Origin: a virus
Lineage: Duplodnaviria; Heunggongvirae; Uroviricota; Caudoviricetes
Reading direction: 5' to 3' (one strand)
Length of the DNA: 43,701 bases
IMG/VR virus record: IMGVR_UViG_2571042636_000008
Coordinates: 1-43,701 of that record
Shown: piece by piece, positions 1 through 43,701 of the stretch
Layout of the letters: the number at the start of each line of letters is the position of its first letter
Position numbering within the stretch: the first letter of the stretch is position 1
Notes under the pieces: generated by a model
The model's database searches: none
What the model saw: the letters and a program-made list of their open reading frames with translations, nothing else
What the model was told of the DNA's origin: nothing
Position numbers and translations under genes: made by a program

Positions 1-1260
1 TCATATTCCTATCGCCATGCCATGGGGCATGGATGGGGCAAAGTCCGATAATTTCTGGTTCAACATAGCAATCTGATCGCTGCTGCTGTCGGCCATCCAG
101 GCGCCGTAAACATTGAAAACCATCTGGGCGCTGGAGTGTCCCATCTGGCTGGCAATGAAACTCGGATTGGCCCCGGCAGACAGCGACCAGCAGGCGTAAG
201 TGTGTCTCGACTGATACGCCTTGCGGTGCCTTAAACCTGACCGTTTAAGCGCCGCATCCCATGAGTCACCAACTGAATCGGCTTTGTACAGGTAACCTAC
301 GCTGCCACTTTTTTTAACCAACTGAGGATTGAACACAAATGTACAGTCGTGAATGACCGTTCGGCCATACTCCCGCAGTTGTACCTCAACCTGATACTGC
401 CTGCCTAACCTGGTCATTTCCGCCTGGTTCCTCAAAGCGTCAATGGCTGGCTTGATCAGGTGAACGACCCTGTCGGTACCGGCTTCGGTTTTTGGTAGAG
501 TGAAATCACCGAGTTTCGTATAATTCCGGCGTATGGTCATCGTTCCAGTTTTCAGATCTATGTCTTCCCATGCGAGGGATACCAGCTCACCGTGACGTAA
601 TCCTGTGTATACCGCAATTGACCACAGGTTTTTCGTTTGCTGATGCTTGCAGGCATCAATGAAGCGAACGAATTCATCACGTGTGAGCGGATCTGGTTCT
701 ATCCTGGCCCTCTTTAGCGGCTTGATGCCGTTAAACGGGTTTTCACTCACATAGCCATTATCAACAGCGAACTGAAACATACCCGCGATCGTGGTCATGT
801 AGTAGTTTACCGTCACCACACTCAACCCTTTATCCCCCGCCAGCATATCCTTCCTGATATAGAGAAGCTCTTCTCTTGTCACAGACGAAACCAGCTTATT
901 CGCGCCAACCCTCGGCAGCATGCTTCTCACCACCGATTCATACCTGTTTATGGCATTAGCGCAGATCTCCATCCGTTTAAGCTCAAGCCATTTTTCAGAC
1001 AGATCTTTTACGGTGATATCTTTCTTCCCGATGCCGAAAGTTTTCAGATTTGGCGAGTTGGGGAATTGGGCCGCATAGTCAAAGGTCCCCATGCGGATAG
1101 CGAAACAAACTGACGTTCTCAGCTCCCCGGCCACCTTCCTGTTTTTAGCGGTGTCAGGGACACCGAGGTTTTCCCTGACACGCTTACCTTTAAAAATGAA
1201 CCATATGCGGAGTGACTTTCCGTGGTTCTCAACGCCCGTTGGGTATGATTCTTTACTCAT
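1..1260 (-). CDS. int: Tyrosine-type site-specific integrase
   Basis: 419-aa ORF; C-terminal catalytic region with R...HxxR...Y pattern (LRHRKAYQSRHTYA...VYG) typical of lambda-family integrases; stop codon at window positions 1-3. Confidence 0.9.
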   Translation of the reverse strand: MSKESYPTGVENHGKSLRIWFIFKGKRVRENLGVPDTAKNRKVAGELRTSVCFAIRMGTFDYAAQFPNSPNLKTFGIGKKDITVKDLSEKWLELKRMEICANAINRYESVVRSMLPRVGANKLVSSVTREELLYIRKDMLAGDKGLSVVTVNYYMTTIAGMFQFAVDNGYVSENPFNGIKPLKRARIEPDPLTRDEFVRFIDACKHQQTKNLWSIAVYTGLRHGELVSLAWEDIDLKTGTMTIRRNYTKLGDFTLPKTEAGTDRVVHLIKPAIDALRNQAEMTRLGRQYQVEVQLREYGRTVIHDCTFVFNPQLVKKSGSVGYLYKADSVGDSWDAALKRSGLRHRKAYQSRHTYACWSLSAGANPSFIASQMGHSSAQMVFNVYGAWMADSSSDQIAMLNQKLSDFAPSMPHGMAIGI

Positions 1261-1302
1261 TTATCCCTCCCGACGTCCAGGAGCGTTGCAAGTTTACCTG
1301 TT

Positions 1303-1548
1303 TCATACCGCCCGATCACCCAATGGTTGCTTTTGCGCCTGAATCCATGCGTCTACCGCTTTGCGGTTGTACATGCATTCGCTGGTTGGCTTTGGGTCAC
1401 CTTCAGGGGAAACGTGCTTATACTCACGCCCAAGCAGCCAGGATGATTTGCGGGCCCGTGTAATGGTTCCACGTTTCATCCCTGTGACTGCCATCAGCAA
1501 GTCCTCTGAAACCCATTCGTTTGGCTCGATCTGGATTATTGTCTGCAT
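1303..1548 (-). CDS. Excisionase-like small DNA-binding protein
   Basis: 81-aa basic ORF immediately upstream of int on same strand, classic xis position; sequence family not verified. Confidence 0.55.
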   Translation of the reverse strand: MQTIIQIEPNEWVSEDLLMAVTGMKRGTITRARKSSWLLGREYKHVSPEGDPKPTSECMYNRKAVDAWIQAQKQPLGDRAV

Positions 1549-1707
1549 GCATCACCTCTGCCGCACTCTTTAACTGATATAGAATTCCCAGCTACTGGCG
1601 ACGGAATTCATAACCTTAATCGCCATTTCAGCCGTTTCCCTGCTGTCGTAACACTGGAAATACATCTCCTGCCCAGTACGTTTAAGCTTCATCATTACCC
1701 ACATACA

Positions 1708-1926
1708 TCACCTCAGGTGCTTACCACGTTCTTCAAACTCTTCTTGGCAATCAGCGCAGCGCTGACAACCCGCCACCAGTTCCCGGCGCCGCTCGGGTAT
1801 CTCTTCCCCGCAGTCGCGGCAGTGAGTAGCCGAAACCGCCGCATGATTGATGCGCATGTTCTGGATGGTCATTTCCAGCCGGCGCTCTGCCAGCTCGTTG
1901 GCCTGATCGATGATTTCTGCGCTCAT
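1708..1926 (-). CDS. TraR/DksA-family C4 zinc-finger protein
   Basis: 72 aa with CxxC-(17)-CxxC (CRDCGEEIPERRRELVAGCQRCADC) as in phage TraR-like proteins. Confidence 0.7.
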   Translation of the reverse strand: MSAEIIDQANELAERRLEMTIQNMRINHAAVSATHCRDCGEEIPERRRELVAGCQRCADCQEEFEERGKHLR

Positions 1927-2597
1927 GCTGCACCGCCTTCAACGCGCTTAAACGAAATGACCCAAACCCAGGGATTAGCTTTCCAGCTTTCGTCGCCGTA
2001 GATAGATGACCACAACTCAGCAAAGTTGTCGTATGGCGTCATAACCTCGCCGCCGCTATCCGGGTCAGAGTATGTTGGCCGCCACCCAGTAAGCTCCATG
2101 CCTTCAGCTTGAGCATCTTCTTGGCTAATAGCGTTCAGCCGCTCAACGCGCACATCAGTGATTTCCAGCAGAATGCGGCTGGCCCAGCGCGGCATGTGGA
2201 TTGATGGTCGCCAGCAGCAATGCAGTTCATCATCTGCATCGTAAAACTCTGGCGCTGGCACTCCATCAGCCTTGTAAACGCAGAATTCGGGCTTCTCAAA
2301 CGGAGTGGGGTCTTTGCAATAGCTATCCATTAGGTCGTAGTCGAACAGTGGACCCTGAAACGTCTCGCGTACCCAGATACGGTCGCCTGGTTGTCCGTAA
2401 TGGCAAAAATGAGCAGTGGTGCTGCCATGCTTGTGTCTCAGAGATGATTTCCAGCCAATTGCTTCTGGGTTAGGAAAAATGCAACGCTCGATATCGTCTG
2501 CTGGTTGTGGTGCCATAATCCGCCTGGTCTGTGTCTTCCGACCGTCGAGAATGGCCCGCACCATCTCCCCGTTAAAAATCATTCCGCGTTCTTTCAT
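1923..2597 (-). CDS. Hypothetical phage protein, possible ASCH/PUA-like N-terminus
   Basis: 224-aa ORF, 4-nt overlap with neighbours; N-terminal MVRAILDGRKTQTRR resembles the GxKxxExR motif of ASCH domains (weak, from memory). Confidence 0.55.
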   Translation of the reverse strand: MKERGMIFNGEMVRAILDGRKTQTRRIMAPQPADDIERCIFPNPEAIGWKSSLRHKHGSTTAHFCHYGQPGDRIWVRETFQGPLFDYDLMDSYCKDPTPFEKPEFCVYKADGVPAPEFYDADDELHCCWRPSIHMPRWASRILLEITDVRVERLNAISQEDAQAEGMELTGWRPTYSDPDSGGEVMTPYDNFAELWSSIYGDESWKANPWVWVISFKRVEGGAA

Positions 2598-2815
2598 GAT
2601 TCCACTCCATAGCGGCCGCTAAGCCGCCCAATAACACTGACAAATTTCACCAGACTGACACCCATCGGCTTTACCTTCTCGTAGTGCTTGCGAAGGATGG
2701 GGGGGCATACAGCGTTCCACTTCGGTTTAGGCTTTACGTTCATCGCTTTGGTTATCTCTTCTGCGCAGCGACGAGCCTGGGCGCGGAGAGCGTTTTCTTT
2801 TTCTTCTGGCGTCAT
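2594..2815 (-). CDS. Hypothetical small protein
   Basis: 73-aa ORF translationally coupled (4-nt overlaps) on both sides. Confidence 0.45.
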   Translation of the reverse strand: MTPEEKENALRAQARRCAEEITKAMNVKPKPKWNAVCPPILRKHYEKVKPMGVSLVKFVSVIGRLSGRYGVES

Positions 2816-3339
2816 GCAGCCTCCAGATTCCCGATCCGCTTTAACTCAGCCAGCGATACAGTCGTGATGATGTGTCGCGGGGTGATGTACGGACGCCAGA
2901 TAAACAGAAGCGAGCCTTTGGGGTTGCTCCGGCGCTTTCCTGTAACGGATGCCGGAACAAACTGAACACGGCCGCCGGTTATGAGTCTGAGTTCATCAGC
3001 TGATTGCATGGCTGAAATAAACCAGCCGGTAGAAATGTCAGCCGGTAACAACATCACTACGGCCTGAGACTGCGCCCGGGATTGCTCGGCTGCCTTTTCC
3101 ACCCACGGCCCAATATCGGAATAGGGCGGGTTACACCATATTGCCCCGTATGACGTCCATTCACTGTTCAGCGAGTCATCCAGCTCAGTGAGGTAGTGAG
3201 CGCATAGCGCATTACTCTCAGAGGCTGCAGCATCCAGCCAGAAGCCAAACTCGCGGTCGAGCGCATTGAAAATTTCAATCGGTGTTTGCCAGTAGTCACG
3301 TTCATTTTTTGGAGTTTTCGACCCGCCGAAATCAGTCAT
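2812..3339 (-). CDS. Phage DNA N6-adenine methyltransferase (Dam-like)
   Basis: DYWQTP...CNPPYS (NPPY catalytic motif); start moved to internal ATG at 3339 preceded by AGAGGTG RBS; the track ORF extends to 3378. Confidence 0.8.
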   Translation of the reverse strand: MTDFGGSKTPKNERDYWQTPIEIFNALDREFGFWLDAAASESNALCAHYLTELDDSLNSEWTSYGAIWCNPPYSDIGPWVEKAAEQSRAQSQAVVMLLPADISTGWFISAMQSADELRLITGGRVQFVPASVTGKRRSNPKGSLLFIWRPYITPRHIITTVSLAELKRIGNLEAA

Positions 3340-3367
3340 TGCGCACCTCTTTTCGTGTCTGCCTTTC

Positions 3368-3991
3368 TCATGCGGCATGGTCGTGGTTTTTTATGCTGGA
3401 AATTTCTTTCTCCAGCTCTTCCAGGAACTTTTTCACTTCGGACTCAATCTCATTTGCCAGTGCTTCGTCGAAGTGAATGCGCTTTTTGAAATAGGCGAGG
3501 TCTGGTGGTAGACGATCGTCGAAACTAACGAAATCACACCATTTACGCCCTGTGCACATCATCTGAGCGTGCATCTGCAGCAGGTACTGGCGTTTTGGCT
3601 CGCCAGTTTTTAAGGTCTCAAGATGAGTCCAGGTGTTGGGGCACTTAATTTCGATAAGCCCATCACCATTAACAAGCCCATCAGGGCTTGCTGCAAATCC
3701 TGGTATAGATGGGTGATCGATAAGCCCCACTTCAGTGATTTCGGCATCGAACTCATTCAGCGCATACATTTCGCGCGCTACCGGCTCGAGTTCTGTTCCG
3801 CGCATCATTGCGGCGTTGGAGAAACCTTCTTCAAGCTTCCCGGTGAGGCGCTGGCAAATCAGCTCGGCCATGTAGTTCTGTCGGCTTGCGGCATAGCCAG
3901 ACTTGGTTCTGGCCATGACGTCAGCAAGGCGGCTGGCTGTGACTTTTCCGCAGCGAGCGGCAAACCATTCTGGGGTGCGTTGTTCCATCAT
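3368..3991 (-). CDS. YqaJ-like viral recombination exonuclease
   Basis: RTPEWF...GKVTASR...EIKCP motifs typical of the YqaJ/lambda-Exo-like family; adjacent to RecT. Confidence 0.8.
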   Translation of the reverse strand: MMEQRTPEWFAARCGKVTASRLADVMARTKSGYAASRQNYMAELICQRLTGKLEEGFSNAAMMRGTELEPVAREMYALNEFDAEITEVGLIDHPSIPGFAASPDGLVNGDGLIEIKCPNTWTHLETLKTGEPKRQYLLQMHAQMMCTGRKWCDFVSFDDRLPPDLAYFKKRIHFDEALANEIESEVKKFLEELEKEISSIKNHDHAA

Positions 3992-4734
3992 TTATCCTCC
4001 GGCGCTGCGGCATCGACAGGTTCTGCGTTGTCGACTGCAAGGCTCATGTCATACATGCGACGCTTCTCAACCGCGCCGATAACCTGTTTCTCTTCTGCGC
4101 TTAACGCCACCCAGAATTCCTGATACTTAACAGTTCCAAGGCGTGCGGCAGACTCGCCTTTTGCGATCAGTTCCGGGCGGCGATCATCCGATTCATGCCC
4201 TACATGAACCTCTGTCGCACTCCCTTCAATGACACGTTCGGCTTCGTCCTGATCGAAGATGCCAGCAAACCCAAATGCGAGACGCGCACACTGGATCAGC
4301 GTCTTGTGACGAAGCATACGGGTAGGGTGGGACTGCCATGGCTGAGTGTTGCGTTTGCACTCTCCCATGTACTCAGTAACGATGGTCGGGTGTGTGCGGT
4401 CTTTCCGGTATATCTTGCAGGTACACGCGCCTTCTTCCTTGTCGTAGGCAAACTCCATTCCATCAAACTGAGGATGTTCGTTGATGATTCGAGCCCAGCC
4501 GTCAACGCCGACCACTGGAACAATTCCGCCTTTATCCGGGAATGCATAAATCTCCTTCGTCCACGGATTTAGTCCGTACTGGTTGGCGACGATCAGCAGT
4601 GCCGTGAACTGCTCATCAGTGACATTCCCACCCTTAAATGCTGTATTTTTCAGAGTGTTCATCAGGTCAGTTCCGGCATCCATGCCGAGGCGGGAGGCAA
4701 GCTTCCCGGCCATTGTAGAAAGTGCTGTGCTCAT
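3988..4734 (-). CDS. recT: RecT-family single-strand annealing recombinase
   Basis: RecT-like sequence; start chosen at internal ATG (4734) with GAGGGG RBS; the track ORF extends to 4785. Confidence 0.85.
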   Translation of the reverse strand: MSTALSTMAGKLASRLGMDAGTDLMNTLKNTAFKGGNVTDEQFTALLIVANQYGLNPWTKEIYAFPDKGGIVPVVGVDGWARIINEHPQFDGMEFAYDKEEGACTCKIYRKDRTHPTIVTEYMGECKRNTQPWQSHPTRMLRHKTLIQCARLAFGFAGIFDQDEAERVIEGSATEVHVGHESDDRRPELIAKGESAARLGTVKYQEFWVALSAEEKQVIGAVEKRRMYDMSLAVDNAEPVDAAAPEDK

Positions 4735-4750
4735 AGAATTCCCCTCAAAG

Positions 4751-5041
4751 TTAAAACGGGCAGCCGGTGCGGTGGTCCCAGTCATATTCCGCCTGGGCGT
4801 AAGCTACTGCCGAGATGAGATCGTTATATGCCTCGCCAGCTGCATCGCTGCGGAGGCCTTCGTATGGGCTTTTGTCCATCGGCACAGAGAAGCGGAACAG
4901 GCCTGACGGCTCTTTCGGCAGGGCGTCGATAATTTCCTGCGCCCGATCGTCAATCCACTTTTGCTTCTCTTCGGTTAGCGACTGTTCAGCCCATTTCCTT
5001 TCTTCGATAGCGTCGTATGCGCGGTATGCGTTCATAAGCAC
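4751..5041 (-). CDS. Hypothetical protein
   Basis: 96-aa ORF in the early-left operon between the coiled-coil gene and recT. Confidence 0.5.
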   Translation of the reverse strand: MLMNAYRAYDAIEERKWAEQSLTEEKQKWIDDRAQEIIDALPKEPSGLFRFSVPMDKSPYEGLRSDAAGEAYNDLISAVAYAQAEYDWDHRTGCPF

Positions 5042-5042
5042 C

Positions 5043-6014
5043 TCAGTAACTGATACCGGTATGGGGAATGCAGCCGTCTTTAACCGCTGTAAGCACCTCG
5101 ATAGCCTGATCCCGAGTAAGGCTGGTATTGGCCAGAAGAGCTTTGACGATTTCAGTGCCTACAGCCTTGCGGTGCTTAACGTCGGCTTCGCGGCGAGCCT
5201 GCTCATCGGCTTTACGTTTCTCCTCAGCCAGGCGGGCCTGTTCGCGTTGCTCTGCCTCGCGGCGGATGCGATCGGCTTCTTCCTGAGCTTTGCGGCGCTC
5301 CGCTTCGATAGCGGCCTGCTTGTCAGCCTCAGCTTTCTTCTCGGCTGCAATGCGATCTCGCTCTGCCTGCTCAGCTTGTGCTTTCAACACAGCTTCGCGA
5401 TGCGCCGCTTCTTCACGTTCACGCTGTGCGCGCTGCTCAACTTCTCGGGCTGCTGCGGCGGCTGCCATTCGCTTAATTTCTTCTTCATGGGCAATGCGCT
5501 GGCGCTCAGCCTCAGCTGCTTTATCTGCCTGCTCTCGGTCGAAAGCGTCATTCATCAGCAGGGCCATTTCGTGGTCAGACTCAATCCGAGCTGCCAGCTG
5601 CCGATCGAACTCTTCATTCATGGCCAGTGCTTCGACGTGAAGGGCGTTCATGGCTTCTTCGGCCTTAATGCGTTCCTGCTCCGCCTCCCATTCGGTCAAC
5701 GGGCGACGCACTTCATCTTTCAGTGCATCGAGACGCTCACGGACAACGCGGCGGCTTTCATCAATCTGCTTTGGCAGCGCCTTCAGCTCAGCGACCAGGG
5801 CTTTACCTGCGTTGTCGATGTAGGTTTTAGAGCGCGCGACCTTGTGAGCCATGGATGCGATAGCATCGCGGCCTTTTTTGGTGGTCACGTCCGGCACCAG
5901 ACTGCGAGCCTCTTTTTCGATCGCTTCGATAAGCGGATCGAGTTGGTCGTTATTGGTGAAAACCGCCATCGCGTTCTTTTTCTCGATGACGACTAAATCC
6001 ATTATTTCGCTCAT
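5043..6014 (-). CDS. Coiled-coil protein, Ala/Glu/Arg-rich, unknown function
   Basis: 323 aa; long low-complexity charged helical region (AEAERQRIAHEEEIKRMAAAAAAREVEQRAQREREEAAHREA...); antisense ORFs in this region are GC-skew artefacts. Confidence 0.6.
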   Translation of the reverse strand: MSEIMDLVVIEKKNAMAVFTNNDQLDPLIEAIEKEARSLVPDVTTKKGRDAIASMAHKVARSKTYIDNAGKALVAELKALPKQIDESRRVVRERLDALKDEVRRPLTEWEAEQERIKAEEAMNALHVEALAMNEEFDRQLAARIESDHEMALLMNDAFDREQADKAAEAERQRIAHEEEIKRMAAAAAAREVEQRAQREREEAAHREAVLKAQAEQAERDRIAAEKKAEADKQAAIEAERRKAQEEADRIRREAEQREQARLAEEKRKADEQARREADVKHRKAVGTEIVKALLANTSLTRDQAIEVLTAVKDGCIPHTGISY

Positions 6015-6101
6015 GGTTTCCCCTGAAATTTGGTTGTAAGAATCCCGGCACCGTATTGGCTGCCTGATAGCTCAGTTAAATTCGTGCGCTGATATGCGCG
6101 G

Positions 6102-6296
6102 TTAATGCGTCCCGGCTGGAACCAGATTCGGCAGCAGGTCGCGTGCCTCAAATGCTTTGCGAATGTGGCGCAGGTTGCCCTGTGGCTCGAACCAGAAGGT
6201 TTCTTTCAGGTAGTCACGTGAAACCTTCCAGGCGGCGCCAGTTTTAGCGTTGCGCATCATCACGGCGCGTCCGTTGTTAGGAATTGAGTTAGCCAT
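6102..6296 (-). CDS. Hypothetical small protein
   Basis: 64-aa ORF in early-left operon. Confidence 0.4.
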   Translation of the reverse strand: MANSIPNNGRAVMMRNAKTGAAWKVSRDYLKETFWFEPQGNLRHIRKAFEARDLLPNLVPAGTH

Positions 6297-6395
6297 TGAA
6301 CACCCCCGTAGCGTGCAGAATTTTGATAATCACCGCTGTCCAGATAACGCCGCAGATCAGCAGGCAGTAAATCAGTGAACGAATGCCTTGTTTGC

Positions 6396-6626
6396 TCATA
6401 CTTTCTCCCGCGCTTTCAACATTGCATCAGCCATCAGGTAAGAAAGCTCAGCAATAATGAAATCATCTTCACTTCTCGCAGGGTGCTCAATGCCCGCTGG
6501 ATAACCTGCCAGCCAGCCCTGCATCGCTTTTGCTGCAAAGTAATCACGAACAGTCAAACCTTCGTACCCTTGCGTTGGATATGCAGGGCCGCCATTGTTT
6601 TCTTTGCTCATTTTCCACCCCAGCAC
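6396..6626 (-). CDS. Hypothetical small protein (first gene of the leftward early operon)
   Basis: 76-aa ORF immediately downstream (leftward) of the AT-rich OL region; not Arg-rich so not an obvious N-type antiterminator. Confidence 0.45.
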   Translation of the reverse strand: MLGWKMSKENNGGPAYPTQGYEGLTVRDYFAAKAMQGWLAGYPAGIEHPARSEDDFIIAELSYLMADAMLKAREKV

Positions 6627-6779
6627 GGATAGCTAACTGCGATAACAGCAACCAAAAACGGAACGACCTTTAACCAAAAATTACGCCATGCAGGCTTGTC
6701 TTCTTCGCGGATCATCTCTTAACCTTTGCCTTATCGCGGCTAACGGGACGTTTTGACTTCACCCCGGCGTTGCCGGTGT

Positions 6780-6900
6780 TGTTTGGATAAATTGAATATA
6801 CAAAATACAATCAATCTTGTAAACACATAAAATTGTATTTTGTTGTATTTAACAACCAAGTGGTTGTTTTTGTTGTTTTTATATTTGTTATTTGGCGTAT
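6780..6900. promoter_or_regulatory. Putative OL/PL operator-promoter region
   Basis: AT-rich; contains TACAATCAATCTTGTA (TACAA-N6-TTGTA) and further TACAA/TTGTA half-sites matching the motif in the cI-cro intergenic region. Confidence 0.5.
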
Positions 6901-6931
6901 TTCAGGAGGGGATGTTGTGTTACAGGCGAAA

Positions 6932-6958
6932 AAAAAGCCCGTCACCGGGCTTTGCAGT
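6932..6958 (-). terminator. Rho-independent terminator downstream of the cI-linked membrane-protein gene
   Basis: Minus strand reads GCCCGGTGACGGGC followed by an 8-T run. Confidence 0.55.
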
Positions 6959-6969
6959 AGTGATAGTGG

Positions 6970-7404
6970 TTATTTTTGCAGGGATTTTATTGCGGAAGGG
7001 GTAAGCATAGAAGGGGGAAGGCTGCGAAGGTTATAAATGTAAGTCATATAGCACCCGCAATCTCTTGGGAGCGGTATGTCATTAAGGAATCCATCAACCC
7101 CGGGCTTTATCAATTTTTTCTTTATCGCCCATGATCCCTTAATTGTATAGATCCTCCCCTCTCGTTCTGCATGCTCTTTGCAGCCCCTTGATTTCCATAC
7201 AGCCGCAAGGGCATTGTTATCAACTGCATAACTGTGATCAGCCGCATTAAGTAGCGTTTTCGCATTTTTAACCGAAGAGTCTATGCTTACTGGTTGATAC
7301 TGTTTTAACTTCTTTTTTGTGGACTGTTTTGTATGCCAAATAAAAACGAACAGGCAACACGTAACTGCTAAGAACGCCCCAAGCAAAAAAGAGAAAAAAC
7401 TCAT
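6970..7404 (-). CDS. Membrane-anchored protein in the immunity region (rexB/sieB position); candidate superinfection exclusion or abortive infection factor
   Basis: 144 aa; N-terminal hydrophobic helix FFSFLLGAFLAVTCCLFVFIW; 20 bp downstream of cI on the same strand, followed by a terminator; more AT-rich than flanks. Confidence 0.6.
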   Translation of the reverse strand: MSFFSFLLGAFLAVTCCLFVFIWHTKQSTKKKLKQYQPVSIDSSVKNAKTLLNAADHSYAVDNNALAAVWKSRGCKEHAEREGRIYTIKGSWAIKKKLIKPGVDGFLNDIPLPRDCGCYMTYIYNLRSLPPSMLTPSAIKSLQK

Positions 7405-7423
7405 GATTACAATCCCTTAATGG

Positions 7424-8119
7424 TTAAAGTAAAACTGAATACCAGAAAACCCTTCCTATGATTTCAACATCTTGCTCCATTGCCTCTTCGTCCTCTCGGT
7501 TGAAGCTGCGTATCACAAGAATTCCACCTGGCTTACGGTATAACTGCTTTATCCGCTTTAGCTTTTCATCTCCGGCACCTGGTTGCGCGATAGCATATAG
7601 TTTTCCATCAATGATCCGTTTGTTATTGGTGTCTACTGCAACCGTTGTTCCATCTGGAATAACAGGCTCCATACTGTCTCCAGTGGCTGGGAAGCAGATA
7701 ACTCCAGAACCATCGCTGTTAGCGCCAACTCTTCGTAAAGTTGCTTTGGAGAACCTCAACTTAAAGCCATTGTGATCATCGCTTTGAATGCGACCATCCC
7801 CGCAGGCAAATTCGATATCTTTCAAAAAAGGCACTTCTACTTCGCCCTCACTTAGTGGGGTATTTTTGTCCCATGAATCGACTTGGGACCATTCTTTTTC
7901 GGGAGGAATTTCACTGGTCATTTCATGCTCCCCAGTTAAGAGCCAGCTAACTGAGCACTTTAAAGCTGCTGCCAACTCCGGCAAGTATCTTGGGCGCTTA
8001 GTCCTTCCGTCTTCGAGTTGCTGTATGGCCTGCTGAGAGGTTTTAGCTAGTGAAGCCAGCTCCGCTTGCGTCAATGATAGCTCCGCACGCCTAAGTTTTA
8101 CTCTGTCCGCAATATTCAT
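7424..8119 (-). CDS. cI: cI-type repressor (N-terminal HTH + C-terminal S24 LexA-like autopeptidase domain)
   Basis: HTH region [33 protein letters not shown]; S24 motifs GDSM and KLKRIK; start at ATG 8119 with GAGGTGGA RBS; the track's longer N-terminal extension rejected. Confidence 0.9.
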
Positions 8120-8159
8120 ATCCACCTCATAAACCGATCCCTCATGCTTACAAGAAATA

Positions 8160-8217
8160 AGGTATTTGACAAACAAGTTTGTTTGACAATAAAATACAAA
8201 TAACCTTGTAAAGGAGG
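8160..8217. promoter_or_regulatory. OR/PR region: operators and rightward promoter for cro
   Basis: Direct TTTGACAA repeats; -35 TTGACA (8166-8171) with 18-bp spacer to TAAAAT (8190-8195); operator-like TACAAATAACCTTGTA; AAGGAGG RBS before cro. Confidence 0.6.
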
Positions 8218-8221
8218 CATC

Positions 8222-8443
8222 ATGGAAACTCTTTCTGACCGCGTTAAAAAACGCCGCAATGAACTTAATTTGACCCAAGCCGGTCTTGCTGAGCTTTCTG
8301 GAACCAAACAACAGACTATTCAGCAAGTTGAATCCGGATTAACAAAACGCCCACGCAAGCTCATTGAGCTGGCGACTGCCCTTCAGTGCGAGCCACGCTG
8401 GCTTCTTTTTGGAGAGCAAGGGAATAAAACCAATGCCGCCTAA
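8222..8443 (+). CDS. cro: Cro-like HTH (XRE-family) regulator
   Basis: 73 aa; [26 protein letters not shown]; divergent from cI across the operator region. Confidence 0.8.
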
Positions 8444-8482
8444 CCGGCGGCCTTTCAAACAACACCAGAGGAAGTATCACAA

Positions 8483-8704
8483 ATGGAGAGTTCAACGACA
8501 CGCAACAAAGTGGAGGCTCGCAGGATAGAAAGCTGGTTACACAGCCAGATAGCTGAACTGGGAACCACGAATATCGCCAAAGTGGCCGGAGTGAATAAGT
8601 CGACGGTGAGTCGCTGGCGGGAAAGTCTGCTGCCGAACATGTCGCTGCTGCTGGCCATCCTGATTTCTAACAGGCCGGGAGAGAAAGGTGATTTTGAAGC
8701 ATGA
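8483..8704 (+). CDS. cII: CII-like transcriptional activator
   Basis: 73 aa; matches lambda CII core from memory (RIESWL...AELGTTNIAKVAGVNKSTVSRWR...LLLAIL); cII position after cro. Confidence 0.75.
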   Translation: MESSTTRNKVEARRIESWLHSQIAELGTTNIAKVAGVNKSTVSRWRESLLPNMSLLLAILISNRPGEKGDFEA

Positions 8705-8789
8705 GTGGGAACAGAAAGGCGAAAGCCGCAGTGCAGCAACACTAACGGCTTTCTACGCGAATTAACTGGATCAATTCACAGGAGTAATT

Positions 8790-9644
8790 ATGGCAAATAC
8801 TGCCGAAGTAATCAATTTCCCTGTGCCTGTCGTGGCACTACAGGAGCTGCGCGTGGCAGATCTCGACGATGGGTTTACGCGCATCGCCAATGAGCTCCTT
8901 GAAGCTGTCATGCGTGCGGGTCTGTCGCAGCATCAGCTTTTGGTGTTCATGGCTGTCATGCGCAAAACATACGGCTTCAACAAGAAATCTGACTGGGTCA
9001 GTAACGAGCAGCTCTCGGAGCTGACCGGCATTCTCCCGCATAAGTGCTCAGCTGCAAAAAGCGTCCTGGTTAAGCGGGGGATATTAACTCAAACCGGTCG
9101 TGTTATCGGGATTAATAAAACGGTCAGCGAATGGTCATCTTTACCCGTAAAAGGTAAAGAAAAAAAACCTTACCTGAAAAAGGTAACATTACCCGAATCA
9201 GGTAAGAAAAGTTTACCCGAATCAGGTAACGCCTATTACCCGAATCAGGTAAACACAAAAGACAAACATACAAAAGACAATAAAGACAATATTAATAACC
9301 CCCCTAAATCCCCCCGGGCGGTTTCGTTCGATGCGTTAGCTGTTCAGTTGCCTGACTGGCTTTCTGCAGAAATCTGGTCGTCATGGGTGGCATATCGTCG
9401 CGACCTGAAAAAGCCGATCAAGTCTCAGCAGACGGTCACCCAGGCTATCAACCTGCTGGACCGCTGCAGACTGAACGGTTACGCGCCCGAAGAAATTATC
9501 AACCGCAGCATCGCCAATGGCTGGCAAGGCCTGTTTGAGCCAAATGGTGCCAAGCCTCAACCAAGTCAACAGGTGCGAGTTGCCGAAAATTTCGCAGGGA
9601 AGGATTACGGGCAGACTGAAATCCCATCATGGGCGAGGGACTGA
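8790..9644 (+). CDS. Replication initiator, lambda O-like
   Basis: 284 aa in O position; in-gene iteron array followed by an A-rich stretch as in lambda ori. Confidence 0.75.
   Translation: MANTAEVINFPVPVVALQELRVADLDDGFTRIANELLEAVMRAGLSQHQLLVFMAVMRKTYGFNKKSDWVSNEQLSELTGILPHKCSAAKSVLVKRGILTQTGRVIGINKTVSEWSSLPVKGKEKKPYLKKVTLPESGKKSLPESGNAYYPNQVNTKDKHTKDNKDNINNPPKSPRAVSFDALAVQLPDWLSAEIWSSWVAYRRDLKKPIKSQQTVTQAINLLDRCRLNGYAPEEIINRSIANGWQGLFEPNGAKPQPSQQVRVAENFAGKDYGQTEIPSWARD
9141..9252. repeat. Replication-origin iterons (five ~17-bp TTACCCGAATCAGGTAA-type repeats) inside the O gene
   Basis: Copies at 9141-9157, 9170-9186, 9189-9205, 9213-9229, 9236-9252, followed by an A-rich tract 9253-9300. 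Confidence 0.75.
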
Positions 9645-9646
9645 TC

Positions 9647-10498
9647 ATGGAACTGGAAGAAAAAATCACTGCCATTGAGCGGATGCTTGATCAGCTGAGT
9701 AAGCCACCGGAAGACATCCCGAATTGCGAAGTGGTTATCGAGCGCGTCTGTTGCGAAAAGCATGGCGAATATGAGCAGCGCAAGCGGATCCTGACCAGCA
9801 GCATCATCAATCTGCCATCACCGCCGACACGCTGCCCGGGCTGCCTGGAAGACGAACTGAATTTTCTGAGGGATGAAAAGGTTCGCTGGGATAAGCGAGT
9901 ACGCCAGCAAACTGCAGAAAGGCTGCTTCGACAGCTGGACATACCAGAGCGCTTCTCCACGTGCACACTGGACAGCTACAAGCCTGTTGGGAAGGATTCT
10001 GAGCGAGCATTACGGGTCTGCCAGGCCTACGCATCGAAATGGACTGATCGCCTCCAGCAGGGCGGTGGGTTGGTTATGTGTGGCAAGCCTGGTACCGGTA
10101 AAAACCACCTTGCGCTGGCCATTGCCCGTCATGTGATTGAGCACCACCAAAGCTCAGTCATTTTCACGACGGCGCTGAAGATTGCCCGGGAGTTTAAATC
10201 GACCTGGTCAAAAACAGCCACGCGCACTGAGGATGAGGTGATCCGCTACTTCACGAAGCCAGACCTTCTGATTGTCGATGAGGTTGGTGTGCAGTTTGGC
10301 AGCGAAGCCGAGAAGATGATCATGTTTGAAATCATCAACACCCGCTACGAGCGCCTGAAGCCGACGATCCTGATCAGCAACCTGCCGAAGGATGAGCTGA
10401 CGCAGTTTATCGGCGAGCGCGTCATCGACCGCATGAACGACGGCGGCGGCTGCACGATTTCGTTTACCTGGGACAGCTATCGGGAGAACCGGTCATGA
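9647..10498 (+). CDS. DnaC/IstB-like AAA+ helicase loader
   Basis: Walker A GKPGTGKNHLA, Walker B LLIVDEVG; start at ATG 9647 (GAGGGA RBS) just after O stop. Confidence 0.85.
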   Translation: MELEEKITAIERMLDQLSKPPEDIPNCEVVIERVCCEKHGEYEQRKRILTSSIINLPSPPTRCPGCLEDELNFLRDEKVRWDKRVRQQTAERLLRQLDIPERFSTCTLDSYKPVGKDSERALRVCQAYASKWTDRLQQGGGLVMCGKPGTGKNHLALAIARHVIEHHQSSVIFTTALKIAREFKSTWSKTATRTEDEVIRYFTKPDLLIVDEVGVQFGSEAEKMIMFEIINTRYERLKPTILISNLPKDELTQFIGERVIDRMNDGGGCTISFTWDSYRENRS

Positions 10499-10788
10499 CA
10501 GGAAAAGACGCAATTCTGAACTACCTGAAAACGAATAAAACCTGCAGCTCTCCAGATGTCGCCGCGGCTTCCGGGATGACGCATACCTGCATCAACCAGG
10601 CTGCCAATATCCTGGCAAAGCAGGGGGTACTGGTAGCGGAAGCTCGGGTGTGGCGGACGGTTTACTACCGGCTGGCCACTGAAGAAGAAATTTCAGGCAG
10701 GAAGAGCACCAATCAGATTTTCAATGAGTGTCGGCAAAGCCCGGCGATGAAACGGGTACTGGCTGTTTACGGGAGAACATCAGCATGA
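10495..10788 (+). CDS. Hypothetical protein (nin-like region)
   Basis: 97-aa ORF, ATGA overlap with upstream gene. Confidence 0.5.
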   Translation: MTGKDAILNYLKTNKTCSSPDVAAASGMTHTCINQAANILAKQGVLVAEARVWRTVYYRLATEEEISGRKSTNQIFNECRQSPAMKRVLAVYGRTSA

Positions 10789-11231
10789 CTATCACATTAC
10801 AGGCAGTAAACGAGCTCATCGCCTCCCTTGAGAGCGCAGGCGAGCCGTCGATCAGAGAACAGAAGTTCCTGAAGCTGGCGAAAGAGTTCCGCATTTGCAG
10901 CGCTTCACTGGATGCCGCCATAAAAACCGGGAATATGCTGGCAGACCAAAATGCTCAGCTGGCTGCGGAGAATGTGGCGCTGAAGAATTTCTGCAAAAAC
11001 GCTGCATTTGATGCCGACTATGAAGCCGAACTTGGCATGGAAAGGGGCGGGTTTACTGACGCTCTCAACAATATCGAAACCCCCGCCACCGATCGCATCA
11101 TGGCCGAAGCCGAGGCGCGCGGAGTTGAGAAGGCCATCGCTCACCTGGATAAAAAGTTCAGCAATATCGGCGTGCAGATCATGAATTTGCAGTGGCTGGC
11201 AGACTCGCTGCGCGAGGGGGCCGGGAAATGA
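10785..11231 (+). CDS. Hypothetical protein
   Basis: Start set at ATG 10785 (MTITLQAV...), 4-nt overlap with previous stop. Confidence 0.5.
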   Translation: MTITLQAVNELIASLESAGEPSIREQKFLKLAKEFRICSASLDAAIKTGNMLADQNAQLAAENVALKNFCKNAAFDADYEAELGMERGGFTDALNNIETPATDRIMAEAEARGVEKAIAHLDKKFSNIGVQIMNLQWLADSLREGAGK

Positions 11232-11491
11232 GCATCGCTACTTATCTCAATACCGGTTTAGCCATTCTTGGATGGGCATACATCATGGTTAAAACAGGCC
11301 AGTGGATTACCAAAAATGCTCTGAGGCAGTGGGACAAGCGTCGTAAGGAATCTCGCCGCCAGAAAGCTGTGAATGAGTTTTATGACGCCTTTGAGCTTAA
11401 CAGCCTGGAACCTGGCTCTACCGTTCGCCTGGCCACTAAAGGCGACCTGACAATCATGATGTTCCGCAGCGAGGGAAAGGCCAATGACTGA
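11228..11491 (+). CDS. Hypothetical small membrane protein
   Basis: Start at ATG 11228 (MSIATYLNTGLAILGWAYIMV...), one hydrophobic helix; ATGA overlap. Confidence 0.45.
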   Translation: MSIATYLNTGLAILGWAYIMVKTGQWITKNALRQWDKRRKESRRQKAVNEFYDAFELNSLEPGSTVRLATKGDLTIMMFRSEGKAND

Positions 11492-11990
11492 TATCACCGA
11501 ACTGGCGCAGCGTATGAAGACTGCTGCTGAGAAACTTGACGCAGACCAATGGCAGACACGCAAGGGTTTTAGCGGTATTGAGGTAATCGTCAAAGGTAGC
11601 CTTGAAAAGGGACATGGCTGTGTGTCTTTCCAGCCTGTTGCTGCCGACATGGCTGACACAAAAACAGCAAGAGCGATTGCGTTGTTTAGTCCTGCCAACG
11701 TCCTCGCGCTGGTAGAGGCGCTGGAGAAGGCGCAGAAGCAAACGACTGAAAGCGAAAACCGCGTTCGCAAGCAGAATCGCCACATCTGTGAGCTGTTCGA
11801 CGATAACACAGCACTGCGCCAGCGCATCGCCGAGCTGGAGTCCCGCACCGTGAAGCTGCCAAAGCTCAAAATGCTCGAAGACTATCTCGCCGAGGTAGCC
11901 ATTGAAGAGAGAAAACAGATTTTGGTCGGCGTGAAACTGGAGTTTCATCGTGCGCTGGCCGCCGCTGGCATCAAGGTGGAGGCTGAGTAG
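11484..11990 (+). CDS. Ead/Ea22-like protein
   Basis: 168 aa, GAGGGAAAGG RBS; resembles Ead/Ea22-like family from memory. Confidence 0.55.
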   Translation: MTDITELAQRMKTAAEKLDADQWQTRKGFSGIEVIVKGSLEKGHGCVSFQPVAADMADTKTARAIALFSPANVLALVEALEKAQKQTTESENRVRKQNRHICELFDDNTALRQRIAELESRTVKLPKLKMLEDYLAEVAIEERKQILVGVKLEFHRALAAAGIKVEAE

Positions 11991-12338
11991 ATGAAACCTG
12001 CAAAATTTACACCCATAGTCGTCGCGCCAGTAACTTTTGAAACAGTACGTGAGCGACTTTCGTACCTGGAAGGCTTGAATGCCAAAGGTGCTGGCACCGC
12101 AGTAAAGTCGCAGCAATTTGAAATAGCGTGTCTGCGTGAATTGCTGGTACGCCTGGAGTCCCGCGCCGTCACCGTGAAGCTGCCAGACATCATGCCACCA
12201 GAAGCGGCACCGGCTCATTACTGGGGCTCCGGTGAGTCAATGGCTTATGCGGATGGATACAACAAATCGGCTGCGGATTTAAAGACCTCTTTTGCTCAGG
12301 CCTGCTCTTCTGCTGGCGTTAACGTGGAGTTTGAATAA
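11991..12338 (+). CDS. Hypothetical protein sharing a short module with the preceding Ead/Ea22-like gene
   Basis: AAGGTGGAGG RBS; shares LESR(A)VTVKLP segment and about 27 bp of near-identical DNA with 11484..11990. Confidence 0.5.
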   Translation: MKPAKFTPIVVAPVTFETVRERLSYLEGLNAKGAGTAVKSQQFEIACLRELLVRLESRAVTVKLPDIMPPEAAPAHYWGSGESMAYADGYNKSAADLKTSFAQACSSAGVNVEFE

Positions 12339-12802
12339 TGGTCATCTCACCAATAACGCTGAAAGCGGCGCAGGAATTTATCGCCCAGCATCACCGGCAT
12401 AACAAACCGCCGCGCGGCCACAAATTCAGTATCGGGCTGAAAAACGCCGCGGGCGAACTAATCGGCGTTGCGACGGCCGGTCGCCCGGTAGCTCGTCACT
12501 TTGACGACGGCCTAACTCTGGAGGTAAATCGCACCTGCACCACTGGCGAGCGTAACGCTAACAGCGCTCTGTACGGAGCAATCTGGCGCGCTGCCCGCGC
12601 AATGGGCTATCTCCGCTGCATTACATACACCCAGGCTGATGAGTCCGGCGCGTCACTGCGTGCTGCTGGTTTCGTGCGCGTCAAAGAGTTACCGGCTCGC
12701 CCTGGCTGGGCTGCGTCAAGCCTGGCATTGAAAGATAAGCGTGACCCTGTTGGTAATGGCGGTGTGCCTCGTGTTTTGTGGGAAATCAGGAGAATGAAAT
12801 GA
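12338..12802 (+). CDS. Hypothetical protein, possibly GNAT-fold acetyltransferase-like
   Basis: 154 aa; strand/helix pattern with WRAARAMGY reminiscent of GNAT motif A (weak, unverified). Confidence 0.5.
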   Translation: MVISPITLKAAQEFIAQHHRHNKPPRGHKFSIGLKNAAGELIGVATAGRPVARHFDDGLTLEVNRTCTTGERNANSALYGAIWRAARAMGYLRCITYTQADESGASLRAAGFVRVKELPARPGWAASSLALKDKRDPVGNGGVPRVLWEIRRMK

Positions 12803-13578
12803 ATCACACACTGAGCGATTCACAGTTGGAAGAAATGATTAAATCGGCTGTTAATTCATTCGGCCCGCTACCGCCTGACGAAAAATTCTCACTACTTATT
12901 TCTGCGCTGCGTGAGCTACAGGAACGCCGCAAGGCCGCAATGGAGAGCAAGCCGGTGATACTTTACCGACAGGTAAATCCGGTGAACGGAATGAAGACGT
13001 ATTGGGCTGAGTTAGACCCTGAAGAATTTAGACATTTAAAAAAATACGCTGATGAAAATGCTGAATTCATGACGCTCTATCGCCACTCGCAGCCAGCGCC
13101 GGAATATCCGGAAACACTGCCATGCCCCGTATTGCTGGAGCCAGGGTTGCGCTTTGGTAAAGGCATTAAAACCAGCACCATGCTTGCCGCACTGTCGCGC
13201 AGGGCCGTATACGAATCAGACTTGGCGGCACTATCACCGGAAGAGAGGGTGGAGTTTCAGGCGGGAATTGAGGACGTAAAAGCGCTGATTGCGCAGCCAG
13301 TGCCGGTAGCTCCTGTTTGCACCTGCCCCAGCGGCGATGGTTCGCTGCGCTGGCCTTGTCCGGTACATCCTGGCAGATCTCCGGAAAATCCGGGTTGTTG
13401 GTGCCTCACATGCCGTCCTGTGGCCATTAACGATATGCGCTTTGTGGTGTGCCCTGATTGCGGGAATAAGAGATGCCCACGGGCAAATGACCATAGAAAC
13501 GCCTGCACGGGAAGTAATGAGACCGGCCAGGAAGGAAGCGCATATCCGGCCGCACCGCAGGAGGTGAAGGGTGAGTGA
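12799..13578 (+). CDS. Hypothetical protein with C-terminal Cys-rich (putative zinc-binding) domain
   Basis: Start ATG 12799 with AGGAG RBS; C-terminus CTCPSGDGSLRWPCPVHP...CWCLTCRP...CPDCGNKRCP. Confidence 0.55.
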   Translation: MNHTLSDSQLEEMIKSAVNSFGPLPPDEKFSLLISALRELQERRKAAMESKPVILYRQVNPVNGMKTYWAELDPEEFRHLKKYADENAEFMTLYRHSQPAPEYPETLPCPVLLEPGLRFGKGIKTSTMLAALSRRAVYESDLAALSPEERVEFQAGIEDVKALIAQPVPVAPVCTCPSGDGSLRWPCPVHPGRSPENPGCWCLTCRPVAINDMRFVVCPDCGNKRCPRANDHRNACTGSNETGQEGSAYPAAPQEVKGE

Positions 13579-13831
13579 CGTCAAAAGCAAAATCATGCAG
13601 GTAATGACAGAGGGTGCGGACCAGCAGAGACAATGGGCTCAGGGTGAATATCCCTTTCGCATGGCTACCTGGAATATCCGCTGCGCGATGGAGCGCAAAT
13701 TCCCCGGGATAGAGTGGAAGAGCGCAGACCTGCGCAAAGAACTGATCGAACTGGCGAAAGAGGGGCTGGTATCCAAATGCCCCCACGAGAGCCGCATTGG
13801 TCAAGCCGTCTGGCGTCTGGAGATGAAGTGA
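13571..13831 (+). CDS. Hypothetical protein
   Basis: 86-aa ORF with GTG start preceded by GGAGGTGAAGG. Confidence 0.45.
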   Translation: MSDVKSKIMQVMTEGADQQRQWAQGEYPFRMATWNIRCAMERKFPGIEWKSADLRKELIELAKEGLVSKCPHESRIGQAVWRLEMK

Positions 13832-14061
13832 TGAATTCACGCCAACGATACCGAATGAAATACCCTGGTTGGTTTGTAGAGGCTGTAAAGGATTTGCTGA
13901 GCCGGAGAATGCTGGAAGATATTGCATATGGCGTGGTTTGCTTACTGTTCCTCATCACGTTACCAGTGTCGCTGCCGATTATCACGGCAATCAGGATGTT
14001 GGTCACCAAGCGCAAACTGCGTAAAGAGTACGGACACGATGAGTTGATGAGGGACGACTGA
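13831..14061 (+). CDS. Hypothetical small membrane protein
   Basis: ATG 13831 overlapping previous stop; hydrophobic segment VVCLLFLITLPVSLPIITAI. Confidence 0.45.
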   Translation: MNSRQRYRMKYPGWFVEAVKDLLSRRMLEDIAYGVVCLLFLITLPVSLPIITAIRMLVTKRKLRKEYGHDELMRDD

Positions 14062-14117
14062 TGCCTAAATCCCCCGCAGAACGCAAAGCTGCGCACCCAT
14101 CCAGTTGATGATATATA

Positions 14118-14144
14118 ATCCCCTCCACAGCAGAGGGGATTTTT
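14118..14144 (+). terminator. Hairpin + T-tract, candidate internal terminator in the nin-like region
   Basis: ATCCCCTC-cacagca-GAGGGGAT followed by TTTTAT, ending at the next start codon. Confidence 0.45.
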
Positions 14145-14402
14145 ATGTCACAGTGGAACATCGCAGCCAAATCGAAAGGCGAGCAGGACAAGGTCAATGT
14201 TGACCTCGCAGCCTCCGGCGTCGCGTACAAAGAGCGGCTTAACCAACCAGTGATAGCGGAGCAGGTGGCCAGAGAGCAGCCTGAGCATCTGCGCGAGTAT
14301 TTCATGGAGCGCGTCCGCTACTACCGCGAGCAGAGCATCCAGCTACCCCGCGCATCCGATCCGCGCTATCTGGAAATGGCTGAGCAGAACGCCAAGAAAT
14401 AG
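14145..14402 (+). CDS. Hypothetical protein
   Basis: 85-aa ORF. Confidence 0.45.
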
Positions 14403-14508
14403 CGATTTTCTCGTATATGCTCATTTTGCTTTTATCCCCGCGACGGGCGATAATTACTTAGTCAGTCTGGACAACTGACAACTTTACCCCGGCGCCAAGT
14501 GGGGACAC

Positions 14509-15105
14509 ATGGCGCAAACACTGCAATTTGAGAAGAGTTATCAAAACGTACTGATTCCCGCAGAGCCGGGAACCAGCGAATACCTGCAACTTATCCCCGT
14601 AGGGCAGCTGCTTTGCGGTGAGTTCCGCAAGCCCCGGAATTACGCATTCCACAAAAAGTTCTTCAAGCTTCTGACTCTCGGGTATCACTACTGGACGCCT
14701 TCCGGTGGTCTCATTGAGCCCGCGGAGCGTACCCTCATATCCGGTTTTATCGACTTTCTCTCATCCGACCTCGATCAGCGCGCTGCACTCCAGAACGCCG
14801 CGGAGATGTATCTCTCCTCGGTCGGTATATCCCGTTCCCGCGATATGGCGCTGCTGAAACACTTCGAATCCTTCCGCGAGTGGGCAACCATTCAGGCTGG
14901 CTTTTATGACGAATACCAGATGCCTGACGGCAGCCGTCGTCGTGTCGCAAAGTCGATCTCCTTCGCCAGCATGGACGACAGCCAGTTTAACGGCGTCTAC
15001 AAATCAGTGCTGAATGTGCTTTGGAACTACATTCTGCGTCGCAAGTTCCACTCGCCGGCTGAGGCTGAAAACGCCGCCAGTCAGCTGCTGAGCTTTGCGG
15101 GGTGA
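14509..15105 (+). CDS. nin-region protein (possibly DUF1367-like)
   Basis: 198-aa ORF; family assignment from memory only. Confidence 0.5.
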   Translation: MAQTLQFEKSYQNVLIPAEPGTSEYLQLIPVGQLLCGEFRKPRNYAFHKKFFKLLTLGYHYWTPSGGLIEPAERTLISGFIDFLSSDLDQRAALQNAAEMYLSSVGISRSRDMALLKHFESFREWATIQAGFYDEYQMPDGSRRRVAKSISFASMDDSQFNGVYKSVLNVLWNYILRRKFHSPAEAENAASQLLSFAG

Positions 15106-15311
15106 TGGCGATGAAATACTCATGGTTCCAGCATCCCGACTGCACAACCGAGCAGGCCGAACAGTTAGTGTCCAGATATCAGGCGCGAGGCATTGTCACA
15201 GAGAAAAGCCTTAACGCGGATTATCTGAGTTGGACGGTCAGCGCCCGGCTGCCGGTTTGTGTTCGCCCGGAGCATACTCCGCGATCACTTCGTCAACGTA
15301 TATGGGGGTGA
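15105..15311 (+). CDS. Hypothetical small protein
   Basis: ORF coupled to upstream stop (TGATG). Confidence 0.4.
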   Translation: MAMKYSWFQHPDCTTEQAEQLVSRYQARGIVTEKSLNADYLSWTVSARLPVCVRPEHTPRSLRQRIWG

Positions 15312-15313
15312 GC

Positions 15314-15604
15314 ATGGCCAATCTTCGTAAAGCAGCTCGCGGTCGTGAATGCCAGGTTCGCATCCCGGGCGTCTGCAACGGCAACCCTGAAACCACGGTA
15401 TTGGCCCATATCCGCATTGCTGGATTGTGCGGGACGGGGATTAAGCCGCCTGATCTGCTCGCCGCTATCGCCTGTTCATCCTGTCACGATGAAATAGACC
15501 GCCGCACGCGCCTGGTAGATGCGGAGTATGCGAAGGAGTGCGCGCTGGAGGGAATGGCCAGAACGCAGGTTATCTGGATGAAAGAGGGGTTGATAAAAGC
15601 ATGA
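15314..15604 (+). CDS. YbcO-like (DUF1364) putative nuclease
   Basis: [32 protein letters not shown]...[11 protein letters not shown] closely matches remembered DLP12 YbcO. Confidence 0.7.
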
Positions 15605-15963
15605 ACCAATATCGCATTTCATTACCCTGGCCGCCAAGCAACAACCGCTACTACCGGCACAACCGGGGACGCACACACATCAGCGCGGAAGGGCAGGCAT
15701 ACCGCGACAGCGTCGCCAGAATCATCAAAGACTCGATGCTTGATATCGGCCTGGCCACGCCATTGAAAATCCGTATTGAGTGTCACATGCCGGATCGCCG
15801 GCGCCGTGACCTGGACAATCTGCAAAAGGCAGCATTCGACGCCCTGACGAAATCGGGTTTCTGGCTCGATGACCAGCAGGTTGACTACTACAGCGTGAAG
15901 AGAATGCCTGTCGTCAAAGGTGGGCGGCTTGAGCTAACCATTACCGAAATGGAGTCCGCATGA
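15601..15963 (+). CDS. rusA: Holliday junction resolvase RusA
   Basis: [29 protein letters not shown]...[18 protein letters not shown]...[11 protein letters not shown] matches RusA closely; ATGA overlap with upstream gene. Confidence 0.9.
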
Positions 15964-16100
15964 GCCGTGACGTTATCGAACGCATCCGCGACCGCTGGCA
16001 AAAGCTTCGCCTCCTGCGTAGCCGCGGCACCGTGCTGGTCGACTACAAAATATTACGCAATTTCGTCCGTATCTATAAGCGCCTGGGAGAAGCAGCATGA
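15960..16100 (+). CDS. Small basic ORF (46 aa) translationally coupled between rusA and Q
   Basis: ATG 15960 overlaps rusA stop (ATGA); its stop overlaps the Q start (ATGA); [46 protein letters not shown]; below the track's size cut-off. Confidence 0.35.
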
Positions 16101-16786
16101 CAGCTCAATACTTGGAATTTGTTCGCCAGCAGCTGATAGTGGCCACCGCCGATCTGAGTGGTGCGACGAAAGGGCAACTGGTAGCTTTTGCAGAGAACGC
16201 GCAATTTACCGCTACGGCGCGCAGCCGTGGCCGGAAGAAGGTGTATAGCGAGGTGAAGCAAAAAATGGTTAACCCGGATGGACCGCCGATGAGCGGCAGC
16301 CAGTCCCGCGCTAAGGGTTCCTCAATCGCTCTCGTTCTGCCCGTTGAATACTCGACAGCCAGCTGGCGCCGCGCCCTCCTGTCGCTGGAAGACCACCAGA
16401 AATCCTGGTTGCTGTGGAACTACAGCGACAATATCCGCTTTGAGTATCAGGTAGCGATAACACAGTGGGCATGGGAAGAATTCCGTGATCAACTCGGCGC
16501 TAAGAAAGTGGCCGGCAAGACGATGGAGCGGCTGAAGAAACTGATATGGCTGGCGGCACAGGACGTGAAAGCAGAGCTGGCGGGTAAGTATGTATATCAG
16601 CACCAGGACCTTGCAGCCCTGTGTGGCGTTAAGCCTGATAACTGGTGCCATAACTACGCTGATTACTGGCGGGCTATGTGCGCCATTTTTAAGCGGCTTG
16701 ATAGCGACTCTCTTCTCTGTGCTGTGAGAACACGATCACAACAAAAAGCGACTTTTTCGCAGCAGGGTCTTGCAAAAGTCAATTAA
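16097..16786 (+). CDS. Late-gene antiterminator Q-like protein
   Basis: 229-aa ORF in Q position, followed by promoter/terminator-rich gap, tRNAs and lysis genes; family from memory. Confidence 0.7.
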   Translation: MTAQYLEFVRQQLIVATADLSGATKGQLVAFAENAQFTATARSRGRKKVYSEVKQKMVNPDGPPMSGSQSRAKGSSIALVLPVEYSTASWRRALLSLEDHQKSWLLWNYSDNIRFEYQVAITQWAWEEFRDQLGAKKVAGKTMERLKKLIWLAAQDVKAELAGKYVYQHQDLAALCGVKPDNWCHNYADYWRAMCAIFKRLDSDSLLCAVRTRSQQKATFSQQGLAKVN

Positions 16787-16874
16787 ATACGTCATATTTG
16801 AGTCTACTTTGATATGCTGCCTTAACTTTAAGTGGCGGCATGAAGATGATAGTCATATACCAGTTTGTAAAATT

Positions 16875-16902
16875 AGCCTCGGCAATCCGCCGGGGCTTTT
16901 TT
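16875..16902 (+). terminator. Rho-independent terminator (candidate tR' for the short PR' transcript)
   Basis: AGCCTCGGC-aatcc-GCCGGGGCT followed by TTTTTT. Confidence 0.55.
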
Positions 16903-17347
16903 ATGCCTGCGATCCGGTCAGGGCTCTTGGGTAGAGACGTGCTGCACGACACGTCAAAGCCCTTCCGCGCAGAGCCCTGAACCAGATTGAAGTTACTCAG
17001 CAATAAGAAAACTGCATGTCATCATTTGCTTATATCTTATTGACCAGAAAATTAACATGTTGTTAATCTATTCGTGTGGTGAATCCCCCTATGCGGAGGG
17101 GCGACCAGTCACTTACAGTGATCTGTAAATGCAGCGCGGGCCATGTCGACTGGGACATGCTCACCGGGAGGCACCCGGCACCATAATGCAATGCTACATA
17201 AGCTATTTGATAGTGGGGTTGCCGTTTCGGCTTCTCCAGCTATGTTTAAAAGGTAGTAACGGAAAACGAGCGCTCTCCTGGTAAATCGGAAGCTCGGACT
17301 ATTAGGTGCGCCTCGAACCGTTGAAGAATCAGTATTTCCTACCTTCT

Positions 17348-17374
17348 GCCCGCCCCTCTGAGCGGGCTTTTTTT
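17348..17374 (+). terminator. Rho-independent terminator
   Basis: GCCCGC-ccctctga-GCGGGC followed by TTTTTTT. Confidence 0.55.
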
Positions 17375-17407
17375 CGCCTAATTCAGGCAAAACCATAAAG
17401 CATTAAG

Positions 17408-17432
17408 GGCTGCGCTATTTCGCGGCCTTTTT
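17408..17432 (+). terminator. Rho-independent terminator immediately upstream of tRNA-Asn
   Basis: GGCTGCG-ctattt-CGCGGCC followed by TTTTT. Confidence 0.45.
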
Positions 17433-17439
17433 CATTTCA

Positions 17440-17514
17440 GGGTCAGAAGCACAGCGGTTGTGCGTTCGGCTGTTAACCGAATGGTCGAAGGTTCGAATCC
17501 TTCCTGTCCCGCCA
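17440..17514 (+). tRNA. tRNA-Asn (anticodon GTT), phage-encoded
   Basis: Hand-folded cloverleaf: D stem GCAC/GTGC, anticodon stem TTCGG/CCGAA with loop CTGTTAA, T arm GAAGG-TTCGAAT-CCTTC, 3' CCA; one T:T mismatch in acceptor stem and A at position 8. Confidence 0.6.
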
Positions 17515-17519
17515 AATTA

Positions 17520-17596
17520 GCGCCATTAGCTCAACCGGAGAGAGCAATAGCCTTCTAAGCTATCGGTTTCAGGTTCGAGTCCTGAATGGTGCACCA
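17520..17596 (+). tRNA. tRNA-Arg (anticodon TCT)
   Basis: Hand-folded cloverleaf: acceptor GCGCCAT/ATGGTGC, D stem GCTC/GAGC, anticodon loop CTTCTAA, T arm TCAGG-TTCGAGT-CCTGA, CCA; resembles E. coli argU from memory. Confidence 0.8.
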
Positions 17597-17730
17597 GATA
17601 ATGGCCTGACCTGATAACGGGTTCATACCCCAACTTATCAGGGGCGTTGCTGCAACAGCGTCACAGGCCGCCAGACCCAGCTAGGGTATTTTCGGTCATC
17701 ACCGACATTGCTATTACCCTCATGCTTATT

Positions 17731-17759
17731 GCCTGCCTAACCGCAGGCTTTTTTATTTT
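17731..17759 (+). terminator. Rho-independent terminator downstream of the tRNAs
   Basis: GCCTGC-ctaacc-GCAGGC followed by TTTTTTATTTT. Confidence 0.55.
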
Positions 17760-17865
17760 CAGGGTCGCGGGAATCACCCTCGACGCTTTGTTGGTAAATC
17801 AGCCCGACGGCCCTGAACCTTTTACTGACTACAGATAGCACCCCGAACATTATCGGAGGTGAGAG

Positions 17866-18180
17866 ATGCAACGTATGAACCCAACCGATGGTCACAATCT
17901 GCCTTACTGGTGGTCAGCCTTGCTTGGTATCTTTTCCGTCCTGAGTCTGCAGGATTATGTCTTCATCATTGGCGCCCTGATCTCTGCCTTCTTCACAATC
18001 AAGACGTATTACGCAAAGCGCAAGGAAGAGCGAGAGCGACTGGATGAAGAGAAAAAACGCACGCAGCTGTTGGCCAGTTATCTGGCTGATGTCTCCGCAA
18101 AGCCTGGAAGTGACCGCCCGGCTTCAGCCGAAGTGGTAACCGAGGCCTTGAAGCGGATCGCAAGTGATACACAGGGGTGA
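17866..18180 (+). CDS. Holin (pinholin-like, two TM helices)
   Basis: GGAGGTGAGAG RBS; hydrophobic segments [14 protein letters not shown] and [15 protein letters not shown] then charged C-terminus; first gene of lysis cassette, overlaps endolysin start. Confidence 0.65.
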
Positions 18181-18686
18181 GCATGACGCCATCAATGAGG
18201 AATAAACTGATTGGCGTGATCGCCGGCGGCGGTGGCGCCATAGCCATTGCCTCTGCGCTCATCACTGGCCCAACCGGTAACGATGGTCTTGAAGGTGTGC
18301 GATATGTTCCTTATCAGGATGTGGTAGGCGTCTGGACTGTCTGCTATGGCCATACTGGCAAAGACATCATGCTCGGCAAGAAGTACACCGAGGCTGAATG
18401 CCGTGCGCTGCTCAGCAAAGACCTGAACACCGTTGCTCGCCAGATTAATCCTTACATCCAGAAGCCGATCCCCGAGACAATGCGCGGGGCTCTGTACTCG
18501 TTCGCGTATAACGTTGGCGCTGGCAACTTCCAGACCTCCACGCTGCTGCGAAAAATCAACCAGGGCGACCAGAAAGGCGCATGTGACCAGTTGCGCCGCT
18601 GGACCTACGCCAAGGGCAAACAGTGGAAAGGACTGGTAACTCGCCGCGAGATTGAGCGCGAAGTTTGTCTCTGGAGTCAAAAATGA
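18177..18686 (+). CDS. SAR endolysin (T4-type lysozyme fold, GH24-like)
   Basis: Gly/Ala-rich N-terminal signal-anchor-release segment [19 protein letters not shown]; lysozyme-like body from memory of P21 R21. Confidence 0.85.
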
Positions 18687-19072
18687 GCCGGTTAACCGCC
18701 ATTATCAGCGCCATTGCGATCTGCCTGGTTGTTTGCCTTGGTTGGCTGGCAATGCATTACCGCAACGCTGCTGCTGAGCAGAAAACCAGAGCCGATAGCG
18801 CTGAGCAGCAGGTAAACGCAGCACAGGCGATCACCTCCAACGTTCTGACCACCATGACCATCTTCAACACCATCGCCGAGGCCAATCAGCATGCAAAAGA
18901 GCAGATCGCACTGGACGCATCGGGAGCCTCGGCTGATATCCGGGTTGCTGTTGCGAATGATGATTGCACTAATCGCACTGTGCCTGCTGGCGCAGTTAAG
19001 CGGCTGCAGCAATACGCGAACGGTCTACGTCAAAGTGCCGGTGGTCCCGTTACCAGCCAGCCTGACGGCTGA
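18683..19072 (+). CDS. Rz-like inner-membrane spanin (i-spanin)
   Basis: N-terminal TM helix [20 protein letters not shown], coiled-coil periplasmic domain; ATGA overlap with endolysin stop. Confidence 0.7.
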
Positions 19073-19208
19073 CACCCCGCAACCGGAAATCCCCGACAAC
19101 CTGACGTGGGGCCAGAGCCTGGATTTAAACGTCAGTCTGCTATCAGCGCTTGGCCAGTGCAACAGGGATAAGGCCGATATCAGGCAAGCAGAATCAAAAC
19201 GTCAGTAG
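18957..19208 (+). CDS. Rz1-like outer-membrane lipoprotein spanin (o-spanin), +1 frame overlapping the Rz 3' end
   Basis: Lipobox LAQLSGC, Pro-rich mature region [19 protein letters not shown]; starts inside Rz and extends past its stop. Confidence 0.6.
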   Translation: MMIALIALCLLAQLSGCSNTRTVYVKVPVVPLPASLTADTPQPEIPDNLTWGQSLDLNVSLLSALGQCNRDKADIRQAESKRQ

Positions 19209-19265
19209 GGCATTACAGAGCCACTTCCAGAGGTGGCTCGATAATGTCAAGGCGAGGACAAAATT

Positions 19266-20042
19266 ATGGCAAAACCGGACTGGGAGGCCATCGAATCGGC
19301 ATACCTGGCCGGAGTCCTTAGTCTCCGTGATATAGGCGATAAATACGGTGTTACTGAAGGGGCTATCAGGAAGAGGGCTAAAAAGTTTGACTGGGTACGC
19401 AATAGCGGTACGCAGGTACGCAAAAATGGTACGCAAAGTGGTACGCAAAAGAGTAAGGCGCGTACCAGCGAAAAGCCTGCCAGCGCTGGCCGCACGCAAA
19501 AAAGTACGCAACCAAAAGCCGAGTCTCCACCAGATACGAAACCGATACGCGGGGTGCGTACCGATCCGCCGACCAACCCATTCCAACCCGGCAACCAGCA
19601 GGCGTTAAAGCATGGTGGTTACGCCCGGCGCCTTCTGCTCAAAGATGAGGTCATTGAAGACGCGAAAGCGTTGACACTCGAAGACGAATTATTTCGCCTT
19701 CGGGCTAACAACCTCGTCGCGGCAGAGAATATTGGCCGGTGGCTGACCAAGCTGGAAGATGCTGAAGGGGACCAGGAAAGAGAGGTGCTGATGGAAAATA
19801 TCAGCGCCGCCGAGAAGGCGATGATGCGCAATACCGTTCGTATTGAGTCCATCGTTGGGACGCTTGCGACGGTAGGCAAAATATTTGCTGATACAGACTA
19901 TCGCAAGGCTGCTACTGATAAGGTGTCGCTGGAGGCCGATCGTCTTCGCCGTGATGCAGGTATTGATGATGGCAACGGAGAGCGTGACCTCAATGACTTC
20001 TACTCTGACATCCAAACCGACGCTGAATCCGGTCCTGCGTAG
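19266..20042 (+). CDS. Terminase small subunit
   Basis: N-terminal HTH-like region LSLRDIGDKYGVTEGAIRKRAKKFDW; immediately upstream of TerL; contains tandem GGTACGCAA repeats. Confidence 0.6.
   Translation: MAKPDWEAIESAYLAGVLSLRDIGDKYGVTEGAIRKRAKKFDWVRNSGTQVRKNGTQSGTQKSKARTSEKPASAGRTQKSTQPKAESPPDTKPIRGVRTDPPTNPFQPGNQQALKHGGYARRLLLKDEVIEDAKALTLEDELFRLRANNLVAAENIGRWLTKLEDAEGDQEREVLMENISAAEKAMMRNTVRIESIVGTLATVGKIFADTDYRKAATDKVSLEADRLRRDAGIDDGNGERDLNDFYSDIQTDAESGPA
19394..19511. repeat. Seven tandem copies of (G)GTACGCA(A) inside terS, candidate pac/terminase recognition site
   Basis: Copies at 19394, 19407, 19415, 19428, 19440, 19492, 19503; encode GTQ tripeptide repeats. Confidence 0.6.
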
Positions 20043-21393
20043 CTTCTGGACGACGCAGGCGCGTAACAAAGTGCTTTATGGTGGCCGGTCATCGTCAAAA
20101 TCATGGGATGCCGCTGGCATCGCCATATTTCTGTCGAATAAATACAGCCTGCGCTTTTGCTGTGCACGTCAGATCCAGAACAAAATTGAAGAGTCGGTGT
20201 ATACCCTGCTCAAAATTCAGATTGACCGCTTTGGCCTGCGGCATCGTTTCCGCATTCTGAACAACAAAATCATTAACCGGGTGACCGGGTCTGAATTCGT
20301 GTTTTATGGGCTCTGGCGTAACATTGAAGAGATTAAGTCTCTGGAAGGTATCGACGTTCTGTGGCTTGAAGAGGCCCACGCGCTGACGGAATACCAGTGG
20401 AAGATACTGGAGCCTACCATCCGTAAAGAGGGCTCAGAGTGCTGGTTTATCTTTAACCCTGGACTGGTGACTGATTTCGTGTGGCGTAACTTTGTGGTCG
20501 ATCCGCCAGAAGATACGCTGATACGCAAAATCAACTACGATGAAAACCCATTTTTGTCCGACACCATGCTGAAGGTTATCGAGGCCGCTAAGCGTCGGGA
20601 TCCGGATGGGTTTAAGCATGTCTACGAAGGCGTGCCAGAGTCGGATGATGATGCGGCCATTATCAAGCTGTCATGGATTGAGGCGGCCGTTGATGCCCAT
20701 AAAGTCCTTAATTTCGAGCCGAGCGGGCGCAAGCGTATTGGCTTCGACGTTGCTGATAGCGGCGCCGATAAGTGCGCTAACGTCTATCGTCACGGCTCCG
20801 TCGTGTACTGGGCGGATGAGTGGAAGGCGAAAGAAGACGAATTGCTGAAGAGCTGCCAGCGTACGTATCAGGCAGCACTGGAGCGCGATGCTGATATCGT
20901 CTACGACTCAATCGGCGTTGGGGCATCTGCTGGCGCGAAATTCTCAGAAATTAATGAGGATCGTAAGCGCGAAAACATGAACGCATCCCGCATCAACTAT
21001 CAGCGTTTCAACGCTGGCGCTGGTGTGAATGAGCCGGACTACGAATACATTGGCATCCCGAACAAAGATTTTTTCGCCAACCTCAAAGCGCAAGCCTGGT
21101 GGTTGGTAGCGGATCGCTTCCGTAACACCTTCAACGCGGTAAAGAACGGCGAGCAGTACCCGGTAGATGAGTTGATTAGTATTGACTCATCCTGTCCGCT
21201 GCTGGAAAAGCTCAAGCTGGAACTTACCACGCCGCACCGTGATTTTGACAAAAACGGGCGCGTGATGGTGGAAAGCAAGAAAGACCTCGCCAAGCGTGAC
21301 GTACCATCGCCGAACGTGGCCGACGCGTTCATCATGGCGTTTGCTCCAACCGATACGGCAATGGATATCTGGGAAGCGCTGGGAAACAGCTAA
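19993..21393 (+). CDS. Terminase large subunit
   Basis: Walker A-like GGRSSSKS, nuclease-domain acidic motifs; start ATG 19993 chosen (alternatives 19885/19963), overlapping terS. Confidence 0.85.
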   Translation: MTSTLTSKPTLNPVLRSFWTTQARNKVLYGGRSSSKSWDAAGIAIFLSNKYSLRFCCARQIQNKIEESVYTLLKIQIDRFGLRHRFRILNNKIINRVTGSEFVFYGLWRNIEEIKSLEGIDVLWLEEAHALTEYQWKILEPTIRKEGSECWFIFNPGLVTDFVWRNFVVDPPEDTLIRKINYDENPFLSDTMLKVIEAAKRRDPDGFKHVYEGVPESDDDAAIIKLSWIEAAVDAHKVLNFEPSGRKRIGFDVADSGADKCANVYRHGSVVYWADEWKAKEDELLKSCQRTYQAALERDADIVYDSIGVGASAGAKFSEINEDRKRENMNASRINYQRFNAGAGVNEPDYEYIGIPNKDFFANLKAQAWWLVADRFRNTFNAVKNGEQYPVDELISIDSSCPLLEKLKLELTTPHRDFDKNGRVMVESKKDLAKRDVPSPNVADAFIMAFAPTDTAMDIWEALGNS

Positions 21394-21630
21394 ATACCTG
21401 GAAATAACCGTTTCACGCAAAATTCACGCTATTCATTTTTCGACCCTGTTTATGCATGTTTTATTCACGCGCTTTTAGCCACTTAACCCCGATAAATAAG
21501 CCTTTGGCGGACATTTCATCATGGGAGGGATCCGGCTGGTGCGGGTAACAGTCATTATGTTAAGTCGGGTCGTTTTTTAACAAATTATCCTATCCGCCAC
21601 GAGTACCGAAAAAGCCGGAGAATAGTCACC

Positions 21631-23082
21631 ATGGCGAAGAAAACAGGACGAGTCGCCACGGCGGATTCGTACGATAACTTTGTTGCCCGTGTCGGAATGC
21701 AGCAGCCTAACCAGCATGCCGCATCAACCTACAGGGCGAACTATACCAGCCGCAACCGCCTGCTCATCGAGTGGGCTTATCGTTCCTCCTGGATTATTGG
21801 TGCCGCAGTCGATTCGAAAGCGGACGATATGACCAAAAAGGGCGTGCGGATCACCAGTGAGATTGACCCGAAACGTCGTGGCATTCTGGAATCACGGTTC
21901 GATGAGCTTCAGCTTTGGGATTGCATCAACGAGACGCTGAAATGGTCCCGGCTGTATGGCGGGGCGGTGGCGCTGATTCTGATTGAAGGTCAGGCACCGC
22001 TGACGCCGCTGGTGCTGGATAAGGTTGGCAAGGGCAGCTTTAAAGGTCTGGCTGTACTTGACCGCTGGATGATTAACCCACAGCTCACCAGGCGAATTAA
22101 GGCGCTTGGCCCCAATCTCGGCAAGCCAGAATTCTATGACATCGTGACGACGGCGCAGGGGCTTCCTGCGTGGACCGTTCACCACAGCCGACTGATTCGC
22201 ATGGATGGTGTGAAACTGCCCTACCAGCAGAAAATCACCGAAAACGAGTGGGGCATGTCCATTGTCGAGCGCATCTTCGATCGCCTGACTTCCTACGATA
22301 GCACCAGCGTTGGCGCCGCCCAGCTTGCCTACAAGGCACATCTGCGAACGGCAAAGATTAAAAAGCTGCGTGAAATTATCGCCATGGGCGGTAAACCATT
22401 CGAAGCGCTGGTTAAACAAATGGAGTTAGTTCGCCAGTACCAGACGAACGAGGGTATGTCCCTGTTTGATTCGGAGGACGAATTTGAAACACATTCCTAT
22501 TCTTTCGCGGGCCTGTCTGACCTGCTTAGCGAGTTTAAAGAGGATATCGCGGGTGCTGTTGGCATTCCTCTTGTCCGTCTGTTCCGCCAGTCACCGAAGG
22601 GTTTTTCAACCGGTGACGCTGACCTCGCGAACTACTACGACGACGTTGGAACGCTTCAGGAGCGAGATTTACGGCCTCACATCCGCCTGTTATTCGATGT
22701 ACTGCATCGCTCAGAGTTTGGCGAGCCGTTGCCGCAAGATTTCACCTTTGAGTTTAACCCCCTGTGGCAGATGAGCGACACCGATCGCTCCACGGTGGCA
22801 ACCAACACAACTACCGCTCTTGCAACCGCGGTGCGTGATTTGGGCATGTCGCCGGCTGCTGCTCTGACTGATTTGCGCGAGCTGTCTGACGTTACCGGCA
22901 TCGGTGCTTCAATTAGCGATGAGGATATCCAGAATGCGGCGAAACAGTGGCAGGAGACTGAATCTGAAACCAGCCCTCCGCCGCCGATCGGAGGTCCAGT
23001 ATCAGAAAAGCCTACTGGCGATAGTCGACCAGATAAATCAAATCGTCACGGGTTCCTACGATGGTTCACAGGCAAGCGCTGA
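21631..23082 (+). CDS. Portal protein
   Basis: 483-aa ORF after TerL with CCGGAG RBS; portal position and size; family (DUF1073-like) from memory. Confidence 0.75.
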   Translation: MAKKTGRVATADSYDNFVARVGMQQPNQHAASTYRANYTSRNRLLIEWAYRSSWIIGAAVDSKADDMTKKGVRITSEIDPKRRGILESRFDELQLWDCINETLKWSRLYGGAVALILIEGQAPLTPLVLDKVGKGSFKGLAVLDRWMINPQLTRRIKALGPNLGKPEFYDIVTTAQGLPAWTVHHSRLIRMDGVKLPYQQKITENEWGMSIVERIFDRLTSYDSTSVGAAQLAYKAHLRTAKIKKLREIIAMGGKPFEALVKQMELVRQYQTNEGMSLFDSEDEFETHSYSFAGLSDLLSEFKEDIAGAVGIPLVRLFRQSPKGFSTGDADLANYYDDVGTLQERDLRPHIRLLFDVLHRSEFGEPLPQDFTFEFNPLWQMSDTDRSTVATNTTTALATAVRDLGMSPAAALTDLRELSDVTGIGASISDEDIQNAAKQWQETESETSPPPPIGGPVSEKPTGDSRPDKSNRHGFLRWFTGKR

Positions 23083-23686
23083 GAGCATTGCTAAATCGCT
23101 TGTTGACTACTCCGGGGTGATCGACGACTGGGCCGAAATGGTCGGTCGAAAGATGTTTGCCCAGGTGGAGCGTGAAGAGTGGAATCAGTGGCGCTCTGTT
23201 TCGGAAGAAATATCCGCTGGTCTGCGTGACGTGATTAGTAACACTCCTGTCGGCATGGTGGCACAAGACACCGTTTACCGGCAGATTCGCTATATGAAAT
23301 CTCTGCCATTAGAGGCGGCCGGACGTGTCAGGGAGATTCAGGAGCGTGCGATAAAGGCTGTCATCCATGGTGAGCGTCCAGATCAGCTTTACGAGATGAT
23401 CATGCAATCCGGTGACGTGGCGGCCAGCAGGGCGCGGATGATAGCCCGCACTGAGATAGGCCGCGCCACTACCGCATTAACTCAGGCTCGGGCACTGTCA
23501 GTTGGTTCTGAGGGGTACTGGTGGCGCATCAAGGGGGCTGGTACCAGGCCATCGCACCGAGGAATGAAAGATAAATTTGTGCGCTGGGATAACCCGCCAA
23601 CGCTTGACGGCATGACCGGACACGCCGGATGCCTGCCGAACTGCGATTGCTGGCCAGAAGTGCAGATCCCTGAGTTTAGAAAATAA
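22904..23686 (+). CDS. MuF-like head morphogenesis (minor head) protein; start uncertain
   Basis: Phage_Mu_F-like C-terminus ...YWWRIKGAGTRPSHRGMKDKFVRWDNPPTLDGMTGHAGCLPNCDCWPEVQIP; the track ORF starts at GTG 22904, overlapping the portal by 179 nt; true start could be 22919/22934 or later. Confidence 0.65.
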   Translation: MLQLAMRISRMRRNSGRRLNLKPALRRRSEVQYQKSLLAIVDQINQIVTGSYDGSQASAESIAKSLVDYSGVIDDWAEMVGRKMFAQVEREEWNQWRSVSEEISAGLRDVISNTPVGMVAQDTVYRQIRYMKSLPLEAAGRVREIQERAIKAVIHGERPDQLYEMIMQSGDVAASRARMIARTEIGRATTALTQARALSVGSEGYWWRIKGAGTRPSHRGMKDKFVRWDNPPTLDGMTGHAGCLPNCDCWPEVQIPEFRK

Positions 23687-23724
23687 TGCATAATGCATTA
23701 GTAACAACTCGATAGGGATAGCAA

Positions 23725-24147
23725 ATGAAGCAAAACATACATAAGCTTAACGGGTTAGAATTCACCCATGAACGCGATTTTATCAACGGGCAATGGGTAT
23801 ATTCTTGGTATTTTAGACCCCTAGAGCAATCTGAATGGTGCCCATTCTCGCTGCCAACGGGGAAAACAAGAAAATCTGATATTGAGAATTTCTTAAAAAA
23901 TTGTGAAGAAGCTACCAAGTTCTATTTAGAGTGGTTAAGAAATGCCTCTGATGTGGAAGGTGCTGAACGCTATTTATTATCCGCAAAACAAGCTTGGGAA
24001 AGGATATCTAGCCCGGACTGGGGAGGGCGTGGAAGTAATCCAAACAAGGATGCCAGGAGGGTGCAACAAGCAAGAGAAACTCTCGAATCGGCAAAAGTAA
24101 AGCTTGAGAAAGCCAAGATATTACGAGAAAGATTAAATAGTAACTAA
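23725..24147 (+). CDS. Moron-encoded hypothetical protein (AT-rich insert between head genes)
   Basis: 140 aa; AGGGATAGCA RBS; visibly lower GC than flanks; own terminator downstream; Trp-rich N-terminus, basic helical C-terminus. Confidence 0.55.
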   Translation: MKQNIHKLNGLEFTHERDFINGQWVYSWYFRPLEQSEWCPFSLPTGKTRKSDIENFLKNCEEATKFYLEWLRNASDVEGAERYLLSAKQAWERISSPDWGGRGSNPNKDARRVQQARETLESAKVKLEKAKILRERLNSN

Positions 24148-24153
24148 CAACGA

Positions 24154-24179
24154 GGCCGCTATTCAGCGGCCTTTTCTTT
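24154..24179 (+). terminator. Rho-independent terminator after the moron gene
   Basis: GGCCGCT-attc-AGCGGCC followed by TTTTCTTT. Confidence 0.55.
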
Positions 24180-24202
24180 GCCCGCAATTCAGCAGGTAAT
24201 CC

Positions 24203-25405
24203 ATGAAATATTTCTTTAAAACCCGCCTGGGTAATACCCGCTTTCAACTTGCTGATGGGTCAGTCCTGTTTAAGGACGTCCCGATCGCAAGGACTGGTGA
24301 GCAGGAGTACGACGCCACAGAGCGGCCTGAGCTTGTCCCAAACGACAGAGGGAAAGTCATCGTACGCCGGATGCCAGAAGAGGTGTTCAGCGAGCGAGCC
24401 ATGGCGTCATTCGAAGGCATGGCAGTTACTATCGGCCATCCGCGAGATTTTGACGGGCAGATCATCTTTGTTACCCCTGACAACTGGCGCCAGCTGGCTC
24501 ACGGGCACATCCAGAACGTACGACGTGGCACGGACGATAAAACCGATCTGCTGATGGCTGATGTCATCGTTAAAACCCCGGAAGCCCTGCAGGCCATTGA
24601 TGATGGTGATGATGAGGTCAGCTGCGGGTACGACGCCGATTACGAACAAATTTCACCTGGTCTCGCAAAGCAATCTGCGATTACCGCTAACCATCTGGCC
24701 CTTGTCCCTAACGGGCGGGCCGGTTTCCGTTGTGCAATAGGGGATTCTATGCCAAGCACTACTAAAAACTGGTTTACCCGGCTCCTGAAGGCCCGTAAAA
24801 CCGGGGACGCTGCCGAAATGGCAAGTCTCATTGATAACCCGCCTGATGATGTCACGGGCGATAACGACGTATCGACCTCTATGACACCTGGCGGAGTGGT
24901 CATCAACCTTGCGCCGCAAAATCCGCTTCCCGGCCCGGCATTGCCTGGTACCGGCGATGCCGAGGAAGAAATTCCTGCATGGGGTAAGGCGCTGATTGAG
25001 GCGGTGGCCAAACTCACGCCTGCGGCAACTGCTCCTGGAACCGGCGATGCCGAGGACGAAGAGGAGAAAAAGGAAGAAGAGGGTAAGGTTACCGGCGACG
25101 CCGCTTACCGTGCCGATCTGATTCAGCCAGGCATCCAGTTGCCAGAGAAGGCGAAGCCGACAGCATTCAAGCGTCAGGTGCTCGCCTCTGCCGATCAATC
25201 TCTGGTGCGCTCTATTGTCGGTGATGCCGATATCAGCAAGCTGAAAAAAGCCACGGTAGATATGGCTTTCACGGCTGTTTCTGAGCTGGCGAAAAACCGC
25301 AATACCAAAACCGTCGACAGCCTGCAAACGCAGACTGCCACCACTGTTAAAACCATTGCCGGTATGAATCAGGCCGCGCAGGAATTCTGGTCTAAACGAG
25401 GCTAA
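24203..25405 (+). CDS. Head scaffolding/prohead-maturation protein (DUF2213-like N-terminus, acidic repeat C-terminus)
   Basis: 400 aa; acidic repeats PGTGDAEEE.../[17 protein letters not shown] typical of scaffolds; sits between MuF and capsid genes. Confidence 0.55.
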
Positions 25406-25408
25406 CCA

Positions 25409-25903
25409 ATGGGTAATACATTTCTTTACCGGATGCCAGCGGGCATCGCCGGGGCAATTTCTCGTCCGCAGGATCTGACGGTTGAACCTCAACTGCTGGA
25501 CTCCTCCAACCTTTTCCCCGCTTACGGCCTTGGCGGCAAGATTTCCTCCGGGAAATTTGTGCCAATCGCTGCGAGCGATACAGCGTCGGAGCTGGTGGGC
25601 ATTTATGTTCGTCCGTATCCGACCGCCAGCCAGCCGGATAAAGTCCAGCAGGTAGGCAGCGGTAAAAACTTCACCGGCGATTGCCTGGTACGTGGTTACG
25701 TCACGGTAAACATCGGCGCGGATGCATCAAGCGTTGCTCTGCATGGCCCGGTCTACATGCGAGTGGCCACACCATCCGCCTCAAGCCCTCTCGGCGCGTT
25801 CCTTGCCGCCGCTGATGGCTCGAATACCGTCCAGATCACTAACGCTTACTTCAATGGCCCTGGCGACACCAGCGGCAACATTGAGCTGGCCTTCAATATT
25901 TAA
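25409..25903 (+). CDS. Head structural protein (decoration or auxiliary capsid protein)
   Basis: 164-aa ORF directly upstream of major capsid gene, AACGAGG RBS. Confidence 0.5.
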   Translation: MGNTFLYRMPAGIAGAISRPQDLTVEPQLLDSSNLFPAYGLGGKISSGKFVPIAASDTASELVGIYVRPYPTASQPDKVQQVGSGKNFTGDCLVRGYVTVNIGADASSVALHGPVYMRVATPSASSPLGAFLAAADGSNTVQITNAYFNGPGDTSGNIELAFNI

Positions 25904-25914
25904 GGAAATCGCAA

Positions 25915-26856
25915 ATGCCAATGACATTTGACCAGGCGACAGTCGACGGCACTGGTGCCTTTCTTGTCCATGAGCTGGAGCGTCTCGATCAGACACTGAA
26001 TCTGCCGCTGGTGAATTTCACCTGGTCGCGCGATATCCAGTTGCGTGAAGACGTGTCTATTGCTGATGAGATCAGCTCGTTCACTAACACCACTTTTGCT
26101 GCTGCCGGTACGCCGAATGCTAACGGTAAAAACTGGCTTAGCAAAGCCGCGACCGCGATGGCTGGCCTTAACGTCGACATCGCAAAAACTGGCTTCCCGC
26201 TCACACTGTGGGGTATGGAGCTTGGCTGGACCGTTCCTGAATTGCAGGCAGCTGCGCAGGTTGGTCGCCCGATCGACACGCAGAAGTACGACGGCATGCA
26301 GCTGAAGTGGAACATGGACACGGACGAGCAGGTTTATATCGGCGATTCCGGTCTGAACGTTAAAGGCCTGCTGAACCTGACGCAGGTAACGCCGACCAAC
26401 GCCGCGAAGACCTGGGCGACCTCCACCGCTGACGAAATCCGGGCGAGCATTAATGCCGGGTTGAGTGCTGCGTGGGCCAACTCAGCTTACTCCATGGTAC
26501 CGACGGACCTGTTGATCCCGCCGGAGCAGTTCTCTCTGCTGGCAAGCACCATCGTATCCAGCGCTGGTAACCAGTCCCTGCTGACCTATCTGGAAACCAA
26601 CACCATCGCATACCACCAGAACGGGCGTCCTCTGAACATCCGTCCGGTGAAATGGGCGAAAGGTCGTGGCGTGTCGAACTCTGATCGCATGATGTTCTAC
26701 ACCAACGACAAGAAATACGTTCGCTTCCCGATGGTTCCGCTGATGAGCGTGCCGATCCAGTATCGCGGCCTGTATCAGCTCGTAACCTATTACGGCAAGC
26801 TGGGTGCAGTAGAGCCGGTTTATCCGGAAACTCTGGCCTACGTCGACGGCATCTAA
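25915..26856 (+). CDS. Major capsid protein
   Basis: 313 aa, AAGGAAA RBS, followed by strong hairpin; position and size; family (DUF2184-like) from memory. Confidence 0.7.
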   Translation: MPMTFDQATVDGTGAFLVHELERLDQTLNLPLVNFTWSRDIQLREDVSIADEISSFTNTTFAAAGTPNANGKNWLSKAATAMAGLNVDIAKTGFPLTLWGMELGWTVPELQAAAQVGRPIDTQKYDGMQLKWNMDTDEQVYIGDSGLNVKGLLNLTQVTPTNAAKTWATSTADEIRASINAGLSAAWANSAYSMVPTDLLIPPEQFSLLASTIVSSAGNQSLLTYLETNTIAYHQNGRPLNIRPVKWAKGRGVSNSDRMMFYTNDKKYVRFPMVPLMSVPIQYRGLYQLVTYYGKLGAVEPVYPETLAYVDGI

Positions 26857-26862
26857 CCTGCG

Positions 26863-26880
26863 GCGGCCCGAAAGGGCCGC
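26863..26880 (+). other. GC-rich hairpin with GAAA tetraloop after the capsid gene (RNA stability element or partial terminator)
   Basis: GCGGCCC-GAAA-GGGCCGC, no T-tract. Confidence 0.4.
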
Positions 26881-26886
26881 TCATGA

Positions 26887-28067
<1,181 letters not shown>

Positions 28068-28068
<1 letters not shown>

Positions 28069-28454
28069 TGCCGTTTCTCGATGTGACGGATGTTCTGCTT
28101 GATCCGGACTTTGTCGACCTGTCTCTGGTGTGTTATCGACAGGTGCAGACAGTGGACGAAGATAATTTTCCAACCAATACCGTGCAGGCTATTCCGTTCT
28201 CTGGTGTCGTAACCGTCGACCGTTCACTGGAAGCGAAGCGTATGGCCGCCGGACAGAACATCAACGGGGCCATTCTCATCGTGACGCAGTTCAGGCTGAC
28301 TCAGGGGCAACCCGGATTAGATGCCGATATCGTAACCTACCGCGGGCGAGATTATCGTGTGACGTTTGTCGACCCGTATACGGCGTACGGTGCCGGGTTC
28401 GTTCAGGCGCATTGCGAGCTTCTGGAATTCGACGGGGGAACGCCAATTGAGTAA
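28068..28454 (+). CDS. Head-tail joining/head closure-like protein
   Basis: 128-aa ORF, TAATG overlap. Confidence 0.5.
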
Positions 28455-28989
28455 CGACAGCACAACGGCGGGATATCTGACCCCCGTCGGTGATTCACCG
28501 CCCTACGATGAGGATCTGGAACGGCTAATCAGCCGCTGGATACGGGGTGTGACAGGGCTGGCTGCCACGCTGGTTTACCCACGCTGGACTGACCAGCAAA
28601 AGCAGATACCCAAAAACGGCACCACCTGGTGCGCGTTCGGTATCACCGGCATTCAGGAGGACTTCAACCCGGCGTACGTGCAGGGCGAAGAGAACACCGA
28701 ACAGTGGTCGCATGAGACCGTGAGCCTGATCTTGTGCTTCTATGGCCCGCAGGGGCTGGCAATGGCCACGCGCTTTCGTGACGGTCTGCTGGTCTCGCAG
28801 AACAATGACGAGCTCAACCGCTCAGGCCTGACATTTCTGCAGCATGGGCGGATCCTCAATCTGCCCGAACTCATCAATAACCAGTGGGTGCGCCGGTACG
28901 ATATCAGCGTTGACCTGCGCCGCAAAATCATCCGCCAGTACGGCATTCAATCGCTGGTCGACGCGCCAGTGCAATTTTTTGGAGATTAA
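28447..28989 (+). CDS. Tail completion/neck-like protein; non-ATG start
   Basis: No in-frame ATG near 5' end; TTG 28447 preceded by GGGGGAA chosen; the track ORF starts at TTG 28366. Confidence 0.45.
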   Translation: MSNDSTTAGYLTPVGDSPPYDEDLERLISRWIRGVTGLAATLVYPRWTDQQKQIPKNGTTWCAFGITGIQEDFNPAYVQGEENTEQWSHETVSLILCFYGPQGLAMATRFRDGLLVSQNNDELNRSGLTFLQHGRILNLPELINNQWVRRYDISVDLRRKIIRQYGIQSLVDAPVQFFGD

Positions 28990-28992
28990 AAC

Positions 28993-30138
28993 ATGGCACA
29001 GGGCTTACCTGTTTCCAATGTCGTTAACGTTGACGTCATCATGTCACCGGTAGCGGCAACGGGGCGAAACTTCGGTGCGCTCCTCATTTTGGGAACCTCT
29101 ACCGTTATTCCGGTTACCGAGCGCATTCGCCAGTATTCGGCCATTGAAGATATCGGCGATGATTTTGGCGTTGACTCCCCGGAATACGAAGCAGCGACCA
29201 TCTTCTTTTCACAATCACCAAAACCCACGCTGGTCTATATCGGCCGTTGGGCGAAGACGCTGGCGGAAGAAGAGGCCGGGACGGTGGAAACCTTGCTACA
29301 GGCCGTTAATGCCTGCCTTCAGTATACCAACTGGTACGGGCTGGCAATTGCCGACAGCGCCGATCTGGTTGAGGCTGACGTGATTTCCGTTGCTGCTGCT
29401 ATTGAGGCATCCAGCTTAAGCCGCATTCTGGCCGTTACCACTGCTGATGTGAATGTGCTGGTGGCCGGAAATACCGACAATATCGGCTACAAACTGAAAG
29501 CCGCTGGCTATGCCCGCACATTCTGGCAGTACAGTTCCAGCAGCAAATACGCCGCTATCTCGGCCTTTGGCCGCGCATTCACGGTGAATTTCACCGGCAG
29601 CAATACCACGATCACACTGAAGTTTAAAACCGAGCCTGGTATTACCTACGAGACGCTGACAACCGCACAGGCCGCAGCCATTGATGCCATTAACGGTAAC
29701 GTCTACGTCTACTACGCCAACGATACGGCAATTATCCAGCAGGGTGTGATGGCGAACGGTGATTTCTTTGATGAGCGGCATGGCCTGGACTGGCTGCAGA
29801 ACTACGTTCAGACCAATCTCTATAACCTGCTTTACACCTCGGCCACCAAAATCCCGCAGACCGACGCAGGCGTAACCCGGTTAATGACCAACGTCGAAGC
29901 CTCACTGGATCAGGCGGTAAATAACGGCCTCATTGCTCCGGGTGTCTGGAACGGTGGCCCGATTGGCCAGATTGAATCCGGGGATACCCTGACCAAGGGT
30001 TACTACGTCTACGCCGACGCGGTAGCTAACCAGGCTCAATCCGACAGGGAAGCGCGTAAGTCGCCGGTAATTCAGGCGGCGATCAAGCTGGCTGGCGCTA
30101 TTCATTATGGCGACGTGCAGATCAATGTGGTGCGATAA
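28993..30138 (+). CDS. Tail sheath protein (DUF3383-like)
   Basis: 381 aa; followed by tube, chaperone and tape measure; family from memory. Confidence 0.6.
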
Positions 30139-30147
30139 GGAGCGACC

Positions 30148-30591
30148 ATGAGCGGAACCTATAGTTTTATTGACGTCTCGGCATCCCTGACGGGCCCAAC
30201 CGGCAGTATCGATCTGGGCTGCGGCTCGGCGAACTCCGAAGAAGGTATTACGGTTGCGATGACCGAGGCAAAAAACACCATGACCGTCGGCGCCGATGGT
30301 GAGGTGATGCACAGCCTGCACGCCGGTAAGAGCGGCACTATCACGGTAACTTTGCTGAAAACCTCCCCGGTAAACAAAAAGCTCTCGCTGATGTACAACG
30401 CACAGAGCCTGTCCTCGGCGACGTGGGGCAATAACGTCATCGTCATTCGCAACAAAGTATCAGGTGATACCACTACAGCGCGTTCTTGTGCTTTCCAGAA
30501 GCAACCCGATCACGCTAACGCCAAAGTCGGCAATACGGTTTCCTGGGTCTTTGACTGCGGCAAGATTGATCAGCTGCTTGGGGAGTTTTAA
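30148..30591 (+). CDS. Tail tube protein (DUF3277-like)
   Basis: 147 aa with AAGGAG RBS, between sheath and chaperone. Confidence 0.6.
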   Translation: MSGTYSFIDVSASLTGPTGSIDLGCGSANSEEGITVAMTEAKNTMTVGADGEVMHSLHAGKSGTITVTLLKTSPVNKKLSLMYNAQSLSSATWGNNVIVIRNKVSGDTTTARSCAFQKQPDHANAKVGNTVSWVFDCGKIDQLLGEF

Positions 30592-30594
30592 CGG

Positions 30595-31014
30595 ATGGAA
30601 TTTGAAATCAAAGGGGTTAATTACCGAACCGCCAAACTTGACGTATTCCAGCAACTGAAGGTCAGCCGTAAGCTGCTGCCGGTGCTGGCCGGGCTCGTTA
30701 GTGAATTTTCCACGCTGAAAGCGCAGGCCGCTGCGGGTAACTCTGGTGCAGTGCTGGAAAGCGTACTGCCGAAAATTGCCGATACGCTGGCCGCGCTGCC
30801 GGATGAGGACGTTAACGCGGTGATTCATCCGTGCCTGGGCGTTGTTATGCGCCAGCATGAAAAAGGGTGGGTGAAAATTTTCGATCAGGGCGCGCTGATG
30901 TTCGACGATATCGACCTGTTCACGATGCTGCAGTTGGTGGCGCGGGTGGTCGCCGACAGCCTGGGAAATTTTTTGAAAGAACTCCCCGGCAGCGGGACGC
31001 CTACCCAGCCATAG
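30595..31014 (+). CDS. Tail assembly chaperone (short, zero-frame product)
   Basis: 139-aa ORF immediately upstream of tape measure gene. Confidence 0.6.
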   Translation: MEFEIKGVNYRTAKLDVFQQLKVSRKLLPVLAGLVSEFSTLKAQAAAGNSGAVLESVLPKIADTLAALPDEDVNAVIHPCLGVVMRQHEKGWVKIFDQGALMFDDIDLFTMLQLVARVVADSLGNFLKELPGSGTPTQP

Positions 31015-31208
31015 GTCCTGTCCTGGAATCCATGCAAGAAGGTGAGGATTTCCTGATGCGTCCGGTGGATGCCGGGCTTATCCCTTACACCGCCCTGAAA
31101 GATGGATCAGTAGACCTGGCTGATATTGCCCGTATGAATGACTGGCTGGACCTGAAAGCCGATAACGAAAACCGTATAGCGAAATGGAGAGAGGCTAATG
31201 AACGCTGA
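30595..31208 (+). CDS. Tail assembly chaperone, frameshift-extended product (gpGT-like)
   Basis: Joining the zero frame to the -1 frame at 30969-30975 gives about 204 aa; conserved chaperone-frameshift-tape measure synteny. Confidence 0.5.
30969..30975 (+). other. Putative -1 programmed ribosomal frameshift slippery heptamer T TTT TTG
   Basis: XXXYYYZ heptamer in zero frame near chaperone 3' end; the -1 frame stays open to 31208, ending at the tape-measure start. Confidence 0.55.
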
Positions 31209-33114
31209 AACGCTCAAGGACTTTCTGATCTCGCTTGGGTTCAAAGTTGATGAGGCTGGCGCCAGAAAATTCGATGCCGTCGTTGCCGGGACAACGCTTA
31301 AAGCGATTGAACTGGGCGTCAAAGTTGAGGCGGCGGCACTTTCCGTCGTTGCATTCACCGCGAAAATTGCCAGCGGTCTCGACGACCTGTACTGGGCCTC
31401 TCAGCGCACAGGCGCGACGGTGGAGGGCATTAAGCAGATTGGGTATGCGGTTAGTCAGGTTGGCGGCAGTGTCGACGGGGCCCGCGGCTCTCTCGAAAAT
31501 CTTGCCAGGTTCATGCGTAACAATCCCGGCGCTGAGGGTTTTCTGAACCGGCTGGGGGTTCAAACGCGTGATGCCAGCGGTAACATGCGGGATATGGCGA
31601 CGATCTTTACCGGCGTCGGCCAGCGTCTTAGCAGCATGCCGTATTACCGCGCGAACCAGTACGCTCAGATGCTGGGTCTGGATGAAAACACCCTGATGGC
31701 AATGCGTCGCGGTATCGGCCAGTTTAGTGGCGAATACACCGCGATGGCGAAGGCGATCGGCTATAACGCTGATGTGGCCGCCGTCAGCTCCAATAAATTC
31801 ATGACCTCGCTGCGCTTCTTTGGGCTGATGGCAGGCATGGCGCGGGATAAAATCGGCTCCAGTCTCGCTGATGGACTTGCTGGCTCTCTGGACAGGCTGC
31901 GTCGCCAGATCCTGGAAAACTTCCCGAAAATTGAAGGCGCTATAACCGGTACCGTGAAAGGCATTCTCTGGGCTGGCGAGATGGTAGGCAGGGTAATTTA
32001 CCGCCTTATTCAGCTGGGTCAGAGTATCAGCGACTGGTGGGACTCTCTTGATAAGCAGTCGCAGCAGCTGATCGAACTAATTGGAGCGCTAACCGCAGCG
32101 TGGTGGATGCTCAACCGCGCTATGCTCGCATCGCCGATTACGTGGGTTCTCGGTCTTGCCGCTGCCATAGCTTTGCTATGGGAGGATTACCAGACCTGGA
32201 AGGAGGGCGGTAAGAGCCTCATTGACTGGGGTAAATGGAAGCCTGAAGTAGACGCAGCACTGAAGATGGTCGGTGACCTGAAACAGACTGTCCTCGATCT
32301 AGGAAAAGCGCTGGCAAAGCTGCTCAATATCGACCCTAAATCCTGGTCTTTGAAATGGGATTTCAGCAACTTCATTACCCAGATGGGTGAGTTTAGCAAG
32401 ATGCTGAGTATGATCGGCGACCTGCTTAACGCTATCAAGGACGGTCGCTGGTCGGATGCTGCAAGCATTGGCAGGGCTCTTCTCAAACAAGGCAGTAACC
32501 AGCCTGATGCGCTGCCCGGCGTTTCTGACAGTGCCAATAGCGCAGCTGACTGGATAAAGGATAAGACAGGATTTGACCCGCGCAGCATAGGCCGTTTCTT
32601 CCGTGGCGAGGGGAATACGCTTGCAGATCGCAACAATAACCCCGGTAATATTCGGCCCGTAGGCGGTGGTGGCTTTCGTGCGTTTGGTTCTGCGCTGGAA
32701 GGCTGGGAGGCCATGAAAAACCAGCTCATGCGGTACTTTACTGGTAAAACGACCGGGCGCCGCCTGCAGACTATCATGGATATCGTCAGCACCTGGGCAC
32801 CTGCGGCCGATAACAACGATCCTGCCAAATATGCCCGTGATGTTGCTGGCTGGATGGGGGTATCGCCGACGGCAGCATTAAACCTGTCCGACCCCAATAC
32901 GATGGCTATGCTCATGCAGTCTATGGCCCGCAAAGAGGGGTATTCGAACTGGAATAGCCCGCTTGCCCATCAGGCTGCTGGAGCGCAGGTGAATCAGCAA
33001 AACACCTACAACATCTATGGCGGTAATGCTCAGGAAATTGGGCAGGAAGTCAGTCGCCGCCAGCTTGATGCTAATGCCAGGGTGCTGAGAAATAACCAAA
33101 CTGGAGCAGGATGA
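31198..33114 (+). CDS. Tail tape measure protein
   Basis: 638 aa, largest tail gene after the chaperone; helical N-terminal part with hydrophobic segment. Confidence 0.8.
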   Translation: MNAETLKDFLISLGFKVDEAGARKFDAVVAGTTLKAIELGVKVEAAALSVVAFTAKIASGLDDLYWASQRTGATVEGIKQIGYAVSQVGGSVDGARGSLENLARFMRNNPGAEGFLNRLGVQTRDASGNMRDMATIFTGVGQRLSSMPYYRANQYAQMLGLDENTLMAMRRGIGQFSGEYTAMAKAIGYNADVAAVSSNKFMTSLRFFGLMAGMARDKIGSSLADGLAGSLDRLRRQILENFPKIEGAITGTVKGILWAGEMVGRVIYRLIQLGQSISDWWDSLDKQSQQLIELIGALTAAWWMLNRAMLASPITWVLGLAAAIALLWEDYQTWKEGGKSLIDWGKWKPEVDAALKMVGDLKQTVLDLGKALAKLLNIDPKSWSLKWDFSNFITQMGEFSKMLSMIGDLLNAIKDGRWSDAASIGRALLKQGSNQPDALPGVSDSANSAADWIKDKTGFDPRSIGRFFRGEGNTLADRNNNPGNIRPVGGGGFRAFGSALEGWEAMKNQLMRYFTGKTTGRRLQTIMDIVSTWAPAADNNDPAKYARDVAGWMGVSPTAALNLSDPNTMAMLMQSMARKEGYSNWNSPLAHQAAGAQVNQQNTYNIYGGNAQEIGQEVSRRQLDANARVLRNNQTGAG

Positions 33115-33689
33115 TGGATATTCTTTCTACTCTCTTTCAGCAGCAGAGCAGGCGGATCGGGCTGATAGTCCCCAGTGTTGTTATTTCGGAAAAGCACGAT
33201 GACTCGCTTGAAATAACCGAGCATCCCGTAGAGGTCGGCGCAGCAATTTCCGACCATGCATTTCGACGTCCTTCGGAAGTGGTAATGCAGGTCGGTTTCG
33301 CTGGTGGCGGTTCCTTGCTTGACTTTGTAGATACGTCTTCTCTTGGGCTGAGCGTAGGTATTGGCCCGAAGGAGACGTATCAGGAACTGTTAAATCTGCA
33401 GAGCAGCAGGGTGCCTTTAGATGTGGTGACCGGTAAGCGGATTTACACCAATATGCTGATCCGTGCGCTTGAGGTCACTACCGACAGGACGTCGGAAAAT
33501 ATTCTCTCTGCCGTGCTGACGCTCCGGGAAGTGATTATCACAAGCACAACCACCACGCAGGTGGCTCCAAAGTCCAATATGAAGTTAGGGGCGAACACCT
33601 CAGCCGTGCAAAACTCCGGGGTGAAAACGCCAGTGCAAAAAAATGAATCAATATTGAGCCGGTTAAGTGGCTTTGTAGCGGGAGGGTAA
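33111..33689 (+). CDS. Tail/baseplate-associated protein
   Basis: 192-aa ORF, ATGA overlap with tape measure. Confidence 0.5.
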   Translation: MMDILSTLFQQQSRRIGLIVPSVVISEKHDDSLEITEHPVEVGAAISDHAFRRPSEVVMQVGFAGGGSLLDFVDTSSLGLSVGIGPKETYQELLNLQSSRVPLDVVTGKRIYTNMLIRALEVTTDRTSENILSAVLTLREVIITSTTTTQVAPKSNMKLGANTSAVQNSGVKTPVQKNESILSRLSGFVAGG

Positions 33690-33992
33690 ATGACGATCAG
33701 CGAAATCCCTCTTTCCCCGGAAAACCAGCGATTCTCCATATCTGTGGCAGGTCAAAGTCTGCAAATGGCTGTGACCTGGCGTGCTGCTTTCTGGTGTCTG
33801 GATATTATGGATAGCAGCGGTGCGGACCTGATAAAGGGGATCCCGCTTATCACCGGCGCCGACCTGCTGGCGCAGTATCGCTATCTCGGGCTTGGCTTTT
33901 CGCTTTATGTTGGCTGTGACAACCAGTCCAGCGAAAATCCCACTGAGGCCGATCTGGGGATTTACAGCCATCTTTATGCGGTAACGGAGTAA
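33690..33992 (+). CDS. Tail/baseplate-associated small protein
   Basis: 100-aa ORF with GGGAGGG RBS. Confidence 0.5.
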   Translation: MTISEIPLSPENQRFSISVAGQSLQMAVTWRAAFWCLDIMDSSGADLIKGIPLITGADLLAQYRYLGLGFSLYVGCDNQSSENPTEADLGIYSHLYAVTE

Positions 33993-33994
33993 AA

Positions 33995-35056
33995 ATGTCT
34001 CAGAACTGGATGCGGCACTTCGAATTGCAGTTAGTCGATTCGAAGGGGAACGCTACTGATTTTGGTAGCTTCAAGGTCACTTTTACTATCGACTGGTTTA
34101 ACCTCAGCAGCGAAACGCGAGTAGGTACTTTCAAAATCTATAACCTTTCAGCTGATACCGTAAACCGGATCGTCGGTGAGGAATTCTCCCGGATTAGGGT
34201 TATCGCTGGATACGATGGCATTGCAGCTGACGTTCCCGCCAGTCAGGTAGGCGTCGCCAGGACAGTAAACCCCGATGAAGTCGGGCAGATGGACAGTCGA
34301 AATTATGGGCTGATTTTCGACGGGGAAATCCGGTACACCATCACAGGGAAAGATAACCCCGTTGATAGCTTTGTCCTCATTCAGGCGGCTGATTCTGACC
34401 GGGCATTCGCTACCTCGATCACTGCGCAGACGCTGGCGGCTGGCTATACGGTCTCTGACGTCAATGCAGTGCTAATGAAGGACTTCAACGCTAACGGGGC
34501 CACGGAAGGGAATACCCCTACCATGCCTGCAACGGTGTTTCCTCGCGGCAGGGTGCTTTTTGGTATGACCCGGCATCTGATGGATAACGTCGCCGAGCAA
34601 TGCAAGGCTGACTGGATGTTTGTCGACGGCAAGCGGGAAATGGTGGCGAAAAATGAGTTTGTTCACGAAGCCATTAAACTGAACAGCGCCACCGGCCTTG
34701 TAGGTATGCCTCAGCAGACCATTGGTAGTGGCGTTAACGTCCGCTGCCTGATTAACCCTAACATCCGCGTTAATGGCCTGATCGAGCTGAATCAGGCTTC
34801 TGTATTCCGTACCGTGCTGGGAAATAACGATATCGCCATGACGCAAGGGCGTATCACTGACCAGAACAACAACGGAAACATCACCATTGAAGGCACGACT
34901 GCGCAGCCTGCCAGTATTGCGACTGACGGCGTTTATATTGTCCGTGGCATTATGTACACTGGCGACACAAGGGGCCAGGCGTGGTACATGGATATGATGT
35001 GTGAAGCGCGTGGGTCCACGGATCTTTACTCCCAAGGCGCACTTAATCGGGGATAA
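33995..35056 (+). CDS. Baseplate hub/tail protein
   Basis: 353-aa ORF in baseplate block. Confidence 0.55.
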   Translation: MSQNWMRHFELQLVDSKGNATDFGSFKVTFTIDWFNLSSETRVGTFKIYNLSADTVNRIVGEEFSRIRVIAGYDGIAADVPASQVGVARTVNPDEVGQMDSRNYGLIFDGEIRYTITGKDNPVDSFVLIQAADSDRAFATSITAQTLAAGYTVSDVNAVLMKDFNANGATEGNTPTMPATVFPRGRVLFGMTRHLMDNVAEQCKADWMFVDGKREMVAKNEFVHEAIKLNSATGLVGMPQQTIGSGVNVRCLINPNIRVNGLIELNQASVFRTVLGNNDIAMTQGRITDQNNNGNITIEGTTAQPASIATDGVYIVRGIMYTGDTRGQAWYMDMMCEARGSTDLYSQGALNRG

Positions 35057-35059
35057 AAA

Positions 35060-35398
35060 GTGAAAATCTTCACCATCGTTTTTATCGCATTCGCATCCTT
35101 TGGGGCTACCGCCGGTGGCTTCACATCATATTGTGGACCTTACACTTTAGTAGCAAGGGAAGGTGATGTAAGCATTATCAATGGAGAGCGAGTCACCTCT
35201 CAGAAAATAAAATTATTGGGGGAGGACGGCATCAAGATAAACATGGGGATGATGCCTGCCAAAGACGGCAACAACTACGGCTTTCAGTACATCCACCGTC
35301 CTGGTAGTGAATCTCGCTTTCTGAACGTCCAGCTTCTGCAAAACAGCATGGATGCGCCGAAGATTATCGGATCCTTCCCCTGCGTCAAGGTGAAGTGA
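35060..35398 (+). CDS. Moron: small secreted (periplasmic) protein
   Basis: GTG start with GGGGA RBS; signal-peptide-like N-terminus MKIFTIVFIAFASFGATAGG; two Cys; AT-rich relative to flanking baseplate genes. Confidence 0.55.
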   Translation: MKIFTIVFIAFASFGATAGGFTSYCGPYTLVAREGDVSIINGERVTSQKIKLLGEDGIKINMGMMPAKDGNNYGFQYIHRPGSESRFLNVQLLQNSMDAPKIIGSFPCVKVK

Positions 35399-35400
35399 TT

Positions 35401-35847
35401 ATGGAATTTTTCGCAATTATCCTCTTCTTTTTGGCAATAGCCATTGTTACTAGATGGAATAACCATAAGAAAGCTAAAAAGCGGAAAGAAGAAGATAACT
35501 TTATCCATAGTATTGATTATTCTTATCGTCGTCCTGAGGTTAAATCTAAGCCTAAAAATGGTCGTAGAAGAAGCAAGGAGGAAATGCTTGCTGATGGAAT
35601 CGCATATCAAAAATTGATGGGTGATGATTTTAGAAAGTCAGCAAAAGCTACGCAAATCCAGGCGGAAAGAGTCGGATCTAAGAAATATATTTGGCGTGGT
35701 TCTGATTGCTGCCCAAATTGCGATAAGCAGAATGGGAAAACATTCTCTTGGGCAAGACCTCCAAAAACAGGTCACCCAGGAGAAGGAAAATTATGTCCTA
35801 ACGGTTACTGTCGCTGTTGGGCTGAGGTGATAATTCCGAAACCGTAA
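35401..35847 (+). CDS. Moron: membrane-anchored protein with MuF-C-terminal-like Cys/His motif
   Basis: N-terminal TM helix EFFAIILFFLAIAIV; basic linker; C-terminus YIWRGSDCCPNCD...KTFSWARPPKTGHPGEGKLCPNGYCRCWAEVIIP parallels the MuF C-terminus at 22904..23686; strongly AT-rich; terminator follows. Confidence 0.55.
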   Translation: MEFFAIILFFLAIAIVTRWNNHKKAKKRKEEDNFIHSIDYSYRRPEVKSKPKNGRRRSKEEMLADGIAYQKLMGDDFRKSAKATQIQAERVGSKKYIWRGSDCCPNCDKQNGKTFSWARPPKTGHPGEGKLCPNGYCRCWAEVIIPKP

Positions 35848-35868
35848 GGCATTACAAAATTCTATAAA

Positions 35869-35891
35869 AAGCCCACCCATGTGGGTTTTTT
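35869..35891 (+). terminator. Rho-independent terminator after the moron cassette
   Basis: CCCAC-ccat-GTGGG followed by TTTTTT. Confidence 0.55.
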
Positions 35892-35909
35892 ATTGCCTGG
35901 AGTAAGGTA

Positions 35910-36563
35910 ATGGCAATATCCGATAAAACCCGCAGTGGGGCGCTTGCTGAGGTTCTGGCGTCAGAGAGAAGGACGCTCAACGAACAACTTCGCGTTGCAA
36001 TGCCCGGCATCATCCAGTCTTTTGATCCTGACGCAGTGACCGCCGTGGTGCAGCCGGCGATCCGCTACATCGAGCGCGATAACGACGGCAACAAATTAAC
36101 GAATGATTATCCACTGCTGGTAGATGTTCCTGTCGTTTTCCCTCGCGGCGGAGGCTGCACACTGACTTTTCCTGTTAAGGCTGGTGATGAATGCCTTGTT
36201 ATCTTTGCGGACCGCTGTATTGATTTCTGGTGGCAGAGTGGGGGTATTCAGGAGCCGGTAGACGAGCGCATGCATGATTTATCCGATGCCTTCTGCATTG
36301 TCGGCCCGCAGTCGCAGGCGAAGAAAATCGGCGGTATCAGCACCAGTGCGGTAGAGCTGCGCAGTGATGACGGGGAAACAAAGTTGAGCCTTAATCCTGC
36401 CAGTGGAGCTATCAACGGCACGGCGCCGGGAGGTTTTAACCTGAACGGGCTTAAAATTCTCTCGGACGGCCGCCTGCAACTGGTGGATGGCTCAATCGTT
36501 GATAAGCATACGCATGGTGGCGTTGAGCCTGGTGGCAGCAGTACAGCACCACTCGGAGGATGA
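35910..36563 (+). CDS. Baseplate central spike protein (gpV/Gp138-like)
   Basis: 217 aa, Gly-rich C-terminus with HTHGG; GGAGTAAGG RBS. Confidence 0.6.
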   Translation: MAISDKTRSGALAEVLASERRTLNEQLRVAMPGIIQSFDPDAVTAVVQPAIRYIERDNDGNKLTNDYPLLVDVPVVFPRGGGCTLTFPVKAGDECLVIFADRCIDFWWQSGGIQEPVDERMHDLSDAFCIVGPQSQAKKIGGISTSAVELRSDDGETKLSLNPASGAINGTAPGGFNLNGLKILSDGRLQLVDGSIVDKHTHGGVEPGGSSTAPLGG

Positions 36564-36564
36564 T

Positions 36565-36918
36565 ATGCGATACCGTCGAGAAGATGACGATGGGGATTAC
36601 ACCTTCGGTCAGGGCGATGATACCTGGCTGGTTAACTCACCCGAGGCTGTAGCGCAGGCCATTAAAACGCGCTTCCTGCTCTGGTACGGTCAGTGGTTTC
36701 TGGACACCACAGAAGGTACGCCATGGATTCAGTCCGTTCTGGGTAAGCAAAAACCGGATACCTACAACCTCGCTATCCGTAAGCGGATCCTCGAAACGCA
36801 GGGGGTTAGCTCAATCACTGCATTTAACACCACCGTTGACGGTACCACGCGCCGTGTAACGTTCACAGCAACGGTGGAAACCATCTACGGGACAACCACA
36901 GTAACTTCGGAGGCGTAA
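36565..36918 (+). CDS. Baseplate protein (gpW/gp25-like)
   Basis: Start ATG 36565 (MRYRREDDDGDYTFGQG...), about 117 aa, between spike and J-like genes. Confidence 0.5.
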   Translation: MRYRREDDDGDYTFGQGDDTWLVNSPEAVAQAIKTRFLLWYGQWFLDTTEGTPWIQSVLGKQKPDTYNLAIRKRILETQGVSSITAFNTTVDGTTRRVTFTATVETIYGTTTVTSEA

Positions 36919-38114
36919 TGGCTCTGGACCTCGACACACTCGGCTTATCGGCAACGGTAACCGCTGAGGGGATAAGTGCGCCTGATTATCAGACGATACT
37001 CAGCACCCTGATTAGCTATTTTCAGCAGATTTATGGCAGTGATGCCTATCTCGACCCGGACAGCAAAGACGGCCAGATGGTCGCTCTGGTGGCTCTGGCC
37101 ATTCATGATGCCAACAACACGGCTATTTCTGTTTACCGGTCATTTTCTCCGTCGACGGCGCTGGACGATGCATTAACCAGTAACGTCAAAATTAACGGCA
37201 TCGCTCGCCGGGCTGCGACAAATTCTACGGTCGATGAGCTGATCGAAGGTGAGGCCGGAACGTTAATCACAAACGGCTCTGTGAAAGATGCCAACGGCAT
37301 CATCTGGAATCTTCCTGCTCAGGTGACAATTGGTATTGATGGGACGGTTATTGCTACAGCGACGTGTTCTGTTGCTGGCGCTGTGGCGGCCCCTGCCGGG
37401 TCAGTCAATAAGATAAACACCCCGACACGTGGCTGGGTATCAGTAACTAACCCTCAAGCGGCTACCGTTGGCGTTGCTGCCGAAACAAATGCTGAATTGC
37501 GTGTCCGGCAATCACAGAGCGTTGCTTTACCATCTCTGACGCCGTTTGAGGCGGTAGATGGTGCGATAGCAAATATCAGCGGCGTAACCCGTCACAAGCT
37601 GTATGAGAACGATACAGATACCACTGATGCAAATGGCCTGCCGCCGCACTCAATCGCCGCCATTGTAGAAGGTGGTGATGCGACGGTCATTGCAAACAGC
37701 ATTCGTGGTGTGAAAGGGCAGGGCGTAACACCCTACGGTAGTACGGTGATTGTTGTGCCTGATAAGTACGGAAACCCTCACCCGGTAGGTTTTTCAAGGC
37801 CGGTCGATGTACCCATTTACGTCAAAATCACTATCGAACCCCTTACGGGCTACACATCCCAGGTCGGCGAAGAGATAAAGGCGGCTGTATCTGCCTACAT
37901 TAACTCACTGGCAATCGGCGCCAGCGTTCTTCTCAGTCGCGTTTACTCACCGGCTAACCTTGGTGTTGTCAGTGGTGGTAATGCCAGGTATTACGACATT
38001 ACCGAGTTGCTGATCGGGACGTCCGCCGGTGGCGTAGCCGCGGCAAACGTGGATATTGCCTTTGACCAGTCAGCATCCTGCGCCGTCAGCAATATTAATC
38101 TGGTGGTCTCATGA
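36918..38114 (+). CDS. Baseplate J-like protein
   Basis: 398-aa ORF, size and position typical of gpJ/gp6-like wedge proteins. Confidence 0.65.
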   Translation: MALDLDTLGLSATVTAEGISAPDYQTILSTLISYFQQIYGSDAYLDPDSKDGQMVALVALAIHDANNTAISVYRSFSPSTALDDALTSNVKINGIARRAATNSTVDELIEGEAGTLITNGSVKDANGIIWNLPAQVTIGIDGTVIATATCSVAGAVAAPAGSVNKINTPTRGWVSVTNPQAATVGVAAETNAELRVRQSQSVALPSLTPFEAVDGAIANISGVTRHKLYENDTDTTDANGLPPHSIAAIVEGGDATVIANSIRGVKGQGVTPYGSTVIVVPDKYGNPHPVGFSRPVDVPIYVKITIEPLTGYTSQVGEEIKAAVSAYINSLAIGASVLLSRVYSPANLGVVSGGNARYYDITELLIGTSAGGVAAANVDIAFDQSASCAVSNINLVVS

Positions 38115-38884
38115 GCAGATACACTGACCGCATAACAAACTACCACGCCGGTAAACCAAAGTTCTTTGCCCACGTCGACCTGTCCACCAGGCCACTGAGT
38201 GATGTTTCCGATGCCATGTCACGGCTAATACCCGATTTTGATATTGATACCGCCATTGGCGTGCAGCTTGACGTTGTGGGCGAATGGGTTGGTCGTTCCC
38301 GTCGCGTGGCTACACCGGTAACCGGGATTTATTTTTCGTGGGACACCGAGCGGGTTGGCTGGGACCAGGGGATTTGGCAGGGCCCATATGACCCAAACGA
38401 TGGGTTTATCGATCTCAGTGATGAAATATATCGGCTAATGCTGAAGGTGAAAGTGGCGATAAACAACTGGGATGGTCAGAACGATTCGCTTCCTTCAATT
38501 CTTGATGCCGCCCTTGCCGGGTCCGGGATCCGCATGACTATTGTCGACAATCAGGATATGTCGATTTCCATCTGGATACTCGGTGACCCATCGGTATCCC
38601 TAAGTGAAATAGACCGGTTAATTCTGGATAGCGCCGTCAATAAAGGCCCCTTTATCGCATTACCGGCAGGTTACGTACCATCGCGCTATGACATTAACCC
38701 GATTGACCAGGTTAACAGCGAGCTATGGTGGGCGATTCAAAACGGTTATATGACGGTTAAGGCCGCCGGAGTTCGTGTCCGTGAAATAGAGACCGTCAGT
38801 AATGGTTATCAGTTTTTTGGCTTCGATATCGAAAATGACTATATCGCTGGTTTCGACCGCGGGTCATGGGGAGAGAGATTTTAA
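38111..38884 (+). CDS. Baseplate/tail-fibre-associated protein (DUF2612-like)
   Basis: 257-aa ORF, ATGA overlap, precedes fibre gene. Confidence 0.5.
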   Translation: MSRYTDRITNYHAGKPKFFAHVDLSTRPLSDVSDAMSRLIPDFDIDTAIGVQLDVVGEWVGRSRRVATPVTGIYFSWDTERVGWDQGIWQGPYDPNDGFIDLSDEIYRLMLKVKVAINNWDGQNDSLPSILDAALAGSGIRMTIVDNQDMSISIWILGDPSVSLSEIDRLILDSAVNKGPFIALPAGYVPSRYDINPIDQVNSELWWAIQNGYMTVKAAGVRVREIETVSNGYQFFGFDIENDYIAGFDRGSWGERF

Positions 38885-39765
38885 TGGCGACTAACGATTT
38901 TAAGCCCTTCGCTACAGGTAGCGGGGCAAACGTATTATCACAAGCTGATTATGATGCACTGTCGGCCAGAACAACTGGCTTTTTAAGTGGCAAAGCCTCT
39001 TCGGCACAGGTCAACAAAGCTTTAAGGCAGGCATCAACTATTGCGGCGGTTGTGGCGCAGTTTATTTCTGATAACAGCGGCGATGACACCCTTGATAATG
39101 GTAATTTGCCTACCTTGCTGGCCAGTCTCGAAAGCGCCCTTCTCAAGTCCTCCCCTGGGCGGTTACAGAATATCGTTAGCTTTACCGCAAATGGGACCTA
39201 CACCCCATCTCCAGGAACCAAACATGTAAAAGTTATTGTTACTGGCGGTGGTGGTGGCGGGGGTGGTTGTCAGGGAACTTCCGGAGCTGAATCAATTTCA
39301 GGTGGTGGTGGCGGTGCTGGCGGTACGGCCATTGGTTATTTTGCCGTTACTGAATCCAGCTACGCAGTCACTGTAGGTGCTGGTGGTTCTGCTGGCGTTG
39401 GTGCTGTGCAGGGTGGAACAGGCGGAACCTCAATCATTAACGGCATTAGCGGATTGGGCGGAGATGGTGGTCAGAAATCAGGGATCACTACGCTGGCTGG
39501 TGGGAAAGGCGGTGTTTCTATTGGTGGCTCGGTTAACCTTCCCGGAGGTTACGGTACTGATGGGCAAAATGGCTCTCTGATTATCCCCGGCAATGGCGGA
39601 TCATCATATTGGGGCGGCGGTGGTCGTGGGGGCGCACGCGGGGGCGTGGCAGGGGATTGTTATGGTGCCGGTGGTGGTGGTGCATATGATGCTGCCATGT
39701 CTGGTAACTCCTACAATGGCGGACAGGGGAAAGCAGGGATTGTATATATTGAGGAATATTCTTAA
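38884..39765 (+). CDS. Glycine-rich tail fibre protein
   Basis: Conserved fibre-like N-terminus MATNDFKPFATGSGANVLSQADYDAL...; C-terminal Gly-rich repeats (GGGGGGG, GGxGG). Confidence 0.65.
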   Translation: MATNDFKPFATGSGANVLSQADYDALSARTTGFLSGKASSAQVNKALRQASTIAAVVAQFISDNSGDDTLDNGNLPTLLASLESALLKSSPGRLQNIVSFTANGTYTPSPGTKHVKVIVTGGGGGGGGCQGTSGAESISGGGGGAGGTAIGYFAVTESSYAVTVGAGGSAGVGAVQGGTGGTSIINGISGLGGDGGQKSGITTLAGGKGGVSIGGSVNLPGGYGTDGQNGSLIIPGNGGSSYWGGGGRGGARGGVAGDCYGAGGGGAYDAAMSGNSYNGGQGKAGIVYIEEYS

Positions 39766-39934
39766 TGGTAAGCAAATATGCAGTCCTGAAAGATGGCGTG
39801 GTAGAAAACATTATTGTTGCTGATGATAATTACTCTCCTGATGATTTCGAAGTCGTAAAATATAGTGACGAAACATTTTGCCAGCCAGGCATGTTGTACA
39901 ATAAAGAGGATGGTTTATTTTATGATGATAAATA
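39764..39934 (+). CDS. Small acidic ORF (56 aa) coupled to the fibre gene, possible fibre assembly factor
   Basis: ATG overlaps previous stop (TAATG); MVSKYAVLKDGVVENIIVADDNYSPDDFEVVKYSDETFCQPGMLYNKEDGLFYDDK; AT-rich; terminator follows. Confidence 0.35.
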
Positions 39935-39983
39935 ATCATCAAGAATAAATAACATTATCTACATATCTATACATTACCAATCA

Positions 39984-40006
39984 ACCGGCTTATGCCGGTT
40001 TTTTAT
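39984..40006 (+). terminator. Rho-independent terminator
   Basis: ACCGGC-ttat-GCCGGT followed by TTTTTTAT. Confidence 0.6.
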
Positions 40007-40016
40007 TGGGGCGACC

Positions 40017-43000
40017 ATGAGTGAATACGATACCGGCAATCCTGTGCCGTCTGCATCAATGCCTGATGCATGGGATAATATGCAGTCTATTGACAAGTTC
40101 GTTAATAGCAGCGATGAAACCATTACCACACGCACGGGCGAACAGTTAGATACTTTGCATGGCGTTAATGTTAAGGCGGACAACCAGCTAACGCAGCAGC
40201 AAGCAGACTTTGAAACCTCGCAAGAAGAAAGGGATGCTGTAGTTGAGGAAACCAGGCAGAACCTGATCCCTCTCAGCCGGCAGTATATGACACTGGCCGC
40301 GGCACAGGCAGATATTGCTAATATCCCCGAGGGGAGCACTACGTATTACCGAAGCCCTGACGATAGCGCTCTTGCGATAGAGGCAATCAACAACGCCGGT
40401 ACGCTGACCGCAACCGGGAGAAAAATGCCAGCGTACTCTTCTTTGCGCAGAGGCAACATTTTATTCGACGCATTTAATGAATATTCCTCAAGCCTTTTAA
40501 CATTCGCTAACTGGGATTGGTATAAAGGCGCTACGCCAACATTTTCTACTACTGATGTTAATTTGCCGCTTCCAACACCTGTTATTCAAGCTTCTGGTGT
40601 AACATCGTTTGATAAATATTACGATGTGTCAAAATTACAGGTAAAACCAGGAGACACTTTAGCTTTCTCTGTTTTGGTATGGTTCGAGAACGCTGGAGGC
40701 AAGTTACAGATTTATTGGCTTGATTCAGCAGGAGTAACCATCACTACAGGGGAGGCCTCTCCACTGGTTGCTGGTATATCCTCTCCGGTTGTGGTCATTG
40801 CTGTGCCATCTGGCGCATCATCCATACGAATTCGGGTGCAAAACACTGTGTCAGGGGCGTTCAAAATCGGTGTCTATGCCGCAGCTATTGGTGATGTTAC
40901 TCCTGAATTCACAAGGTCTTTCCCTTCAAAAGCGTACCAGGAGGCATTGGGTACCCCTGATAACCTCGTGTACGACCCTTTTGGCGAGATGCTTTCCGTT
41001 CGTCCTAAGCAAGGACTTCCTGCAGGCGTGGTTGACGCCATGAGTTACGCAGGAACATTGATTCAGAACAGCGCAAATTCACCATGGGGTAAGACCGGGA
41101 TCCAAAACACGTCAGGAGTTGGTGCTGATCGTATTATTTCTCTCAGTTCGATGGGGGTTAAGCCGGGAGACACAATCACTGTCCGTCTGGCTGCATGGTT
41201 CGCGTCAACGGGTGGCACGTTTCAGGTTTTCTGTCGTAATGCATCCGGAGTACTTTCTTCGGCAACTATTGCCGCATCAGCATCCGGCTTTAATGATGGA
41301 AGTACCACGCTGACAATACCAGCATCAACGACATACCTTACGCTTCGCGCATCAGGGGCTATGGTCAAGGAGCTGGTTGCCATAGGTGTAGCTTTCGGAC
41401 GATCTCGCCCTGAGTTTATTTACGGTAGCCTTCCAGCAGAGTATTCAGGATACCAGCGCCAGCAGATTAACCTGTGGCCTGATCCCTGGTATCGCCGCTA
41501 CGAGTGCGGGGAAACGTGTATTGATGGTTGGGGTCCTGCTCAAGTAGCAGGGGTTTCACTACCAGCATATGTTGCGGATTATTCTGGCAGCCCGTTTCTT
41601 AGGAAAAAATCTCTGATTATCCCAGTAGGTGGTGGTCAGACGGATATTAACATTTCAGCAAAGCGGCTTGGACTGCGTGCTGGAGATTCGCTGACAGTAG
41701 CGCTGGGTGTGGTATCGTCTCAGGCAATCAACGTGGCAGCATATTTCCGGACGGCTAGCGGGACTGTTATTAGTGACAGTTCGTCTCAGTTGTTCCAGTT
41801 CCCAACCCAGCAATATCAGACTCTGGTTCGCACAATAGCTATCACCCAGACTATTGTTGATACGGCTGGATATCTGCAAATCCGCCTTATGAATGGGCAG
41901 ACTGTTGGCGCTGCAGGTGTTTATGTTGTTGCCAGGGGGCTCTTTGTTGGGAATGGCTCTCCTGTACTGAGTGATGATACGTACCGACAGGATGTCGATT
42001 ACACAACTTCCAGAGCATTCACGTTAAATCAGGATTCACTCAGAGAGACACATAAGCGCCTGATGAACAGGCGGCTTTCTCAGTCAGCAACACTGGTAAC
42101 AGCGCACATTGGCGATAGCTGGACTCACCTGTGGAACCGATGGAGCGGAATTTTTGCCGGAAAAATGCAGGCTGACTATGGCAGTGCAGGTATCGGCTAT
42201 ATCGGATTTGGCTATCCGTCTGAGGCGGGTTTCGGGCAGTATAACGGCAATATACTTGGTCAGATAACTTTGACCAAAACAGGAACATGGACTCCGACAT
42301 ATGCGGCAGCACAGAGCGCAGATATTTGTAGCGTCTCGTCTTCTGATACCACCGCTACTTTCAGGGCGAACGGTATACCGGCAAATGCATCGTCAGTCCG
42401 CCTTTTTGCTAAACCTCAGGGGAGTGTTAAATACAGCACAGATGGTGGAGTTAACTGGACAACTATCGACCTGAGCACGTTCACTGACCTTGCGGTTGTC
42501 AGCCTCACGGTACCGGCAACAGCTTTCAATATCTGGTTCAGTCCGGTATCAGGAACCGTTGAACTGTACGGTCTGGATGTGCAGACCGCGACAGATGGTG
42601 TCCGGTCTCACAAGCTGGGTGCGACGGGGAGTTCTGCTCAACAATGGGCGGCGCAGGTTACCAGCGCAACATGGAAAGCAGCATTCACCGCGCTGGCCCC
42701 CAATCTGGTGACAATTCTGCATGGGACCAATGACCAGACATCATCCCGTGATCCATCCGCGTTTGCTGCCGATATTCAGACGATAATCACAGCAGTTCGC
42801 ACTGCATGCCCGTTGGCTGATGTTCTGGTGATCATGCCATGTGAAAACCAGAGGAATAACAATGTGGCAATGGCGGCGTATGCGTCTGTTGTACGGGATG
42901 TTTGTGCGCTAAACAGGGTGGCTTATCACAATCTCCAGATTGACTACGGAGACAAGCCATCTGATTACGCATCGACATCTCCACGCAACTGGTTCAATGC

Positions 43001-43073
43001 TGATGGAATCCATCCTGACCCTGCAACTGGAGGTGGGCTGCCGATCGTTTCTGCTGTTTTGAAGTTAATGTAA
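40017..43073 (+). CDS. Tail fibre/tailspike with three internal repeat modules and C-terminal SGNH/GDSL-type hydrolase (esterase) domain
   Basis: 1018 aa; three divergent ~115-aa repeats each containing (V/L)KPGD(T/S)...WF...; SGNH block I HIGDSWTH and block V DGIHPD near C-terminus. Confidence 0.75.
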   Translation: MSEYDTGNPVPSASMPDAWDNMQSIDKFVNSSDETITTRTGEQLDTLHGVNVKADNQLTQQQADFETSQEERDAVVEETRQNLIPLSRQYMTLAAAQADIANIPEGSTTYYRSPDDSALAIEAINNAGTLTATGRKMPAYSSLRRGNILFDAFNEYSSSLLTFANWDWYKGATPTFSTTDVNLPLPTPVIQASGVTSFDKYYDVSKLQVKPGDTLAFSVLVWFENAGGKLQIYWLDSAGVTITTGEASPLVAGISSPVVVIAVPSGASSIRIRVQNTVSGAFKIGVYAAAIGDVTPEFTRSFPSKAYQEALGTPDNLVYDPFGEMLSVRPKQGLPAGVVDAMSYAGTLIQNSANSPWGKTGIQNTSGVGADRIISLSSMGVKPGDTITVRLAAWFASTGGTFQVFCRNASGVLSSATIAASASGFNDGSTTLTIPASTTYLTLRASGAMVKELVAIGVAFGRSRPEFIYGSLPAEYSGYQRQQINLWPDPWYRRYECGETCIDGWGPAQVAGVSLPAYVADYSGSPFLRKKSLIIPVGGGQTDINISAKRLGLRAGDSLTVALGVVSSQAINVAAYFRTASGTVISDSSSQLFQFPTQQYQTLVRTIAITQTIVDTAGYLQIRLMNGQTVGAAGVYVVARGLFVGNGSPVLSDDTYRQDVDYTTSRAFTLNQDSLRETHKRLMNRRLSQSATLVTAHIGDSWTHLWNRWSGIFAGKMQADYGSAGIGYIGFGYPSEAGFGQYNGNILGQITLTKTGTWTPTYAAAQSADICSVSSSDTTATFRANGIPANASSVRLFAKPQGSVKYSTDGGVNWTTIDLSTFTDLAVVSLTVPATAFNIWFSPVSGTVELYGLDVQTATDGVRSHKLGATGSSAQQWAAQVTSATWKAAFTALAPNLVTILHGTNDQTSSRDPSAFAADIQTIITAVRTACPLADVLVIMPCENQRNNNVAMAAYASVVRDVCALNRVAYHNLQIDYGDKPSDYASTSPRNWFNADGIHPDPATGGGLPIVSAVLKLM

Positions 43074-43105
43074 AACTCCTACATTGATCTTCCCTCACAA
43101 CAATA

Positions 43106-43125
43106 ATACTGTATGTTTGTACAGT
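43106..43125. promoter_or_regulatory. LexA (SOS) box
   Basis: TACTGTATGTTTGTACAGTA matches CTGT-N8-ACAG consensus in 17 of 20 positions and lies within a 12-bp perfect inverted repeat, 20 bp upstream of the next ATG. Confidence 0.75.
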
Positions 43126-43144
43126 ATTATTGGGAGGGCAGATC

Positions 43145-43384
43145 ATGCTTCGACAGTCAGACATCGCAGCGGCGTTCCGCGAGTCGGTATTGCGCAGTTC
43201 CAAGGGGTTCCAGTACCTTCACACCCGCGACTTCGTTACCGCGCTGCGCCGGCGCGGCATCCATTTTTCCGAGGTGGAGGCGAACTCCTGGATCGCACGC
43301 GAGCAAACGTATTTCGTCGACAAAACGGCAGAGCATAGTGAAAACTGCCTGTGGATGATGGCCAACATGGGGAGGATTCTGTAA
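43145..43384 (+). CDS. Small SOS-regulated protein of unknown function
   Basis: 79 aa; GGGAGGG RBS; directly downstream of the LexA box; coupled (TAATG) to the UmuD'-like gene. Confidence 0.55.
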   Translation: MLRQSDIAAAFRESVLRSSKGFQYLHTRDFVTALRRRGIHFSEVEANSWIAREQTYFVDKTAEHSENCLWMMANMGRIL

Positions 43385-43701
43385 TGGGCTTTCCATCACC
43401 GGCGACGGACTACACGGAACAGCGATTAACGGTTAACTCGATCTGCAGTGTTGGGCCAAATACGCGCCTCTTCGAGCGTTCAGGCGGTTACGTTGTGCTG
43501 GATATCTCCCTGAAGCCATCACAAGGTAGTCAGGTTCTGATCCAGCACGGCGGCGGGACGGAGCTTGCCACGCTGAGAGGAAAGTCGCTGATTACCGAAG
43601 ATGGCGAAGCGATCGAGGGCGAGGCCTTGGACGATGTTAATGTCATCGGCGTCGTGACGTTTACTATCTGCGATGTGCGCCAGGACAATGCGGTTGTTTA
43701 G
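43384..43701 (+). CDS. UmuD'-like (S24-fold) protein lacking N-terminal arm and canonical catalytic Ser
   Basis: Begins MGFPSPATDYTEQRLTVN, matching the UmuD' N-terminus created by UmuD self-cleavage; C-terminal VIGVV like UmuD FGVV; SGDSM position reads SGGYV; stop codon is the last 3 nt of the window. Confidence 0.6.
   Translation: MGFPSPATDYTEQRLTVNSICSVGPNTRLFERSGGYVVLDISLKPSQGSQVLIQHGGGTELATLRGKSLITEDGEAIEGEALDDVNVIGVVTFTICDVRQDNAVV

Follow-up and report, generated by a model that had tools for sequence, protein, structure and literature searches.

What are the small genes that lie between the excisionase gene and the recombination genes of this phage, and do they work together? An earlier note, made from the letters alone, described three coupled genes at this place, coding for a TraR/DksA-like protein that would bind RNA polymerase, a PUA/ASCH-like protein and an orphan N6-adenine methyltransferase with an NPPY motif, all with potential host-modulating roles. 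The window, meaning the whole analysed stretch of 43,701 nucleotides, is ~94% identical, in mosaic pieces, to the Klebsiella phages GZ7, ST16-OXA48phi5.2 and RothC, and it has the gene order int-xis-...-exo-bet-gamL. It is a Klebsiella-type lambdoid temperate phage, and the block corresponds to the exo-xis region of lambda. We propose, with a probability of roughly 80%, that the block is the exo-xis accessory part of the early-left operon, a series of short genes, coupled in translation and exchangeable one by one, that would be switched on immediately after infection or induction and whose products would each have their own host or phage target. The predicted roles are those of a Dam methyltransferase of GATC, an Orf61 protein, an ASCH-type N4-acylcytidine hydrolase and an Orf73/TraR protein; the biochemical activities, the target GATC and transcription from pL are drawn from homologues. 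The features of the locus are the following.

1303-1548, minus strand: excisionase (xis), DUF1233, the downstream flank (PF06806, E 2.8e-34; phrog_539)
1570-1704, minus strand: 44-aa ORF between the TraR-like gene and xis (phrog_37627)
1708-1926, minus strand: TraR/DksA-family C4 zinc-finger protein, 72 aa (PF01258, TIGR02419, phrog_54)
1923-2597, minus strand: protein of ASCH fold, 224 aa; YqfB-type GxKxxTxR motif, three large insertions
2594-2815, minus strand: orf61 homologue, 73 aa (phrog_303, E 1.2e-25)
2699-2705, minus strand: C7 homopolymer within the orf61 homologue, whose length variants disrupt the frame
2812-3339, minus strand: phage N6-adenine methyltransferase of the PF05869 'Dam' family, 175 aa, with an NPPY motif
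3368-3991, minus strand: YqaJ/lambda-exonuclease family nuclease (exo), the upstream flank (PF09588, E 2.6e-24; TIGR03033)
6934-6953, minus strand: strong terminator-like hairpin, 8-bp stem and T-run, upstream of the operon segment

The three genes of the earlier note are all present on the minus strand (1708-1926, 1923-2597 and 2812-3339), but the coupled genes number four, the orf61 homologue (2594-2815) having been overlooked. The conserved 44-aa ORF (1570-1704) had escaped it as well, so the block consists of four or five genes. The flanks had been placed correctly, with the DUF1233 excisionase at 1303-1548 and, by family profile matches, the YqaJ-type exo, Bet and GamL together at 3368-5041. 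Domain searches, which the note had called for, bore out its three domain calls: the TraR/DksA-like protein scores above the PF01258 and TIGR02419 cutoffs and has the C4 motif, the PUA/ASCH-like protein has an ASCH β-barrel fold and a YqfB-type octapeptide, and the methyltransferase scores above the PF05869 and TIGR01712 cutoffs and has no restriction gene beside it. The coupling consists of 4-nt ATGA overlaps at three junctions (1923-1926, 2594-2597 and 2812-2815), and the Shine-Dalgarno sequences of the coupled genes sit within the coding ends of the upstream genes. On the minus strand from 1548 to 6014, no sigma-70-like promoter was seen, nor any terminator-like site comparable to the hairpin at 6934-6953, the best having at most 6 pairs, 3 of them G-C. 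No Rfam family matched inside the block, and PADLOC gave no match for the TraR-like, ASCH, orf61 or 44-aa proteins. The 44-aa ORF matches phrog_37627 over its full length (E 1.6e-8), has GAGGTG 4 nt before its ATG and is kept at the same position in three related loci (L007, L031 and L046).

The exo-xis region of lambda and of Shiga toxin (Stx) phages has a conserved five-gene set, orf60a, orf63, orf61, orf73 and ea22 (PMC8614690). The block lies at the same place in the leftward early operon, flanked by exo and xis, and it has homologues of orf61 and orf73 in the same relative order. These two are the only members of the set in the block, where no DUF1317, DUF1382 or Ea22 match was found. In contrast to the lambda and Stx regions, the block lacks orf60a, orf63, ea22 and ea8.5; in their place, orf61 is preceded by a Dam gene and separated from orf73 by an ASCH gene.

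The product of the orf73 homologue, 72 aa long and within the expected range of ~70-75 aa, matches PF01258 (zf-dskA_traR) with an E-value of 3.5e-10 and 40.1 bits (cutoff 24.9), TIGR02419 with 64.2 bits (cutoff 59.7) and phrog_54 with an E-value of 4.7e-25. It shares 52% identity with lambda Orf73 and 51% with the copy of phage VT2-Sakai, and it matches the solved structure of TraR (6n57_M, E 1.9e-6), with TraR-RNA polymerase structures among the matches. It shares with F-plasmid TraR and lambda Orf73 a length of ~72 aa, an N-terminal helix, a C4 zinc ribbon and an acidic C-terminal helix. The zinc ligands C36, C39, C57 and C60 align with the cysteines of TraR and Orf73, and the pair R47 and R48 aligns with R48 and R49 of TraR, which touch the rim helices and β' Si3. 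Unlike these two proteins, it has an additional cysteine at position 54, and its N-terminal motif, E4-I-I-D7-Q-A9, reads ExxDxA instead of DxxDxA, so that Glu replaces the first Asp and the second Asp and the Ala are kept. In the TraR family, the DxxDxA motif extends to the region of the RNA polymerase active site. The ExxDxA variant is a stable subtype that is conserved in Klebsiella prophages. Lambda Orf73 binds RNA polymerase, inhibits rRNA and ribosomal-protein promoters and raises the phage yield, which falls 3-4 fold when orf73 is lost; Orf73 and four other phage homologues bind RNA polymerase, inhibit rrnB P1 and complement a dksA deletion (PMC9239242). In the same work, Orf73 D3N and D6N were assayed on rrnB P1 in vitro, the D3A/D6A double mutant lowered the phage yield, and a homologue without D3 was weaker in vitro (PMC9239242). 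By homology, the 72-aa protein would occupy the secondary channel of RNA polymerase, turn down rRNA and ribosomal-protein promoters and thereby increase the phage yield.

The methyltransferase matches PF05869 with an E-value of 1.6e-67 and 226.9 bits (cutoff 28.1) over profile positions 1-167 of 169, and the TIGR01712 equivalog with 185.5 bits (cutoff 97). The NPPY motif (motif IV) corresponds to residues 70-73, of which, among 59 homologues, P71 and P72 are invariant and N70 and Y73 are each found in at least 90%. D36, in the segment LDAAAS, is invariant in the same set, and its position suggests that it is the SAM-binding acidic residue. Searches of the PDB with the sequences of the Dam and ASCH proteins, and with an ASCH profile, gave no match, and folds were for this reason compared directly; the comparison found a Rossmann-fold methyltransferase structure for the Dam protein. 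The earlier note had preferred the ATG at 3339 over one at 3378, and the choice is upheld by an AAGAGG 6-7 nt upstream of 3339. The start at 3378, giving 188 aa and an 11-nt overlap with exo, was rejected, as it lacks a Shine-Dalgarno sequence, full-length homologues have 175 aa and PGAP annotates a 528-nt gene. The best PADLOC models for the protein are named 'orphan methyltransferase'. No restriction or nuclease gene of a restriction system is adjacent, the neighbours being exo and the orf61 homologue, and among window ORFs of more than 80 aa, no second amino-methyltransferase, with its motif within a methyltransferase family match, was found.

The closest guide to the target is VT2-Sakai orf32, to which the protein is 62% identical and 78% similar without gaps. 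It is the sole methyltransferase annotated in bases 1-30000 of VT2-Sakai, and we take it to be M.EcoVT2Dam, for which GATC is the reported target (PMC6602927). Both proteins have 175 aa and an NPPY motif and both are orphans; they differ in location, the window gene lying in the exo-xis region of the pL operon and the Stx-phage copy in the nin region, flanked by ninB and ninE. The Dam protein of phage T1 and a relative 35% identical to T1 Dam also methylate GATC, the relative with marked off-target activity (PMC4996451). We place these two enzymes and HP1 Dam in the PF05869 family. GATC is thus the most likely target of the window enzyme, as judged from its relatives. An identity of 62% to orf32 is no guarantee of the same methylation target. 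The window has 157 GATC sites, a mild under-representation (observed/expected 0.68), which runs contrary to full self-protection and is uninformative alone. We suggest that the 175-aa enzyme is an orphan SAM-dependent DNA N6-adenine methyltransferase that would keep the fast-replicating phage DNA fully methylated, and full methylation would in turn protect it from nucleases that cut unmethylated GATC and from nicking by MutH.

Two other kinds of adenine methyltransferase were considered as models and rejected. Hia5 and Hin1523, which are non-specific, belong to a different family of ~290 aa and of the alpha class, with DPPY and FxGxG motifs. The Stx phage PA8 enzyme M.EcoPA8orf6770P-PNB-2, an rRNA methyltransferase, is likewise an adenine methyltransferase of a prophage, its gene (PA8 gp5) lying close to the int end, and in some relatives of the window phage an MT-A70 gene of this type takes the place of the PF05869 gene. 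However, the PA8 enzyme belongs to another family, MT-A70, has a DPPW motif and requires a partner protein, and the window has neither an MT-A70 gene nor a partner gene. A phmmer search of the window found no PNB-2-like gene (the 142-aa type of RothC) before the methyltransferase. The latter result also bears on the idea that the PF05869 enzyme acts chiefly on RNA, on adenines of rRNA or mRNA, rather than as a DNA Dam. Its fold match to the PCIF1/DIRS1 type would seem to favour this, but the PCIF1 and DIRS1 methyltransferases have been assigned to a clade that descends from prokaryotic DNA methyltransferases, and the match is therefore read as ancestry. As the Stx-phage homologue and T1 Dam are both reported as GATC DNA methyltransferases, we consider a primary action on RNA very unlikely, and we retain the DNA N6-adenine methyltransferase.

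The 224-aa protein matches Pfam ASCH (PF04266) just at the threshold, and fold comparison revealed an ASCH/PUA-like β-barrel. Clustered at 50% identity, its family, which is phage-associated, has over 45,000 representatives. An hhalign alignment pairs its octapeptide GxKxx[T/S]xR, G19-R-K21-T-Q-T24-R-R26, with G19-R-K21-T-I-T24-I-R26 of E. coli YqfB, an N4-acetylcytidine amidohydrolase. The catalytic set of YqfB (K, T, R and E) is near-invariant, in 97-98 of 99 ASCH homologues. The glutamate, E165, is found in 98 of the 99 and aligns with YqfB E74 in a gapped global alignment, on an equivalent helix by the order of secondary structure; E165 is the putative counterpart of E74 by this gapped alignment and order of elements. 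H70 and Y89 of YqfB are not conserved in the family. In YqfB, each of the substitutions K21A, T24A and R26A abolishes activity, and E74A lowers it 100-1000 fold (PMC6972931). Removal of ac4C from tRNA has been shown for diverse GK[T/E]R-type ASCH proteins (bioRxiv 10.64898/2026.02.27.708502). Some ASCH proteins are nucleic-acid binders or RNases and not amidohydrolases. The window protein differs from YqfB in its length (224 aa versus 103 aa), in three insertions at about 28-69, 79-140 and 167-187, and in the additional invariant residues R25, R77, E78, R141 and E152, which suggest a different or larger substrate.

With K21, T24, R26 and E165 as a predicted catalytic set of the YqfB type, the β-barrel could hydrolyse N4-acylated cytidine in RNA, tRNA or nucleosides. 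A tentative and more specific proposal, which we think possible although the odds are against it, is that the protein is an active YqfB-type amidohydrolase of early infection that deacylates N4-acetyl or N4-acyl cytidine of host tRNA or RNA, or that reverses acetylation by GNAT-type toxins. If so, it would be a phage-encoded RNA-modification eraser or anti-defence enzyme, and the large insertions with the extra invariant Arg and Glu residues would recognise a macromolecular substrate. Alternatively, it could be a non-catalytic reader of modified bases, for example of m6A made by the neighbouring methyltransferase, the two forming a writer-reader pair. Such a pairing is rather improbable, given that about two thirds of ASCH loci have no nearby methyltransferase, and that the methyltransferase, where present, comes from either of two unrelated families. 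Moreover, E. coli prophages have the same Dam gene with DUF1382 and phiTE_072 in place of the ASCH gene, and the near-invariance of the catalytic set would be expected of an enzyme and not of a simple reader.

The fourth coupled gene encodes a 73-aa protein that is 39% identical to VT2-Sakai orf61 (E 9e-15). Its first 4 nt coincide with the end of the Dam gene, and its last 4 nt with the beginning of the ASCH gene. The Stx-phage version of this Orf61 homologue is predicted to be a three-helix protein and may bind DNA. An alignment of its homopolymer tract has C7 in the window and in locus L032, and C6 in loci L031 and L005 and in an E. coli copy that is annotated as frameshifted. Of the IMG/VR contigs that match the exact context, 101 have C7, 19 have C6 and 12 have C8, so that the tract is out of frame in 23% of the matching viral contigs.

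Do these genes make one system? Gene structure, family membership, folds, conserved residues, synteny and mosaicism were established directly here, the last from 80 viral loci with ASCH homologues. Among these, the TraR-like gene is present in 22, orf61 in 17, a PF05869 methyltransferase in 13 and an MT-A70 type in 9, and strict linkage of ASCH to the methyltransferase or to TraR was not found. A linkage of orf61 to the methyltransferase, which held in every orf61-bearing locus of this ASCH-selected sample, was rejected, because lambda and VT2-Sakai break it. Tight packing and ATGA coupling in one operon, and a gene order shared with some relatives (e.g. L031 and L032), would be expected if the TraR-like, ASCH and Dam genes were one co-dependent system of host takeover or anti-defence. 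However, each of the three occurs in many related loci that lack the other two. At this place, lambda and VT2-Sakai carry orf61 and orf73 and no ASCH or Dam gene, the Dam gene of VT2-Sakai being in the nin region. In L031, the flanks are near-identical and the ASCH allele is only ~48% identical, which indicates module swapping. We therefore regard a co-dependent system as extremely improbable. Since the genes of the block assort independently in relatives, they are mosaic modules, neighbours rather than one functional unit, as the exo-xis accessory reading holds.

The earlier observation was thus read correctly, and its cautious suggestions on function are consistent with the known properties of close homologues. 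The block is ordinary for lambda-like prophages: it is a standard exo-xis accessory block in a Klebsiella-type prophage, its genes have studied or named homologues, and as annotated it is of minor significance. The prophage probably equips a host that is already Dam-positive with a second GATC methyltransferase, and this could complicate methylome studies and alter restriction barriers. The TraR/Orf73 homologue predicts a shut-down of ribosome synthesis upon induction that would be independent of ppGpp. Members of the ASCH family are extremely frequent in prophages, and the conserved YqfB catalytic set makes the function of the family biochemically approachable. Two modest leads follow from the locus: the out-of-frame variants of the orf61 C7 tract, and a possible role of the ASCH protein as an N4-acylcytidine hydrolase of the phage.

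On the minus strand, positions 1-6014 of the window form one tightly packed string of genes, with the following features:

1-1260, minus strand, int
1303-1548, minus strand, xis, a DUF1233 excisionase gene (Pfam, PHROGs, NCBIfam)
1570-1704, minus strand, conserved 44-aa ORF
1708-1926, minus strand, 72-aa TraR-like gene (PF01258; TIGR02419)
1923-2597, minus strand, 224-aa ASCH gene (Pfam ASCH; phrog_874)
2594-2815, minus strand, 73-aa orf61 homologue (phrog_303, 1.2e-25)
2812-3339, minus strand, 175-aa Dam gene (PF05869; TIGR01712)
3368-3991, minus strand, exo, a YqaJ exonuclease gene (Pfam, PHROGs, NCBIfam)
3988-4785, minus strand, bet
4751-5041, minus strand, gamL
5043-6014, minus strand, 323-aa coiled-coil gene (phrog_1376, a phrog with no assigned function)

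The earlier note had placed three coupled genes between xis and the recombination genes. All three are present, and their domain calls (TraR-like, ASCH and methyltransferase) were borne out by Pfam, PHROGs and NCBIfam matches, as were the flanks, the DUF1233 excisionase at one end and the recombination genes (YqaJ exonuclease, Bet, GamL) at the other. The coupled genes, however, number four, with ATGA overlaps linking them at 1923-1926, 2594-2597 and 2812-2815; the 73-aa gene that separates ASCH from Dam had been missed, along with the conserved 44-aa ORF. The 323-aa protein, encoded immediately upstream of gamL, is an Ala/Glu/Arg-rich coiled coil that is kept in E. coli and Klebsiella prophages.

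The methyltransferase start at ATG 3339 was correctly assigned, with AAGAGG properly spaced upstream. Full-length database homologues are also 175 aa long, and PGAP gives a 528-nt gene in E. coli prophages. An alternative ATG at 3378 has no Shine-Dalgarno sequence. At the 3' end of the gene, the codons GAG-GCT-GCA-TGA supply the gene that follows with its Shine-Dalgarno sequence and its ATGA overlap, which explains why all ten Dam homologues in our alignment end in EAA (window region 2812-2830), two of them at just 28-30% identity. The products of exo and of the ASCH gene likewise end in AA ahead of an ATGA. We infer that such conserved junctions serve translational coupling; they may also ease module exchange.

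The window comes from a temperate lambdoid phage of Klebsiella type, mosaic in its make-up, with piecewise identity of ~94% to phages GZ7, ST16-OXA48phi5.2, RothC and Mulock. By its exo-to-xis position and two of its genes, the block can be recognised as the counterpart in this phage of the lambda/Stx-phage exo-xis region (PMC8614690). Of 5426 complete E. coli genomes, 87 contain part of the block; in them DUF1382 and phiTE_072 genes take the place of the ASCH gene, flanked by the same Dam, orf61 and TraR-like genes. Inside the block, no sigma-70-like promoter was found on the minus strand and terminator-like hairpins on that strand are few and weak, while a strong one lies upstream at 6953-6934; this arrangement suggests expression within an antiterminated leftward early transcript. 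The strong hairpin follows a 144-aa ORF (6970-7404, minus) and precedes a promoter-like site at 6823-6795 (minus; 10/12 consensus matches) in a low-GC stretch; the layout of 6795-7404 resembles that of a moron within the early-left operon. Elsewhere, on the plus strand, an Rfam STnc100 sRNA match (79.7 bits, 17047-17241) is followed by tRNA-Asn(GTT) and tRNA-Arg(TCT) genes (17440-17596), an arrangement that recalls the VT2-Sakai tRNA cluster following the antiterminator gene Q.

The 72-aa protein matches PF01258 and TIGR02419 (64.2 bits, cutoff 59.7), as well as solved TraR-RNAP structures (6n57, E 1.9e-6). Its identity is 52% with lambda Orf73 and 51% with the VT2-Sakai copy, and it retains the C4 ligands C36, C39, C57 and C60, the Arg pair R47 and R48, and the acidic C-terminal helix. 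RNAP binding, ppGpp-independent inhibition of rRNA and r-protein promoters and complementation of a dksA deletion have been shown for Orf73 together with four other phage homologues, and lambda that has lost orf73 gives a 3-4 fold lower yield (PMC9239242). By analogy, an Orf73-type mechanism is probable, with good but not full confidence because the N-terminal motif is ExxDxA and not DxxDxA. In Klebsiella prophages, ExxDxA is a stable subtype beside the lambda-like DxxDxA one.

The 73-aa protein shares 39% identity with VT2-Sakai Orf61. A published model gives Stx-phage Orf61 three helices and a homeodomain-like fold; the same paper assigns it a pro-lytic role on genetic grounds and notes lambda orf61 as truncated (PMC8614690). 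Our DNA alignment of lambda (L003 3010-3330) with VT2-Sakai (L004 5192-5473) places the lambda frame break at an A7 tract, which is A6 in the intact Stx-phage gene; the C-terminal half of the protein can still be read in another lambda frame. In the Klebsiella-type allele, a C7 tract (2699-2705, minus) sets the reading frame. DNA alignment shows C6 instead in comparison loci L005 and L031 and in the E. coli JNQH498 copy, which is annotated as frameshifted. Among IMG/VR contigs with an identical 26-nt context, 101 have C7, 19 C6 and 12 C8, leaving 23% out of frame. Phase variation may lie behind these length differences, as may repeated decay of a gene the phage can dispense with or, in part, sequencing error.

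The 175-aa protein matches PF05869 (1.6e-67) and the TIGR01712 equivalog (185.5 bits, cutoff 97), a family very common in phages (1930 phage records by tblastn). T1-like phages match the window protein at ~36% identity (tblastn), and T1 Dam is presumably of the PF05869 family. Its gapless alignment to VT2-Sakai orf32 (175 aa) gives 62% identity and 78% similarity; orf32, the only methyltransferase annotated in VT2-Sakai bases 1-30000, we take to be M.EcoVT2Dam. The reported target of M.EcoVT2Dam is GATC (PMC6602927, citing Radlinska and Bujnicki 2001). GATC is also methylated by M.EcoT1Dam and by a 35%-identical relative of it that shows off-target activity as well (PMC4996451). The Stx phage carries the gene in its nin region and the window in its exo-xis region, so the gene has moved between operons. 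It looks like an orphan methyltransferase gene: it sits between exo and the orf61 homologue, PADLOC matches it best to 'orphan methyltransferase' models, and no second amino-methyltransferase was found elsewhere in the window. The 157 GATC sites in the window (observed/expected 0.68) are uninformative. The enzyme might top up methylation of fast-replicating phage DNA, shield it from enzymes that cut unmethylated GATC, or avoid MutH nicking.

Of all the genes in the block, the ASCH gene is the least understood. The Pfam ASCH match of its product lies exactly on the gathering score (21.2 bits), the phrog_874 match is at 2.7e-86, and close homologues bear legacy annotations, for example 'morphogenetic protein' or 'hypothetical protein'. 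An exhaustive search (E <=1e-3) gave 45,258 representatives (50%-identity clusters). An AF2 model based on 99 diverse homologues has high confidence (pLDDT 93.1). Beyond the ASCH fold, the protein consists of three insertions, ~28-69, 79-140 and 167-187. The octapeptide G19-R-K21-T-Q-T24-R-R26 is of the rarer GK[T/S]R type seen in YqfB-like ac4C amidohydrolases and is in register with YqfB GRKTITIR (hhalign); E165 is the putative counterpart of YqfB E74, judging by gapped global alignment and the order of secondary-structure elements. K21, T24, R26 and E165 are found in 97-98 of the 99 homologues. In YqfB, K21A, T24A and R26A are inactive and E74A lowers activity 100-1000 fold (PMC6972931), and 19 diverse ASCH proteins remove ac4C from tRNA according to a 2026 preprint (bioRxiv 10.64898/2026.02.27.708502). 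Together, these data make hydrolysis of N4-acylated cytidine or a related amide the best-supported candidate mechanism. Further invariant residues, R25, R77, E78, R141 and E152, hint at a larger, probably nucleic-acid, substrate. We put at about one in four the chance that the phage encodes here a hydrolase acting on N4-acylcytidine, on tRNA ac4C or on acyl amides.

A census covered 80 viral contigs with ASCH homologues at 41-68% identity, whose ORFs were searched using the window's proteins, counting features within 4 kb of the ASCH gene. A TraR-like gene was near in 22 of the 80 loci, an orf61 homologue in 17, a PF05869 methyltransferase in 13, an MT-A70 methyltransferase in 9 and other methyltransferase-like ORFs in about 5. 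Alternatively, the ASCH protein could be a modified-base reader paired with the methyltransferase (PMC4738411), a reading weakened by the census, in which roughly two thirds of the loci have no methyltransferase nearby. L031 has near-identical flanks and an ASCH allele with just ~48% identity; in ST16-OXA48phi5.2 the same Dam, at 98.9% identity, precedes a gene annotated as Dcm methylase and others; lambda and VT2-Sakai have orf61 and orf73, with neither an ASCH nor a Dam gene at this position. Judged from these comparisons, the genes of the block behave as independently exchangeable modules, and the conserved junctions fit this picture.

A 142-aa gene, absent from the window, lies directly upstream of an MT-A70 or PF05869 methyltransferase gene in four comparison loci (L017, L037, L081, L082) and in RothC (L002:5323-5751, annotated 'alkylmercury lyase'); it is a possible counterpart of PNB-2, the protein that partners the rRNA methyltransferase of PA8. 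Two other loci have long ORFs with a C-terminal PF05869 domain, NPPY near the C-terminus and 5mC-methyltransferase-like motifs (L019:1700-3667, 655 aa; L040:1764-3449, 561 aa). They look like Dcm-Dam fusions; in ST16-OXA48phi5.2, Dcm and Dam are separate adjacent genes.

Overall, the earlier note described the block accurately and interpreted it sensibly. The block is a known kind of region, made of known families in a new mosaic, and it would not surprise a specialist.

What the first reader, a model, noticed from the sequence alone, without database searches (positions are those of the whole stretch)
5043..6014. Long Ala/Glu/Arg-rich coiled-coil protein in the early-left operon
A 323-aa protein dominated by charged helical low-complexity sequence, flanked by short unknown genes, in the region where lambdoid phages encode Gam/Kil/cIII-type host-modulating factors.
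Basis: seen in the sequence. Interest (0 to 1): 0.35.

Follow-up and report, generated by a model that had tools for sequence, protein, structure and literature searches.

The report
Optional rod-shaped phage recombination-module protein
This prophage gene encodes a long, rod-like helical protein related to phage phi80's "antidote to Gam"; it belongs to a very large uncharacterised family that heads phage recombination gene clusters, and it comes and goes independently of Gam.

Summary
The ORF is real: 5043-6014, minus strand, 323 aa, 45% Ala/Glu/Arg. It lies in the leftward early operon of a lambdoid E. coli/Klebsiella prophage.

It is not an orphan. It matches phrog_1376 over its full length and is 48% identical to phi80 gene agt ("anti-toxin for Gam / Mog"). 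As in phi80, it sits directly upstream of gamL; its stop codon lies inside the gamL ribosome-binding site.

Comparative data do not support a dedicated GamL antidote:
- 34 of 78 loci carrying the family lack GamL.
- 97 of 149 GamL loci lack the family, including GamLs 97-99% identical to phi80's.
- Proteins 90-100% identical in every domain occur with and without GamL.

The constant feature is position. The gene is an optional first cistron of recombination modules built on RecT/Bet, Rad52-like, Erf or Sak4 annealing proteins, in phages of Enterobacteria, Pseudomonas, Vibrio and Sinorhizobium.

"Coiled coil" is only partly right. Residues 161-282 have the signature of an ER/K single alpha-helix (about 18 nm). 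This helix links a conserved N-terminal cap and rod to a small C-terminal domain ending in I-x-Y.

No Pfam, solved-structure or defence-system relative was found. The verdict is a new member of a known but barely characterised family. Interest is moderate and the mechanism is unresolved.

The parts
5043..6014 (-). agt/mog-like gene, 323 aa including the TGA stop at 5045-5043; member of phrog_1376
   Evidence: ORF. phrog_1376 match, E = 1.6e-101, full length. 48% identity to phi80 Agt over the full length. No Pfam or NCBIfam match.
5640..6014 (-). Residues 1-125: the family-defining N-terminal region. Two short cap helices (12-20, 22-37) precede the start of a long helix. It carries the conserved PDVTTKKGR loop and the R-x-PLT-x-WE motif. 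Residues 40-112 are basic (pI 9.5).
   Evidence: Alignments A1, A2, A3 and A7 show invariant K47, G48, R49, K63, K78 and P105. AF2 pLDDT is 88. pI. 5,250 clusters match.
5535..5639 (-). Residues 126-160: continuation of the amphipathic rod, with the conserved SDHEMALLMN..FDRE motif
   Evidence: Alignment A1. 31% hydrophobic, a/d occupancy 0.46. Helical in AF2.
5169..5534 (-). Residues 161-282: ER/K-type charged single alpha-helix spacer, about 18 nm long. It tolerates indels and is the least conserved segment.
   Evidence: Composition and salt-bridge statistics, z = 4.9. AF2 helix with pLDDT 90-96 over residues 200-270. Length differences between homologs fall here. No DNA tandem repeat. 104 of 112 family representatives have at least 60 aa of this type.
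5046..5168 (-). Residues 283-323: small conserved C-terminal domain ending in ...I-S-Y-COOH
   Evidence: Alignment A1 shows I321 and Y323 invariant. Family-wide, 91 of 112 end in Y and 85 of 112 have I at -3. AF2 predicts a helix at 301-312 with low confidence for the tail.
6019..6024 (-). Shine-Dalgarno AGGGGA for the agt-like gene, at the end of a leader shared with phages that lack the gene
   Evidence: Sequence. Junction alignment.
4751..5035 (-). gamL, a phi80-type host-nuclease (RecBCD) inhibitor of 94 aa. Its SD GAGGTG (5044-5039) overlaps the agt-like TGA stop; its ATG is at 5035.
   Evidence: NF033500 phi80_GamL, E = 6.8e-42. phrog_1050. Sequence. 49% identity to phi80 GamL.
3988..4785 (-). 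RecT-family single-strand annealing protein
   Evidence: PF03837, E = 1.3e-27.
3368..3991 (-). YqaJ-type recombination exonuclease
   Evidence: PF09588, E = 2.6e-24.
6102..6296 (-). Upstream 64-aa gene (phrog_3722, function unknown). In phages lacking the agt-like gene it lies about 89 nt from gamL.
   Evidence: Its counterpart in phage Mulock is labelled 'cell division inhibitor protein', with no evidence given.
6795..6823 (-). pL-like sigma-70 promoter (TTTACA-17-TATATT) for the leftward operon. It follows the terminator of the cI transcript at 6934-6953.
   Evidence: Consensus scan only.

Best explanation
What is shown:
- The gene is the E. coli/Klebsiella-prophage counterpart of phage phi80 agt (also called mog).
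- It belongs to a very large phage family (phrog_1376) that has no Pfam model.
- The gene is an optional, cassette-like first cistron of the phage recombination (Rec) module.
- The protein is cytoplasmic and predicted to be almost entirely helical. From N to C it has a small cap, a conserved amphipathic and partly basic rod (residues ~46-160), an ER/K single alpha-helix of about 120 residues (~18 nm), and a 40-aa C-terminal domain ending in I-x-Y.

What I infer:
- The protein is a bivalent spacer or tether. Its two conserved ends engage partners that are constant between phages, meaning host DNA-end-processing components or DNA itself, rather than the phage's own annealing protein or GamL.
- It thereby tunes how DNA ends are handled while the Rec module and the RecBCD inhibitor are expressed.
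- In phi80 this would show up as relief of GamL toxicity.
- Here, translational coupling to gamL would additionally set GamL dosage.
- It is not an obligate GamL antitoxin.
For: Identity:
- phrog_1376, E = 1.6e-101, full length.
- 48% identity to phi80 Agt across all regions.
- Same gene order agt-gamL-recT-exo as phi80.
- The stop codon lies inside the gamL Shine-Dalgarno.

Linkage to the Rec module:
- In 79 IMG/VR loci the first downstream gene of at least 140 aa is RecT/Bet in 34, Rad52-like in 19, ERF in 11, Sak4 in 3 and a RecE-like nuclease in 1.
- The same holds for Pseudomonas D3, Sinorhizobium phiLM21, Vibrio phages and Sf6.

Independence from GamL and from the annealing-protein type:
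- 34 of 78 family loci lack GamL.
- 53 of 75 window-type GamL loci and 44 of 74 phi80-type GamL loci lack the family.
- L011-L014 proteins are 90-100% identical in every domain but sit with Arf and Erf.
- A 99.8%-identical copy sits with Bet and lambda Exo.
- Domain type shows no association with GamL: p = 1.0 for the N type, p = 0.34 and 0.36 for the two main C types.
- The gene is a precise gene-sized indel.

Architecture:
- ER/K statistics.
- AF2 models with pLDDT 83 and 88.
- The three-part plan is family-wide: 104 of 112 representatives have an ER/K stretch, and 91 of 112 end in Tyr.
- Indels are confined to the spacer.
- There is no transmembrane segment.
Against: - No partner has been identified, and no interaction was modelled. 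Complex prediction was not possible with the tools allowed.
- The tether idea rests on architecture and on independence from the phage-side partners, not on any positive evidence for a host target.
- The only functional statement about the family, the phi80 annotation, points to GamL specifically. I could not read the underlying experiments.
- Mosaic recombination at gene boundaries could place functionally unrelated genes side by side, so conserved position alone does not prove involvement in recombination.
- The IMG/VR samples are the 80 best matches per query, so they are biased towards enterobacterial prophages.
- GamL-less loci were checked for other RecBCD inhibitors only in part. Abc2 was found in some, and no Gam or Mu-Gam was found among the common small genes.
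Confidence: 0.5

Rival explanations
1. Dedicated protein antidote (antitoxin-like) to GamL, as annotated in phi80. It binds and buffers the RecBCD inhibitor, and it is encoded upstream and translationally coupled like a type II antitoxin.
For: - phi80 annotation: 'anti-toxin for Gam; Mog (modifier of Gam)' and, for gamL, 'toxic without Mog'.
- Identical gene order, and the stop codon overlaps the gamL SD.
- 44 of 78 family loci have GamL as the very next gene.
- The basic rod (pI 9.5) could pair with the acidic GamL (pI 4.5).
Against: - The family occurs without GamL in 34 of 78 loci and in all distant hosts examined.
- GamL occurs without the family in 97 of 149 loci, including GamLs 97-99% identical to phi80's.
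- Near-identical proteins occur with and without GamL.
- Domain types do not co-vary with GamL.
- No DNA-binding autoregulatory domain was found.
Confidence: 0.2
2. Anti-defence or guard-evasion accessory. It would be an optional early gene that protects phages using Rec or anti-RecBCD functions from host systems that sense DNA ends or RecBCD inhibition.
For: - Presence/absence cassette behaviour among otherwise similar phages.
- Early-operon location among host-takeover genes.
- Independence from the phage's own Rec proteins.
- Intragenic mosaicism with several allelic types of both end domains.
Against: - No similarity to any known anti-defence protein.
- No PADLOC-related partner.
- The very stable position at the head of Rec modules across distant hosts suggests a recombination-linked role rather than a host-strain-specific counter-defence.
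Confidence: 0.15
3. Kil/cIII-type host-physiology modulator (cell division or protease inhibition). Expression alone would be toxic or alter morphology.
For: Location in the early-left operon next to small host-modulating genes.
Against: - No homology to Kil, cIII or Gam.
- Related phages carry separate kil and cIII genes beside it.
- It is much larger than those proteins and has a different architecture.
Confidence: 0.07
4. TolA-like cell-envelope protein, as many database records name it.
For: Source names 'TolA protein' and 'cell envelope biogenesis protein'. The Ala/Glu/Lys/Arg-rich helix resembles TolA domain II in composition.
Against: - No transmembrane anchor or signal sequence; the maximum 19-aa hydropathy is 0.78.
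- No TolA domain or any other Pfam hit.
- The conserved ends are unrelated to TolA.
- The labels rest on low-complexity matches.
Confidence: 0.02

Closest known systems
Phage phi80 (Lula) Agt / Mog, gp39 (YP_007947961), 'anti-toxin for Gam'
   Same: - Full-length homolog: 48% identity, 322 vs 323 aa, same three-part plan.
- Same position directly upstream of gamL, followed by a RecT-like protein and an exonuclease in the pL operon.
   Different: - The N-terminal region is a different allelic type (~50% identity).
- The partner GamL is only 49% identical.
- The phi80 function rests on one annotation, from Rotman et al. 2012, which I could not read.
- Neither gene depends on the other across natural phages.
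Uncharacterised homologs: Shigella phage Sf6 gp33, Pseudomonas phage D3 Orf53, Sinorhizobium phiLM21 gp10, Vibrio phage 'coil containing protein' (phrog_1376 and its fragment families phrog_17211 and phrog_21365)
   Same: - Same N-terminal region, ER/K spacer and I-x-Y C-terminus.
- Same position at the head of the Rec module.
   Different: These sit next to Erf, RecE-like or cIII/kil genes with no GamL. None has a tested function.
P22 Abc1 / Arf (accessory recombination proteins of the P22 Rec module)
   Same: They are non-essential accessory genes inside Rec modules with unknown molecular mechanism (PMC12315714). Arf co-occurs with this family in Erf-type modules.
   Different: There is no sequence relationship. 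Those proteins are 50-100 aa and lack the rod-spacer architecture.
ER/K single alpha-helix (SAH) spacers, e.g. in myosin VI/X and caldesmon; TolA domain II is compositionally similar (from my own knowledge of these motifs)
   Same: Very high E/R/K/A content, enriched i to i+3/i+4 opposite-charge pairs, almost no hydrophobic core positions, and variable length.
   Different: The resemblance is physical, not homology. The context here is a cytoplasmic phage protein with two conserved end domains.
Type II antitoxins
   Same: The upstream gene overlaps the signals of a gene reported to be toxic.
   Different: - No obligate co-inheritance.
- No recognisable DNA-binding domain.
- At 323 aa it is far larger than typical antitoxins.

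Membership tests
phi80 Agt/Mog family (phrog_1376) | Full-length sequence homology to phi80 Agt and to the family profile | tested here: met
   phrog_1376 E = 1.6e-101, covering residues 1-323 against profile positions 1-362 of 362. 48% identity to phi80 Agt, with conserved N-terminal, mid and C-terminal blocks.
phi80 Agt/Mog family (phrog_1376) | Location in the pL operon immediately upstream of gamL and the annealing-protein/exonuclease pair | tested here: met
   Gene order agt-like, GamL, RecT, YqaJ exonuclease, matching phi80. There is a 7-nt gap, and the stop codon lies within the gamL SD.
phi80 Agt/Mog family (phrog_1376) | Relieves GamL toxicity (the property that gives the gene its name) | not testable with these tools
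   This needs expression experiments. The source paper is not held.
Dedicated antitoxin of GamL (type II TA-like pair) | Obligate co-occurrence of the two genes | tested here: not met
   34 of 78 family loci have no GamL. 53 of 75 and 44 of 74 GamL loci have no family member.
Dedicated antitoxin of GamL (type II TA-like pair) | Sequence co-variation with the partner | tested here: not met
   Proteins 90-100% identical in every domain occur with and without GamL. Fisher tests give p = 1.0, 0.34 and 0.36.
Dedicated antitoxin of GamL (type II TA-like pair) | Antitoxin gene upstream and coupled to the toxin gene | tested here: met
   TGA at 5045-5043 lies inside GAGGTG at 5044-5039; the ATG is at 5035.
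TolA | N-terminal membrane anchor and TolA C-terminal domain | tested here: not met
   Maximum hydropathy 0.78. No Pfam hit.
Canonical heptad coiled coil | Hydrophobic a/d positions with 3.5-residue periodicity | tested here: not met
   For residues 161-282: 15% a/d occupancy, 65% of those positions charged or Gln, and power 0.02 at period 3.5. Residues 46-160 are inconclusive, with a/d occupancy 0.46-0.47.
ER/K single alpha-helix | High E/R/K content, few hydrophobic residues, enriched i+3/i+4 opposite-charge pairs | tested here: met
   52% charged, 9% hydrophobic, 54 pairs against 32.8 +/- 4.4 in shuffles (z = 4.9). AF2 predicts a continuous helix with pLDDT above 90.
ER/K single alpha-helix | Stable monomeric helix in solution | not testable with these tools
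   Needs CD, SAXS or SEC-MALS.
RecE N-terminal region / 'RecE-2' nuclease-less proteins | Sequence or profile homology to Rac RecE | tested here: not met
   BLASTP E = 1.1. hhalign probability 0.2%.
Gam / Kil / cIII host modulators | Homology to any of these families | tested here: not met
   No hits in Pfam, NCBIfam or PHROGs to these families. Those families map to neighbouring genes instead.
Known anti-phage defence proteins (PADLOC) | Match to a defence-system model | tested here: not met
   No match.

The most novel reading that the evidence does not exclude
The agt/mog family may be an unrecognised, widespread fifth component of phage recombination modules in Proteobacteria, alongside the annealing protein, exonuclease, SSB and anti-RecBCD protein. 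In this reading it is a host-directed, rod-shaped tether. Its conserved ends would bind a host DNA-end-processing or replication factor (or DNA), held about 18 nm or more apart by an ER/K helix. Its 'antidote to Gam' phenotype would then be a side-effect of that activity.
Probability: 0.25. Interest if true: 0.65.

Novelty: new member of a known kind. Interest (0 to 1): 0.4.

Why it matters
Phage Rec modules (Red, RecET, Erf) are the basis of recombineering and are central to the mosaic evolution of phages. A recent survey of 325 lambdoid phages lists annealing proteins, exonucleases, SSBs and anti-RecBCD proteins as the module components. It states that few genes of unpredictable function lie neatly inside otherwise canonical Rec modules, and it does not mention this family (PMC12315714).

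Yet the family spans thousands of sequence clusters. It sits at the head of Rec modules of four annealing-protein families in distant hosts.

If it tunes RecBCD inhibition or DNA-end handling, it could affect recombineering efficiency and the toxicity of Gam-type inhibitors. It would also explain a long-standing 'hypothetical / TolA' misannotation. If it turns out to be a passive, dispensable cassette, it is ordinary.

Tried and rejected
1. Pfam and NCBIfam on the whole protein, and on the isolated N- and C-terminal regions of five homologs at E up to 10. This gave only inconsistent sub-threshold hits. DUF1351, Sipho_Gp157 and Mu-Gam did not appear.
2. PDB sequence search: nothing below E = 0.14.
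4. Homology to the dispensable N-terminal region of Rac RecE, or to 'RecE-2' proteins: rejected.
5. TolA-like envelope protein: rejected, because there is no membrane segment and no TolA domain.
6. Defence-system models (PADLOC): no match.
7. Internal DNA tandem repeats that might explain the length steps: none found.
8. Literature. Rotman et al. 2012, the source of the agt/mog name, is not held. Other 'GamL' papers concern the long isoform of lambda Gam. The 2025 Rec-module survey and the 2010 recombinase gene-context paper do not mention the family. The survey's supplements are not held.
9. One script call was a typing error and produced nothing.

Full report
OBSERVATION

It has a Shine-Dalgarno AGGGGA six bases before the ATG. 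Ala, Glu and Arg make up 45% of the residues. Residues 161-282 are 80-89% A/E/R/K/Q and contain no Pro or Gly. A 393-aa ORF on the opposite strand (4815..5996) is its antisense shadow.

The window is a complete lambdoid prophage. The integrase is at 1-1260, and a cI-like repressor at 7424-8326 is transcribed divergently from cro/cII-like genes. Replication and structural genes lie to the right. The gene lies in the leftward early operon, downstream of a terminator (6953-6934) and a pL-like promoter (6823-6795).

WHAT IT IS

Pfam and NCBIfam give nothing. PHROGs gives a full-length match to phrog_1376, a family of unknown function (E = 1.6e-101).

The genes immediately downstream on the same strand are:
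- GamL (NF033500 'phi80_GamL', E = 7e-42).
- A RecT-family annealing protein, a YqaJ exonuclease and a Dam methylase.

A translated search of phage genomes finds 187 records. Most label the gene 'hypothetical' or, wrongly, 'TolA'. In phage phi80, however, the homolog is annotated 'agt: anti-toxin for Gam; Mog (modifier of Gam)'. It lies directly upstream of gamL, which is annotated 'toxic without Mog', and is followed by a RecT-like gene and exo.

The window protein aligns with phi80 Agt over its whole length at 48% identity. The gene order is the same. The TGA stop (5045-5043) lies inside the gamL ribosome-binding site GAGGTG (5044-5039), seven bases before the gamL ATG. On homology and synteny it belongs to the Agt/Mog family.

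The identical protein is on more than 200 E. coli and Klebsiella contigs. It is in 60 of 5,426 complete E. coli genomes, always chromosomal, where PGAP calls it 'hypothetical' or 'coiled-coil domain-containing protein'.

IS IT A DEDICATED GamL ANTIDOTE?

I tested this in both directions with loci from IMG/VR.

Starting from the family (80 loci at 49-100% identity):
- The next gene is a GamL type in 44 of 78 scorable loci, always followed by RecT or Bet.
- The other 34 have no GamL. Those loci carry unrelated small genes, followed by Erf-, Rad52- or Sak4-type annealing proteins. The small genes are an unknown phrog_7311 plus the Erf cofactor Arf, or cIII/Kil. Abc2 is sometimes present.

Starting from GamL:
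- Only 22 of 75 loci with a window-type GamL (95-100% identity) have the family upstream.
- Only 30 of 74 loci with a phi80-type GamL (75-100% identity) have it. The 44 loci that lack it include GamLs 97-99% identical to phi80's.
- Where the gene is absent, gamL follows the same 64-aa upstream gene after about 89 nt.

The junction alignment shows a precise, gene-sized indel. It lies between a shared leader (...AATTTCAGG) and the gamL start.

Sequence does not track GamL either. Proteins in L011-L014 are 90-100% identical to the window protein in every domain, yet they sit in Arf-Erf modules. A 99.8%-identical copy in E. coli ST361 sits with Bet and lambda Exo instead of RecT and YqaJ. The allelic types of the N-terminal region and of the two main C-terminal types are independent of GamL (p = 1.0, 0.34 and 0.36). 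Only the rarest C type shows a weak association (p = 0.018), which linkage can explain.

So neither gene requires the other in nature. The phi80 label cannot be the general function. I could not read the paper behind it.

WHAT IS CONSTANT

Position is constant. In 68 of 79 loci the first sizeable downstream gene is an annealing protein: RecT/Bet in 34, Rad52-like in 19, ERF in 11 and Sak4 in 3. One further locus has a RecE-like nuclease. About ten have an unassigned 170-aa protein (phrog_21613) in that slot.

The same arrangement holds in distant hosts:
- Pseudomonas D3 orf53 is followed by Erf and a YqaJ exonuclease.
- Sinorhizobium phiLM21 gp10 is followed by Erf, YqaJ and NinB.
- A Vibrio phage homolog is followed by a RecE-like exonuclease.
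- In Sf6, gp33 heads a cIII-kil-Erf-SSB-Abc2 block.

The N-terminal 129 residues alone match 5,250 clusters at 50% identity (3,901 at E <= 1e-10). The match is always at the N-terminus of proteins of about 280-430 aa.

ARCHITECTURE

AF2 predicts two short cap helices (12-20, 22-37) followed by one very long helix (46-296). Confidence dips at residues 160-185. A short C-terminal helix follows at 301-312. The full-length model has pLDDT 83, and the model of residues 1-165 has pLDDT 88.

Residues 46-160 are amphipathic (about 30% hydrophobic) and residues 40-112 are basic (pI 9.5). They carry the family's invariant residues K47, G48, R49, K63, K78 and P105, and the R-x-PLT-x-WE motif.

Residues 161-282 are not a heptad coiled coil:
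- 9% hydrophobic.
- 15% hydrophobic occupancy of a/d positions in the best register.
- No 3.5-residue periodicity.
- 54 opposite-charge i+3/i+4 pairs against 32.8 +/- 4.4 in shuffles (z = 4.9).

This is the signature of an ER/K single alpha-helix, about 18 nm long.

All length differences between homologs fall in this segment or in the mid-rod region, and there is no DNA repeat. Across 112 diverse full-length representatives, 104 have an ER/K stretch of at least 60 aa (median 140). Also, 91 end in Tyr and 85 have Ile at -3. There is no membrane segment, which disposes of the 'TolA' label.

The N- and C-terminal types reassort within the gene. This fits two autonomous ends joined by a spacer.

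MECHANISM

Shown:
- Family membership.
- Optional-cassette behaviour.
- Linkage to Rec modules of every annealing-protein type.
- Independence from GamL.
- A rod-plus-spacer architecture.

Inferred: near-identical proteins serve modules with different phage partners, so the partners of the two conserved ends are probably constant between phages. That means host DNA-end-processing or replication factors, or DNA itself. The ER/K helix would set their separation. Relief of GamL toxicity in phi80 would be one consequence. Here, translational coupling may also set GamL dosage. I give this explanation about 0.5 overall: roughly 0.9 for identity and about 0.3 for the tether mechanism.

Rivals are a dedicated GamL antidote (0.2), an anti-defence accessory (0.15), a Kil/cIII-like modulator (0.07) and TolA (0.02).

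COMPARISON AND NOVELTY

The closest known relative is phi80 Agt/Mog. The other homologs (Sf6 gp33, D3 Orf53) are uncharacterised. There is no relationship to the RecE N-terminus. There is no solved structure, no known viral fold and no defence-system match.

A 2025 survey of lambdoid Rec modules does not mention the family. A 2010 gene-context study of phage recombinases does not either.

The finding is therefore a new member of a known but barely characterised kind. The gene itself is common. The comparative result is new information of moderate interest: it is a widespread, optional head gene of Rec modules, and it is not tied to GamL.

LIMITS

- The IMG/VR samples are the best 80 matches per query, so they are dominated by enterobacterial prophages.
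- ORF calling in the loci was mechanical.
- Other RecBCD inhibitors in the GamL-less loci were only partly excluded.
- No complex modelling was possible.

Noticed in passing
IMG/VR loci L016, L020, L025, L043, L052, L053, L066, L071, L078, L082 (e.g. L043:8267-8776): A 170-aa protein (phrog_21613, function unknown, no Pfam hit) sits between GamL and a YqaJ exonuclease, exactly where the annealing protein normally is. A Vibrio phage protein in the same slot matches the same family weakly. It is a candidate unrecognised annealing or SSB-like protein.
   Followed up: partly
window 4815-5996 (+): This 393-aa ORF is antisense to the agt-like gene. It is a shadow ORF created by the codon composition of the ER/K region, not a gene.
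   Followed up: partly
window 5046-5054 (-) and family-wide: The family C-terminus is almost always ...I-x-Y-COOH (91 of 112 end in Tyr, 85 of 112 have Ile at -3). In form it resembles the I-P-F-COOH tip of bacterial SSB, which docks onto many DNA-metabolism proteins. This is untested speculation.
   Followed up: no
window 5043-6014 (-) compared with L008-L087: The gene is mosaic internally. Two N-terminal types (>=87% and ~50% identity) and three C-terminal types (>=88%, ~66%, <=32%) reassort, and the low-complexity spacer is the likely crossover zone.
   Followed up: partly
window 6102-6296 (-): The 64-aa gene (phrog_3722, unknown) is the constant upstream neighbour, whether or not the agt-like cassette is present. 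Phage Mulock labels its counterpart 'cell division inhibitor protein' without giving evidence.
   Followed up: no
window 17440-17514 and 17520-17596 (+): Two adjacent phage-borne tRNA genes: tRNA-Asn (GTT) and tRNA-Arg (TCT).
   Followed up: no
L090 (OP828577.1, 'Plectonema phage Lbo240-yong2') 3971-5044: Its homolog is 86% identical to Pseudomonas phage D3 orf53 over the N-terminal region, and its neighbours look D3-like. The cyanobacterial host label, and product names such as 'ribosome recycling factor', look doubtful.
   Followed up: no
L011:9080-9382 and 11 other GamL-less loci: A 101-aa protein (phrog_38486, unknown) follows Erf in 12 loci that lack any recognised RecBCD inhibitor. It could be an unrecognised inhibitor or accessory.
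   Followed up: no
window 7424-8326 (-): The cI-like repressor ORF as listed starts at a TTG and carries about 70 extra N-terminal residues. The real start is probably the internal Met of [11 protein letters not shown]...
   Followed up: no

Follow-up and report, generated by a model that had tools for sequence, protein, structure and literature searches.

Genes lying directly behind the cI repressor, such as rexAB, are classic weapons of prophages. In the phage considered here, this slot is occupied by orf144, a member of an uncharacterised family carried by prophages of E. coli, Klebsiella, Citrobacter, Kluyvera and Raoultella, including the temperate phages RothC/D, GZ7 and RCIP0034. An earlier note on this DNA had described the gene as encoding a small membrane protein in a rexB/sieB-like position with no recognised relative, and the locus raises the question of where this protein comes from and what it might do in a lysogen. 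All positions refer to the window, which is the whole stretch of DNA that was analysed (43,701 nucleotides).

Organization of the Repressor Locus

The small open reading frame beside cI is real, with one N-terminal transmembrane (TM) helix and the same strand as cI, and the features of the locus are listed in Table 1. From right to left, the order is OR/PR-cro, cI, orf144, terminator and OL/PL. The start of cI was chosen as the 231-aa start of its homologues. The distance to orf144, which had been given as 20 bp, is as short as described and measures exactly 19 nt. A consensus promoter scan of the minus strand from the cI start to orf144 found no promoter, and the cI promoter (the PRM equivalent) is assumed to lie within the OR region. 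The terminator that had been proposed behind the gene was borne out, with a hairpin beginning 16 nt past the orf144 stop codon and an RNA fold of -14.2 kcal/mol (z = -2.1), and orf144 was the only gene found in the interval from cI to the terminator, both in the window and in the 23 loci described below. This anatomy predicts that orf144 is co-transcribed with cI, and the occurrence of the same layout in 23 of 23 loci supports the prediction.

The region past the terminator was found to be AT-rich and OL-like, as had been suggested, with a GC content of 40%, a PL-like promoter (TTTACA-17-TATATT at 6823..6795, minus strand) and an element in common with OR. This 20-bp element, AATACAAnnnnnCTTGTAAA, was found through k-mer comparison and occurs only twice in the 43.7-kb window, at 6804-6823 (OL) and 8193-8212 (OR), with 0.08 occurrences expected by chance. 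The first guess for the operator, ACAAACnnnnGTTTGT, was rejected since it is not enriched (15 found vs 15.9 expected). On the other side of cI, a PR-like promoter (TTGACA-18-TAAAAT) is present at 8166-8195 on the plus strand.

The gene had also been regarded as more AT-rich than its neighbours. This holds for the overall GC content (41.8% for orf144, 46.5% for cI and 52.5% for the window) but not for third codon positions, where the GC3 of orf144 (0.42) equals that of cI (0.43) and cro (0.42); the AT-richness is, therefore, a property of the whole immunity region and not specific to orf144.

Table 1. Features of the repressor locus and of the head genes used for comparison, with positions in the window.
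Feature	Position	Strand	Description
OL/PL region	6795..6868	minus	PL-like promoter, operator-like element, extra palindrome at 6851-6868
Intrinsic terminator	6926..6953	minus	AAAGCCCGGTGACGGGCTTT then T8; hairpin 6953..6934, 8 pairs
orf144	6970..7404	minus	144 codons, ATG start (ORF listing); basic protein, pI 9.7; membrane anchor and MuF-like core
MuF-like core, codons 43-144	6973..7278	minus	His78 at 7171-7173, Cys116 at 7057-7059, Cys118 at 7051-7053
Lys-rich juxtamembrane linker, codons 24-42	7279..7335	minus	Variable region
TM helix, codons 3-23	7336..7398	minus	Kyte-Doolittle 2.2-2.4; sole hydrophobic segment
cI-orf144 spacer, 19 nt	7405..7423	minus	Shine-Dalgarno-like AAGGGA 8 nt 5' of ATG
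cI repressor, 231 aa	7424..8119	minus	PF00717 Peptidase_S24 1.2e-14, PF01381 HTH_3 6e-8, phrog_4 7e-49
OR region between cI and cro	8120..8221	.	PR-like promoter and operator-like element 8193-8212
Portal gene	21631-23082		Phage_portal_3, PF06381 1e-101; MuF gene next
Canonical MuF minor head protein	22934..23686	+	PF04233 2.2e-12; comparator, outside the cassette

Distribution and Linkage with the Repressor

An identical orf144 protein is present on 142 public contigs labelled E. coli, and relatives, annotated in the databases as hypothetical in every case, are found in Klebsiella pneumoniae, K. variicola, K. quasipneumoniae, K. aerogenes, Citrobacter, Kluyvera and Raoultella. The cultured Klebsiella phages RCIP0034, GZ7, RCIP0098, klb_E, KpnBHU6, RothC and RothD carry orf144 at 96-98% identity, and a scan of species-representative genomes returned a single orf144 locus, in Raoultella planticola.

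A same-strand repressor ORF precedes the gene for the membrane-anchored form by 17-25 nt in every one of the 23 loci examined (100%), and the gene stands between the repressor and OL/PL, outside the packaging/head module. The upstream gene is an S24 cI, 88-100% identical to the cI of the window, in 20 loci, while in the other three it encodes an HTH-only repressor of 135 aa, a length unlike that of cI. One locus of the latter kind is available with long flanks, and there the repressor stands opposite P22_Cro- and YdaT-type genes. Since the replication and early-left modules vary among the loci, the linkage with the repressor is what is conserved. The Shine-Dalgarno spacing and the terminator of orf144 are also kept across loci, with a T-run about 34 nt past the orf144 stop in 21 of the 23 and a terminator called in locus L009.

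Selection and Rate of Protein Change

Across the 23 loci, orf144 is 50-99% identical, and its length of 144 aa is unchanged even at 50-59% identity. Its dN/dS is 0.16-0.30 in pairs with estimable dS, with one pair at 0.08. Conservation in 23 loci together with low dN/dS indicates that orf144 is not a chance reading frame.

The gene is under purifying selection yet changes its protein far faster than cI. Between the window and locus L028, the synonymous divergence of the two genes is similar (dS 0.37 for cI and 0.41 for orf144), whereas dN is 0.002 for cI and 0.089 for orf144, which is an about 40-fold faster protein change in orf144. The corresponding omega values are about 0.005 for cI, 0.22 for orf144 and 0.20 for the orf144 core domain alone, and an omega of about 0.2 shows constraint, not demonstrated positive selection. 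In more distant pairs, where synonymous sites are saturated, dN is 0.25-0.43 for orf144 vs 0.03-0.09 for cI. Within the protein, the anchor and linker are the most variable part, with a mean pairwise identity of 39-45%, while that of the core domain is 66-77%.

Relationship of the Core Domain to MuF Head Proteins

Searches with orf144 itself gave nothing significant in Pfam (none at E<=1), PHROGs including phrog_324, NCBIfam including TIGR01641, or PADLOC, and the protein is below the threshold of every curated MuF model. A PADLOC SIR2 match (E = 0.039, 10.9 bits) and a phrog_7294 match (E = 0.055) were dismissed as chance. The homology and structure search that the earlier note had recommended was nevertheless productive, and the view that the protein has no recognised relative did not survive it: the relatives found are head morphogenesis proteins encoded beside portal genes, and the soluble domain is a diverged MuF/SPP1 gp7-type head-protein core.

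Pantoea phage PdC23, Klebsiella phage Chronis, five Yersinia phages, a Shewanella phage and Rac-SA53 encode ~270-aa proteins whose C-terminal half is 27-38% identical to orf144 residues 24-143 in tblastn against phage genomes. In the annotated records, which cover five phage groups, the gene of these ~270-aa relatives lies directly 3' of the portal gene, i.e., in the MuF slot. BLASTP of orf144 gave E-values of 3e-27 for PdC23 gp03 and 8e-23 for the RothD protein at 3954-4784. When 1.8 billion representatives were searched exhaustively with a profile, 265 clusters matched. Only three of them, plus fragments, have the short membrane-anchored architecture; in most of the others, the proteins measure 250-290 aa and the domain occupies residues ~140-270. 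Some of the homologues from this search have long C-terminal extensions bearing HExxH motifs.

The residues shared by these proteins are distinctive. Across an alignment of 60 sequences, His78, Cys116 and Cys118 show no variation, and Ala67, Trp70, Trp92, Ala93, Pro130 and Thr135 are nearly invariant. Among the matches listed, a CxC motif (mostly CRC) is found in every homologue covering that region, and the C-terminal tail YxYNLRSLPxxMLT is common to orf144 and phrog_324-type head proteins. Moreover, several head homologues have inteins exactly at the CxC motif, which indicates that this site is functionally critical. PF04233 (Phage_Mu_F) matches below threshold in 17 of the 60 homologues, with a best value of 1e-4, and other families recur in at most two. 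Matches to phrog_324 ('head morphogenesis') were obtained with the head-type homologues (1e-25 to 1e-36) and also with the anchored variants P0046 and P0093. When the family alignment was compared by hhalign with the canonical PF04233 alignment, which included the window's own MuF (22934..23686), a probability of 61% was obtained (E = 7.9e-5, 71 columns) with the W/H/G/P/CxC positions aligned; with a thinner template, the probability was 41% (E = 2.9e-4).

An AF2 model built from the 60-sequence alignment reached a pLDDT of 92.3 and consists of a long N-terminal helix, a second helix and a small alpha/beta unit; this depth of alignment was needed, as a model from 10 close homologues was unusable (pLDDT 52). 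Nearly all named proteins among the best 50 Foldseek matches in BFVD are minor capsid, MuF-like, head-morphogenesis or GpF-like proteins, with probabilities up to 0.99 and weak individual E-values (6e-3 to 0.2). Foldseek of the model against the PDB gave nothing below E = 3.9, and a sequence-profile search of the PDB returned designed helical repeats only, which match the N-terminal half of the head proteins. With no solved structure like the model, a biochemical activity is not readable from the fold. From direct homology, motif, fold and the genome position of the relatives, we place residues ~43-144 in the MuF core superfamily as a diverged member, nearest to the phrog_324 clade.

Membrane Anchor and Topology

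In the AF2 model, the N-terminal helix spans residues 3-34 with a pLDDT of 80-96. The membrane anchor is kept in hydrophobicity and charge pattern, not in sequence: throughout the family, K/R residues are absent ahead of the TM helix and number 5-8 in the 15 residues that follow. Under the positive-inside rule, such a pattern predicts an N-out, C-in orientation with 2-3 residues outside, so that the core domain should face the cytoplasm. A cleaved signal peptide was considered and rejected for this family, as there is no positive N-region and a Lys cluster comes after the hydrophobic stretch of 21 residues. One distant homologue, P0045, appears to be secreted. The predicted membrane anchor also argues against packaging of orf144 in the capsid.

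Relation to the Head Genes of the Same Phages

A MuF core is present in about one third of tailed phages. Phages seldom hold more than one muf gene, and muf lies beside portal or terminase genes in ~85% of cases (Jamet et al., PMC5576092); membrane-anchored forms are not mentioned in that survey. The window has its own canonical MuF next to the portal gene (Table 1), which is only weakly alignable to orf144 and shows ...SH...NCDC. The head module found with the cassette is of the canonical PF04233 MuF type in the window and in the E. coli strain 126 prophage, and of the PdC23 type in RothD. As the cassette occurs with different head types, it moves with the immunity region independently of the head type.

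RothC and RothD carry both the orf144 cassette and a related-type head MuF in the same phage. A recent duplication of the resident head gene was rejected as the origin of orf144, the head copy of RothD being only 36% identical to it. Likewise, the idea that self-harm is avoided because the phage's own MuF/portal is of a different type does not hold in general, since RothC/D carry both.

Proposed Function and Alternative Explanations

MuF/SPP1 gp7-type proteins are portal-associated, are packaged in a few copies and are thought to exit the capsid together with the DNA. The gp7 of SPP1, of which the capsid contains a few copies, is a strong portal binder that contributes to the onset of infection; virions still assemble when gp7 is missing, but only ~25% of them are infectious (PMC6316719). 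In addition, MuF domains load effector domains into capsids for delivery alongside the DNA (PMC5512222; PMC5576092).

The reading that we favour, with a probability of roughly 45%, is that orf144 encodes a lysogen-expressed exclusion or abortive-infection factor, whose captured MuF core would target a superinfecting phage through its portal or through its DNA complex on entry. As the second gene of the repressor operon, orf144 would be transcribed from the cI promoter together with cI in the lysogen, and probably also during establishment, and its transcript would end at its own terminator, short of OL/PL. The product would be inserted as a single-pass inner-membrane protein, with the Lys-rich linker holding the ~105-residue domain at the cytoplasmic face. 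The domain is an old, diverged paralogue of the MuF/SPP1 gp7-type core, which the prophage would have captured as an anti-phage factor and which, when tethered, would bind the normal partner of the MuF core of the superinfecting phage. What that natural partner is would follow, by analogy, from the single case of SPP1 gp7. If the portal is bound, head assembly could be mislocalised or poisoned, or clustering of the anchors could damage the membrane; if the DNA end or the complex of ejected proteins is bound upon entry into the cytoplasm, productive genome entry could be blocked. Portal capture late in infection is weighted slightly over a block at genome entry, and either event might render the lysogen resistant to phages. 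The broader proposal, that a MuF core cut from its N-terminal half, anchored in the membrane and coexpressed with the repressor represents a new class of prophage defence, stopping incoming phages via the portal or the ejected MuF-DNA complex, is put forward only tentatively.

The fast protein change relative to cI and the presence of anchored MuF cores in accessory islands are hints of an exclusion role. One such core, P0046, lies beside HicAB, between lysis and baseplate genes, and another, P0093, lies within a DUF3987-primase element. The absence from orf144 of the ~140-residue N-terminal helical half of head MuFs counts against exclusion. Moreover, RothC/D hold the gene together with a head MuF of related type, so that these phages would need to escape any inhibition of that head type or switch it off upon induction.

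The same position and topology could also suit an accessory of lysogeny or host physiology without anti-phage role, which would act on a membrane process of the host or on the choice between lysis and lysogeny, for example, by controlling how FtsH or RecA reach regulators, as lambda cIII does, and would bring the lysogen a benefit of another kind. Co-inheritance with two repressor types speaks for such an accessory, as do an expression that would be confined to the establishment and maintenance of lysogeny, the lack of a match in the defence library, and the basic, putatively cytoplasmic domain at the membrane, which is also the site of action of FtsH and other regulators. It is nevertheless unlikely, since the domain comes from a virion family confined to tailed-phage head modules with no known link to regulation, the ~40x amino-acid turnover relative to cI is more readily expected of a protein that faces a changing external target than of one with a conserved host partner, and the other anchored copies adjoin toxin-antitoxin or accessory genes rather than regulators. 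An even smaller chance is given to a role in the phage's own infection cycle, in which orf144 would be a second, specialised MuF that marks the site of DNA entry or exit at the membrane or helps to assemble or anchor the phage's own portal or procapsid. Every invariant residue of the MuF core is retained, and MuF proteins help the start of infection in SPP1, as such a role would have it. However, orf144 lies outside the PL, PR and late operons; being terminated before PL and read from the repressor side, it should be off in lytic growth. In addition, the immunity cassette travels across phages with differing head modules, and the nearest relatives of orf144 are head proteins of other phage lineages, not the phage's own MuF.

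Passive carriage of a decaying head-gene fragment, moved next to cI by illegitimate recombination, would account for the low GC content, the lack of a curated family match and the presence of only half a MuF protein. The conservation data largely refute such a remnant, and the chance left to it is very slim: the frame is intact and of the same 144-aa length at 50-59% identity, omega is 0.16-0.30 in nearly all informative pairs, the anchor hydrophobicity and charge, the Shine-Dalgarno spacing and the terminator are all kept, and a second type of repressor is followed by the same architecture.

Comparison with Known Systems

The closest known proteins to orf144 are the MuF/SPP1 gp7-type head proteins (PF04233, TIGR01641, PHROG 324), especially the ~270-aa proteins encoded after the portal gene of PdC23, Chronis, RothC/D, Yersinia vB_YenM and Rac-SA53. 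They share with orf144 the ~105-residue core (27-38% identical), the motif order W...H...G...P.E..CxC, the clade-specific YxYNLRSLPxxMLT tail and the predicted fold. Unlike them, orf144 has a TM anchor and a Lys-rich linker in place of the N-terminal helical half, lies behind cI in the immunity region instead of after the portal gene, lacks a 7-residue loop before His78 and has a family-specific Cys (C75).

Regarding the rexB/sieB-like slot of the earlier note, the likeness is one of position only. As with lambda rexA-rexB, orf144 lies directly 3' of cI on the same strand, has a terminator before OL/PL and encodes a membrane protein presumably made in the lysogen. Sequence comparison (Pfam, PHROGs, PADLOC) revealed no likeness; moreover, orf144 has one TM helix where RexB has four, and it stands alone, without a gene for a RexA-like sensor as partner. 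P22 SieA and HK97 gp15 are likewise prophage inner-membrane proteins, which block DNA injection via ejected or tail proteins. The former acts on ejection proteins (PMC10883804), and orf144 resembles both in being a small prophage inner-membrane protein with a proposed action on virion-derived proteins; it differs from them in that it is unrelated in sequence, has a predicted cytoplasmic domain and is itself a homologue of a virion protein. PdpSau of S. aureus, an abortive-infection factor that causes membrane depolarisation (PMC10127798), lies in the lysis module, has no MuF core and shows no detected homology to orf144; it shares with orf144 an N-terminal membrane helix followed by a positively charged cytoplasmic C-terminal part, and both are prophage accessory genes.

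Co-expression of a prophage membrane protein with the repressor is a known arrangement. The use of a captured head-protein core is, as far as searches show, undescribed, as neither membrane-anchored nor repressor-linked MuF proteins are reported in the literature searched. If the exclusion role proposed here is true, the locus would exemplify a rarely documented route of defence, in which a structural part of a rival is re-used as a tethered binder, and would offer the first experimental handle on the binding partner of the MuF core. RothD has been proven to be temperate, and its lysogens resist RothD, which repressor immunity explains equally well (PMC12629751); with its tractable host, this phage makes the predictions directly testable. 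In Klebsiella phage therapy, therapeutic phages could have a narrower host range on lysogens that carry such a cassette.

Membrane-anchored and other non-structural MuF cores

Distant membrane-anchored homologues of orf144, the 144-aa anchored MuF-like core protein encoded behind cI, also lie next to repressors in three further loci (L013, L014 and L035), where the upstream repressor is of a different type, of 135 aa and HTH-only. In L014, this repressor sits within a Rac-like immunity region, facing P22_Cro- and YdaT-type genes. Since the anchored homologues follow a different repressor there, the linkage of the anchored MuF core to a repressor either had two origins or persisted through a repressor swap. 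Both forms of the protein are encoded by Klebsiella phage RothD (L017, PP934564.1; proposed family Felixviridae), which has a PdC23-type head protein in the MuF slot as well as a cI-linked, membrane-anchored copy, the two being 36% identical within the shared domain.

Besides the orf144 family, the non-structural MuF-core proteins P0046, P0093 and P0045 were found. P0046 is encoded in an accessory island beside HicA/HicB, with lysozyme genes on one side and baseplate genes on the other, while P0093 belongs to an element with a DUF3987 primase. The N-terminus of P0045 resembles a cleavable Sec signal peptide, and its MuF core may therefore be periplasmic.

Head-type MuF proteins

The head-type MuF-like homologues P0034, P0089, P0029 and P0039, all encoded outside the window, carry a PF14890 intein (E = 1e-6 to 3e-11) whose insertion point coincides exactly with the first Cys of the invariant CxC motif (...EEVYC/LIGES...HN/CSC...), and some of them also have a C-terminal HExxH extension. 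Because inteins usually occupy functionally critical sites of their host proteins, their position marks the CxC site of MuF-like proteins as important. To our knowledge, inteins have not been reported in MuF proteins. The longest ORF for the window's own MuF protein begins at GTG 22904, and its first ~180 nt (22904-23082) also belong to the end of the portal gene; given the 240-250 aa of its homologues, translation probably starts further in, at about 22934-22964.

Candidate cI operator and other features of the window

The 20-bp element AATACAAnnnnnCTTGTAAA, with the inner palindrome TACAA-n6-TTGTA, occurs twice in the window and nowhere else in it. Since one copy overlaps the -35 hexamer of the PL-like promoter and the other the -10 end of the PR-like one, it is a likely cI operator.

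The stretch that separates the Q-like antiterminator gene from the lysis genes contains a match to the Rfam family of the sRNA STnc100 (79.7 bits) and, after it, two tRNA genes (17047-17241 and 17440-17593). The early-left operon encodes a 323-aa Ala/Glu/Arg-rich protein, probably a coiled coil; in L004 (E. coli strain 126), L010-L012 and L018, the corresponding position is likewise taken by a 323-aa gene without a Pfam hit, the likeness being one of length and position.

Coordinates of the features in the window and in the compared loci
Feature	Location	Details
Distant anchored MuF-core homologue and repressor	L013 402-1281	set range 41-48% identity
Distant anchored MuF-core homologue and repressor	L014 4572-5459	set range 41-48% identity
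Distant anchored MuF-core homologue and repressor	L035 2434-3333	set range 41-48% identity
RothD head protein	L017 3954-4784	
RothD anchored copy	L005 2962-3396	
P0046	L019/L020 5001-5699	232 aa, TM anchor
P0093	L015 1619-2293; L016 831-1505	224 aa, several TM helices
P0045	L021 103-534	143 aa
Candidate operator AATACAAnnnnnCTTGTAAA	window 6804-6823; 8193-8212	
Further palindrome AACAACCAAGTGGTTGTT	window 6851-6868	
Ala/Glu/Arg-rich protein	window 5043-6014 (-)

Follow-up and report, generated by a model that had tools for sequence, protein, structure and literature searches.

A pair of abutting genes downstream of the replication genes

The window, which is the whole stretch of DNA that was analysed (43,701 nucleotides of a Caudoviricetes genome, IMG/VR record IMGVR_UViG_2571042636_000008), carries two consecutive plus-strand genes in a nin-like region, located after O-like and DnaC-like replication genes and neighboured by a DUF4752 gene and a Mom-like gene. 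Gene 1 (11484..11990, 168 aa) and gene 2 (11991..12338, 115 aa) abut directly in the open reading frame list, with the last base of the former at 11990 and the first base of the latter at 11991. Long antisense open reading frames at 11454-12218, 11258-11869 and 11945-12193 on the minus strand are without PHROG matches and were treated as non-coding.

Gene 1 matches the Pfam family PF13935 (Ead_Ea22) over residues 9-143 with a score of 30.6 bits (E=5.9e-7), and the whole protein passes the gathering threshold of 27 bits. Its homologues, of which 4282 were retrieved at E<=0.001, are for the most part from Klebsiella and carry both PF13935 and the NCBI name 'ead/Ea22-like family protein'. For gene 2 neither Pfam (at E<=0.1) nor PHROG gave a match, and it does not reach the PF13935 threshold. 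The preliminary description had presented the two genes as adjacent Ead/Ea22-like paralogues; their coordinates and adjacency are correct and gene 1 belongs to Ead_Ea22, but gene 2 does not by Pfam and is a paralogue only in its joint, tail and end scaffold. Gene 2 is composed of a short two-helix head, the joint, a tail and the variant end SAGVNVEFE, and BLASTP aligns the two proteins over the C-terminal ~60 aa only (E=4e-4), the head of gene 2 being unrelated to that of gene 1. The joint, tail and end module are likewise all that gene 2 has in common with Ead_Ea22 family members. Many full-size Ead_Ea22 proteins carry its tail at 85-92% identity, and at least five other tails occur with its head.

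An AlphaFold2 model of gene 1 (mean pLDDT 76) places a helix at residues 2-17, strands at 23-51, a helix at 70-120, coil at the motif described below and a helix at 131-160. The predicted layout is an N-terminal alpha/beta region, the helix at 70-120, a joint at 121-130, the tail helix at 131-160 and a conserved end, and agrees with the three-part architecture of Ea22, comprising an N-terminal segment, a coiled coil and a distinct C-terminal domain. The N-terminal domain of this layout is absent from the model of gene 2 (pLDDT 73). A sequence search of solved structures gave a coiled-coil M protein as the sole match for gene 1 (E=0.4) and none for gene 2, and Foldseek comparison of both models with the PDB gave nothing at E<=0.001 (best E>1), so the folds provide no functional lead.

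Two forms of a shared segment in the gene pair

The two genes share a short stretch of DNA at the joint, here termed the 5' junction island. Copy 1 (11817..11861, plus strand) is the canonical short form and encodes (Q)RIAELESRTVKLP; the 27 bp at 11835-11861, the motif of the preliminary description, encode LESRTVKLP. Copy 2 (12153..12185, plus strand) is a long form of 33 bp that encodes LESRAVTVKLP. Its DNA consists of CTGGAGTCCCGC, GCCGTC and ACCGTGAAGCTGCCA, where the central 6 bp (12165-12170) are an insert relative to copy 1, and it differs from the canonical long form by one base, a G for A at 12165. The two copies are direct repeats.

When read with a gap, the copies have 12 + 15 identical bases across the 6-bp indel; when read without one, they have 17 nt with one mismatch and 16 exact nt in a register shifted by 6 (repeat families D9 and D4), and their longest exact run is 16 bp. 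The near-identical segment of ~27 bp that both genes were said to share is therefore real as a similarity but is not contiguous. The 27-mer with an A/G position that was reported to occur twice has only one site in the window, at 11835-11861, even when up to three mismatches are allowed, and the peptide given for it, ESR(T/A)VKLP, is in fact LESRTVKLP in one gene and LESRAVTVKLP in the other.

Formal alignment, named in the preliminary description as the means of refutation, found significant similarity. The local alignment score of the two genes is 21.5, which 2000 codon shuffles of gene 2 never attained (mean 9.4, sd 1.1, maximum 15.0), and the highest score of gene 1 with any of 243 other chunks of the window is 12.5. 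A motif shuffle control gave 0.00 expected matches in the window, and hundreds of phage contigs contain the segment. With only the short length of the match in its favour, chance similarity of two unrelated genes has a vanishingly small probability.

Conservation of the 5' junction island across phages

IMG/VR was scanned with degenerate patterns in which every synonymous codon was allowed for LESRTV(TV)KLP, giving at least 223 matches in at least 183 unique contexts. The island has a length of ~41-47 bp in at least 183 distinct contexts, with unrelated flanks on both sides: the major base accounts for 74-100% of sequences between about -14 and the last base but one of the motif and for 30-50% outside, and conservation falls to background within a few bases on either side. 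Although left free in the scans, the third codon positions of the island are 91-99% invariant, whereas the codon usage of the window predicts 0.13-0.50 per codon (product 2.4e-4). The exact 27-mer of copy 1 has at least 50 matches in IMG/VR, and the canonical long form has at least 27 + at least 24. Among species-representative genomes, the exact island is present in only 6 contigs, from Klebsiella, Kluyvera and Entomohabitans; the IMG/VR matches are also taxonomically narrow. As for a boundary sequence, a near-identical short DNA island lies between unrelated flanks in many genomes, and on this comparison the shared segment is a family-wide joint that is not private to the gene pair. No paper was found in a literature search for the motif strings.

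The same conservation could be read at the level of the protein, with LESRTV(TV)KLP kept as a structural helix cap and strand, and with DNA identity left to descent and codon bias. The motif is indeed near-invariant as protein across 240 retrieved homologues, it occupies a defined structural site in the models, closing the long helix ahead of the tail, and Ea22 of phage lambda has the related RIAKLES at the same place in other DNA. However, codon usage leads to an expectation of 13-50% for third codon positions that are almost fixed, and the flanks are unrelated in the very same genes, so common descent of whole genes provides no explanation. In addition, heads, tails and downstream genes are near linkage equilibrium, a state that calls for crossovers in the islands or very close to them. 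A constraint on the protein only is an unlikely explanation.

The synonymous conservation could instead reflect selection on the DNA or RNA itself. A cis-acting element, whether the target of a site-specific recombinase, a structured RNA or an internal start of translation, would account for the conserved synonymous sites, and the short form has a GGAG 9 nt upstream of an in-frame GTG. The predicted RNA fold over the island, however, is no better than that of shuffled sequences (z=0.14), and an RNA structure was rejected. The internal start was also rejected, given that GGAG and GTG are 9 nt apart in the short form but 15 nt apart in the long form, which is just as common, so that the spacing is not conserved. 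No promoter-like site was found, and terminator-like sites are at or below expectation. The two copies are direct repeats, and the gene pair has no dedicated recombinase gene next to it. A cis-acting element is a very improbable explanation.

Assortment of heads, tails and downstream genes

Almost free assortment is seen between tails and heads and between tails and downstream genes. The 178 proteins among the listed matches fall into 47 head clusters and 47 tail clusters that occur in 100 head-tail combinations, and 24 of the 47 tail clusters are found on at least two head clusters. The tails are mutually unrelated in sequence and mostly 34-61 aa long (median 40 aa, range 28-140 aa). Adjusted mutual information (AMI) is 0.06 between head and tail and 0.08 between tail and downstream gene, compared with a null of 0.002 (maximum 0.05), and at least two downstream gene types were found for 20 of the 24 multi-member tail types. 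Divergence between proteins with the same head and unrelated tails (11 pairs) begins at -6 to +3 of the 3' end of the motif, and divergence between proteins with the same tail and unrelated heads (209 pairs) begins mostly at -26 to +1 of the motif start.

Both reciprocal chimeras of window genes 1 and 2 are present in public data. Protein P0103, from locus L224, has a gene 1-type head and the tail of gene 2; this locus keeps the synteny of the window and contains one fused gene that corresponds to window positions 11704-11861 (81%) followed by 12153-12958 (90.6%). Proteins P0076 and P0091, from locus L221, have the head of gene 2 and the tail of gene 1. The closest phage, GZ7, is 97% identical in the replication genes but has only four short patches in common with gene 1, one of which spans the motif and is 44 bp long at 100% identity. 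The preliminary description had read the segment as consistent with modular shuffling and as a potential recombination site, and had proposed comparison across related prophages. The interpretation is supported by the head-tail combinations, the breakpoints at the island edges, both chimeras and the GZ7 patches, and the island recurs between unrelated flanks both in GZ7 and in the IMG/VR contexts; this comparative evidence of assortment, breakpoints and chimeras also argues for a candidate recombination site.

Further patches of conservation occur within and around gene 1. Patch A (11484..11510, plus strand) covers the gene start, MTDITELAQ, where 27 bp are 100% identical to GZ7 (L001) and L221 and are followed by unrelated sequence. 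Patch B (11687..11742, plus strand; LFSPANVLALVEALEKAQ) is an internal mosaic joint in the head, at which megablast matches to many Klebsiella phages and E. coli prophages are confined to query positions 204-256 at 94-100% identity, and shared patches are also seen there in comparisons with L001, L002 and L221. The variable tail cassette of gene 1 (11862..11951, plus strand; KLKMLEDYLAEVAIEERKQILVGVKLEFHR...) belongs to tail cluster T6, which sits on five different head clusters, and the tail together with both islands is 98.4% identical in gp52 of phage Chronis, whose head differs.

The tail cassette is closed by a 3' boundary island (11952..11993, plus strand) composed of ALAAAGIKVEAE, TAG and the ATG of gene 2, which encodes AAGIKVEAE and the stop codon, and then the start of the next gene, and which includes the Shine-Dalgarno sequence of that gene. 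The Shine-Dalgarno-like AAGGTGGAGG (11973-11982) lies within the island, 8 nt before the ATG of gene 2. A stop-anchored profile has a major-base frequency of 72-100% in the final ~27 nt, up to and including the next ATG, and then returns to background, and megablast patches coincide with the island at query positions 471-510. Gene 2 has the end variant SSAGVNVEFE (12309..12340, plus strand), in which the TAA overlaps the ATG of the Mom-like gene; the VNVEFE ending recurs across the family.

A local origin of the gene pair, by tandem duplication of one gene or by gene conversion between neighbours and subsequent divergence, could be proposed given that the genes are adjacent on the same strand, that the C-termini of both proteins follow a related ...AG(I/V)x VE x E pattern, and that BLASTP aligns their C-terminal parts. 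Three independent contexts, namely the window, L221-L223 and L060, also have a short gene 2-type gene after a full-size Ead-like gene. Against this, the heads are unrelated and the tails are alike only in the terminal motif, and each island copy has its nearest counterparts in other phages and not in the adjacent gene, copy 1 being the canonical short form and copy 2 lying a single base from the canonical long form. The head and tail of gene 2 have each been seen apart with other partners as well, and a local origin is highly improbable. The related pair of L221 is int-proximal.

Proposed recombination at the islands

The shared segment is probably one end, the 5' junction island, of a sub-genic cassette that Ead/Ea22-like genes of Klebsiella-type temperate phages have in common and exchange by recombination. 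The case is one of clear but ordinary phage gene mosaicism and is no new kind of system. Each gene consists of a head (N-terminal domain and coiled coil), the ~41-47-bp island encoding RIAELESRTV(TV)KLP, a hypervariable tail, and an end island of ~30 bp that covers AAGIKVEAE with its stop codon as well as the Shine-Dalgarno sequence and the start codon, ATG, of the following gene. Upon co-infection, or infection of a lysogen, homologous recombination may begin in the islands, catalysed by phage Bet/RecT-type annealing proteins with an exonuclease or by host RecA, and a tail, head or downstream gene would be swapped in frame.

Genes for such enzymes are encoded on the minus strand of the window: a Bet/RecT-like single-strand annealing protein (3988..4785; phrog_252, Bet-like ssDNA annealing protein, E=9.5e-95) and a RecE-like recombination exonuclease (3368..3991; phrog_149 exonuclease, E=7.4e-48; phrog_434 RecE-like, E=1.4e-29). 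Rad52-like recombinases drive mosaic formation, and the shortest segment that can pair measures 23-27 bp with Red-beta and 31-34 bp with RecA (PMC3945230). Exact runs between copy 1 and partners with unrelated flanks have a median of 31 bp and reach at least 23 bp in 105 of 158 partners, whereas those of copy 2 do not exceed 22 bp and so fall short of the 23-27 bp pairing length (PMC3945230), as does the overlap between the two window copies. With only 16 exact bp between them, which is below the Red-beta minimum, exchange is expected mainly between phages rather than between neighbours, and deletion between the two copies is unlikely. The gene 1 island is the canonical form and probably exchange-competent, and the gene 2 copy is a slightly decayed long form; both were probably drawn separately from a family-wide pool, with neither copied from the other.

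The 5' island is predicted to code for the final turns of the coiled-coil helix together with a short strand or linker whose last residue is proline, and may act as a neutral adapter by which any tail can be joined to any head, with the 3' island maintaining translational coupling to whichever gene comes next. The models agree with the adapter role in part, as AlphaFold2 predicts a strand at the motif in its TVTV form (gene 2) and coil in its TV form (gene 1).

Relation to known systems

Ea22 of lambda and the Ea22 variants V1-V3 of Shiga-toxin phages are the closest known proteins; their genes are mosaic, with a conserved C-terminal (K/R)GE of unknown significance (PMC10834534, PMC7093339). 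A pro-lysogenic effect and tetrameric assembly of Ea22 have been reported from experiments in lambda and Stx phages only (PMC7093339, PMC10834534), and an NMR study of lambda Ea22 found residues 102-111 to be an unassignable linker (PMC10834534). As in the present family, Ea22 of lambda and Stx phages possesses an N-terminal segment and a coiled coil that bears the Ead_Ea22 signature, followed by a C-terminal domain that varies from phage to phage. The coiled coil of lambda Ea22 closes with KRIAKLES, ...KRIAKLESNEVR... precedes the C-terminal domain, and the protein ends in DAGIRIKGE, a pattern that parallels RIAELES...AAGIKVEAE here. Direct similarity to lambda Ea22 is, however, negligible (BLASTP E=0.15), the lambda C-terminal domain is much longer than most tails here (median 40 aa), and Ea22 is situated in the exo-xis region of the early-left operon, whereas the present genes are in a nin-like region after the replication genes. 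Mosaicism of Ea22 has already been published; the searched literature gave no account of two DNA islands on either side of the tail or of their near-free assortment. The islands suggest why the C-terminal domains of Ea22 vary among phages and yet share a conserved end, since the end overlaps a gene-boundary island that contains the next ribosome-binding site.

The modular theory of Susskind and Botstein is a model of phage mosaicism, and the boundary sequences of HK620 are an example of mosaic boundaries in lambdoid phages. The present islands resemble the boundary sequences and Rad52-like relaxed recombination of lambdoid phages (PMC3945230) in that they are short, highly identical, flanked by unrelated sequence and, in one case, placed at a gene boundary. 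The genome of the window likewise encodes a Bet/RecT-type annealing protein and an exonuclease, and the island is longer than the Red-beta minimum for most gene 1 partners. Here, in contrast, one joint lies within a coding sequence at a domain boundary, where the frame must hold, and the exchanged unit is very small, at ~100-200 bp.

Conserved motifs also mark C-terminal cassettes in polymorphic toxins, as in CdiA-CT after VENN and in Rhs proteins after PxxxxDPxGL. The likeness lies in a conserved demarcation motif before a polymorphic, exchanged C-terminal region; the differences are that a second conserved island closes the cassette here, that no secretion apparatus was seen, and that the tail has no cognate immunity partner. 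A toxin-immunity cassette was rejected given that the tail is not linked to the downstream gene, as the AMI and the multiple downstream types per tail indicate. Three representative tails scanned alone for toxin domains had no Pfam match, the long or unusual tails scanned gave nothing informative in Pfam, and the full-length proteins scanned matched only Ead_Ea22 and generic coiled-coil families. A shufflon or diversity-generating retroelement is also unlikely, given that the repeats are direct, the tails are unrelated and vary from 28 to 140 aa, and the neighbours are the DUF4752 and Mom-like genes and not recombinases.

The family provides an unusually sharp and quantifiable example of 'conserved linker' mosaicism within a gene, and the locus could serve as a natural substrate on which to measure how phage annealing proteins recombine short homologies. 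For annotators, the label 'ead/Ea22-like' conceals many C-terminal effectors. It is conceivable, though doubtful, that Ead/Ea22-like proteins are display scaffolds in which an oligomeric coiled coil presents a hypervariable C-terminal peptide or domain, with the two DNA islands kept so that tails can be swapped free of the head and the downstream gene. Tail diversity would then result from an arms race, each tail having its own host or rival-phage target, such as a defence system or lysis-lysogeny regulator, and the gene 2-type gene would be a head-less second tail carrier.

The diversity of tails among the listed matches, at 47 types in 178 proteins, is not saturated.

Genomic context of the gene pair

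The window comes from a temperate lambdoid phage or prophage of the Klebsiella type, and its closest matches are the Klebsiella phages GZ7, RCIP0098 and RothC, at 94-97% identity but each over only 35-43% of a 12-kb query. Gene 1 (11484-11990, 168 aa) and gene 2 (11991-12338, 115 aa) lie on the plus strand in a densely packed early-right operon, 3' of O-like (8790-9644) and DnaC-like (9629-10498) replication genes, a MarR/ren-like ORF (10495-10788), a coiled-coil ORF (10728-11231, 167 aa, phrog_492) and a DUF4752 gene (11192-11491). A Mom-like gene follows (12338-12802; phrog_1384, E=1.2e-39; Pfam Mom 24.6 bits, slightly below the 27.1 cut-off), and its ATG overlaps the gene 2 stop codon. No promoter-like sites were found in 10400-13000, terminator-like sites showed no excess, and long antisense ORFs across the region had no family matches. 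The pair had been described as adjacent Ead/Ea22-like paralogues; this stands for gene 1, whose score of 30.6 bits exceeds the threshold of 27 set for Pfam Ead_Ea22, but gene 2 has no Pfam or PHROG match, and alignment of the two proteins is confined to about 60 residues at the C-terminus (31% identity, E=4e-4).

Proteins identical to gene 2 (P0001) and gene 1 (P0121) carry the NCBI label Escherichia coli and occur on 115-120 contigs, whereas none of the complete E. coli genomes in the collection has at least 80% of the two-gene region and the relatives are nearly all from Klebsiella. The prophage host is therefore ambiguous.

Two copies of the motif

The preliminary description reported a near-identical ~27-bp segment shared by the two genes and encoding ESR(T/A)VKLP. 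The similarity is real but gapped: the 27-mer occurs once only, at 11835-11861 in gene 1, where it encodes LESRTVKLP, and the gene 2 copy (12153-12185) is interrupted by 6 extra bp (CTGGAGTCCCGC[GCCGTC]ACCGTGAAGCTGCCA), so its peptide is LESRAVTVKLP. The gapped match scores 21.5, a value reached by none of 2000 codon shuffles (mean 9.4, maximum 15.0), which excludes chance similarity; comparison with other parts of the window gave at most 12.5. The longest exact run between the copies is only 16 bp. An origin of the copies within the locus, by duplication or conversion, is contradicted by the heads of the two genes (the parts before the motif), which are unrelated, and by the match of each copy to an external form: each is nearest to a family-wide canonical form rather than to the neighbouring copy. 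A 6-bp tandem unit, ACCGT(C/G), located at 12165-12170 in the window, sets the long (TVTV) motif apart from the short (TV) one. Both motifs are common across the family (61 short and 105 long among the proteins retrieved), and the two forms suggest either recurrent slippage or two old alleles.

Conserved DNA islands at the motif and gene end

Homologues share a layout of a variable head, a near-invariant (R)IAELESRTV(TV)KLP, a hypervariable tail and a near-invariant AAGIK(V/W)E(A/D/V)E terminus. Lambda Ea22 is laid out in the same way (...KRIAKLESNEVR, a C-terminal domain, then ...DAGIRIKGE), although in direct sequence comparison similarity to it was not significant; its residues 102-111 are a linker that was unassignable by NMR (PMC10834534). 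In published work the Ea22 genes already count as mosaic: their C-terminal domains are unrelated, and a C-terminal tripeptide 'of unknown significance' is conserved (PMC10834534, PMC7093339). The motif strings were not found in the literature searched.

To tell DNA conservation from protein conservation, IMG/VR was scanned with patterns admitting all synonymous codons, which gave at least 223 matches in at least 183 unique ±150-nt contexts. Among the matches listed, the motif DNA is almost always CTGGAGTCCCGCACCGT(CACCGT)GAAGCTGCC, with free variation only in the last proline codon and third-codon positions that are 91-99% invariant, against an expectation from window codon usage of 0.13-0.50 per codon (product 2.4e-4 over eight codons). 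In the same matches, this 5' island runs from ~14 nt upstream of the motif to its last codon, outside which the major-base frequency is 30-50%, and a 3' island at the gene end (consensus GCCGCTGGCATCAAGGTGGAGGCTGAG-TGATG) is 72-100% conserved up to the next gene's ATG, with background levels after. The 3' island includes an SD-like AAGGTGGAGG, located in the window at 11973-11982, 8 nt ahead of the gene 2 ATG. The invariant synonymous sites, the sharp island edges and the free assortment of heads and tails are not accounted for by constraint on the protein alone. Nothing supports a cis-acting RNA or DNA element: the RNA fold gives z=0.14, the spacing of internal starts is not conserved, the repeats are direct rather than inverted, and no recombinase gene adjoins. 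Among species-representative genomes, the exact island is present on six contigs (Klebsiella grimontii, three Kluyvera species and Entomohabitans), and it is also found in many phages of Klebsiella and in some prophages of E. coli.

Assortment of heads and tails

The 178 unique proteins among the matches listed fall into 47 head clusters and 47 tail clusters in 100 combinations, and 24 of these tail clusters are joined to two or more head clusters. Head, tail and downstream gene assort nearly independently, given an adjusted mutual information of 0.06 for head and tail and 0.08 for tail and downstream gene (permutation null mean 0.002, maximum 0.05). A cassette of the toxin-immunity type is contradicted, as tail-downstream linkage is lacking and Pfam scans of three representative tails and of full-length proteins found no toxin domains. 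Where the same head (at least 93% over 280 nt) precedes unrelated tails, divergence begins at -6 to +3 relative to the motif 3' end. The converse case, one tail behind unrelated heads, comprises 209 pairs, in which the onset of divergence is mostly at -26 to +1 relative to the motif start.

Both reciprocal chimeras of gene 1 and gene 2 occur in other loci. The fused gene of locus L224 (P0103) matches 11704-11861 (81%) followed by 12153-12958 (90.6%), in the same synteny as the window (O, DnaC-like, ..., the fused gene, and the 154-aa Mom-like gene that also follows gene 2), and in locus L221 (P0076 and P0091) a gene 2 head is joined to a gene 1 tail. The replication genes of GZ7 are 97% identical to those of the window, yet only four patches are shared inside gene 1 (11484-11510, 11710-11738, 11817-11860 with 44 bp at 100%, and 11952-11993). 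The gp52 protein of phage Chronis has another head but has 11810-11993 (island, tail, island) in common with the window at 98.4%. The same patches, at query 204-256, 326-380 and 471-510, are where Megablast matches to phages and to E. coli prophages lie. The gene 2 tail (DIMPPEAAPAHYW...GVNVEFE) is found on many full-size Ead_Ea22 proteins at 85-92% identity, and the gene 2 head is combined with at least five other tails.

The modular shuffling and potential recombination site proposed from the sequence are supported by the 100 combinations, the near-independent assortment, the reciprocal chimeras and the breakpoints at island edges. These comparisons support the segment as a family-wide in-frame recombination joint which, with the gene-end island, would bracket a small swappable C-terminal cassette. 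The arrangement is in keeping with phage mosaicism as already known and with the mosaic Ea22 genes in the literature.

Recombination genes and pairing lengths

Two recombination genes lie on the minus strand of the window, one for a Bet/RecT-like annealing protein (3988-4785, E=9.5e-95) and one for a RecE-like exonuclease (3368-3991). A DNA methyltransferase-like gene (2812-3378, minus strand; phrog_111, E=2.6e-73) adjoins them in the early-left arm. Rad52-like phage recombinases drive mosaic formation at short or diverged homologies, and the minimal pairing segments given for Red-beta and RecA are 23-27 bp and 31-34 bp, respectively (PMC3945230). Exact runs between the gene 1 island and partners with unrelated flanks have a median of 31 bp and reach 53 bp, with 105 of 158 being at least 23 bp; those of the gene 2 copy are at most 22 bp. 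The islands would serve as crossover sites chiefly between different phages or prophages, and the tandem pair would be fairly resistant to deletion.

Predicted structures and variant arrangements

In the AlphaFold2 model of gene 1, the motif comes right after a confidently predicted long helix (70-120; pLDDT ~94-96 at residues 91-110); this helix gives way to coil (121-130) and a tail helix (131-160). The only strands in the gene 2 model are residues 59-62 (AVTV) and 111-114 (NVEF), which presumably pair and close the tail. The gene 1 model has no strand at the motif, and so the idea of a 'clasp' is only half supported.

A single ORF in locus L021 (6660-7502) has a gene 1-like head, ELESRTVKLP, an extra ~90-aa module, LESRTVTVKLP and a gene 2-type tail; with both motif forms in series, the joint can string modules together in addition to exchanging them. 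An insertion in P0111 splits the motif into LESRTVT and STVTVKLP. Inside the gene 1 tail is a GVKLEF (11928-11945, GGCGTGAAACTGGAGTTT) whose DNA is 83% identical to that of the GVNVEF at the gene 2 terminus (12315-12332); after it come fourteen more codons, with the canonical AAGIKVEAE last. This tail has the look of an earlier gene end that was extended by read-through or by fusion to a second 3' island, and P0045 has a comparable double end (AGVTVEIADDGIKVEAE). The coiled-coil ORF at 10728-11231 has phrog_368 in common with gene 1 and lacks the TVKLP joint; it matches GZ7 only in short patches (11079-11106 and 11208-11234) and therefore looks like another sub-genic mosaic.

Three independent contexts were found for a short gene of the gene 2 type (window 11991-12338; L221 2501-2818; L060 1844-1530, minus strand), and in all of them it comes directly after a full-size Ead-like gene. 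In each, it starts at or beside the 3' island of the preceding gene and the tails of the two genes differ; the two may work as a pair.

What the first reader, a model, noticed from the sequence alone, without database searches (positions are those of the whole stretch)
12338..13578. Coupled pair in the nin-like region: GNAT-like protein and Cys-rich protein
Two overlapping (ATGA) genes of unknown function: one with a GNAT-reminiscent fold pattern, one with a C-terminal multi-Cys cluster likely to bind zinc. Such pairs in nin regions are candidates for host-takeover or anti-defence functions.
Basis: inference. Interest (0 to 1): 0.45.

Follow-up and report, generated by a model that had tools for sequence, protein, structure and literature searches.

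The report
Mini Mom-like enzyme beside mosaic zinc protein
Two overlapping early genes of a Klebsiella-type lambdoid prophage are real, but they are not a dedicated pair: the first is a compact, untested relative of phage Mu's DNA-modifying Mom enzyme, and the second is a patchwork protein that happens to end in a small zinc-binding module.

Summary
ORF1 (12338-12802, 154 aa) and ORF2 (12799-13578, 259 aa) overlap by ATGA in a nin-like region between replication genes and NinB/Q-type genes.

ORF2 is a mosaic. Only its first ~46 residues travel with XF1762 genes. Its cysteine-rich end is absent from all 111 other XF1762 loci examined, and occurs as a free-standing 66-68 aa protein in Pseudomonas and Stenotrophomonas phages.

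ATGA coupling is not specific to this pair. Ten consecutive gene junctions here overlap or abut.

Most likely ORF1 is an early-expressed nucleic-acid-modifying transferase with an anti-restriction role. This is inferred from Mom homology, DNA-methylase neighbours and rare methylase fusions; no experimental data were found. It is a new member of a known but uncharacterised family, of moderate interest.

The parts
11991..12338 (+). Upstream 115-aa ORF. Its TAA overlaps the ORF1 ATG by 1 nt. It has no family hit. Its C-terminus ends ...AGVNVEFE, like the Ead/Ea22-like ORF before it (...AGIKVEAE).
   Evidence: Its C-terminal half (residues ~48-115) recurs upstream of the closest XF1762 relatives (L012, L013, L017, L088).
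12338..12802 (+). ORF1, 154 aa, pI 10.5. It is an XF1762-family protein: a compact GNAT-fold enzyme related to phage Mu Mom. Conserved H19, E62, R65, N73, S76 and G104 align to Mom H58, E108, R111, N121, S124 and G156.
12699..12769 (+). The beta6-beta7 loop of ORF1 (residues ~121-144). It has two short helices, low model confidence and a conserved W124. It occupies the same topological position as Mom's essential HTH-like insertion (residues 175-209) but is shorter (~26 aa).
   Evidence: Secondary structure and per-block pLDDT of 56-63. W124 is conserved in 45 of 48 sequences, Mom W181 in 20 of 30. Properties of the Mom insertion come from PMC13219725.
12799..12936 (+). ORF2 leader, residues 1-~46 (MNHTLSDSQLEEMIKSAVNS.GPLPPDEKF..ISALRELQ). 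This is the only part of ORF2 that recurs directly after XF1762 genes, mostly with the same ATGA overlap.
   Evidence: 17 of 80 viral loci share it and then diverge into C-termini of 52-375 aa. Also L142 and L143.
12937..13074 (+). The rest of ORF2 module A (residues ~47-92), which varies among relatives.
   Evidence: Coverage profile of 120 relatives.
13075..13314 (+). ORF2 module B (residues 93-172). It matches phrog_2960, function unknown, and is shared with many Klebsiella prophage proteins that have different ends.
   Evidence: phrog_2960 5e-17 over residues 100-161. Module sharing is shown.
13315..13389 (+). ORF2 module C1 (residues 173-197): a short Cys/His knuckle, CxCPSGDGSLRWPCPVHPG. 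It occurs on its own in other mosaic proteins.
   Evidence: P0125, P0129 and P0131 carry it separated from C2. Weak phrog_3956 hit.
13390..13548 (+). ORF2 module C2 (residues 198-250): CWCxxC...CPDCGNKRCPRANDHRNACTGSNExGQEGSAYP. Seven Cys and one His are invariant. It looks like a zinc ribbon and is an autonomous domain.
   Evidence: Alignments. Stand-alone 66-68 aa proteins occur in Pseudomonas and Stenotrophomonas phages, and it forms the C-terminus of Gordonia GodonK gp56. No Pfam or PHROG family matches; there are only weak zinc-ribbon hits.
13571..13831 (+). The next gene (86 aa, phrog_2814, function unknown). It overlaps the end of ORF2 by 8 nt, so the chain of coupled genes continues.

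Best explanation
These are two ordinary, translationally coupled early genes in the nin-like accessory region of a Klebsiella-type lambdoid prophage. They were brought together by module shuffling and do not form a two-component system.

ORF1 is a member of the very large XF1762 family. It is a minimal GNAT-fold transferase specifically related to phage Mu Mom, the Gly-tRNA-dependent adenine-modifying anti-restriction enzyme.

My best reading is as follows. ORF1 is made early from the pR-type transcript. It transfers an acyl or aminoacyl group onto a nucleic acid, most likely a base in replicating phage DNA. That would blunt host restriction.
- It uses the Mom-type active-site residues: H19 on alpha1, the E62-x-N-R65 motif on beta4, and N73-x-x-S76 at the start of alpha3.
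- It uses its strongly basic surface (pI 10.5).
- It lacks Mom's HTH-like DNA clamp and shows no conserved counterpart of D149, R151 or Y159. Its target, sequence context or donor is therefore probably not the same as Mom's.

ORF2 is a patchwork early protein:
- a leader that acts as a conserved recombination joint;
- a module matching phrog_2960;
- a small CCCH knuckle;
- an autonomous C-terminal zinc-ribbon-like domain that probably binds two zinc ions and acts as a binding module on its own.

What is shown: gene structure, family membership, fold, motif conservation, mosaicism and lack of co-conservation. What is inferred: the substrate, the donor, the anti-restriction role and zinc binding.
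For: Identity of ORF1:
- NF045478 scores 198.8 bits against a cutoff of 50.
- It shares PHROG 1384 with Mu Mom.
- Many relatives carry precomputed Pfam Mom hits.
- Profile-profile comparison with the Mom family gives E 4.3e-4 and places R65 on R111 and S76 on S124.
- The AF2 model is confident (pLDDT 90.7).
- Mom 8bv8_B is rank 1 of 350,542 chains by Foldseek (E 4.8e-8, TMq 0.75).
- Conservation: R65 in 47 of 48 sequences, S76 in 45 of 48, H19 in 48 of 48.
- R111 and S124 are essential in Mom. R111 is Mom-specific rather than general to GNATs (PMC13219725; PMC7261163).

Link to nucleic acids:
- N6/N4 DNA methylase genes neighbour XF1762 in Amycolatopsis and Bacillota loci and in a Mycobacterium prophage.
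- HNH, Prim-Pol, AEP and PD-(D/E)XK genes are also neighbours.
- Rare fusions join the domain to a C5 DNA methylase, to a D12 N6-adenine methylase, and to polyvalent-protein domains YodL and LPD28.
- An 877-aa ART-PolyVal-like phage protein holds a domain 36% identical to ORF1.

Not a pair:
- 0 of 80 viral and 0 of 31 genomic XF1762 loci hold module C.
- At least eight unrelated gene types follow XF1762.
- XF1762 sits in a pL ea region, after lysis genes, or beside a methylase in other phages.

Mosaic ORF2:
- Its relatives share different sub-segments and end in DUF551, DUF3850 or Lar-like domains instead.
- C2 stands alone in other phages.
Against: - I found no experimental data for any XF1762-family protein.
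- ORF1 scores 24.6 bits on Pfam Mom, below the gathering score of 27.1.
- hhalign probability is only 34%.
- The HTH-like insertion, whose deletion abolishes Mom activity, is absent.
- The positions I aligned to D149, R151 and Y159 are not conserved. The loop alignment there is ambiguous.
- Mom is a late, tightly regulated and toxic function. This gene sits in an early operon with no sign of special control.
- Methylase neighbours could simply reflect the early DNA-metabolism module of phages.
- All four fusion proteins examined are singletons at 90% identity and could be gene-calling artefacts.
- Zinc binding by ORF2 rests only on the Cys/His pattern and on sub-threshold zinc-ribbon hits.
Confidence: 0.45

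Rival explanations
1. ORF1 is a conventional acetyl-CoA-dependent N-acetyltransferase. It would acetylate a host or phage protein, or a small molecule, for host takeover or for inactivating a defence protein, in the manner of GNAT-type anti-CRISPRs. It would have nothing to do with nucleic-acid modification.
Against: By inspection, the beta4-alpha3 loop (C67-T-T-G-E-R-N-A-N-S76) does not fit the canonical Q/R-x-x-G-x-G/A pyrophosphate loop. It carries the Mom-type N-x-x-S instead. The near-invariant R65 matches R111, which is Mom-specific and not a general GNAT residue. PHROGs place it in the same family as Mom. Fusions and neighbourhoods point to DNA enzymes.
Confidence: 0.25
2. ORF1 acts on tRNA rather than DNA. 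It could acylate charged tRNA as a growth-arresting toxin (TacT/AtaT-like). Alternatively it could use aminoacyl-tRNA as donor for a target that is not DNA.
For: Mom itself binds Gly-tRNA(Gly) as co-substrate, and several GNATs use or modify tRNA (PMC13219725). ORF1 is very basic (pI 10.5). One relative gives a weak hit to the aminoacyl-tRNA-dependent LPG synthase C-terminal domain (E 0.13).
Confidence: 0.15
3. ORF1 and ORF2 do work together. The cysteine-rich protein would serve as a zinc-finger regulator or DNA-targeting subunit of the Mom-like enzyme, analogous to the Com zinc finger that controls mom in Mu.
For: The two genes overlap by ATGA. The exact pair is kept in many Klebsiella assemblies. 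The first ~46 residues of ORF2 recur after XF1762 genes. Mu has a zinc-finger gene, com, overlapping mom.
Against: The cysteine-rich module is absent from all 111 other XF1762 loci examined. It occurs alone or on unrelated proteins in phages where the locus examined showed no annotated XF1762 gene nearby. There is no meaningful similarity to Com: E 0.013 over 20 residues in a one-to-one comparison, and the gene order is reversed. All neighbouring genes are coupled in the same way. The Klebsiella copies are near-identical prophages and so carry little independent information.
Confidence: 0.07

Closest known systems
Phage Mu Mom (Pfam PF25680; PDB 8bv8), the Gly-tRNA(Gly)-dependent GNAT that converts adenine in dsDNA to N6-carbamoylmethyladenine and blocks restriction
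   Same: Same PHROG (1384). Best structural match by two methods. Shared GNAT core. Shared signature residues: H58/H19, E108/E62, R111/R65, N121/N73, S124/S76, G156/G104, and possibly W181/W124. Both are basic, phage-borne proteins, and both lack a canonical CoA P-loop.
   Different: ORF1 is 154 aa against 231-241 aa. The essential HTH-like insertion (175-209) is replaced by a ~26-residue loop modelled with low confidence. There is no basic C-terminal tail. No conserved counterpart of Y59, D149, R151 or Y159 was found. ORF1 falls below the Pfam gathering score. It is expressed from an early nin, ea or replication-module position rather than as a late, Com/C/Dam-controlled gene. Its activity is untested.
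XF1762 family (NCBIfam NF045478), annotated 'Mom-like DNA modification protein' in PHROGs and for Pectobacterium phage ZF40 gp36, and 'acetyltransferase' in Mycobacterium prophages
   Same: ORF1 is a full-length, high-scoring member (198.8 bits; 98% identical to a K. pneumoniae entry). It has the same ~150-aa architecture and conserved motifs.
   Different: Nothing distinguishes it from other members. The family has no demonstrated function.
Ead/Ea22-, Eaa- and DUF551-type mosaic proteins of lambdoid ea and nin regions
   Same: ORF2 shares exchangeable segments with Klebsiella prophage proteins annotated Eaa1 or DUF551. It shows the same style of conserved leader followed by shuffled modules. 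Ead/Ea22-like ORFs lie just upstream.
   Different: ORF2 itself has no Ead_Ea22 or DUF551 Pfam hit. Here the variable C-terminal slot is filled by a zinc-ribbon-like module.
Small zinc-ribbon proteins (Pfam Zn_ribbon_19; NOB1 and TFIIS zinc ribbons)
   Same: A CxxC ... CPxCG two-knuckle spacing and small size.
   Different: All matches are below threshold (E 0.015 to 1). The C2 module has an extra C-x5-H-x3-C element and a conserved TGSNExGQxGSxY tail that has no match in any of the libraries searched.

Membership tests
GNAT superfamily | The beta1-alpha1(-alpha2)-beta2-beta3-beta4-alpha3-beta5-alpha4-beta6-beta7 fold | tested here: met
GNAT superfamily | The acyl-CoA pyrophosphate-binding loop Q/R-x-x-G-x-G/A between beta4 and alpha3 | tested here: not met
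   The loop reads C67-T-T-G-E-R-N-A-N-S76. The family consensus is CTDGxxNANS. This was judged by inspection only, and CoA binding was not tested.
XF1762 family (NCBIfam NF045478) | HMM score above the curated cutoff over the full model | tested here: met
   198.8 bits against a cutoff of 50, covering model positions 2-133 of 143.
Mom family (Pfam PF25680) | HMM score above the gathering threshold | tested here: not met
   24.6 bits against 27.1, covering only profile positions 3-112 of 202. Mu Mom itself scores 253 bits.
Mom family (Pfam PF25680) | Catalytic residues R111 and S124, plus H58 | tested here: met
   hhalign places R65 on R111, S76 on S124 and H19 on H58. These are conserved in 47, 45 and 48 of 48 XF1762 sequences.
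Mom family (Pfam PF25680) | Residues D149, R151 and Y159, which are required for activity | tested here: inconclusive
   The positions I aligned to them are variable (D101), S/P (103) and L107. E102 is near-invariant and may correspond to E150. The alignment of the beta5-alpha4 loop is ambiguous: Mom is 2 residues longer there.
Mom family (Pfam PF25680) | The HTH-like insertion (~175-209) between beta6 and beta7, essential for momylation | tested here: not met
   ORF1 has only ~26 residues there, with two short helices at pLDDT 56-63. The requirement comes from PMC13219725.
Mom family (Pfam PF25680) | Formation of N6-carbamoylmethyladenine in DNA from Gly-tRNA(Gly) | not testable with these tools
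   This needs nucleoside LC-MS/MS and an in vitro assay.
Type II GNAT toxins (TacT/AtaT) | An adjacent cognate antitoxin gene and close structural similarity to TacT or AtaT | tested here: not met
   The neighbours are mosaic Ead/Ea22-like and Eaa-like ORFs. There is no PADLOC hit. TacT and AtaT do not appear in the listed top structural hits.
Mu Com-Mom regulatory pair | A Com-like zinc finger encoded with, and conserved alongside, the Mom-like gene | tested here: not met
   ORF2 against Com gives E 0.013 over 20 residues. The C2 module is absent from 111 other XF1762 loci.
DUF551 / Ead_Ea22 mosaic proteins (ORF2) | A Pfam PF04448 or PF13935 domain | tested here: not met
   ORF2 has no such hit. 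Relatives that share modules A and B carry PF04448, PF12961 or PF14354 at their ends.
Zinc ribbon (ORF2 module C2) | Two CxxC-type knuckles that bind zinc | tested here: inconclusive
   Invariant C-x-C-x2-C ... C-P-x-C plus C-x5-H-x3-C. HMM hits are sub-threshold only: Zn_ribbon_19 at E 0.015-0.06 and the NOB1 ribbon at E 0.085. Metal content was not testable.

The most novel reading that the evidence does not exclude
The XF1762 family (more than 3,200 clusters at 50% identity, spread through temperate phages of Proteobacteria, Actinomycetota, Bacillota and Chloroflexota) may be a second, minimal class of Mom-type enzymes. Such enzymes would install an acyl or aminoacyl-derived mark on DNA or RNA, perhaps using charged tRNA as Mom does. 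They would do so early in infection and without Mom's HTH clamp. That would be a widespread, unrecognised nucleic-acid hypermodification and anti-restriction route in lambdoid and other prophages.
Probability: 0.2. Interest if true: 0.7.

Novelty: new member of a known kind. Interest (0 to 1): 0.4.

Why it matters
Mom's chemistry, glycine taken from charged tRNA and placed on adenine in DNA, was only worked out in 2023-2026 and is described for Mu-type Mom proteins. The XF1762 family keeps the two residues that work calls essential, yet is a third shorter. It appears far more common: 3,241 clusters at 50% identity. It is present in 172 of 5,426 complete E. coli genomes and in many Klebsiella assemblies.

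If it modifies nucleic acids, many clinical-strain prophages would carry an unnoticed epigenetic or anti-restriction function. That would bear on phage therapy host range and on the reading of sequencing-based modification signals. If it does not, it shows how the Mom active site was built on a simpler scaffold.

The zinc module at the end of ORF2 is a small, widely conserved phage domain that currently has no family in Pfam or PHROGs. The negative result is also useful: ATGA overlap in these regions is not evidence of a functional pair.

Tried and rejected
- Single-sequence AF2 of ORF1 gave pLDDT 36 and was unusable. It used one of the two structure jobs, so ORF2 could not be modelled.
- phmmer of ORF1 against PDB sequences found nothing meaningful, and neither did a narrow 20-sequence profile. 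The link to Mom needed PHROGs, profile-profile comparison and structure.
- BLASTP of ORF1 against Mu Mom was not significant.
- hhalign against the single Mom sequence was weak (E 0.038). It improved to 4.3e-4 with a Mom-family profile.
- PADLOC gave no hits for ORF1, ORF2 or their two neighbours.
- ORF2 has no PDB sequence relative and no Pfam or NCBIfam family.
- The C2 module has no PHROG family, even when stand-alone homologues are used as queries.
- Megablast of the region against complete E. coli genomes covered only 16%, so this is not an E. coli element.
A1 was used instead.
- A scan for Mu Mom relatives in viral contigs returned only 85-100% identical copies.
- My first crude gene caller lost the XF1762 ORF in high-GC loci. 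It was replaced by a GC3-filtered version, which is still approximate.
- Literature searches for XF1762, 'Mom-like', and acetyltransferases in nin regions found no functional study of this family.
- The Com-like regulator idea was considered and rejected.
- No + strand promoter-like site was found inside the block.
Full report
**What is there**

The window carries a lambdoid (pro)phage. Its closest database proteins come from Klebsiella pneumoniae. Only 16% of the local DNA matches any complete E. coli genome.

The genes upstream of the finding are:
- a replication O-like gene (8790-9644);
- a DnaC-like loader (9629-10498);
- a Ren-like gene (10495-10788);
- several small ORFs, one of them Ead/Ea22-like (11484-11990).

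The genes downstream are:
- a DNA polymerase III theta homologue (14145-14402);
- DUF1367 (14509-15105);
- YbcO (15314-15604);
- RusA, YlcG and Q in identical copies elsewhere.

So 'nin-like region' is correct.

ORF1 runs 12338-12802 (154 aa). ORF2 runs 12799-13578 (259 aa). ATGA lies at 12799-12802, and each start has a good Shine-Dalgarno sequence.

The overlap is real but not special. The ten junctions between the eleven genes from 8790 to 14061 overlap by 16, 4, 4, 4, 8, 0, 1, 4, 8 and 1 nt. No + strand promoter-like site lies inside the block. The first terminator-like hairpin followed by an intergenic gap is at 14117-14141.

**ORF1**

ORF1 is a full-length member of NCBIfam NF045478, 'XF1762 family protein' (3.5e-59, 198.8 bits, cutoff 50). 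It matches PHROG 1384, 'Mom-like DNA modification protein', at 1.2e-39. Mu Mom itself hits the same PHROG at 7.8e-84.

Against Pfam's Mom model ORF1 scores 24.6 bits, just under the gathering score of 27.1, and covers only the first half of the profile.

The family is very large:
- 4,858 clusters at 90% identity with E of 0.001 or less;
- 3,241 clusters at 50% identity;
- matches in 172 of 5,426 complete E. coli genomes, annotated 'XF1762 family protein' and often next to 'ead/Ea22-like family protein'.

A 48-sequence alignment gave a confident AlphaFold2 model (pLDDT 90.7, pTM 0.84) with the GNAT order of strands and helices. The structure comparisons gave:
- Foldseek: Mu Mom S124A (8bv8_B) is the best of 350,542 PDB chains (E 4.8e-8, TMq 0.75).

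The specific affinity to Mom rests on sequence motifs more than on fold.

**How Mom-like is it?**

Profile-profile comparison of the XF1762 alignment with a 30-sequence Mom-family alignment gives E 4.3e-4 and probability 34%. It aligns the following residues (conservation counts):

| ORF1 residue | Conserved in XF1762 set | Mom residue | Conserved in Mom set |
|---|---|---|---|
| H19 | 48/48 | H58 | 29/30 |
| E62 | 47/48 | E108 | 30/30 |
| R65 | 47/48 | R111 | 30/30 |
| N73 | 43/48 | N121 | 30/30 |
| S76 | 45/48 | S124 | 30/30 |
| G104 | 48/48 | G156 | 30/30 |

[quoted passage not shown] R111 is conserved among Mom homologues but not across GNATs in general (PMC7261163). Its counterpart in XF1762 is therefore a real family signature.

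Other features are missing:
- Mom's Y59 corresponds to R20.
- I found no conserved counterpart for D149, R151 or Y159. That loop differs in length by two residues and its alignment is ambiguous.
- The HTH-like insertion (residues ~175-209), whose deletion abolishes momylation, is replaced by a ~26-residue loop. This loop has two short helices and low model confidence. It does hold a conserved tryptophan (W124, 45/48) that may correspond to Mom W181.

ORF1 is as basic as Mom (pI 10.5 against 10.0). By inspection it lacks the canonical CoA pyrophosphate loop.

I therefore file ORF1 as an XF1762-family member and a relative of Mom, not as a Mom-family member.

**Context of the family elsewhere**

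XF1762 genes sit in different places in different phages:
- in the pL 'ea' region after an Ead/Ea22-like gene in the P22-like phage Kapi1;
- after the lysis genes and just before a theta gene in Pectobacterium phage ZF40;
- between a DNA methylase and an HNH endonuclease in a Mycobacterium abscessus prophage.

A scan of one genome per species found 31 loci. They span Enterobacterales, Beta- and Gammaproteobacteria, Amycolatopsis, Nocardiopsis, Streptomyces, Kitasatospora, Clostridia and Dehalococcoidia.

Of ten neighbours tested, six hit DNA-metabolism families: N6/N4 DNA methylase (twice), HNH, Prim-Pol, an archaeo-eukaryotic primase domain and a PD-(D/E)XK nuclease. Four had no hit.

Among longer family representatives, the Mom-like domain is fused to:
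- a C5 cytosine DNA methylase;
- a D12 N6-adenine methylase;
- YodL and LPD28 polyvalent-protein domains;
- DUF6884.

A viral structure search found an 877-aa 'ART-PolyVal-like' protein with a domain 36% identical to ORF1.

These observations point to DNA and inter-genome conflict, but they are soft. The four fusions I examined are singletons at 90% identity. Phage early regions are rich in DNA enzymes anyway.

**ORF2**

ORF2 has no Pfam or NCBIfam family. Its 4,384 relatives are almost all Klebsiella prophage proteins that share only parts of it. They end in DUF551, DUF3850, Lar-like or other segments. Mapping the matches gives these modules:
- A: residues 1-92, whose first ~46 residues form a conserved leader;
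- B: residues 93-172, matching phrog_2960;
- C1: residues 173-197, CxCPSGDGSLRWPCPVHPG;
- C2: residues 198-250.

C2 reads CWCxxC-x12-CPDCGNKRCPRANDHRNACTGSNExGQEGSAYP. Seven Cys and one His are invariant from Klebsiella to Gordonia phages. It also occurs:
- as a free-standing 68-aa protein just before NinG in Pseudomonas phages;
- as a 66-aa protein in Stenotrophomonas phages;
- as the C-terminus of Gordonia GodonK gp56.

No Pfam or PHROG family covers it. The only matches are sub-threshold zinc-ribbon hits. Zinc binding is therefore likely, probably two ions, but it is inferred.

**Is it a pair?**

No. In 80 viral contigs with an XF1762 relative (77-97% identity), none has module C within 4 kb. 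The same is true of the 31 genomic loci.

The gene immediately downstream falls into at least eight unrelated types. Seventeen of the 80 loci share ORF2's leader, mostly with the same ATGA junction. They then diverge into unrelated C-termini of 52-375 aa.

Likewise, the ORFs upstream of XF1762 share only a C-terminal '...AG(I/V)xVE(A/F)E' ending.

The conserved sequences are thus the gene boundaries. I read them as recombination joints in a shuffling accessory region. This is an inference from the known mosaicism of lambdoid phages.

The exact ORF1-ORF2 arrangement is common in Klebsiella assemblies. Those copies are near-identical prophages. ORF2 shows no meaningful similarity to Mu's Com zinc finger.

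**Mechanism and rivals**

The most likely reading (0.45) is that ORF1 is an early-expressed, Mom-type transferase acting on nucleic acid, probably phage DNA, with an anti-restriction role. It would use the H19, E62-x-N-R65 and N73-x-x-S76 site. The donor is unknown: aminoacyl-tRNA as in Mom, or an acyl-CoA.

The rivals are:
- an ordinary acetyl-CoA-dependent protein or small-molecule acetyltransferase (0.25);
- a tRNA-directed enzyme (0.15);
- a true ORF1-ORF2 partnership (0.07).

I found no experimental work on the family.

**Verdict**

ORF1 is a new member of a known, named but uncharacterised family. ORF2 is a mosaic carrying an uncatalogued zinc module.

Interest is moderate (0.4). Standard annotation already names ORF1. 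The family's size, its retention of Mom's essential residues and the very recent solution of Mom's chemistry make it a tractable and worthwhile experimental target.

Noticed in passing
window 13390-13548 (ORF2 residues 198-250); L135:2426-2632; L136:2459-2659; L137:1255-1608: A small Cys7-His1 domain (C-x-C-x2-C ... CPxCGNKRCPxAxxHxxxCTGSNExGQxGSxY) is conserved from Klebsiella, Enterobacter and Aeromonas phages to Pseudomonas, Stenotrophomonas, Xanthomonas, Gordonia and Arthrobacter phages. It occurs free-standing (66-68 aa) or as a C-terminal module. It has no Pfam or PHROG family.
   Followed up: partly
P0331, P0269, P0322, P0341 (representatives); BFVD A0A6J5LU57: XF1762/Mom-like domains appear fused to a C5 DNA methylase, a D12 N6-adenine methylase, YodL+LPD28 polyvalent-protein domains and DUF6884. 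One also sits inside an 877-aa ART-PolyVal-like phage protein. The four fusions examined are singletons at 90% identity, so artefacts are not excluded.
   Followed up: partly
window 11484-12338 and 12799-12936: Gene-boundary sequences are more conserved than gene bodies. The two ORFs before ORF1 end ...AGIKVEAE and ...AGVNVEFE. The first ~46 residues of ORF2 recur in front of unrelated C-termini. This looks like recombination joints for module exchange.
   Followed up: partly
window 14117-14402: A terminator-like hairpin (AATCCCCTC...GAGGGGATT plus a T run, 14117-14141) lies directly before a DNA polymerase III theta (HolE/HOT-like) gene at 14145-14402. Pectobacterium phage ZF40 also has a theta gene right after its XF1762 gene (L138:3977-4231).
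   Followed up: no
window 17047-17596: Between the Q-like antiterminator and the lysis genes lie an STnc100 sRNA match (17047-17241, 79.7 bits), tRNA-Asn(GTT) at 17440-17514 and tRNA-Arg(TCT) at 17520-17596.
   Followed up: no
L150-L152 (Amycolatopsis), about 1500-6650: In several Amycolatopsis genomes the XF1762 homologue appears as a longer 269-aa ORF. It is flanked upstream by a protein with a DNA-methylase motif (PF01555, 28.8 bits) and downstream by a large ORF of about 660 aa resembling a serine recombinase. This may be a small integrative element. The gene calls came from a crude GC3-filtered caller.
   Followed up: no
window 11991-12338 and 13831-14061: The 115-aa ORF upstream of ORF1 and the 76-aa ORF two genes downstream have no hit in Pfam or PHROGs.
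   Followed up: no

Follow-up and report, generated by a model that had tools for sequence, protein, structure and literature searches.

An STnc100-family small RNA gene, two tRNA genes and four terminators between the Q and lysis genes of a lambda-like Klebsiella phage

Introduction

Small RNAs (sRNAs) of one family, published under the names STnc100, EcOnc27/sRNA103 and PasD, have their genes in lambdoid prophages, after the late promoter and ahead of the lysis genes. In eight Sakai prophages, convergent Hfq-bound sRNAs have been described at the moron site downstream of PR' (PMC4104026; PMC7873438). The STnc100 copies of EDL933 are transcribed, and one of them was detected on a northern blot (PMC5331693), while the copies of Salmonella LT2 show an RpoD ChIP-exo signal (PMC10794520). 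PasD depends on Hfq, and RIL-seq links it to many mRNAs (PMC8550237); PasD and STnc100 are of common ancestry (bioRxiv 10.64898/2026.05.13.724894). In the Stx2 phages, an sRNA of the family is located 75 nt downstream of stx2B.

Two other described arrangements are close to this site. In the pR'-6S leader-tR' unit of lambda, and likewise in StxS, the terminated pR' transcript of Stx phages, a promoter comes after Q, and its short leader runs to an intrinsic terminator, with a −10-like element in the early transcribed region and the lysis genes downstream. The moron site of the Stx phages (ileZ-argN-argO, stxAB and the AsxR/EcOnc27 dyad) is a hot spot for tRNAs and an STnc100-type sRNA. Temperate enterobacterial phages carry tRNA clusters, in which tRNA-Arg(UCU) is the commonest tRNA, and phage tRNAs are able to counter tRNA-cleaving defences.

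Here we describe the corresponding interval in a 43.7-kb stretch of phage DNA, the whole of which was analysed and is referred to as the window. The window has a lambdoid gene order: integrase, CI-like repressor, O with iterons, DnaC-like loader, RusA, Q, holin, lysozyme and spanin. The ~1.1-kb interval between the end of Q (16786) and the start of the holin gene (17866) consists of RNA genes, namely an STnc100-family sRNA gene of ~300 nt and two tRNA genes, together with four terminators, a layout that is ordinary for such phages. It uses the same hot spot for tRNAs and an STnc100-type sRNA as the Stx phages, but lacks a toxin or other protein cargo and an anti-sRNA; its tRNAs (Asn and Arg) lie downstream of the sRNA, whereas those of the Stx phages (Ile, Arg and Arg) lie upstream. 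All features given below are on the + strand unless stated otherwise.

Results

The Q gene and a candidate pR'/tR' unit

The antiterminator Q gene (16097–16786) matches Pfam PF06323 with 267.7 bits and is of the N15/VP882/PY54 type, a family other than that of lambda Q. Homologues annotated as Q were found by tblastn in 72 phage records, while a PDB sequence search with Q returned no homologue. A candidate late promoter, pR' (16770–16818), has its −35 hexamer TTGCAA (16770–16775) inside the end of Q and its −10 hexamer CATATT at 16793–16798. On the 3' side of this −10, a conserved extended-10-like TGaTATGCT (16810–16818) may be the −10 itself, or else act as a sigma-dependent pause element. 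In alignment A3, the pR' blocks are conserved downstream of Q homologues with 53–74% amino-acid identity and the flanks diverge; five Q homologues are followed by the promoter-like hexamers, TGnTATnnT and a terminator. Both hexamers are weak (4/6 each); as the −35 falls in coding sequence, the conservation of TTGCAA may also reflect coding, and the promoter function is putative.

The short transcript from pR' would contain a leader hairpin, ATGCTGCC...GGCGGCAT (16814–16841; z −4.26 for the fold of 16800–16905), at the position of which PPompW and 689R5 carry TTTTGCC...GGCAAAA. It would then reach terminator 1 (16875–16902), the tR' candidate, which has a 9-bp GC-rich stem. A terminator of different sequence occupies the tR' position in PPompW, 689R5, phiES15, RothC and Mulock. 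Homologous Q genes thus appear to be followed repeatedly by a unit of the pR'/tR' type, into which the Q-proximal terminator fits; the initial annotation had proposed 16875–16902 as tR', and a promoter-like block followed by a same-place terminator downstream of every homologous Q examined is consistent with this proposal. As compared to the lambda unit, the leader would be only ~60–100 nt long, and three further terminators precede the first late CDS. The sole promoter-scan match in the gap, ATGATA-16-TAAAAT (16846–16873), was discounted, as its start would fall inside the stem of terminator 1.

Terminators and structured spacers

Hairpins followed by a T-run were found on the + strand at 16875–16897, 17348–17367, 17405–17430 and 17731–17748 (terminators 1–4), with stem energies of −16.8, −11.3, −14.2 and −10.0 kcal/mol, followed by TTTTTTAT, TTTTTTTC, TTTTTCATTT and TTTTTTATTT, respectively. 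All four thus combine a GC-rich hairpin with a U-tract, and all four intrinsic terminators of the initial annotation were recovered. The scan is permissive (6 sites, as compared to 3.1 ± 1.5 in shuffles), so the support rests on the quality of the sites, their common strand and their conservation in relatives. For terminators 1, 2 and 4, the position is conserved while the sequence turns over. In terminator 4 (17731–17754), the last stop upstream of the holin gene, Mulock has GCCCGATTTTTCGCGGGC where the window has GCCTGCCTAACCGCAGGC, indicating that the stem is kept by compensatory change. Terminator 2 (17348–17375; GCCCGCCCCTCTGAGCGGGC followed by T7) is the sRNA's own and would yield an RNA of ~300 nt; all of the long-form copies of the sRNA (see below) have a terminator at this position, with varied stems. 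Terminator 3 (17405–17436) ends 4 nt upstream of the tRNA-Asn gene and would be a back-up stop for the sRNA promoter. The scan found no minus-strand terminator facing the sRNA gene.

A long hairpin at 16912–16990 (ending ...CCCTGA-A-CCA-GATTGA; z −4.24; inverted repeat I6) is identical in Mulock and phage 2b through GATTGA and divergent beyond; in the relatives it is the junction after which cassettes, either tRNA or sRNA, are inserted. A second long hairpin (17757–17819; z −4.03; repeats D7 and I10) has the same ends (TCAGGG...GCCCTGAACC) as 16912–16985 and is kept in Mulock, as is the structured spacer with a three-helix fold that follows the tRNAs (17603–17669; z −3.45). The holin gene (17866–18180; PHROG 1350 holin, E 5e-34), with its Shine-Dalgarno sequence GGAGG at 17855–17859, is the first late CDS and is followed by lysozyme and then a spanin-like gene.

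Two tRNA genes

ARAGORN detects exactly two tRNAs in the 43.7-kb window, tRNA-Asn (anticodon GTT, 17440–17514) and tRNA-Arg (anticodon TCT, reading AGA, 17520–17596). The Rfam tRNA model RF00005 agrees, with 63.9 and 67.5 bits, respectively, against a cut-off of 29, and the two tRNA genes initially annotated are thereby confirmed. By covariance models and sequence, both genes have the cloverleaf, anticodon loop, discriminator and CCA expected of a tRNA; the CCA is encoded after G73 in tRNA-Asn and after A73 in tRNA-Arg, and the acceptor stem of tRNA-Asn contains one U:U mismatch. The same model did not match the 3' domain of the sRNA or either of the two flanking long hairpins even at E<5, and these were rejected as tRNAs or pseudo-tRNAs. 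Short similarities to tRNA-Asn (repeats D4 and I1) were judged to be chance.

The same tRNA-Asn gene is present in related phages, and tRNA arrays stand at the same place with varying sets: Asn-Phe-Thr-Arg (carried by Mulock and ST101-KPC2phi6.1), Met-Lys-Arg, Met-Lys-Thr-Gly and Met-Arg. With two canonical tRNAs, encoded CCA and predicted co-transcription with the late genes, the window resembles the tRNA clusters of other temperate enterobacterial phages; its Asn-Arg set differs from the Asn-Phe-Thr-Arg of Mulock and ST101-KPC2phi6.1 in nothing unusual. The codon comparison of late genes proposed in the initial annotation gave a divided outcome. AGA is not enriched (4.0 in late versus 6.8 in early genes per 1000 codons), while Asn shows a modest excess in the late genes (46.9 versus 38.8 per 1000 codons). 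Since the late genes are not richer in AGA than the early genes, a late-specific codon rationale for tRNA-Arg is unsupported.

Rather than matching codons, the tRNAs could mainly stand in for host tRNAs that anticodon nucleases or other tRNA-targeting defences cleave or deplete. This explanation covers the tRNA part only and is compatible with the main one proposed below. It is favored by the lack of late-over-early AGA enrichment, by the changing tRNA sets at the same spot, by a tRNA-Asn that is not rare, and by tRNA bodies that look different from what we take to be those of the E. coli host tRNAs. On the other hand, both anticodon loops (CUGUUAA and CUUCUAA) match what we take to be the host loops, so that they show no sign of escape through loop mutation. 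The phage uses 4–7 AGA and 10–14 AGA + AGG per 1000 codons; the former is presumably above the host's use and the latter presumably several-fold above enterobacterial usage, which fits codon supply. On balance, replacement as the main role seems possible but unlikely.

An STnc100-family sRNA gene with a predicted promoter and terminator of its own

A covariance-model scan, which the initial annotation had suggested for 17040–17347, yielded Rfam RF02076 (STnc100) above the cut-off: the match spans 17047–17241 and model positions 1–206 of 206, with 79.7 bits (cut-off 47) and an E value of 1.5e-15. The copy of phage 2b LV-2017 is also a full-length match (80.4 bits). This stretch of the gap is a member of the STnc100 sRNA family. 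The initial suggestion that 17040–17347 could encode an sRNA thus stood, but its limits did not, as 17040 is the start of the promoter −35 and the RNA runs to ~17375. Neither is the segment GC-rich: its GC content is 49%, as compared to 52.5% for the window, and only the 5' core (17076–17190) is high, at 60%.

The predicted sigma-70 promoter (17040–17069) consists of the −35 TTGACC (17040–17045), an 18-nt spacer with TG at 17061–17062, and the −10 TAATCT (17064–17069). It predicts an RNA start at 17075–17077, and the end is predicted at the terminator (17348–17375). The Rfam model begins at 17047, so that the start at ~17076 falls 29 nt within it. From a comparison with 120 viral contigs, we obtained the promoter pattern TTGAC, 18-nt spacer, TG-n-TAnnnT. 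In 22 diverse long-form copies (alignment A1), TTGAC and TAnnnT are kept and the spacer sequence varies, and the short forms of E. coli and Salmonella have the same geometry (TTGCCT-18-TGtTAAAAA). With these signals present and conserved, the sRNA gene is predicted to be an independent unit with its own promoter and intrinsic terminator. The element was rejected as the pR' leader itself, in the manner of lambda 6S RNA or StxS: in Stx phages it lies downstream of stxB and is therefore not promoter-proximal, and a separate candidate promoter with a terminator is present next to Q.

The core (17076–17184) is a multi-helix junction composed of P1 (GUGGUG/CACCAU), P2 (CCCCU/AGGGG, 17086–17101), P5 (CCGGG/CCCGG) and the hairpins P3 and P4, which vary in sequence but keep their structure. 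The P1-P2-junction and P5 segments are invariant across the Klebsiella, E. coli and Salmonella copies, the invariance of the first 28 nt being imposed by the search pattern used to gather the copies. Over 23 pairs, 99.4% of the cells are paired, as compared to 43–57% in slid registers, and 4 pairs show changes on both sides; the covariation score is 0.171, versus 0.104 in shuffles. P2 and P5 never vary and are consequently silent on covariation, neither for nor against it. The most conserved part of the RNA is the structured core rather than a single-stranded seed, which is unusual among base-pairing sRNAs.

A Klebsiella-specific long form

The window copy shares the full-length model match and the multi-helix core with its relatives (RF02076; EcOnc27/sRNA103 of E. 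coli O157 and the related PasD1/PasD2 of EPEC), as well as the late-leader site, the orientation, and a predicted promoter and intrinsic terminator of its own. However, it is ~300 nt long, whereas the short STnc100 forms are ~170–200 nt. Hairpin H6 (17210–17243), to which the final hairpin of RF02076 aligns, folds but lacks a U-tract, while the short forms have an intrinsic terminator at its position. It is followed by an extra domain of ~100 nt, a long irregular hairpin (17250–17345) with an invariant 30-nt tip (17277–17306; CCTGGTAAATCGGnAGCTCGGACTATTAGG). This long form is Klebsiella-specific, and its extra domain lies outside the Rfam model.

The 3' domain is present in 52 of the 120 contigs and nearly invariant in alignments A1 and A2. 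Independent MFE folds give the same tip helix in 17 of 22 divergent copies. In the lower stem, column-wise pair counts reach only 59–77%; column-wise covariation of the domain is indecisive, because MAFFT loses the helix register between subgroups. Other Rfam families gave only sub-threshold noise for the domain (isrK, 15.5 bits, E 1.5; Trp and Leu leaders), and a search of the window for a phage target of the tip found no second match within 3 mismatches. Among species-representative genomes, the long form occurs only in K. pneumoniae ATCC 13883 and in two tiny contigs labelled Mucilaginibacter and Streptomyces, which look like contamination.

The RNA ends in a terminator with seven U, one of the characteristics of Hfq-dependent sRNAs, and it may bind Hfq by analogy with its E. 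coli relatives, from which alone Hfq binding and targets are known. The 3' region that holds the seeds of those relatives is not homologous to the Klebsiella 3' domain. The Rfam AsxR and AgvB models did not match the window, either at the gathering threshold or at E<5, and no convergent partner sRNA was found. Instead of Hfq-dependent base-pairing, the scaffold could serve as a decoy, sponge or partner of a conserved host or phage protein or RNA, with the variable tail being secondary. The segments that are invariant across the three genera, P3 and P4 that keep only structure, and the invariant tip would agree with such a role, and the neighbouring prophage sRNAs AgvB and AsxR are sponges (PMC7873438). 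However, the invariance of the first 28 nt is of the imposed kind, and the relatives can be cross-linked to Hfq and yield chimeras with mRNAs in RIL-seq (PMC7873438; PMC8550237), so that we regard this alternative as very unlikely.

Position and distribution of the element

In the comparison set of 120 viral contigs, wherever the flanking ORFs could be called, the element comes after Q, or after cargo that follows Q, and before the holin gene or a holin-preceding esterase-like ORF, and it is co-oriented with the late genes. It occurs behind four Q families (PF06323, PF06530, PF03589 and DUF1133) and in front of holin genes of several families. Nearby tRNAs are present in about a third of the contigs, always on the same strand as the element. 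Stx2A is the nearest large upstream ORF in 14 fetched contigs, in agreement with the initial remark that Stx phages carry a toxin at this site. The sRNA cassette is absent from ST101-KPC2phi6.1, whose Q is 98% identical, and from Mulock; such presence and absence between phages with nearly identical Q is moron-like behaviour. None of the Klebsiella phage records carrying the element annotates an sRNA, and several put a 'hypothetical protein' over it.

The constant, co-oriented position in the late-operon leader could also mean that the core acts on the late transcript in cis, for example by guiding its processing or stability, by insulating, or by helping processive antitermination, and that the sRNA is a by-product. 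The far stronger conservation of the structured core than of the 3' tail, and the strong structure of the neighbouring spacers, are compatible with this idea. However, the element has conserved promoter and terminator signals of its own and follows Q families that are unrelated to each other, and phages with near-identical Q and lysis modules lack it, indicating that it is not needed for late expression. Furthermore, in uninduced lysogens its relatives build up as discrete RNAs bound to Hfq (PMC5331693; PMC7873438; PMC4104026). A role mainly in cis is therefore highly doubtful.

Finally, a small protein gene concealed in the gap, such as the 36-aa ORF 17076–17186, which coincides with the sRNA core, or the 95-aa minus-strand ORF 17109–17396, over which some GenBank records place a 'hypothetical protein', is extremely improbable and by now largely refuted: despite these open frames and the ribosome footprints on some STnc100 copies of EDL933 (PMC5331693), neither Pfam nor PHROG gave a match to the longest gap ORFs (95, 74, 63, 54, 52, 51 and 46 aa), in which close relatives carry 1-nt and 2-nt indels, the 36-aa frame is broken by a 1-nt deletion in three contigs (L003, L045 and L078) and stops after 11 codons in all short forms, the minus-strand ORF is interrupted by such indels, and the substitutions follow the pattern of paired helices. 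The initial view that the gap lacks a credible CDS is thus upheld.

Discussion

We consider it likely that the interval is the late-operon leader of a lambda-like temperate phage of Klebsiella, in which RNA genes take the place of a protein 'moron'. For this phage, we infer expression, targets and Q dependence from the observed family membership, signals and synteny. A constitutive late promoter overlapping or following the end of Q would make a short leader that stops at terminator 1, and only Q-modified RNA polymerase would read past this tR'. The self-contained cassette, comprising the sigma-70 promoter (17040–17069), the sRNA (17076–17375) and its terminator, would begin ~140 nt further on; given its own promoter and terminator, its transcription in the lysogen should not depend on Q. 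The 5' 110 nt of the sRNA would form the conserved multi-helix scaffold, and the lineage-variable region between scaffold and terminator probably carries the target-recognising sequence, which the Klebsiella prophages would have expanded into the long hairpin with the invariant tip.

Terminators 2, 3 and 4 would keep transcription from the sRNA promoter and from a leaky pR' out of the lysis genes. As the tRNA genes have no promoter of their own and terminator 3 ends just upstream of them, the main source of the tRNAs would be the Q-antiterminated late transcript, out of which they would be cut. tRNA-Arg(UCU) would supply AGA decoding, and extra tRNA-Asn would be available during virion production.

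A more far-reaching idea, which we put forward as speculation and think rather unlikely, is that STnc100-type RNAs are modular, combining a near-invariant 5' scaffold with exchangeable 3' effector tails, and that the scaffold binds or mimics something conserved in enterobacteria or gates its own 3' end. In the Klebsiella prophages, the tail may then have turned into a structured domain that is new, ~100 nt long and capped by an invariant 30-nt element. The C/U-rich 5' arm and loop of the family terminators (CCCCUCU and similar) are complementary to the invariant GGAGGGGCGAC of P2, at 11 of 13 positions in the window, and the terminator/P2 duplex has a median energy of −14.2 kcal/mol, as compared to −9.7 for other compact terminators. 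This complementarity implies that the scaffold could hide or expose a seed located in the terminator loop, or inactivate the terminator.

It is now possible to label the Klebsiella copies as STnc100-family sRNA genes with a predicted promoter, predicted ends and an extra 3' domain. The layout places a predicted constitutive sRNA promoter only 0.8 kb upstream of the holin gene, with three serial terminators between them. The STnc100 family is among the most abundant of the enterobacterial prophage sRNAs, and in E. coli O157 a member adjoins stx2, with variants linked to clinical outcome. The divergent long form in K. pneumoniae prophages, many of them from carbapenem-resistant clinical lineages, provides a second system for the target search, in which the conserved scaffold is separated from the lineage-specific tail.

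The gap between Q and the lysis genes carries an STnc100-family sRNA gene

The window is a temperate lambda-like Klebsiella phage. The 1079 bases of the gap (16787–17865) are 94–96% identical to Klebsiella phages 2 LV-2017 and Kp4856-1, and Klebsiella accounts for 68 of the 76 phage records matching the gap sequence. The gene order is lambdoid: an integrase (1–1260, minus strand), an S24/HTH repressor (7424–8326, minus strand), an O-type replication gene (8790–9644) with a DnaC-like loader next to it, YbcO, RusA, the antiterminator gene Q (16097–16786; Pfam PF06323, 268 bits), the gap, and the lysis genes, namely a holin (17866–18180; PHROG 1350) followed by a lysozyme and a spanin-like gene. 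Within the O-type gene, five copies of the partly palindromic 18-nt repeat TTACCCGAATCAGGTAA, spaced 19–29 nt apart (9140–9252), are presumably the iterons of the phage origin. A perfect GC-rich hairpin, GAGGCCGCTATTCAGCGGCCTT (24152–24173), A-rich on one flank and T-rich on the other, sits between the late ORFs 23725–24147 and 24203–25405 and looks like a bidirectional terminator within the structural-gene block.

An Rfam scan of the whole window at gathering thresholds returned three matches, two tRNAs and RF02076 (STnc100). The latter (17047–17241) covers the full model and scores 79.7 bits (cut-off, 47; E 1.5e-15). The initial annotation had proposed that the structured stretch 17040–17347 could encode an sRNA, and the covariance-model match bears this out, identifying a predicted STnc100-family sRNA gene. 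The description of this stretch as GC-rich holds only for its core (17076–17190, 60% G+C); overall, the G+C content is 49%, under the window mean.

STnc100 is a multi-copy prophage sRNA; E. coli O157 EDL933 has eleven copies, which are transcribed, and a northern blot has verified one of them (PMC5331693). A copy has been placed 75 nt downstream of stx2B (PMC12370729), and the Hfq-crosslinked sRNA EcOnc27/sRNA103 overlaps STnc100 (PMC12711010; PMC7873438). Common ancestry has been proposed with EPEC PasD (bioRxiv 10.64898/2026.05.13.724894), an Hfq-dependent RNA for which RIL-seq shows many partners (PMC8550237). An sRNA annotation is absent from all of the matched GenBank phage records (e.g. 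MK448233.1, MK448235.1 and OR327748.1), several of which have a ‘hypothetical protein’ annotated across the sRNA.

The gap was correctly described as lacking a credible CDS: its ORFs have no Pfam or PHROG match, and 1-nt and 2-nt indels between close relatives fall within them, frameshifts that refute a hidden small ORF. One 36-aa ORF (17076–17186) has its start on the predicted 5′-terminal base of the sRNA and stops exactly where P1, a helix of the core, ends. In three viral contigs (L003, L045 and L078) a 1-nt deletion disrupts its frame, and an early TGA cuts it short in every short form of the RNA (the E. coli/Salmonella type); it is therefore not coding.

Promoter, ends and core fold

Scanning IMG/VR with the invariant segment of helix P2 yielded 120 contigs. 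In an alignment of 22 diverse copies, TTGAC is kept just upstream of the RNA (17040–17044 in the window), the following 18-nt spacer is free to vary, and TAnnnT, preceded by TG, is kept (TAATCT in the window, 17064–17069). This arrangement has the sequence hallmarks of an extended −10 sigma-70 promoter. The E. coli/Salmonella short forms have an identical geometry in other letters (TTGCCT-18-TGtTAAAAA), and RpoD ChIP-exo signal has been reported for the Salmonella LT2 copies. The predicted start (17075–17077) coincides exactly with the opening base pair of P1. The Rfam model extends 29 nt farther upstream, into what we read as promoter spacer. Every STnc100 copy has an intrinsic terminator at its 3′ end, located at 17348–17375 in the window, and thus the predicted RNA would be ∼300 nt long.

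The core (17076–17184) is predicted to form a multi-helix junction. Across 22 distinct sequences, drawn from both forms, pairing holds in 99.4% of 506 cells, against only 43–57% in registers slid by 1–3 columns, and four pairs have changes on both sides. Helices P3 and P4 keep their structure but not their sequence. P2 and P5 show no variation, an invariance that the search pattern partly imposed on P2 but not on P5.

The STnc100 terminators have C/U-rich 5′ arms and loops (e.g. CCCCUCU, CGCCUCUCU and CGCUUCUCU), with 51% C as compared to 37% in 281 other compact terminators of the same contigs. This 5′ arm and loop shows complementarity to GGAGGGGCGAC, the P2 3′ arm, which is invariant; in the window, 17096–17108 pairs with 17346–17358 at 11 of 13 positions. 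The median duplex energy with the P2 segment is −14.2 kcal/mol for the STnc100 terminators versus −9.7 kcal/mol for the other compact ones; as the sequences are related, the p-value of this difference cannot be taken as a true probability. The complementarity could reflect an anti-Shine-Dalgarno-like seed in the loop, self-masking, or a by-product of composition.

A Klebsiella-specific long form

An extra 3′ domain, marked by CCTGGTAAATCGGnAGCTCGGAC, defines the long form, found in 52 of the 120 contigs; the remaining 68 are short forms, with a terminator ∼150–165 nt past the P2 motif. Klebsiella accounts for 27 of the 28 phage-collection records matching a diverged long-form copy, and among species-representative genomes the long form occurs only in K. 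pneumoniae ATCC 13883 and two tiny contigs, which are probably contaminants. In the long form, a hairpin lacking a U-tract (17210–17243) occupies the position of the short-form terminator, and transcription would run on past it into a long irregular hairpin (17250–17345). The 30-nt tip of the latter (17277–17306) is almost invariant. Independent minimum-energy folds recovered the tip helix in 17 of 22 divergent copies, and the flanking UAACGG/CCGUUR helix in three subgroups with different middle-stem sequences. Since the lower stems are only 59–77% paired by column-wise counts on the MAFFT alignment, we regard the predicted fold of the 3′ domain as likely rather than established. None of the other Rfam families matched this domain, and no second site complementary to the tip was found in the phage. 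A sub-threshold match of 17274–17372, the 3′ domain plus terminator, to isrK, an Hfq-binding RNA of the Gifsy-1 prophage (15.5 bits; cut-off, 50; E 1.5), is probably driven by the terminator.

Candidate late promoter, terminators and tRNAs

The window Q is of the N15/VP882/PY54 type, and no solved structure matched it by sequence. We aligned the DNA downstream of five Q homologues (53–74% amino-acid identity) and that of Mulock, a related phage. TTGCAA (16770–16775) is conserved but still within Q, so its conservation may be coding-driven. CATATT (16793–16798) follows 17 nt later, and the conserved TGnTATnnT (16810–16818) could be a real extended −10 or a sigma-dependent pause element, such as those in lambda and phage 82. 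Where the window has 16875–16902, each aligned phage has a terminator, and these terminators are unrelated in sequence. The apparently conserved unit of Q stop, promoter, short leader and terminator therefore supports the labeling of 16875–16902 as tR′.

All four plus-strand terminators claimed for the gap (16875–16902, 17348–17375, 17405–17436 and 17731–17754) were recovered, with stem energies of −10 to −16.8 kcal/mol and T runs of 5–7. The scan by itself is weak (6 sites versus 3.1 ± 1.5 in shuffles); three of the four sites hold their position in relatives with changed sequence.

The two claimed tRNAs are the only ones that ARAGORN found in the whole 43.7 kb: tRNA-Asn(GTT) (17440–17514) and tRNA-Arg(TCT) (17520–17596) score 63.9 and 67.5 bits with the Rfam tRNA model, and each is followed by an encoded CCA. 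The third terminator ends 4 nt short of the tRNA-Asn gene with no evident promoter beyond, so the tRNAs should need read-through by Q-modified polymerase. The suggested enrichment of AGA in late genes was not borne out, as AGA occurs at 4.0 per 1000 codons in late versus 6.8 in early genes (AGG, 6.1 versus 6.8). The AGA and AGG usage of the phage would be several-fold over that of enterobacterial hosts, but it is not late-specific. Asn is modestly commoner in late genes (46.9 versus 38.8 per 1000 codons). Given that the tRNA set varies among close relatives, defence evasion is a possible additional role of the gap tRNAs.

A hot spot for RNA cassettes

In contigs with callable flanking ORFs, the STnc100 element sits between Q (or its cargo) on the upstream side and a holin (or a holin-preceding esterase-like ORF) on the downstream side. 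Among the genes preceding it are Stx2A (RIP domain; 14 contigs) and Q proteins from four families; among those following it are holins of several families and a 617-aa ORF (26 contigs), which we take to be the nanS-p-type esterase that the Pas preprint places at this position. tRNAs are nearby in about one-third of contigs, on the same strand wherever present. The moron insertion site downstream of the Q-antiterminated PR′ bears sRNA genes in eight Sakai prophages (Tree et al., PMC4104026). Some viral contigs have two STnc100 copies on the same strand, 1.8–2.2 kb apart (L062, 5017/7250; L077, 1438/3669; L103, 1277/3099), and thus multiple copies can be accommodated in a late leader.

ST101-KPC2phi6.1, whose Q is 98% identical, and Mulock lack the sRNA and have only tRNAs, Asn-Phe-Thr-Arg in both. 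In Klebsiella phage 2b LV-2017 (L129), a further tRNA-Asn and ∼430 nt of other structured DNA (1004–1500) separate tR′ from the STnc100 copy. Both are unannotated, as are all three tRNAs in the phage record; the ∼430-nt non-coding stretch ends in a terminator and matches no Rfam family at the gathering threshold. The ST101-KPC2phi6.1, Mulock and 2b variants all diverge directly after CCAGATTGA (window 16982–16990), and therefore 16991–17439, comprising the promoter, the sRNA and the second and third terminators, has the appearance of a cassette inserted into a Mulock-like backbone.

Two long, very stable hairpins (16912–16990 and 17757–17819; fold z ∼−4) have identical ends, TCAGGG...GCCCTGAACC. 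The first ends in CCCTGA-A-CCA-GATTGA, resembling a tRNA 3′ end; right after GATTGA, tRNA-Asn starts in Mulock and 2b, and the sRNA cassette is inserted in the window. These hairpins might serve as processing signals, be left over from tRNAs or mark recombination junctions.

Proposed organization

Most likely, the gap is a late leader gated by Q, in which an autonomous sRNA moron (a prophage cargo cassette) and a Q-dependent tRNA pair are embedded. Transcription from the constitutive sRNA promoter would meet terminators two, three and four in series before the holin gene, and that from the late promoter pR′ all four. The invariant scaffold of the sRNA might alternatively serve as a protein decoy. 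A role of the core in cis is opposed by its occurrence after four unrelated Q families and its absence from close relatives.

The initial observation and its interpretation were both essentially right. The gap contents are ordinary for lambdoid prophages, and the sRNA is from an already described family. The additions made here are modest, namely a defined, predicted promoter and ends for this RNA, and a long form, specific to Klebsiella, that has an extra conserved domain and is unannotated in public phage records.
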